Positions 1 to 17,169 of a stretch of DNA of 17,169 nucleotides are shown here, one piece after another. The translations under genes were made by a program, and so were the position numbers. The notes under the pieces are model-generated. The model saw only the letters and a list, made by a program, of their open reading frames with translations. It searched no databases and was not told the DNA's origin. How positions within the stretch are numbered: the stretch's first letter is position 1; every line of letters begins with the position of its first letter. The stretch lies in assembly GCA_019057375.1 (NCBI GenBank), contig DXJF01000142.1:1-17169 (forward strand). The letters run 5' to 3'. The stretch is from Candidatus Heimdallarchaeota archaeon (GTDB lineage: Archaea; Asgardarchaeota; Heimdallarchaeia; Heimdallarchaeales; Heimdallarchaeaceae).

Positions 1-359
1 AATTGTTTTTTGTTAAAATTCCCTGAAGCAACAATATTTTGGATAACAATTTCAGGTTCCTCTGTAATTACTACACCCACTTTTTTCAATATTTCAGATA
101 TTGTTTTCACACCAATTCTTACATCTTCGGTAGTTTTTGCCCCTGTCAATACGAGTTTTCCTGAATTAAAAATAAGACTTGAAACTTTGGGGTTCTTGAT
201 TTTTAAAATAACTCCTGGAAATTTATCGGGATTATAGTCTATATATATTGACTCATTATCTATCAGTCTCTGATAAATTTCTACTAAGTCTATTGATGTA
301 AACAAGTCTATAGATGAAACAATATTTTGAATCGTTATATTAAATTCAGGTTTTTTCAC
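1..359 (-). CDS. tbp: TATA-box-binding protein, 5' part (runs off the window edge; GTG start at 359)
   Basis: Manual translation of the minus strand: MKKPEFNITIQNIVSSIDLFTSIDLVEIYQRLIDNESIYIDYNPDKFPGVILKIKNPKVSSLIFNSGKLVLTGAKTTEDVRIGVKTISEILKKVGVVITEEPEIVIQNIVASGNF. It contains the TBP motifs IQNIV(A/S)S twice, YxPxxFPG and LIFxSGKxVxTGAK. Not in the ORF track. Confidence 0.95.
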   Translation of the reverse strand, partial: MKKPEFNITIQNIVSSIDLFTSIDLVEIYQRLIDNESIYIDYNPDKFPGVILKIKNPKVSSLIFNSGKLVLTGAKTTEDVRIGVKTISEILKKVGVVITEEPEIVIQNIVASGNFNKKQ

Positions 360-487
360 TTTAAATCCATGTCCTTTTAAAGCAAGTTTATTTTTTTTTT
401 TAGCATGTAAGTATTTTGATATGTATTGAAATAATTCACTTTTCAAAAAGCTGAAATTGAGCGTGTTTTACTTTAAATATGTGTTTA

Positions 488-510
488 AAGGAAAAAAATA
501 GAAAAAGTGA
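488..510 (-). terminator. U-rich archaeal terminator candidate downstream of the GNAT gene
   Basis: Minus strand reads TCACTTTTTCTATTTTTTTCCTT about 20 nt after the stop at 531. Confidence 0.4.
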
Positions 511-530
511 ATAAGATGGGAAGAATCAAT

Positions 531-1475
531 TTAGATTCTTTTAAACATCAGATTTTTGTCTAGAGTTGTATCTCTTACAAAATTAGATTTTTGAAAATCA
601 ATCATTTTATCAGCTTGGTGCAAGAATACTCTAAATTCAAGTTTTTCAAAATCTTCGCTATCTTTGATCCTATCTTTTAATTTCTTTGCTAGATTAGACA
701 AGAGTTCGATAGTTAGAATTGTTTTTGATTGTAAATATACTGAGCAACTCAGTCTTGTTTTTTTATCACGGCAAGAGAGGAAACCAATATGTTCATCGTT
801 ATCTAATACCTGAAGAAATTTATATTTAGCTTTGGAAATACTCTTAGATATACTTTTGTGATAAGCATCTATTCTATTTTCTTGCATATAGTCCTCCCCA
901 TCATTCTGTGAAACAGTTTCTATCTCACCCAGAACTGTATCTGAATAAAGATTCTTGACTTCATCGGTGTAAACCAGTATTCTTTCAAGTTTGATAGAAT
1001 TACTCTCAGACTTGGTTATTTTATCAAGGGTAATAGAGATAGTTGTAACTCCTAAACCAACAAATTTGTAATCTGTTTTCTTATACAAATTGATAGCAGA
1101 CTCGTTTGAACTCAAAACAGCTAAAGCCACGAATTTCTTCTGGGTTTCTTTAGCTCTTTTCTCAGAAAAATCCATCATAAACTTTCCTAGACCCTTTTTC
1201 CTGAATTCAGGCAAAACAGCTATTCCATAGATAAAGGCATCAGTTCCTTTTTTGTTTCTTAGAGCGAGTACACCAGCTCTCTTACCATTATAATAGCAGA
1301 AATAATTCTCGGCAGTTATTCTAAAAAATATGAACATGAAGAAACGCATGATTGAAGAGAAACTAGCAATTTCGGGATCACTAGGAATAAGCAGTTTCAA
1401 GTAGTTTTTCTTATATGACCTCCATTGGAAAAGATTAACACTTCTCATCTCAATTTGATTGTTCTCTACTACCAT
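531..1475 (-). CDS. GNAT family N-acetyltransferase (N-terminal GNAT domain plus a degenerate second domain)
   Basis: Acetyl-CoA motif A IAVLPEFRKKGLGKFMM and motif B NESAINLYKK; 314 aa. Confidence 0.88.
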   Translation of the reverse strand: MVVENNQIEMRSVNLFQWRSYKKNYLKLLIPSDPEIASFSSIMRFFMFIFFRITAENYFCYYNGKRAGVLALRNKKGTDAFIYGIAVLPEFRKKGLGKFMMDFSEKRAKETQKKFVALAVLSSNESAINLYKKTDYKFVGLGVTTISITLDKITKSESNSIKLERILVYTDEVKNLYSDTVLGEIETVSQNDGEDYMQENRIDAYHKSISKSISKAKYKFLQVLDNDEHIGFLSCRDKKTRLSCSVYLQSKTILTIELLSNLAKKLKDRIKDSEDFEKLEFRVFLHQADKMIDFQKSNFVRDTTLDKNLMFKRI

Positions 1476-1775
1476 GAGATTGGATTTGAATTTGGTAATA
1501 TTAAGATACTTATCGGTAGACTATGTGTCAGCTTGGGTTATTTATTTGATACTTGAATTTGATTATGTAATATTTTAATTCTCTTGTTCTAAATAAACAA
1601 AACAAGTAAAATCTGCAGAGAAATAGACCCAGAAATCAATTTTACTACGTAATCTATTTATTTGTATTTTAATTCTAGCAACTAGATTCATATTCTAAAA
1701 AATCTCTTACATTATTACTCATTCTTATACCTCTTAAACATCAAAAATGCAGAGAAGAAATCAATATATAAAAAA

Positions 1776-1785
1776 TTTTTATAAG
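1776..1785 (+). promoter_or_regulatory. TATA box of the 1810 gene (leaderless spacing)
   Basis: TTTTTATAAG about 26-34 nt upstream of the ATG at 1810; part of the inverted repeat TATAAAAA-A-TTTTTATA at 1767-1783. Confidence 0.55.
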
Positions 1786-1809
1786 TGTTCATGAGACATT
1801 TTCTATTGG

Positions 1810-2130
1810 ATGGATAATAACAAAAAAATGAATATAATCAAAGGTATTGCTGGTGTATTAATTCTTTTATTAGGGTTGGGAGTAATTTTCGGCTTTACTA
1901 GTGGTTTTTTTGATGAATCCTTTCCTTGGGTATTAATATCAATTGTTTGTAGTACTGTAGTTCTGCTTATATCTGGATTATTATTTCTACCGAGAGCTAG
2001 AATACAAAAACCTTCTAGAACACATGAATTTAGAACTGATCAGCACAATAGAGAATATCACAAAACAGTTCAAAAGAGAGAATCTAAGGATTTTATCCCT
2101 ACACAAAAACACAATCAAAAAAATAAGTAA
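1810..2130 (+). CDS. Small membrane protein with two TM helices; probably the N-terminal part of a frameshifted TM-TM-zinc-ribbon protein ending at 2215
   Basis: Two hydrophobic segments followed by a charged linker; stop comes just after the A7 run at 2117-2123. Confidence 0.7.
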   Translation: MDNNKKMNIIKGIAGVLILLLGLGVIFGFTSGFFDESFPWVLISIVCSTVVLLISGLLFLPRARIQKPSRTHEFRTDQHNREYHKTVQKRESKDFIPTQKHNQKNK

Positions 2131-2215
2131 TAAAAATAGATCTTGTAATCATTGTGGCATTAAACTTAAAGTAAAAACACGAATTTGCACAAATTGTGGT
2201 CAGAATTTAGATTAA
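2024..2215 (+). CDS. Zinc-ribbon segment (CxxC-x10-CxxC); probably the out-of-frame C-terminus of the 1810 gene rather than an independent gene
   Basis: RSCNHCGIKLKVKTRICTNCGQNLD lies in the +1 frame; removing one A from the run at 2117-2123 fuses it to the 1810 ORF. Confidence 0.55.
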   Translation: MNLELISTIENITKQFKRENLRILSLHKNTIKKISNKNRSCNHCGIKLKVKTRICTNCGQNLD

Positions 2216-2243
2216 AAAAAGGAAAAAAAGAAAAATGAACTTA

Positions 2244-3953
2244 TCATTTTCTTCTACGTTTTCTGAAAACTAGAAATAAGATAACTATTGTACCTAAAAT
2301 TAAGCTCGCTGTGATGGTAAATTCTCTTACGTGAGGGACTTGATAAAGTACATATTCACAGTTCGATATTGTACTATTATAGATTCCATTATCAGCTACT
2401 ATTGCATAGTAATAATAACCATCTGAAGGTAGATTGTCAGTTAGGTCATCAGTGAAAGATGATGAGAGTGGTGTTAGACTTTCCAAATCAGTTATGAACG
2501 ATGAAGACTTATAGATGTGGTATGTAGTTGCACCTGATACCTCAGTCCAGTCTAAATTGATGACATCGCTCTCTGTAGGATTGGGAACGATAGGTGAAAG
2601 AATAGGACTGTTTATTGGACCATTATAACATCTGTAAAGAATGTCAGAGTCAGAACCAGCGTTAACTATTTTAGATTCGTCTTTCCAAACGATGTGTATG
2701 TAGCCTGAATCATCAATACAAATGTCTGCTCTTTCTGATGTAGAGTTTGAAGTAGATGAAATAACCTCAACGGAAGCAATTAAATCTGATCCAACTTTTC
2801 TATAGAAAATATCGTCATCAGTACCAATGTTACCAATATCAGTATTATCATCCCAAACAATATGAGCTACATTATTGCTATCAACAGCAAGTTGTGGGTT
2901 GAAAGAACTTGCAGAACTAGTCCACGATATTATTTCTGATACAGTCCACGTATCTGTTTGGAGGTTTCTATATTTATAGAAAATATCTGTATCGACTCCG
3001 CTACCATCATATTCGGTATGATCAGACCAAGCTAAATGAGCATTCCCTAAAGAATCGACGTCTATGATAGGATTGTATGAAAGTGCAGTACTTTCTGTAC
3101 TTACTAATTCTAAAGCAGACCAACTACTAGTTGTGAAATCCCATTTCTTGTAATATAAATCAAAGTCTGTTCCTGAACTGAAAATATCTGTGTTATCAAG
3201 ATATGCGATATGTAGATTATTCCATAAATCAATTTTCATCGTAGGTTGCTGCGCTTCAGCAGAGCTTTCCACCGACACAATTTCAGTAGGAAGCCAGCTT
3301 TGAGTAATATTGTTCCACCTCCTATGGTGAATGTCTTGTTTAGATGTATATTCCTTCCAAGCAACATGAACATTTCCCAGAGTATCTACAGCAACAACTG
3401 GAGAAATAGAAAAGTCTGTACTATCCACTGAAATATACTGTGTTGTTTCCCAATTTTTTAGATAAACATTCCATTTTTTGTAAAATATGTCATAAGTAGG
3501 GCTACTAGTTCCTGTATAATCATGGCCGTCTCTCCATACTACATGTACATTACCAGCACTATCTATAGCAATATCAGGTTCAATAGAATCTAAAGAACTT
3601 TCAGGTGTTAGAACTTCAGTATTACTCCAACTGTGTTTCTTAACATTCCATTTCTTATAAAAAAGGTCCTGATCAATTCCGGAAGAGGAATAATCTGTTT
3701 GATCAACCCACACAACATGTACATTTCCCTCTTTATCAACTGCAGCAGAAGGTTTGTCAGAAACTGATGTACTTTCAGAAGAGACAAGCTCTACCGGTTT
3801 CCAATTCCATGAAGTAAGTTCAGAATAAGTGTTTGAAGGGTTAAGAATTTTAGAATCTTGAAGAGCAAAAGAGTTGGTGTCATTTAAAGCAAAAACACTG
3901 AAAGAGAGGAAAAGAAGTAAAATAAAAACTATAGAGAAATTATTTTTTTTCAT
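2244..3953 (-). CDS. Secreted cell-surface protein: 7 x ~55-60 aa repeats (predicted beta-propeller), fibronectin-III-like domain, C-terminal TM anchor with basic tail
   Basis: Signal peptide MKKNNFSIVFILLLFLSFSVFA (ATG at 3953; alternative GTG at 3962). Seven repeats of P-x3-D-x2-(G/N)-x2-H-x2-W/Y-x-D…D-(I/L)-x-Y. FN3-like INLDWTEVSGATTYHIY…YYYAIVA. C-terminus VPHVREF-TM-RKRRRK. Confidence 0.85.
   Translation of the reverse strand: MKKNNFSIVFILLLFLSFSVFALNDTNSFALQDSKILNPSNTYSELTSWNWKPVELVSSESTSVSDKPSAAVDKEGNVHVVWVDQTDYSSSGIDQDLFYKKWNVKKHSWSNTEVLTPESSLDSIEPDIAIDSAGNVHVVWRDGHDYTGTSSPTYDIFYKKWNVYLKNWETTQYISVDSTDFSISPVVAVDTLGNVHVAWKEYTSKQDIHHRRWNNITQSWLPTEIVSVESSAEAQQPTMKIDLWNNLHIAYLDNTDIFSSGTDFDLYYKKWDFTTSSWSALELVSTESTALSYNPIIDVDSLGNAHLAWSDHTEYDGSGVDTDIFYKYRNLQTDTWTVSEIISWTSSASSFNPQLAVDSNNVAHIVWDDNTDIGNIGTDDDIFYRKVGSDLIASVEVISSTSNSTSERADICIDDSGYIHIVWKDESKIVNAGSDSDILYRCYNGPINSPILSPIVPNPTESDVINLDWTEVSGATTYHIYKSSSFITDLESLTPLSSSFTDDLTDNLPSDGYYYYAIVADNGIYNSTISNCEYVLYQVPHVREFTITASLILGTIVILFLVFRKRRRK
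2620..3810 (-). repeat. Seven intragenic protein repeats (propeller blades)
   Basis: Repeat cores: VDKEGNVHVVW, IDSAGNVHVVW, VDTLGNVHVAW, IDLWNNLHIAY, VDSLGNAHLAW, VDSNNVAHIVW, IDDSGYIHIVW. Confidence 0.85.
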
Positions 3954-4124
3954 ATTAGTCACATTTTAAGTGTTTATTCAACTGACTAGTTAACAAAAAG
4001 ATAGCAATAAACTTTTCTAGATATCCTTCTGTCCAGCAAGTAAGTTCCATAAAATGAAGAATTACAAGGTTACTGTAAGTAAGAAAAAGAAATCATTATT
4101 AAATGCTTAATCTCTTGAAAAGCT

Positions 4125-4907
4125 ATGGAAGTACTCTCAACCACTCTAGCTTATTCAGGTGCAGATAAAATAGTAAAAAAGCTTAAAGAGATTTCAGGTG
4201 GAAAAATATTAGATATAGGAACAGGGTATGGAGAATTTATTGGTTTTCTCAAACAAGCTTTGAGAAGTTTTGATTCTTTTGTAGGTGTAGATCTTAATGA
4301 AGAGGAACTAAAGAAAGCAGAGAAGGAACATGGAACAATTGCAAAATTCAAGAAAATGAACGCTGAAAAGCTAGATTTTCCAGATAAAACCTTTGATATA
4401 GTAAGCGTGGCTAGTTCTCTTCATCACCTGGAAAAACCAGAAAGAGTATTGAAAGAGATGTTCAGGGTAGTCAAACCTCAAGGCTATCTGATTATTCAAG
4501 AAATGTATTCAGATCTTACTCAAACAGAAGCACAACTAGCTACTTTACAGGTTCATCACTTTGGAGCGAAAATAGATACTCTATTAGGAGAATATCATAG
4601 AGAAACTTACACAAAAGAGGAAATAAAAGAAATGGTGAGTATACTAAATGCAGAAGAACTAGGAATATTTGATTCTACTAGATATCCTAAATGTTTATTC
4701 TGTGAGGATAAAGACCAGTGTGATAACCCAAAGGATAAAGCGTTGATTCAGAGTCAAATAGAAGACTTAAAGTCTTCACTGGAAAAGATAAGTGATTATC
4801 CAGAATATGAACAACTAGAAAAGGAAGCAAAGAAGCTAGAACAAGATATAAGGAAAAACGGGATTACCGATGCTTCAATATTATTCATTTTAGCTAAAAA
4901 AAAGTAG
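4125..4907 (+). CDS. Class I SAM-dependent methyltransferase
   Basis: Motif I ILDIGTGYG, post-I VGVD, motif II FPDKTFDIV, then SLHHL and EMFRVVKPQG; TTATTAAAT TATA-like box about 25 nt upstream. Confidence 0.9.
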   Translation: MEVLSTTLAYSGADKIVKKLKEISGGKILDIGTGYGEFIGFLKQALRSFDSFVGVDLNEEELKKAEKEHGTIAKFKKMNAEKLDFPDKTFDIVSVASSLHHLEKPERVLKEMFRVVKPQGYLIIQEMYSDLTQTEAQLATLQVHHFGAKIDTLLGEYHRETYTKEEIKEMVSILNAEELGIFDSTRYPKCLFCEDKDQCDNPKDKALIQSQIEDLKSSLEKISDYPEYEQLEKEAKKLEQDIRKNGITDASILFILAKKK

Positions 4908-5089
4908 TTTTTCTCTATATGATATTCTTCAACTTTGATAATTATTATTGAAATTTTCTGGAAAAAATTTTCTTCTTGCAAAGTTTTGCGTTTGAAGAAA
5001 TTTCTAGGAAAAAAAAATAGATTTAGAAAGAATTAATACAAAGTATCTTTTTACTATTAGAATACTAAATGATTATCAAAGGTGAAAAA

Positions 5090-5275
5090 ATGCCAGTAGT
5101 ACAAGTCCATTTGTGGGAAGGTCGAACAGAAGAACAAATTAAAGAAATTATAGAAGGAATAACAGATGTTTTTGTGAAAATGGGATCTAAACCTGAATCT
5201 GTTAGGGTTCTTGTTCAAGATTATCCCAAAACACATTGGGGGATGAATGGAAAACCAGCTTCAGAAAAGAATTAA
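5090..5275 (+). CDS. 4-oxalocrotonate tautomerase family protein, copy 1
   Basis: Mature Pro1, Arg11, Arg38 (equivalent to 4-OT Arg39) and HWG…GG/NG-like C-terminal motif; GGTGA RBS at 5081-5085 favours the ATG at 5090 over 5069; 61 aa. Confidence 0.92.
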   Translation: MPVVQVHLWEGRTEEQIKEIIEGITDVFVKMGSKPESVRVLVQDYPKTHWGMNGKPASEKN

Positions 5276-5330
5276 AGCTCATTCCTTCAAAGTATCCTTC
5301 GAATTTTTCTTCATTTTTCATTTTACTTAC

Positions 5331-5341
5331 AACAGTTCTAA
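5331..5341 (+). repeat. 11-bp direct repeat AACAGTTCTAA, copy 1 (copy 2 at 7657-7667), bracketing the DUF3160 gene
   Basis: Exact match read from the sequence. Confidence 0.6.
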
Positions 5342-5376
5342 TGGTTTTTCAAAGAAAAAAAGAGAAAAGTTAGATA

Positions 5377-7608
5377 TTATTTCTTTTTAAAATTTAGGGG
5401 AACAGCTATTGACATATCAATAGAAATTGAATCTGTAGTTATTGGAATATTATCAGTGATCCACAGAGGTAAAGCAGGAGGAGATGAATCTAGAATTGTT
5501 TGCCATTCTTCATCAGTTAAACGCTGATCATATGGCTGTAAGAATTCATAGTAAGAAAATGTTACTCCTCTAGTAAGAAAGAGCGAACCTGTATGATCTT
5601 GTACAATAACATAAATCAGAAACGGATTCCCGACAGCTACCTCTAATACTTGCCCTGAATTCGGATCAGTGTGCACATCAGCAATTAAAGCAGTTCTTTT
5701 ATCCGCTTCGTTTTGATACAATTCGGTTGCACCATAATTGAAAGAAACTATGGTTTGAAACTTCTTACCTAGATGATGAATGAAACTCATTTCGTTCTCG
5801 CTTAATTCCTCATTTTGTAGTTCCTTAATACTTAGTTCAGTTAATATATCGAAAGCTTTTGCTAACTCATCGAATTTCAAGGTAAAATTACTAAAGATTT
5901 GTTCAGAGTAATATGTACTGCTGCTGCTGTTTTCATACAAAACTCCCCTTGTTTGCAAACCTTCCTTCAGCATTCTTAGGGTCGCAGCTATCCTTGAATA
6001 GACTTTAGGGTAAGGTTCAACATAATGAACTACTTGATCACCTAAACCAAGCACAGTATATGATTGCTTTGCATAAAGTATAGTGTCATGCTTGAGTTCA
6101 ACCCAACTCCCTAAAGATGTAACAAGAGACTTATCTGTCCAAGTATCGGATTGCATATACCTTGGATAGCCTGCTTCTTTTTCTTCCAATAGTGGTAAGA
6201 GAGTATAAAGCCACTGCCAGTAGATATTTTGTGTCCAATTAGACATACCGAGATTACCAAATTCGTCTCTTAATTCAATTATTTTCTCTTCATATCCTGT
6301 ATATGATTTTTCAGAATCAAGATGAAATTCAGCTCTTTCACTTCCAAAAACAGAGAAAATATCTAGCGCTTTTGGGATATAACGGTCAGGTAGATTATCA
6401 TACACTAACTCTTGAAAGATATAAGCATCAGGCGTATAGCTTTGCCCAAAGAGTCTGAAGCCTTTTACTATACTTTCAGCTCCTTCAAATGCTGCAGTAT
6501 ATCGTGAATTTATCTTAGGAGCTCTCAACTCTTTTAAGCTTATAATTATTTCTTCTACAAAGGTATCATTATTCAAATCAGCAAAGTTAATACTTCCTGC
6601 TTGTTCCCAGATTGTGAAATAATCAACAGGGGTAAGATCATCACTTCCACCAACAAGAAAATTGGTTGTTCTACAGATGTTATCCCAATAATTCCATACT
6701 GTTTCATCATTTATTTCTAATGAAAACGAATAAACAAGTGCTAAAGCCATCCTAGTTTGATGGATTCCTATACTGTTATCTAGCGATAAATCATCAAGTA
6801 TGAAACCCATCCTTCCAGCATACATCATTGCCTTGAAGTAGCGTTCAAATTGCTCATTTCTTGTGTAATGTCCCCTTGGTGTATATTGAGAATAATCCTC
6901 CTCATAACCAAAAATTGGAGATGCAGCTCTTACACTTTGATCTATATTGCCCAGTTCAGAAGAAACTAGTGTATTAACATAAGATGGAATAGTTACTAGA
7001 TTATCCAATTGGTACATTAAAACAGTAAGGTAAGCAACATTGTATTTCAGAGAATCCTTAACACCTGGATCTGTAGTTATTAAATATAAATCCATTTGTT
7101 CTTCTCGAAGTGTATTTAGCATTAAACTAAAATTACTATAAAAATACTCCAGTTCCATAATTCTTAAACAATTATCGAAAATTGAATGTAAGACATGAAG
7201 ACAAAAATCTGTCGAAATATACATTGGTGTATCTAAAAAATCATCATAGTACATAGGATGAAATATATCCTCGATTCCCCTATCAACTATCGCAAAACCA
7301 TAATCTTCGAGTTGTTGAATCATCTCAGAAGTTAATTCCCCTTCTAGTTCTTGCAAATCAACATTTGACAAACCAGACTTGATAGGCGTAGGTATTATCG
7401 AAGGTGTGTAATTATAAGATTGAAGATCATAAGCTCCAAAATCGTTCATAACACTCTTTGGAAGCTGAATTTCCTCCCGAAACTCTGGATTGATTCCTAA
7501 GCGTAATAAGTATGGATAAAGATAGATTCCACCGACTACTAAGGAACTGATTATAAGTGCTGAAATAATTCCTGCTTGAACAGGTTTTTTTGGATTAGTA
7601 ATTCTCAT
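5377..7608 (-). CDS. DUF3160 domain-containing protein with N-terminal membrane anchor
   Basis: Family-typical motifs EDYSQYTPRGHYTR…YFKAMMYAGR, RLFGQSYTPDAYIFQELV, LGSWVELKHDTILYAKQSY, YVEPYP, ALIADVHTDP, GVTFSYYEF…RLTDEEW; 743 aa. Confidence 0.85.
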   Translation of the reverse strand: MRITNPKKPVQAGIISALIISSLVVGGIYLYPYLLRLGINPEFREEIQLPKSVMNDFGAYDLQSYNYTPSIIPTPIKSGLSNVDLQELEGELTSEMIQQLEDYGFAIVDRGIEDIFHPMYYDDFLDTPMYISTDFCLHVLHSIFDNCLRIMELEYFYSNFSLMLNTLREEQMDLYLITTDPGVKDSLKYNVAYLTVLMYQLDNLVTIPSYVNTLVSSELGNIDQSVRAASPIFGYEEDYSQYTPRGHYTRNEQFERYFKAMMYAGRMGFILDDLSLDNSIGIHQTRMALALVYSFSLEINDETVWNYWDNICRTTNFLVGGSDDLTPVDYFTIWEQAGSINFADLNNDTFVEEIIISLKELRAPKINSRYTAAFEGAESIVKGFRLFGQSYTPDAYIFQELVYDNLPDRYIPKALDIFSVFGSERAEFHLDSEKSYTGYEEKIIELRDEFGNLGMSNWTQNIYWQWLYTLLPLLEEKEAGYPRYMQSDTWTDKSLVTSLGSWVELKHDTILYAKQSYTVLGLGDQVVHYVEPYPKVYSRIAATLRMLKEGLQTRGVLYENSSSSTYYSEQIFSNFTLKFDELAKAFDILTELSIKELQNEELSENEMSFIHHLGKKFQTIVSFNYGATELYQNEADKRTALIADVHTDPNSGQVLEVAVGNPFLIYVIVQDHTGSLFLTRGVTFSYYEFLQPYDQRLTDEEWQTILDSSPPALPLWITDNIPITTDSISIDMSIAVPLNFKKK

Positions 7609-7636
7609 ACTTTATCACTGAACTTAAGTAAAAGAC

Positions 7637-7666
7637 CTTTATATGTCTAGAACTCGAACAGTTCTA
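7637..7666 (-). promoter_or_regulatory. TATA box of the DUF3160 gene with an abutting palindromic operator candidate TAGAAC-N7-GTTCTA
   Basis: Minus-strand ATATAAAG at 7644-7637, about 30 nt upstream of the ATG; perfect inverted repeat 7648-7653 / 7661-7666. Confidence 0.5.
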
Positions 7667-7731
7667 AAGCCATTCTAGTGAGGTTTAACAGAGTGTGTTT
7701 CACTCCTAGAACAGTTAAGAAAATAGCTGTT

Positions 7732-8223
7732 TCAATCAATTTTTTCTTTATCCCAAGAATAGTATCTAAGTTGTTTCTTAATTGTCAAGTAATTTAGAAG
7801 ATACAAAACACAGTTTACTCCCAATAGAACAATACCATTAATAGCAGCAATTAAAGGATTTATGAAAACTAGAATGAAGGTCACAACAAAAGCAGTAATG
7901 AGAAATGAGATTAAGAAAATTCTTCTAGGAATTAACTCCCCCTTAATTATTTGTGCAGAGAATTTCACAGGTACATTGATTTCCTTAATGTCAAGACCCT
8001 TTTGAAGAAGCTTATATCTGTTAGAGGGGAGTTTTTCGAGAAGATTAGCTTCTACAAGTTTATCCAGATGCCATAAAACTGTACTTGGACTATTAAATTC
8101 CAATTTGCGTTTAGCTTCACGAACACCAAAATCCTCTGGATAAACTGATTTAGAAAACAGAAAAAGCTTTAAAGTTGCAGGATGATTAAGAGCTTCAATT
8201 TCTGAAGTATCTTGAGTGTCCAT
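7732..8223 (-). CDS. Winged helix-turn-helix transcriptional regulator with two C-terminal TM helices
   Basis: GVREAKRKLEFNSPSTVLWHLDKLVEANLLEK…NRY matches the archaeal wHTH pattern GVRE…SSPS…HLxKL; two hydrophobic helices near the C-terminus. Confidence 0.8.
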   Translation of the reverse strand: MDTQDTSEIEALNHPATLKLFLFSKSVYPEDFGVREAKRKLEFNSPSTVLWHLDKLVEANLLEKLPSNRYKLLQKGLDIKEINVPVKFSAQIIKGELIPRRIFLISFLITAFVVTFILVFINPLIAAINGIVLLGVNCVLYLLNYLTIKKQLRYYSWDKEKID

Positions 8224-8370
8224 GCTAAGGTTAAAGGGATAAACAGTTAAATGTTTTACCTAGATTTTATAATGAAATTAGTTTAAATTTCTAGAAGATA
8301 TTGTTATAGAAAAAATTAAAACAAGTCATACTTCTGTTATCTCAATCTAATAATCATTAAAGGTGATATA

Positions 8371-8556
8371 ATGCCAGTAGTACAAGTACATTTATGGGAA
8401 GGTAGAACAGAAGAACAAATCAAAGAAATTATTGAAGGAATAACTGATGTTTTTGTTAAGATGGGTTCTAAACCTGCATCTGTTAGAGTTCTTGTTCAAG
8501 ATTATCCTAAAACACATTGGGGAATGAATGGAAAACCAGCTTCAGAAAAAAACTAG
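8371..8556 (+). CDS. 4-oxalocrotonate tautomerase family protein, copy 2
   Basis: 60/61 aa identical to copy 1 (E36A); GGTGA RBS upstream; 170/186 nt identical. Confidence 0.92.
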   Translation: MPVVQVHLWEGRTEEQIKEIIEGITDVFVKMGSKPASVRVLVQDYPKTHWGMNGKPASEKN

Positions 8557-8566
8557 AATTCCTTCT
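8554..8566 (+). repeat. 13-bp direct repeat TAGAATTCCTTCT, copy 1 (copy 2 at 9662-9674), bracketing the LVIVD gene; each copy is followed by a T-tract
   Basis: Exact match read from the sequence. Confidence 0.7.
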
Positions 8567-8581
8567 GTTTTTTTTTCCTTT
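8567..8581 (+). terminator. T-tract terminator candidate after tautomerase copy 2
   Basis: T9 at 8568-8576, 11 nt after the stop. Confidence 0.5.
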
Positions 8582-8624
8582 AGTCTAATTGAATGCAGTA
8601 CTGAAATCGATTTTCAGTTGAATT

Positions 8625-9629
8625 TCACCATAATTGAATTATCTCCAACCCATCACCTGAAACATCTATAATGTAGGCAAGATTATCAACTACTTGAACT
8701 GCTCTAATATAATCTCCATCTTCGTGAAATTTTCCTATCTCAACCATTTTCTTTGGATTACTAACATCTATGATCTCTAACCCATCATCAAAGTCTGCTA
8801 TATAGGCATAATCTTCTATAACATAAATATAACTGGGTCTTCCACCATCATGAAAACGACCCAGTAATTTAGGATTATTCACATCACTAATATCATAGAT
8901 TTCTAAACCGGCGTCCGAATTTGCTGCATAAAGCAAACTACCAGCTATTTGGAAGTGTCGAATATATCCCTCTGATCCAACAGCTCCAATTCTACTGATA
9001 GTATTGAGATTGCTAATATCTAATATTTCTAATCCTTCAAAACAAGTTATAAAAGCATAATTTCCATGTACTTCTAGATAAGTATATGATTTAGAGCTTG
9101 AATAAGAACTGCATAAGATGGGTAAAGATGGATTACTAATGTTAAAAACATACAATCCCTTATTGATGGCAGAAAGATAAGCTAGGTCATTAACAATATC
9201 CAAACCATAGGCATCATCAGCTTGAGCGATGTTTCTAATTTTGTGAATATCTGTATAATTACTGATATCTACGATTTCCAAACCATCATGAGCATCAGCA
9301 AAATAGATTAGATTATTATCTACATGAAGCTGATGGGCGGCACCACCGTCAAAGAATCGACCTAACAAAGAAGGGTGAAGAGGGTCCGTAATATTTAGGA
9401 TTGATACACCAAGCTCAGAGATATATGCAACATTGTCAATAACAACAATGCCTTCACAATAAAGTTCTAGTTGATTAAAAGAGGAAAGCTTAACGGGACT
9501 AAGGATATGATTAACACTATTCGAGGTTCTAAAAGGTTGAAAAACGACCAAAATTGAAATTACAATAACTAAGCTTAAGAAAATAGGAATAATTATTTTC
9601 CATTTCAACAAGAACTTAATTCTATGCAT
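8625..9629 (-). CDS. LVIVD repeat-containing membrane-anchored protein (7 repeats, predicted beta-propeller)
   Basis: Seven AY(I/L)A…GLEI(I/V)D(I/V)S(N/D)P-type repeats and an N-terminal TM. The ATG at 9629 lies 24-30 nt below TATATAA (9659-9653), so it is preferred over the TTG at 9638. Confidence 0.88.
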   Translation of the reverse strand: MHRIKFLLKWKIIIPIFLSLVIVISILVVFQPFRTSNSVNHILSPVKLSSFNQLELYCEGIVVIDNVAYISELGVSILNITDPLHPSLLGRFFDGGAAHQLHVDNNLIYFADAHDGLEIVDISNYTDIHKIRNIAQADDAYGLDIVNDLAYLSAINKGLYVFNISNPSLPILCSSYSSSKSYTYLEVHGNYAFITCFEGLEILDISNLNTISRIGAVGSEGYIRHFQIAGSLLYAANSDAGLEIYDISDVNNPKLLGRFHDGGRPSYIYVIEDYAYIADFDDGLEIIDVSNPKKMVEIGKFHEDGDYIRAVQVVDNLAYIIDVSGDGLEIIQLW

Positions 9630-9755
9630 AAGAGACAAACTCTACAGACACTTATATACTTTAGAATTCCTTCTCTTATTTTTTATTTTTTTCCCAAAAA
9701 TTGATTTTTCTGAGCAATGTTTTTATTTGAATCTCACTTACAGTATCTGATTCAC

Positions 9756-10499
9756 ATGAAAAGAAAATCAGTGTTAATTACCTCATTCTTGTTGATACTT
9801 CTGAGTTTTTCATTATTTGTTCAATCTAATAGCGTTAGTTCTGAAGTTTCCTTCAATGAATCAATAGCAATAGGGGCAACCTTTGAATGGGTTGTAACGA
9901 AATATGAGATTATAGAAAGACCAGTTCCAGAAGCATATACATTCTTCAATAAGGATGACACGATTAAAATCGAGATTATAGCCAACCCACCTACATTAGC
10001 AGAGTATTGGGGATATATTCCAGATGTTAATTATACAGATTGGATGAAATTCTATGTTAATGATGTTCTATACAACACTAGTGAGGATGTTTTCAAACCC
10101 TTAATCTTCATGTTTGGCTTTATTTATCCCATCTCTATAACAGAAGATAACACAACAACAGGATTCTTTGAACATTATACTGCTGTAGTTGAAGAAAAAT
10201 ATGCTTATGATTTGACTGTTGATATAATAACTAAACTAGATAAAAATTATTTCGAAGAGATATTCGATCAAACAGCAGACGAATATATCCAGAGTAAATA
10301 TTTCTCGAGAAAATACAACATTCATACAGGACTTTTGAGTGAGTACAAGGATGAATTTAACAATTATGAGAACTCACATTACGCAATAGAGATTGTAAAT
10401 CCAGATGATTCAAGAGCTTCAATAGCTGTGATAGTACCAATAGTAACCCTAGCAATAGCGAGTATTCTATTTAGGAGAAAGAGAAGAAAATCAAGTTGA
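9756..10499 (+). CDS. Secreted/surface protein with signal peptide and C-terminal TM plus basic tail (function unknown)
   Basis: MKRKSVLITSFLLILLSFSLFVQS signal peptide (ATG at 9756; alternative at 9717); ends SIAVIVPIVTLAIASILFRRKRRKSS. Confidence 0.75.
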   Translation: MKRKSVLITSFLLILLSFSLFVQSNSVSSEVSFNESIAIGATFEWVVTKYEIIERPVPEAYTFFNKDDTIKIEIIANPPTLAEYWGYIPDVNYTDWMKFYVNDVLYNTSEDVFKPLIFMFGFIYPISITEDNTTTGFFEHYTAVVEEKYAYDLTVDIITKLDKNYFEEIFDQTADEYIQSKYFSRKYNIHTGLLSEYKDEFNNYENSHYAIEIVNPDDSRASIAVIVPIVTLAIASILFRRKRRKSS

Positions 10500-10616
10500 A
10501 GAATAAGAATACTCTTAGAGTAGAGATAGAATGTGATCTCAATTTCTCTCTTTCTTTATTTTATTTCAACTAAAATGAACCAGTTTCTCACAAGAGTTTT
10601 AAGTGCGTAAAATCAT

Positions 10617-10638
10617 CTTTCCAAAAGCAATTGGAAAG
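10617..10638 (+). promoter_or_regulatory. Perfect 8-bp inverted repeat CTTTCCAA-N6-TTGGAAAG between the TATA-like box and the start of the phosphotriesterase gene
   Basis: Read directly; TTTTAAGT at about 10597-10604, ATG at 10648. Confidence 0.45.
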
Positions 10639-10647
10639 TAGAAGAAT

Positions 10648-11580
10648 ATGATTAATACTGTTTTAGGACCTATTTCAGGAGATGATTTAGGAGTTACATT
10701 AATGCACGAACATATTGTAGTAAATATAATCGGAGCAGATAGTGGGGAAAGATCCTATACTATTGAGGAAGTATTGGAGTATGTTTTACCTTACTTGATT
10801 GAAGCAAAAGACAAAGGTTGTCAAACTATTGTAGAAGCCACACCTCTCGGTCTTGGAAGAGATTTAGAAGTTCTAGTCGAATGTTCTAAGAAATCTGGTC
10901 TCAACATTGTCACTTGTACTGGTGCTTGGGATGGAAGTGATGTGAAGGGATTAAGCGTTCCTGATGCCATCAAAAAAATTACCATTGATGAAATAGCTAA
11001 TGTCTGGACAAAAGAATTCGAAGAAGGTATTGATGAAACTGGGATTAAGCCTGGTTATATTAAACTAGCATTAGGCGATGAAGGAAAAATCTTTCCTTTA
11101 CAAGAGAAACTACTTCGAGCTGCAGCGAGAACCAGTAAGAAGACCGGCATGCGTATTCAATGTCACATCTATACCTCAGCATCTGTGCCTAGTGCTATCA
11201 AAATTATTGAAGAAGAAAAACTACCTTATGATCGTTTCATTTGGGTTCATGCCGATGGTCAAATGGATATGGAAAAAATTCTTGAATTTGGGAAGAAAGG
11301 AATATGGTTACAGTTTGATGGAATAGGTGTTGTTAAAGAATTCACAAAATATCCTCCTACAATAGGAAAATTGGTTGAAGAAAATCTAATTCCTCAATTG
11401 CTTTTTGGACAAGATTCTGGTTCTTTCTGGATTAAAGAGGAGGAAGAAGAATGGCCAATGAGACCTTATGCTAGGTTTTTCAACGAATTTGTGCCTTATT
11501 GTATTAAAGAAGGAGTAGAAAAAGAATTAATCAACAAAGTTATCACAGAAAACTCAAGACGTGCACTATCGCTTAAGTAG
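10648..11580 (+). CDS. Phosphotriesterase family protein (PTE/PHP-like amidohydrolase, possible lactonase)
   Basis: INTVLGPI…LGVTLMHEH start; carboxylated-Lys strand GYIKLA; His ligands in IQCH and WVHAD; Asp in LLFGQD. Confidence 0.9.
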   Translation: MINTVLGPISGDDLGVTLMHEHIVVNIIGADSGERSYTIEEVLEYVLPYLIEAKDKGCQTIVEATPLGLGRDLEVLVECSKKSGLNIVTCTGAWDGSDVKGLSVPDAIKKITIDEIANVWTKEFEEGIDETGIKPGYIKLALGDEGKIFPLQEKLLRAAARTSKKTGMRIQCHIYTSASVPSAIKIIEEEKLPYDRFIWVHADGQMDMEKILEFGKKGIWLQFDGIGVVKEFTKYPPTIGKLVEENLIPQLLFGQDSGSFWIKEEEEEWPMRPYARFFNEFVPYCIKEGVEKELINKVITENSRRALSLK

Positions 11581-11647
11581 TTTTATTAAAACAGAAAGAA
11601 TTACTGGATTCTAGAGGAAAATTGAACAAGAGTAAATTTATTCAATT

Positions 11648-12082
11648 CTACTCCGATATAGCGTTAAATTCTTTTTCCTCGTCGTGACACAACAGCTGAA
11701 TAACATGTTTTCCAGAGTAAATTACTGGCTGTACACCTCCCATCGACATTGACCATTGTCCTGACATATAGAAATTACTTAAACCAGGTAATCTCTTTTC
11801 AACACTAGAAGTAAAAGCATCAGCTGTTGGTAAGAAACCCATATAGGACCCTCTTTCATTGAGTGTATATCTCCAATATGTATAGGGTGTTGCTACATCA
11901 ATTATTTCAATCTTATTTTTTACCTCAGGATACCTACTCTCTAACCATTCTATTGTTCTTTCAGCTAGTTCTTTCTTTGCTTGGTTGTACTCTTTCTTGT
12001 CTTTCCTTAAAACAAACCAATATTCCCATTCGGTTTCAAAATCAACTTGGATAACTGTTTTTCCTTTTGGAGCAAAATGAGG
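11648..12082 (-). pseudogene. 3' fragment (144 aa) of a phytoene-desaturase-like NAD(P)/FAD-dependent oxidoreductase, cut off by the tnpB element
   Basis: PHFAPKGKTV…DVATPYTYWRYTLNERGSYMG…LPGLSNFYMSGQW…GGV is the typical C-terminus of this family; no N-terminal GxGxxG FAD-binding region. Confidence 0.8.
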
Positions 12083-12235
12083 ACTATGATGAGTTGTTGT
12101 CATCTTGTCATAATAGACAAGAGTTGTTGAACTTCTTTTGTAGAGGTCATTGTGGGTCTACACTCACTCTACGTGGATACATCACGTATCCTCCTACCCC
12201 GTTCACACACCTTTTAGGCAGTGCTTTCGGATCGC
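12083..12235 (-). ncRNA. Predicted omegaRNA (reRNA) scaffold overlapping the tnpB 3' end
   Basis: Minus-strand hairpins GGATAC-gtgat-GTATCC (12191-12175) and GTAGAG…CTCTAC (12172-12140), then AAAAGAAGTTCAA and TCTTGTC-tattat-GACAAGA. TnpB omegaRNAs are known to derive from the right end. Boundaries are approximate. Confidence 0.5.
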
Positions 12236-13397
12236 TTTTAACTAAGATATTATATGCAGCATTGACATCAGCATTGATTAGATGGCCTTGAGCTGAACGA
12301 AATAACCCTCGTTCTATTCTTCGTCCAACATACTTTATTCGTTTCTTGGGAAACTCATTATCCAGAAAACTACTTTTAGAAGTATATTGTTCAGGGATGA
12401 GCTCAACTTTAATTCCATGTTCAGCTGCTTTGTATTTCAACTGGTTGATAATTCTCATGAAGGGAATAGCTACAAACATCTGAGTAATTTTCTTCCAGAA
12501 ATGAACATTTTGCTTCCATTTCGCATTATATCCAATGATGACTTCATGTAAGTTTCTTTCCACCCACAAGTCTACCAAATATTTTGTGAGTTTGTGAATG
12601 GCATCTTTGAGTTTCTTCCGCCATTTCTCGCGAAGTTCATAGTACGCTGGACCATAAGTTAATTTATTTTTCTTTTTCAATTGCTTTTTTTGCTGGCTAA
12701 CATATTGTAATCTTAACTTTGTCTGTTGTTTTAAATAATACTGAATAATACTTTTTATCCCTTTCCCGTGATCCTTGATAACAATTGGTTGAGTGCCAAG
12801 GTTATCCACAAAGGTCACAAGATTGATTGACCCTAAATCTATTGCACCTTTCCTGGTAAAACGTCTTCGTTGTTTAGGTAAGAATCTCTCATAGACTAGT
12901 TCGAGAGTGTAACCCACTCGTCTAGGGACAATTCTTACTTCTTTCAGTTTTGTTCGTGAAGTCAGTCGAGTTTTGTAGTAAAAGCCTACTTTCTTAGGAA
13001 GGACTAACCAGCCATTTTGTATTTTCGCTTGCTGGTTGGTGAAGATAGCTACGACTTCCCCATTTTTTGCTTTATAGTTGGGCGGATGGGGTATAGCAAA
13101 AAACTTGCTAGGATTGCTTTTCCACTCCTTTAATGCTCGGAAATAAGCTGTCCAATTTCTGCAAAGGAACTTGAGTGTATGTTGTGCAGTGTGAGCTGGA
13201 AGCTCTCGATAACAGTCTTCTTCCTTGAGTAAGGTGTTTAAATCGTAGTACACTAGTAACTTACTCTTTTTGCTTAGATATTGCTTTATAAGATAATTTG
13301 CTCGATTATAGAGGTTTTTCACTCGATGACAAAGTGTACTCAAAGCTTGGTGATAGGAGAGTTCTATGCATTCTACTCGTAGTACTTTCGTCATCAT
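12147..13397 (-). CDS. tnpB: TnpB RNA-guided endonuclease (IS200/IS605 accessory protein) with rearranged RuvC-II and no zinc finger
   Basis: KNLYNRANY, EVRIVP, RuvC-I AIDLG (D187), VIIGY (G289), PEQYTSK (E336), RGLF, RuvC-III NADVNAAYNI (D377). Confidence 0.93.
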   Translation of the reverse strand: MMTKVLRVECIELSYHQALSTLCHRVKNLYNRANYLIKQYLSKKSKLLVYYDLNTLLKEEDCYRELPAHTAQHTLKFLCRNWTAYFRALKEWKSNPSKFFAIPHPPNYKAKNGEVVAIFTNQQAKIQNGWLVLPKKVGFYYKTRLTSRTKLKEVRIVPRRVGYTLELVYERFLPKQRRRFTRKGAIDLGSINLVTFVDNLGTQPIVIKDHGKGIKSIIQYYLKQQTKLRLQYVSQQKKQLKKKNKLTYGPAYYELREKWRKKLKDAIHKLTKYLVDLWVERNLHEVIIGYNAKWKQNVHFWKKITQMFVAIPFMRIINQLKYKAAEHGIKVELIPEQYTSKSSFLDNEFPKKRIKYVGRRIERGLFRSAQGHLINADVNAAYNILVKSDPKALPKRCVNGVGGYVMYPRRVSVDPQ

Positions 13398-13416
13398 CTT
13401 TTCCCCTAGAATTCCC

Positions 13417-13423
13417 TATAAAA
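13417..13423 (-). promoter_or_regulatory. TATA box of tnpB inside the element's left end
   Basis: Minus-strand TTTTATA 20-29 nt upstream of the tandem ATGs at 13397/13394. Confidence 0.55.
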
Positions 13424-13501
13424 GCTCCTGTAATAATTGTTCTAAAAGTGTCTTCCAAAGTGATTCATTGTACCTTTAATATGACTACGTGACGATAGAT
13501 A

Positions 13502-13660
13502 ATCATAGTTGAAGAAGCGAATCATAATATTCTCTTTTTCTTCCTCAGCAACTATAACTGGATTAGTTGTCTTAAAAAAAGTCATCCAAACTTCATCTTT
13601 GAATTCCATATTTACTCCTAAACTAACACTTACGAATGGATCAACTGTCTTCCATTTAAA
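13502..13660 (-). pseudogene. Middle fragment (53 codons) of the same oxidoreductase; its own 5' part is missing
   Basis: Manual translation FKWKTVDPFVSVSLGVNMEFKDEVWMTFFKTTNPVIVAEEEKENIMIRFFNYD matches the P-x-V-x-V-S-L-G-V…Y-D segment that precedes PxxAPxGK in this family. Not in the ORF track. Confidence 0.75.
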
Positions 13661-16141
13661 TCATGTTGCACCAGTTTGTCGTAATTCATCAGCAATATTC
13701 ATTTTCTTTATTCTTCTTAGTAATCTCATTGTTGCAAGCCATAATGCAAGTAGAGATAAGATCAAAACAATTGGCCAAGCGAACCATGGAATGGATTTAG
13801 GCATGTAGAATTGGTCTTCAAGCATATAGTCGATAGTCCACCAGTAGGTTAAATATCCAAATGGTATTGTAAGAATTAAACTAAAGAAGCTAAGTATAGC
13901 ATTTTCCCAGAAAACTATCCTCCGTATATGTCGTTTTCTAGTTCCCATTGCTTTAAATGATAAGAAATCTTGGTGTCTGTCCATGAAAGCTACATACATA
14001 GACTGAAAACTGAACAAAACTCCAATTAGAAGACCAACTCCAAGTACAATAATCATTATTCCTAACATTGCTTGCATCAAAGATAGTACTGTTTCTCTAG
14101 CTGTTTCTGATTCAATCCAGAAAGCAACATTAAACTGCTTTTCGAATTCATCTCTAATCTTATTCACATCTGCTTCTCCAGTTACAGTGAATTGAACCCC
14201 ATTTACCCAGTTATTTGGTAACCCAAAGTAAGCATTTGCTCCACTTTCTTGCAAAGCTTCGTAGGTCCAGAGCACTGAATAATCTATGAATTCTCCCACT
14301 AAACCGCCTATTTTCACTGAATAGTTACCTAAAATTCCTACTTCTATTTCATCATTTACTTCTAAATCATACTTTCCAGCTATTGCCATTCCAAGGAGAA
14401 CTGTATTATTATTTAAATCAGATTTACTGTCTAGATTACCTTCAATAATATTGAAAGAACGTAAAGTGGAATTTTCTTGATAACAAACTAACTCCGTCCA
14501 ACTAAGTAACTCTCCATTATGAATAATTTTCGTGTAAATATCAATGAAGATTTCATAATGATTGATTTCATTTAGAACCTCTATTGTGTCGTTTTTCAAA
14601 AATTGGTTAATGGCACCAAAATGAACTGGATTTTCCAGGATTATTTGTACATCATAAGTATTGTATTCTTCAAAATTTGCTGTCATTAGATCAAAGATAT
14701 TGTAAACCATTGCAAGTGAGTTAACCAAGAATATCATAGAAGTGATAAGTGCTAGAATCGTTATCAAACTTTTTTTCTTCTTAAGAAACACTTCTCTGAG
14801 TGGAATTATCATATGGATAGATCTAAACATTGGAATCCATCCAAACATCTTTTCAGCCAAAGTTTTGCTGCCTTTCTTGATTCTTGAAAAGGAAGCTACC
14901 ATTGCTTCACGAGGAGTTACAGTAGTTATTGTCCATGCACTAAGGATTGAACAAACTATACATACACTGAACGTAATAATCCCCGCATATACGAATTCCA
15001 TGGTTGGGACTGAAAGGTCAATTTGGTGAAGACCATAGATACGCCCCACAACCATTTGAGCCATAATAATTGCTAAACCATATGCTAGTGGAATTCCAAT
15101 AATAATCCCAGTTATACTAAGAATTAGAGTTAAACCTGCATAATGAAATAAGATCTTCCTCTTTGATGAGTCCATTGCTAGAAATATTCCAATGTTTTTC
15201 CGCTGAGCATATACCATTTTATTTAATGTGTTGAAAATAATTACAATACTAATGATTAGTCCAATAATTCCAAAAATTGTTCCTGCTTTATCAATTGCGC
15301 CAGCATCACCAACAAACATGTTGTATTCATCGGTCTCATCGAAAACAACAAACTTCATCGAATTGGCAGATATATTCTGGTTTCCAAAGAAATAGGATAA
15401 TGCATCTGCAGCATGAAGGGTTTGATCCTTGTTTAGCCTTTCTTCTACAGTAAACAATACTTGATTAACTACTGAATTTCCTTCAAACCTTAGTTCTTGT
15501 GCAATCTGGGTGTTTATCCAAATGACAGCAAGATTACCCATTAATGGCATTTTAGAAATTTCATCAACCATGTAAGAATAATAAGAATCTTGTGCAATCC
15601 CTTTGACAGTGAAATTAACTTCAATATCAGGAAATCTTGTTTCGATTTGATCATCAAGTGCTACGTCTTGCCCTAAAAATCCACCAGCAAAATGAGTATC
15701 TACTAAACAACTAGTATTAGATTGAAGAATATCTTTTACATCAACAATATCTGATGCTTTTTCCTCAATAACAAGTTGGTTAACTTGGTTGGGAAAATCT
15801 ATACCAAGAATTACTGCTGGAAACTTCTCTCCCTGAAACTCAATCTCAGTTAAGTATTTGATTCTTCCTTCGATATTCGATATGTTATTTTGATTCATAA
15901 ATCCAATGTCATCTCTAATCAGAGTAACATTATCTGAATCTATCGGTTCAGAGAAAGTGAATGTGCCATCGGCTACATTATAGTACTCCAGATTTAGGTC
16001 ATAAGTATTGAATAGAACAGGATGACCAGCTCTTAATCCTGCTAGAAGCATAACAGTCAGTGCAATAATAATTACAATAGAAAGTGATCTGAATTTGCTA
16101 TCCCAAATATCTCGAAAAATCTTTTTGGTTAGAATTTTCAT
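13661..16141 (-). CDS. ABC transporter permease, FtsX/MacB-like, two fused halves
   Basis: Two repeats of TM, large extracellular domain and 3 TM, with QRKNIGIFLAMDSSKRKI and RHQDFLSFKAMGTRKRHI signatures; 826 aa. Confidence 0.9.
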   Translation of the reverse strand: MKILTKKIFRDIWDSKFRSLSIVIIIALTVMLLAGLRAGHPVLFNTYDLNLEYYNVADGTFTFSEPIDSDNVTLIRDDIGFMNQNNISNIEGRIKYLTEIEFQGEKFPAVILGIDFPNQVNQLVIEEKASDIVDVKDILQSNTSCLVDTHFAGGFLGQDVALDDQIETRFPDIEVNFTVKGIAQDSYYSYMVDEISKMPLMGNLAVIWINTQIAQELRFEGNSVVNQVLFTVEERLNKDQTLHAADALSYFFGNQNISANSMKFVVFDETDEYNMFVGDAGAIDKAGTIFGIIGLIISIVIIFNTLNKMVYAQRKNIGIFLAMDSSKRKILFHYAGLTLILSITGIIIGIPLAYGLAIIMAQMVVGRIYGLHQIDLSVPTMEFVYAGIITFSVCIVCSILSAWTITTVTPREAMVASFSRIKKGSKTLAEKMFGWIPMFRSIHMIIPLREVFLKKKKSLITILALITSMIFLVNSLAMVYNIFDLMTANFEEYNTYDVQIILENPVHFGAINQFLKNDTIEVLNEINHYEIFIDIYTKIIHNGELLSWTELVCYQENSTLRSFNIIEGNLDSKSDLNNNTVLLGMAIAGKYDLEVNDEIEVGILGNYSVKIGGLVGEFIDYSVLWTYEALQESGANAYFGLPNNWVNGVQFTVTGEADVNKIRDEFEKQFNVAFWIESETARETVLSLMQAMLGIMIIVLGVGLLIGVLFSFQSMYVAFMDRHQDFLSFKAMGTRKRHIRRIVFWENAILSFFSLILTIPFGYLTYWWTIDYMLEDQFYMPKSIPWFAWPIVLILSLLALWLATMRLLRRIKKMNIADELRQTGAT

Positions 16142-16145
16142 TAAG

Positions 16146-16874
16146 TCACTCTCTTACTTTCTTATAGCCAATGGAATCTGGTTGTTCCTCTATTTTCTCT
16201 ATTTTTCCCATCTTAAGATGAAGGACTCTGTCTGCGTATTGAGTAATACTAATATCATGAGAAACCGCAATAAGAGTAGTTCCTTCTTGTTTGTTCAAAT
16301 CTCTGATTAGTTCAGCAATTTTTTGACCAGTAACAAAATCAAGATTACCAGTAGGTTCATCAGCTACGATGATTTTAGGTTTTTTTACTAAAGCTCTAGC
16401 AATAGCGACTCTTTGCTGCTCTCCTCCCGAAAGTTGACTTGGAAACCTGAGTTCTTTACCTTCTAAACCCACTTTTTTCAGTAGATCAAATGATCTAGAT
16501 TTAATCTCACTTTTGTCTTTAAGACCTTGAAATTCAAGAGCTAACCCAACATTCTCCCATGCACGTAAGCTAGCAACGATATTGAAGAATTGGAAGACCC
16601 AACCAACACTATCACGTCGATAATCATTCAATTCATCTTTGTTATATTCACTAATGTTGTCACCATCAACAATAACCTCACCCTTCGAAGGATAGTCAAT
16701 TCCACCTATCATATTCAATAAGGTTGTTTTTCCTGCACCTGAGGGACCTAGAATACATGCAAATTCTCCTCTGTAAATGTCAATATCAACACCATTTAAT
16801 GCAAAAACTTCTGTTTCACCGAATTCAAAAGAACGCACCAAATCTTTAGTTTGAACAATAATATCATCATTCAT
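16146..16874 (-). CDS. ABC transporter ATP-binding protein (LolD/MacB-type)
   Basis: Walker A GPSGAGKT, signature LSGGEQQR, Walker [14 protein letters not shown]-loop VSHD; 4 nt upstream of the permease. Confidence 0.95.
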
Positions 16875-16972
16875 TGAATCACTATTTGAAAAACAGTATA
16901 ATATCTGATAAATAAATCCTACTCCTTTAATCTTTAATAATCAAAACTTTACTTTCCTATAAGGTGGAATAA

Positions 16973-17169
16973 ATGGAAGATATACTATTTTTGGATATTT
17001 GTAGGGAAAACTATCTCGCTTTGATACAGATGATTGAACAAGTGATAACTCTTTGTCCAGATAAGTTATGGGCTGAAAGCACTCATCAACCTCAATTTTG
17101 GCAGGAAGTTTATCACACGGTGTACTATCTAGATTTCTATTTTGGAAATAACTGGAGAAAAAAACCAGA
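16973..17169 (+). CDS. DinB-superfamily protein, 5' part (runs off the window edge)
   Basis: Manual translation MEDILFLDICRENYLALIQMIEQVITLCPDKLWAESTHQPQFWQEVYHTVYYLDFYFG… has the CPDxLW…FWxxxYH pattern; AAGGTGG RBS at 16961-16967. Not in the ORF track. Confidence 0.7.
   Translation, partial: MEDILFLDICRENYLALIQMIEQVITLCPDKLWAESTHQPQFWQEVYHTVYYLDFYFGNNWRKKP

Follow-up and report, generated by a model that had tools for sequence, protein, structure and literature searches.

We found that the window analysed here, a stretch of 17,169 nt of contig DXJF01000142.1 (GCA_019057375.1) from Candidatus Heimdallarchaeota archaeon (Asgard), carries a 1419-bp tnpB-only IS200/IS605-IS607 (OMEGA) element, inserted at ...TTCAACTAT/AGTCCTCAT... 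in an oxidoreductase gene. The element most likely descends from an IS607-like ancestor whose transposase was lost, and in its present form it is best regarded as IS607-like and non-autonomous. We assign a probability of about 0.82 to our account of the element as a whole, with its ends and its proposed mode of maintenance. The insertion of a tnpB-only element in an oxidoreductase gene is in itself an ordinary kind of event. The features of the locus are listed in Table 1.

Table 1 Features of the tnpB element, its insertion site and the neighbouring genes.
Feature	Position in window	Strand	Remarks
Phosphotriesterase-family gene	10648..11580	+	Pfam PTE; convergent with the pseudogene; synteny retained in G018
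Pseudogene fragment B, codons 356-500 and stop (SPHFAPKG...AISE*)	11648..12085	-	Orthologue alignment
Putative guide-copied host sequence AGTCCTCATTTTGCTCCAAA	12066..12085	-	Opens at the first base past the conserved right end
tnpB mobile element	12086..13504	-	1419 bp with one copy of the common AT counted at the right end
Alternative, equivalent placing of the 1419-bp element	13506..12088	-
Element termini			ATGAWWAGTTTTTGTCAT...ATGACAAAAACTCATCAT (ATGA...TCAT); right end reads ...CTCATCAT, left end opens GATTATC
Predicted omegaRNA (reRNA) scaffold	12086..12246	-	Overlaps the tnpB 3' end; 5' limit uncertain
Terminal hairpin of the predicted omegaRNA	12122-12116 / 12109-12103	-
tnpB, 416 aa	12147..13397	-	Pfam OrfB_IS605 and Cas12f1-like_TNB; NCBIfam guided_TnpB
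TATA-like box TTTTATAG	13416..13423	-	Archaeal type, conserved, ~20-25 nt upstream of the tnpB start
Left-end inverted repeat	13475..13506	-	ATGAWWAG TTTTTGTCAT NTN GTCAT ATTA type; two GTCAT subterminal repeats
TAM-like left flank CTAT	13505..13508	-	Family consensus TTAT; final AT repeats as the element's last two bases
Pseudogene fragment A, codons 305-355 (KWKTVDPF...RFFNY)	13505..13657	-	tblastn with orthologue P0002 (500 aa), 98% identity
938-bp deletion junction	13658..13660	-	Spacer and oxidoreductase codons 1-304 lost; begins 3 nt past the permease stop
FtsX/MacB-type ABC permease gene, intact	13661..16141	-	Pfam FtsX, MacB_PCD

The ends of the element were located by comparison with uninterrupted genes and with other copies. 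In 11 of 11 intact 500-aa orthologues the junction reads RFFNY-S-P, encoded by AAYTAYAGY-CC (TAY AGY CCN specifies Tyr-Ser-Pro, not Tyr-Asp-Pro), and in the window the left junction reads AACTAT/GATTATC... and the right junction ...CATCAT/AGTCCTCAT. Because the orthologues have a Ser codon (AGY) at this place, GAT belongs to the element and AGT (Ser) to the host. BLAST homology to other full-length copies ends at position 12086, with one copy ending 1 base earlier, and the right end is CATCAT in 22 of 22 copies displayed (one as the variant CATCAC), after which the sequences diverge. Matches spanning positions 1-1419 of the corrected element were found in two genomes (G011 and G023). The uninterrupted site is predicted to read AACTATAGTCC, in longer context TTCAACTATAGTCCTCAT. 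The dinucleotide AT is common to both element junctions and present as a single copy in the 11 orthologue empty sites, a pattern that a 2-bp crossover, a 2-bp duplication and insertion at a 4-nt target without duplication would all produce.

The original prediction had correctly recognised that the tnpB element splits the oxidoreductase reading frame, since the alignment to orthologues places parts of one protein on both flanks, and that the ATG at 12103 lies within the element. It had, however, placed the element at 13501..12083 between Asp and Pro codons, with TATGAT/TGAT as the TAM, a placement under which the empty site would read AACTATGATCCTCAT. Deletion of 12083-13501 does leave an open frame of equal length, and it looked seamless and in frame because the corrected and the earlier element are equal in length and shifted by exactly 3 nt; the true element runs from 13504 to 12086. 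The position read as Asp is Ser (AGY) in all 11 orthologues, which read FNY-S-PxFAP rather than joining FNYD directly to PxFAP. Other copies do not have the earlier ends either: the displayed ones all end in CATCAT, at 12086 in the window, with unrelated sequence beyond, the left end opens with GA at 13504, and the bases following TAT differ among copies (GA, AA, GG). The earlier placement, one codon off, is thus almost certainly wrong. The absence of a target duplication held to the extent that nothing longer than 2 nt, the AT at both junctions, is repeated.

With the ends misplaced by three bases, the earlier recognition motif and guide were also wrong. We compared the left flanks of 37 distinct insertion sites from 25 genomes of the genus as a sequence logo. 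T at position -3 and A at -2 were invariant (37/37 each), T occupied position -1 in 36/37, and position -4 was T in 32 sites, C in four and A in one, while positions -6 and beyond were close to background (33% A, 33% T). The first element bases after TAT were GA in 23 sites, AA in 13 and GG in one; the right flanks were variable, and copies were unrelated directly past CATCAT. The TAM-like motif, as read from these sites, is TTAT/CTAT and not TGAT, because the GAT of the predicted motif belongs to the element, as its opening three bases, and differs from copy to copy. The predicted empty-site target CCTCATTTTGCTCCAAAAGG is likewise 3 nt off, and the corrected target would be CTAT-AGTCCTCATTTTGCTCCAAA. 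Its putative guide-copied part has no second occurrence in the genome when <=3 mismatches over 20 nt are allowed. The predicted guide opens with AGTCCTCATTTTGCTC, a role that we infer from TnpB biology (PMC10711439).

Comparative analyses also point to a conserved structured RNA at the 3' end of tnpB. The 30 proposed omegaRNA pairs were 90.9% paired, versus <=50% in slid controls, and 12 of them change on both sides. Third-codon-position entropy was 0.58-0.79 over the last 55 codons of tnpB versus ~1.1-1.2 elsewhere. An Rfam search of 11900-13700 at a permissive threshold returned no family match, group I intron included. A conserved structure that ends at the right end and is followed by a variable guide is what is expected of an omegaRNA, and we assign the predicted RNA to this class on the basis of the alignments. 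Upstream of the gene, a block ATATTACNGGAGCTTTTATAGG is conserved in 38 aligned left ends, and the TATA-like box is probably the tnpB promoter.

The encoded protein matches NF040570 (guided_TnpB) with 138.1 bits (cut-off 100), and its matches to PF01385 and PF07282 also exceed their cut-offs. A phmmer search with the single TnpB sequence against PDB sequences gave no match, whereas a 7-sequence profile reached ISDra2 TnpB (8h1j/8exa; E 1e-8) and Cas12f. Conservation was assessed in seven own-genome copies and in 133 sequences, namely the query and 132 diverged representatives. The RuvC-I residue D187 (DLG) and the RuvC-III residue D377 (NADVN) are present, and D187, G289 and D377 are conserved across the 133 sequences; position 188 is L, I, F or V in nearly all of them, with P in only 2 of 133. 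The canonical RuvC-II Glu position, which aligns with ISDra2 E278, is N291, with Asn in 128/133, so that the canonical D-E-D triad is lacking. E336 is instead retained in 131/133, in the arrangement E336-x5-C/S342, six residues ahead of the degenerate zinc-finger position 342. Ealt has been defined as a glutamate that stands six residues ahead of the first Cys position of the zinc finger where the canonical Glu is lost (PMC10711439), and NADXN 'derived' and RuvC-II-rearranged (RIIr) TnpB clades have also been described (PMC10691335). By its aligned residues, the protein would accordingly be of the Ealt type (RuvC-II rearranged). As for the C4 zinc finger, no CxxC pairs were found in the seven own-genome copies, and a lone, partly conserved Cys remains at position 342 among the 133 sequences; zinc-finger loss has been reported for some TnpB branches (PMC10691335). 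The combination of Asn at the canonical Glu position, E336 and no zinc-finger cysteines is an already published active-site class.

The ends of the element are imperfect inverted repeats of ~30 bp: once reverse-complemented, the right end aligns in register with the left end, with scores of 12-22 versus a shuffle mean of ~7 (sd 1.5). GTCAT occurs twice in each end. No consensus hairpin was found on either strand of 38 left-end sequences, and single-strand DNA folds of both ends gave no structure better than shuffles. The end motif is common in the genus and nearly absent from the reversed control, and short, protein-less derivatives of 328-344 bp and ~700 bp retain both ends. In a scan of the source genome, no pair of end motifs lay further apart than one element. 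The TnpB reading frame was intact in ~35 of the 42 element copies examined in the genus.

Searches for an enzyme that could move the element covered the source genome, the genus and more distant relatives. None of the 25 genus genomes gave a match to Y1 TnpA (PF01797), whereas a control search was positive in 6 of 14 reference genomes; the genus genomes are MAGs of 72-92% completeness, so this absence is weak evidence. No Y1_Tnp was seen among 158 flanking ORFs of 80 loci from more distant relatives, and in at least 12 of these 80 loci an IS607-type HTH+Resolvase gene lies directly upstream of tnpB. A serine-recombinase TnpA (N-terminal HTH plus Resolvase) is absent from the element and was not detected in the source genome, whose four Resolvase matches are resolvase-first proteins of ~250 aa encoded away from tnpB. 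IS607-type TnpA loci do occur in the genus; they had no same-family tnpB within 1.5 kb and no GTCAT motif, and their left ends were different. A cognate transposase with matching ends was not found in the genus search. Cas1 was also considered as the mobilising enzyme and was rejected as too rare in the genus.

On the host side, fragments A and B align gap-free to residues 305-500 of 500-aa FAD-dependent, phytoene-desaturase-like orthologues. The upstream fragment is a genuine remnant of the oxidoreductase gene, as had been proposed, and the rejoined product of 197 aa that had been called family-typical is a real family sequence, but covers merely the C-terminal 40% of the 500-aa family. That the missing 5' part was deleted was read from two other loci, the syntenic L014 of G018 (permease, then the full gene, then the PTE gene) and L015 of G001. 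No full-length ~500-aa oxidoreductase with an N-terminal FAD/NAD(P)-binding domain was found at the locus, and other matches in the genome were paralogues with <=37% identity. Because the first 304 codons are deleted, removal of the element would not restore the oxidoreductase. The rebuilt stretch of 196 codons shows 191/196 identity to the orthologue in G018, with pN/pS of 0.06 at pS 0.185, which indicates that both insertion and deletion are recent. Judged from the alignments, the host gene is dead twice, through the element lodged between the codons for Tyr355 and Ser356 and through the 938-bp 5' deletion.

We propose that the element is maintained as follows. It would transcribe an omegaRNA made up of a scaffold that runs to CATCAT and a guide copied from the 16-20 nt that follow (AGTCCTCATTTTGCTC...), and TnpB would act through D187, the alternative glutamate E336 and D377. 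RNA-loaded TnpB may then cut the emptied site, where the guide match follows CTAT, which would lead to the element being copied back in, and the occupied site would escape cutting because TCAT, not TTAT/CTAT, precedes the guide match there. Movement itself would depend on a trans-acting transposase, probably a serine recombinase with its crossover at AT.

The IS607-like reading draws on several shared features. As in the IS607 family (H. pylori IS607, IS1535, ISXfa1), an equal 2-bp sequence is present at both junctions and in the target without any longer duplication, both ends contain short subterminal repeats, and the TAM takes in the crossover dinucleotide; the family combines a serine-recombinase TnpA, TnpB and a right-end RNA, and relatives of this TnpB are found directly behind HTH+Resolvase TnpA genes. 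The element differs from the family in the lack of tnpA, in AT instead of GG and in its inverted repeats. IS607 elements usually have GG at the ends and are described without inverted repeats (PMC6188088), which argues against the IS607-like reading, and in a TnpA-bearing Microcoleus relative the ends are of GG type, unlike those of the AT-ended element. The strict TT before AT would also suit a Y1-type target (TTAT/ on the left, TCAT/ on the right), which counts against a serine recombinase.

Such a target belongs to a classical IS200/IS605 element of the IS1341 group, moved as single-stranded DNA by a Y1 TnpA in trans that cuts 3' of TTAT and TCAT without duplication. The strict 4-nt left-flank motif with a similar right-end tetranucleotide and the covarying subterminal hairpin at the right end are consistent with this, and tnpB-only elements are conventionally placed in IS200/IS605 (PMC3627910, PMC3119063). 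Like the ISDra2 TnpB/omegaRNA system, the element is tnpB-only, ~1.4 kb long and inserted 3' of a 4-nt motif, with a predicted omegaRNA that overlaps the tnpB 3' end and a putative guide taken from the right flank, and its copies within one genome are diverged like those of haloarchaeal IS1341-group elements (PMC3119063). We nevertheless regard this origin as unlikely, given the lack of Y1_Tnp in the 25 genus genomes and among the neighbours of the 80 relatives, the missing left-end hairpin on both strands and the inverted repeats, a feature that the IS200/IS605 family is without. Those repeats, in register and with AT on each side, and the derivatives that retain both ends would fit a TIR transposon that carries TnpB as captured cargo and owes its movement to a cut-and-paste (e.g. 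DDE) transposase of unrecognised type with 2-bp AT target duplication, and capture of TnpB or Fanzor by TIR transposons is known (PMC10711439, PMC10691335). The target is, however, conserved on the left (TT-AT) with a random right flank, unlike symmetric transposase targets, and the end-motif scans of the source genome and the genus showed no candidate transposase with matching ends, which makes this origin very unlikely. There is also a small chance that the element represents an undescribed kind of TnpB transposon, with inverted-repeat ends, an AT junction, strict TTAT and no recognisable Y1 or cognate serine transposase. If so, either an enzyme of unrecognised type or TnpB-dependent copying by itself would have to account for its mobility, and the kind would have spread across a whole Heimdallarchaeal genus together with short protein-less derivatives.

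Two further readings concern function rather than origin. The Asn at the canonical RuvC-II glutamate position and the lost zinc finger would suggest a nuclease-dead TnpB, domesticated as an RNA-guided repressor (TldR-like). We consider this highly improbable, as E336 occupies the published Ealt position in nearly all sequences (PMC10711439) and the gene belongs to an element that is multicopy, has defined ends and shows insertion polymorphism. Removal at the RNA level, by an IStron-like group I intron or an archaeal bulge-helix-bulge (BHB) intron, would make the in-frame insertion harmless, and both an insert length divisible by three and the ability of the element ends to pair in read-through RNA agree with it. 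Such removal can be practically dismissed: Rfam gave no match, merely ~107 nt lie ahead of tnpB, a BHB requires the beginning of exon 2 to pair with the opening bases of the intron whereas right flanks are unrelated among copies, and the host gene is without its first 304 codons.

Among described TnpBs, the protein resembles the Ealt/D-phi-G clade (Yoon et al. 2023, PMC10711439) and the NADXN/RIIr clades (Altae-Tran et al. 2023, PMC10691335) in its D-L-G and NADVN motifs, in the non-acidic residue at the canonical Glu position and in the glutamate six residues before the zinc-finger position; it is unlike them in its degenerate C4 zinc finger with <=1 Cys remaining. The alternative glutamate and the IS607 affinity of its relatives recall Fanzor2 and cyanobacterial pro-Fanzor TnpBs. 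RuvC-I reads DLG (D187-L-G), not the DPG of Fanzor and pro-Fanzor, so the Fanzor fingerprint is not present.

For the host, the insertion merely records that an accessory oxidoreductase gene has recently died. For the Asgard-archaeal TnpB, the corrected ends replace the wrong TGAT and CCTCAT... with a testable TTAT/CTAT and AGTCCTCATTTTGCTC..., and such natural TAM and guide pairs are a starting point for biochemical tests of an alternative-glutamate, zinc-finger-less TnpB. How tnpB-only elements move is an old question, for which the family, with many diverged intact copies, inverted-repeat ends, an AT junction and no Y1 transposase in 25 genomes, offers a compact test case.

The sequences on both sides of the tnpB element match adjoining parts of the same Asgard archaeal proteins, which are 500-aa phytoene-desaturase-like FAD oxidoreductases. 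The 144 residues beyond the element are up to 97% identical to these proteins, and the 53 codons ahead of it match directly upstream without a gap. The core of the original prediction, a single gene split by the element with an uncalled upstream remnant, was thus borne out. The 151-aa ORF has its ATG (12101-12103) within the terminal hairpin of the element, in the 3' arm, and from there runs on into the host fragment; in another copy (contig C124) the same frame meets TAA after two codons, so this fusion ORF is an accident of the window copy.

Locations of features in the window and of related features in genomes of the genus (G000, this genome; other G numbers, other genomes; C numbers, contigs)
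Feature	Location	Strand or orientation	Detail
FtsX/MacB permease gene, end of	13661-16141	minus	
Stretch without gene call	between permease gene and tnpB ORF	minus	159 nt
tnpB ORF	13397-12147	minus	416 aa
151-aa ORF	12103-11648	minus	
Phosphotriesterase-family gene	after 151-aa ORF	convergent	
Last hairpin of the RNA model	12122-12116 / 12109-12103		3' arm ends 17 nt before element end at 12086
Close-spaced end-motif pairs	G013:C41:179282-179629		
Close-spaced end-motif pairs	G023:C171:20454-20817		
Close-spaced end-motif pairs	G005:C48:4572-5313 and 96531-97253		
Resolvase-first serine recombinases	G000: C56:5306-6061; C127:13421-14179; C16:9817-10587; C118:7928-8713		

The window keeps only residues 305-500 of the oxidoreductase. 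A complete gene follows the permease gene in the nearest genome, G018 (locus L014), where the insertion site is empty, and in G001 (locus L015). Compared with L014, the window lacks 938 bp, from 3 nt past the permease stop codon to before codon 305; the breakpoints share 1 nt of microhomology. The N-terminal part was not found elsewhere in the assembly, where the other matches were paralogues of at most 37% identity. The remaining 196 codons encode a sequence identical to the G018 protein at 191 of 196 positions, with pN/pS of 0.06 at pS of 0.185, which indicates that most divergence arose while the gene was still under selection. The host gene is a double pseudogene, carrying an insertion and a 5' deletion that are, by this comparison, both recent. 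In the intact G018 locus, TTTATAG lies beside both breakpoints of the deletion (L014 reverse complement 290-310 and 1225-1250); it equals the element's TTAT target plus AG, the arrangement also found where the element actually inserted (CTAT|AG), and both copies are missing from window 13655-13663. Such matches may arise fortuitously in AT-rich DNA, or they may be left over from past activity of the element.

The element ends, originally placed at 12083-13501, were three bases, or one codon, off on each side. That join reads ...RFFNY-D-P, whereas all aligned orthologues read ...RFFNY-S-P/S/T..., and intact orthologous DNA from other genomes of the genus carries AAY TAY AGY at the site in 11 of 11 cases (e.g. 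TTTAACTATAGTCCACATTTTGCTCC). The window junctions are TTCAACTAT|GATTATCTATCG... (left) and ...CAACTCATCAT|AGTCCTCATTTTGC (right), which makes AGT (12085-12083) the host serine codon and GAT (13504-13502) the element start. The earlier deletion looked seamless too, since it was displaced by precisely one codon. Other copies independently support the corrected ends. Six or more additional full-length copies, diverged to 70-84% DNA identity, are present in this genome; in BLAST comparisons with the window copy, homology ends at 12086 in six own-genome copies and one base earlier in a seventh, and several copies across the genus match from base 1 to base 1419 of the corrected element. The right ends displayed for 22 copies all close with ...CATCAT (one with CATCAC), followed by unrelated sequence whose first base shows no preference. 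The dinucleotide AT precedes GA at the left, closes the element at the right and is present a single time in the empty site; it is the sole residual ambiguity, the insert being writable as 13504..12086 or 13506..12088. We also observed CAACAACTC twice, at 12091-12099 and 12121-12129, flanking the terminal hairpin, a repeat particular to this subfamily and missing in most other copies.

The left boundary was placed in 37 distinct insertion sites, whose flanks have T at -3 (37/37), A at -2 (37/37), T at -1 (36/37) and T, C or A at -4 (32, 4 and 1 sites); A or T stands at -5, and positions farther out are near background (33% A, 33% T). The element itself begins with GA in 23 copies, AA in 13 and GG in one. 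By these counts the motif adjoining the left end is TTAT, with the window copy carrying the minority form CTAT. The TAM proposed originally, TGAT or TATGAT, mixes flank and element bases, and the guide proposed with it was also wrong. The sequence that a guide would copy, AGTCCTCATTTTGCTCCAAA (12085-12066), is unique in the genome, and with the element in place it follows TCAT, not TTAT or CTAT. A 16-nt near-copy with one mismatch (C151:2466, minus strand), probably present by chance, is preceded by AATAG rather than TTAT.

The tnpB product scores above the curated cut-offs of NCBIfam guided_TnpB, Pfam OrfB_IS605 and Pfam Cas12f1-like_TNB. When a profile of seven own-genome copies was aligned to ISDra2 TnpB (8h1j/8exa), D187 fell on the RuvC-I aspartate, I-I-G-Y-N291 on I-I-G-T-E278 and NAD377VN on DRDEN. 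Across the window protein and 132 diverged representatives, drawn from a family of 630 members at E < 1e-30, D187 and G289 are invariant, D377 is found in 131 of 133 (gaps in the other two), N291 in 128 and E336 in 131. E336 lies six residues ahead of position 342, which is Cys in 74/133, exactly the placement at which Yoon et al. defined the alternative glutamate "Ealt" (PMC10711439). The zinc-finger CxxC pairs are gone, and RuvC-I reads DLG, whereas that of Fanzors reads DPG. Altae-Tran et al. described "derived" NADXN TnpBs, RuvC-II rearrangements offset by another glutamate, and zinc-finger-less branches (PMC10691335). As these features have already been described, we assign the protein to a published class and predict that it is active. 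At codons 181-240 (window ~12678-12857), third-codon-position variability dips to 0.69-0.81 vs ~1.15, which may reflect codon bias or a signal within the RNA or DNA.

Conservation is much higher over the final ~160 nt than in the remainder of the element, synonymous sites included. In a six-helix RNA model of 30 pairs, 90.9% of cells are paired, compared with at most 50% when partners are slid; both sides have changed in 12 of the 30 pairs, and no shuffle reached the observed covariation score. The modelled layout is as expected of an omegaRNA whose scaffold stops at the transposon end. No Rfam model matched the RNA. Neither self-removal of the element at the RNA level nor a different right end at 12127 found support.

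The element was found in 20 of 25 genomes of the genus, which are Candidatus Heimdallarchaeota MAGs; the number of matches in a single genome reaches 15 or more, and G018 carries a 93%-identical fragment of the same subfamily elsewhere. Inverted pairs of the end motif only 328-344 bp or ~700 bp apart, observed in three genomes, are probably derivatives that have lost the protein or an internal stretch; the retention of both ends in such short forms indicates mobilisation in trans. A Y1 enzyme could act in this way, but we consider this improbable (the 25 genomes yielded no Y1 transposase gene, and the left end no conserved hairpin on either strand). With the flanking AT counted, the left end and the reverse-complemented right end are in register from base 1 onwards (ATGAWWAG-TTTTTGTCAT-NTN-GTCAT-ATTA; scores 12-22 vs shuffle means of ~7).

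We favour a serine recombinase acting at AT, with a probability of roughly 0.6. In IS607 elements, crossover takes place at a dinucleotide common to the target and the two ends, and subterminal repeats are present (PMC6188088, PMC10711439); the AT here, like the paired GTCAT repeats, is consistent with this arrangement. In more distant relatives (31-45% identity; cyanobacteria, Chloroflexota, Bacillota, Methanosarcina and others), tnpB adjoins an HTH+Resolvase gene (190-219 aa) at no fewer than 12 of 80 loci, and the other 138 flanking ORFs contained no recurring family and no Y1_Tnp. However, IS607 ends are usually GG, as in the Microcoleus relative checked, and IS607 is described without inverted repeats, unlike the ends here. 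No IS607-type TnpA was detected in this genome, and those of the genus have ends unrelated to the window element's; some different enzyme is a possible though less probable agent. Loci L057 (1321-3385, G024) and L060 (1-2067, G001) encode an IS607-type TnpA (MerR HTH + Resolvase, 196-197 aa) followed by an ORF of >475 aa without a Pfam match in the part covered; the genus has ~7 such copies, with a common left end that starts near ACC|GTAGTCAACTGA, and they represent a different element. Also encoded in this genome are four serine recombinases, paralogues of one another (~250 aa, resolvase domain first), none adjoining a tnpB copy, and Resolvase-family matches occur in most genomes of the genus.

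These results, all of them sequence-based, describe a non-autonomous TnpB element, with a protein of a known class, inserted into a decaying accessory gene, an event of an ordinary kind. The correction by one codon at each end alters both the TAM and the guide.
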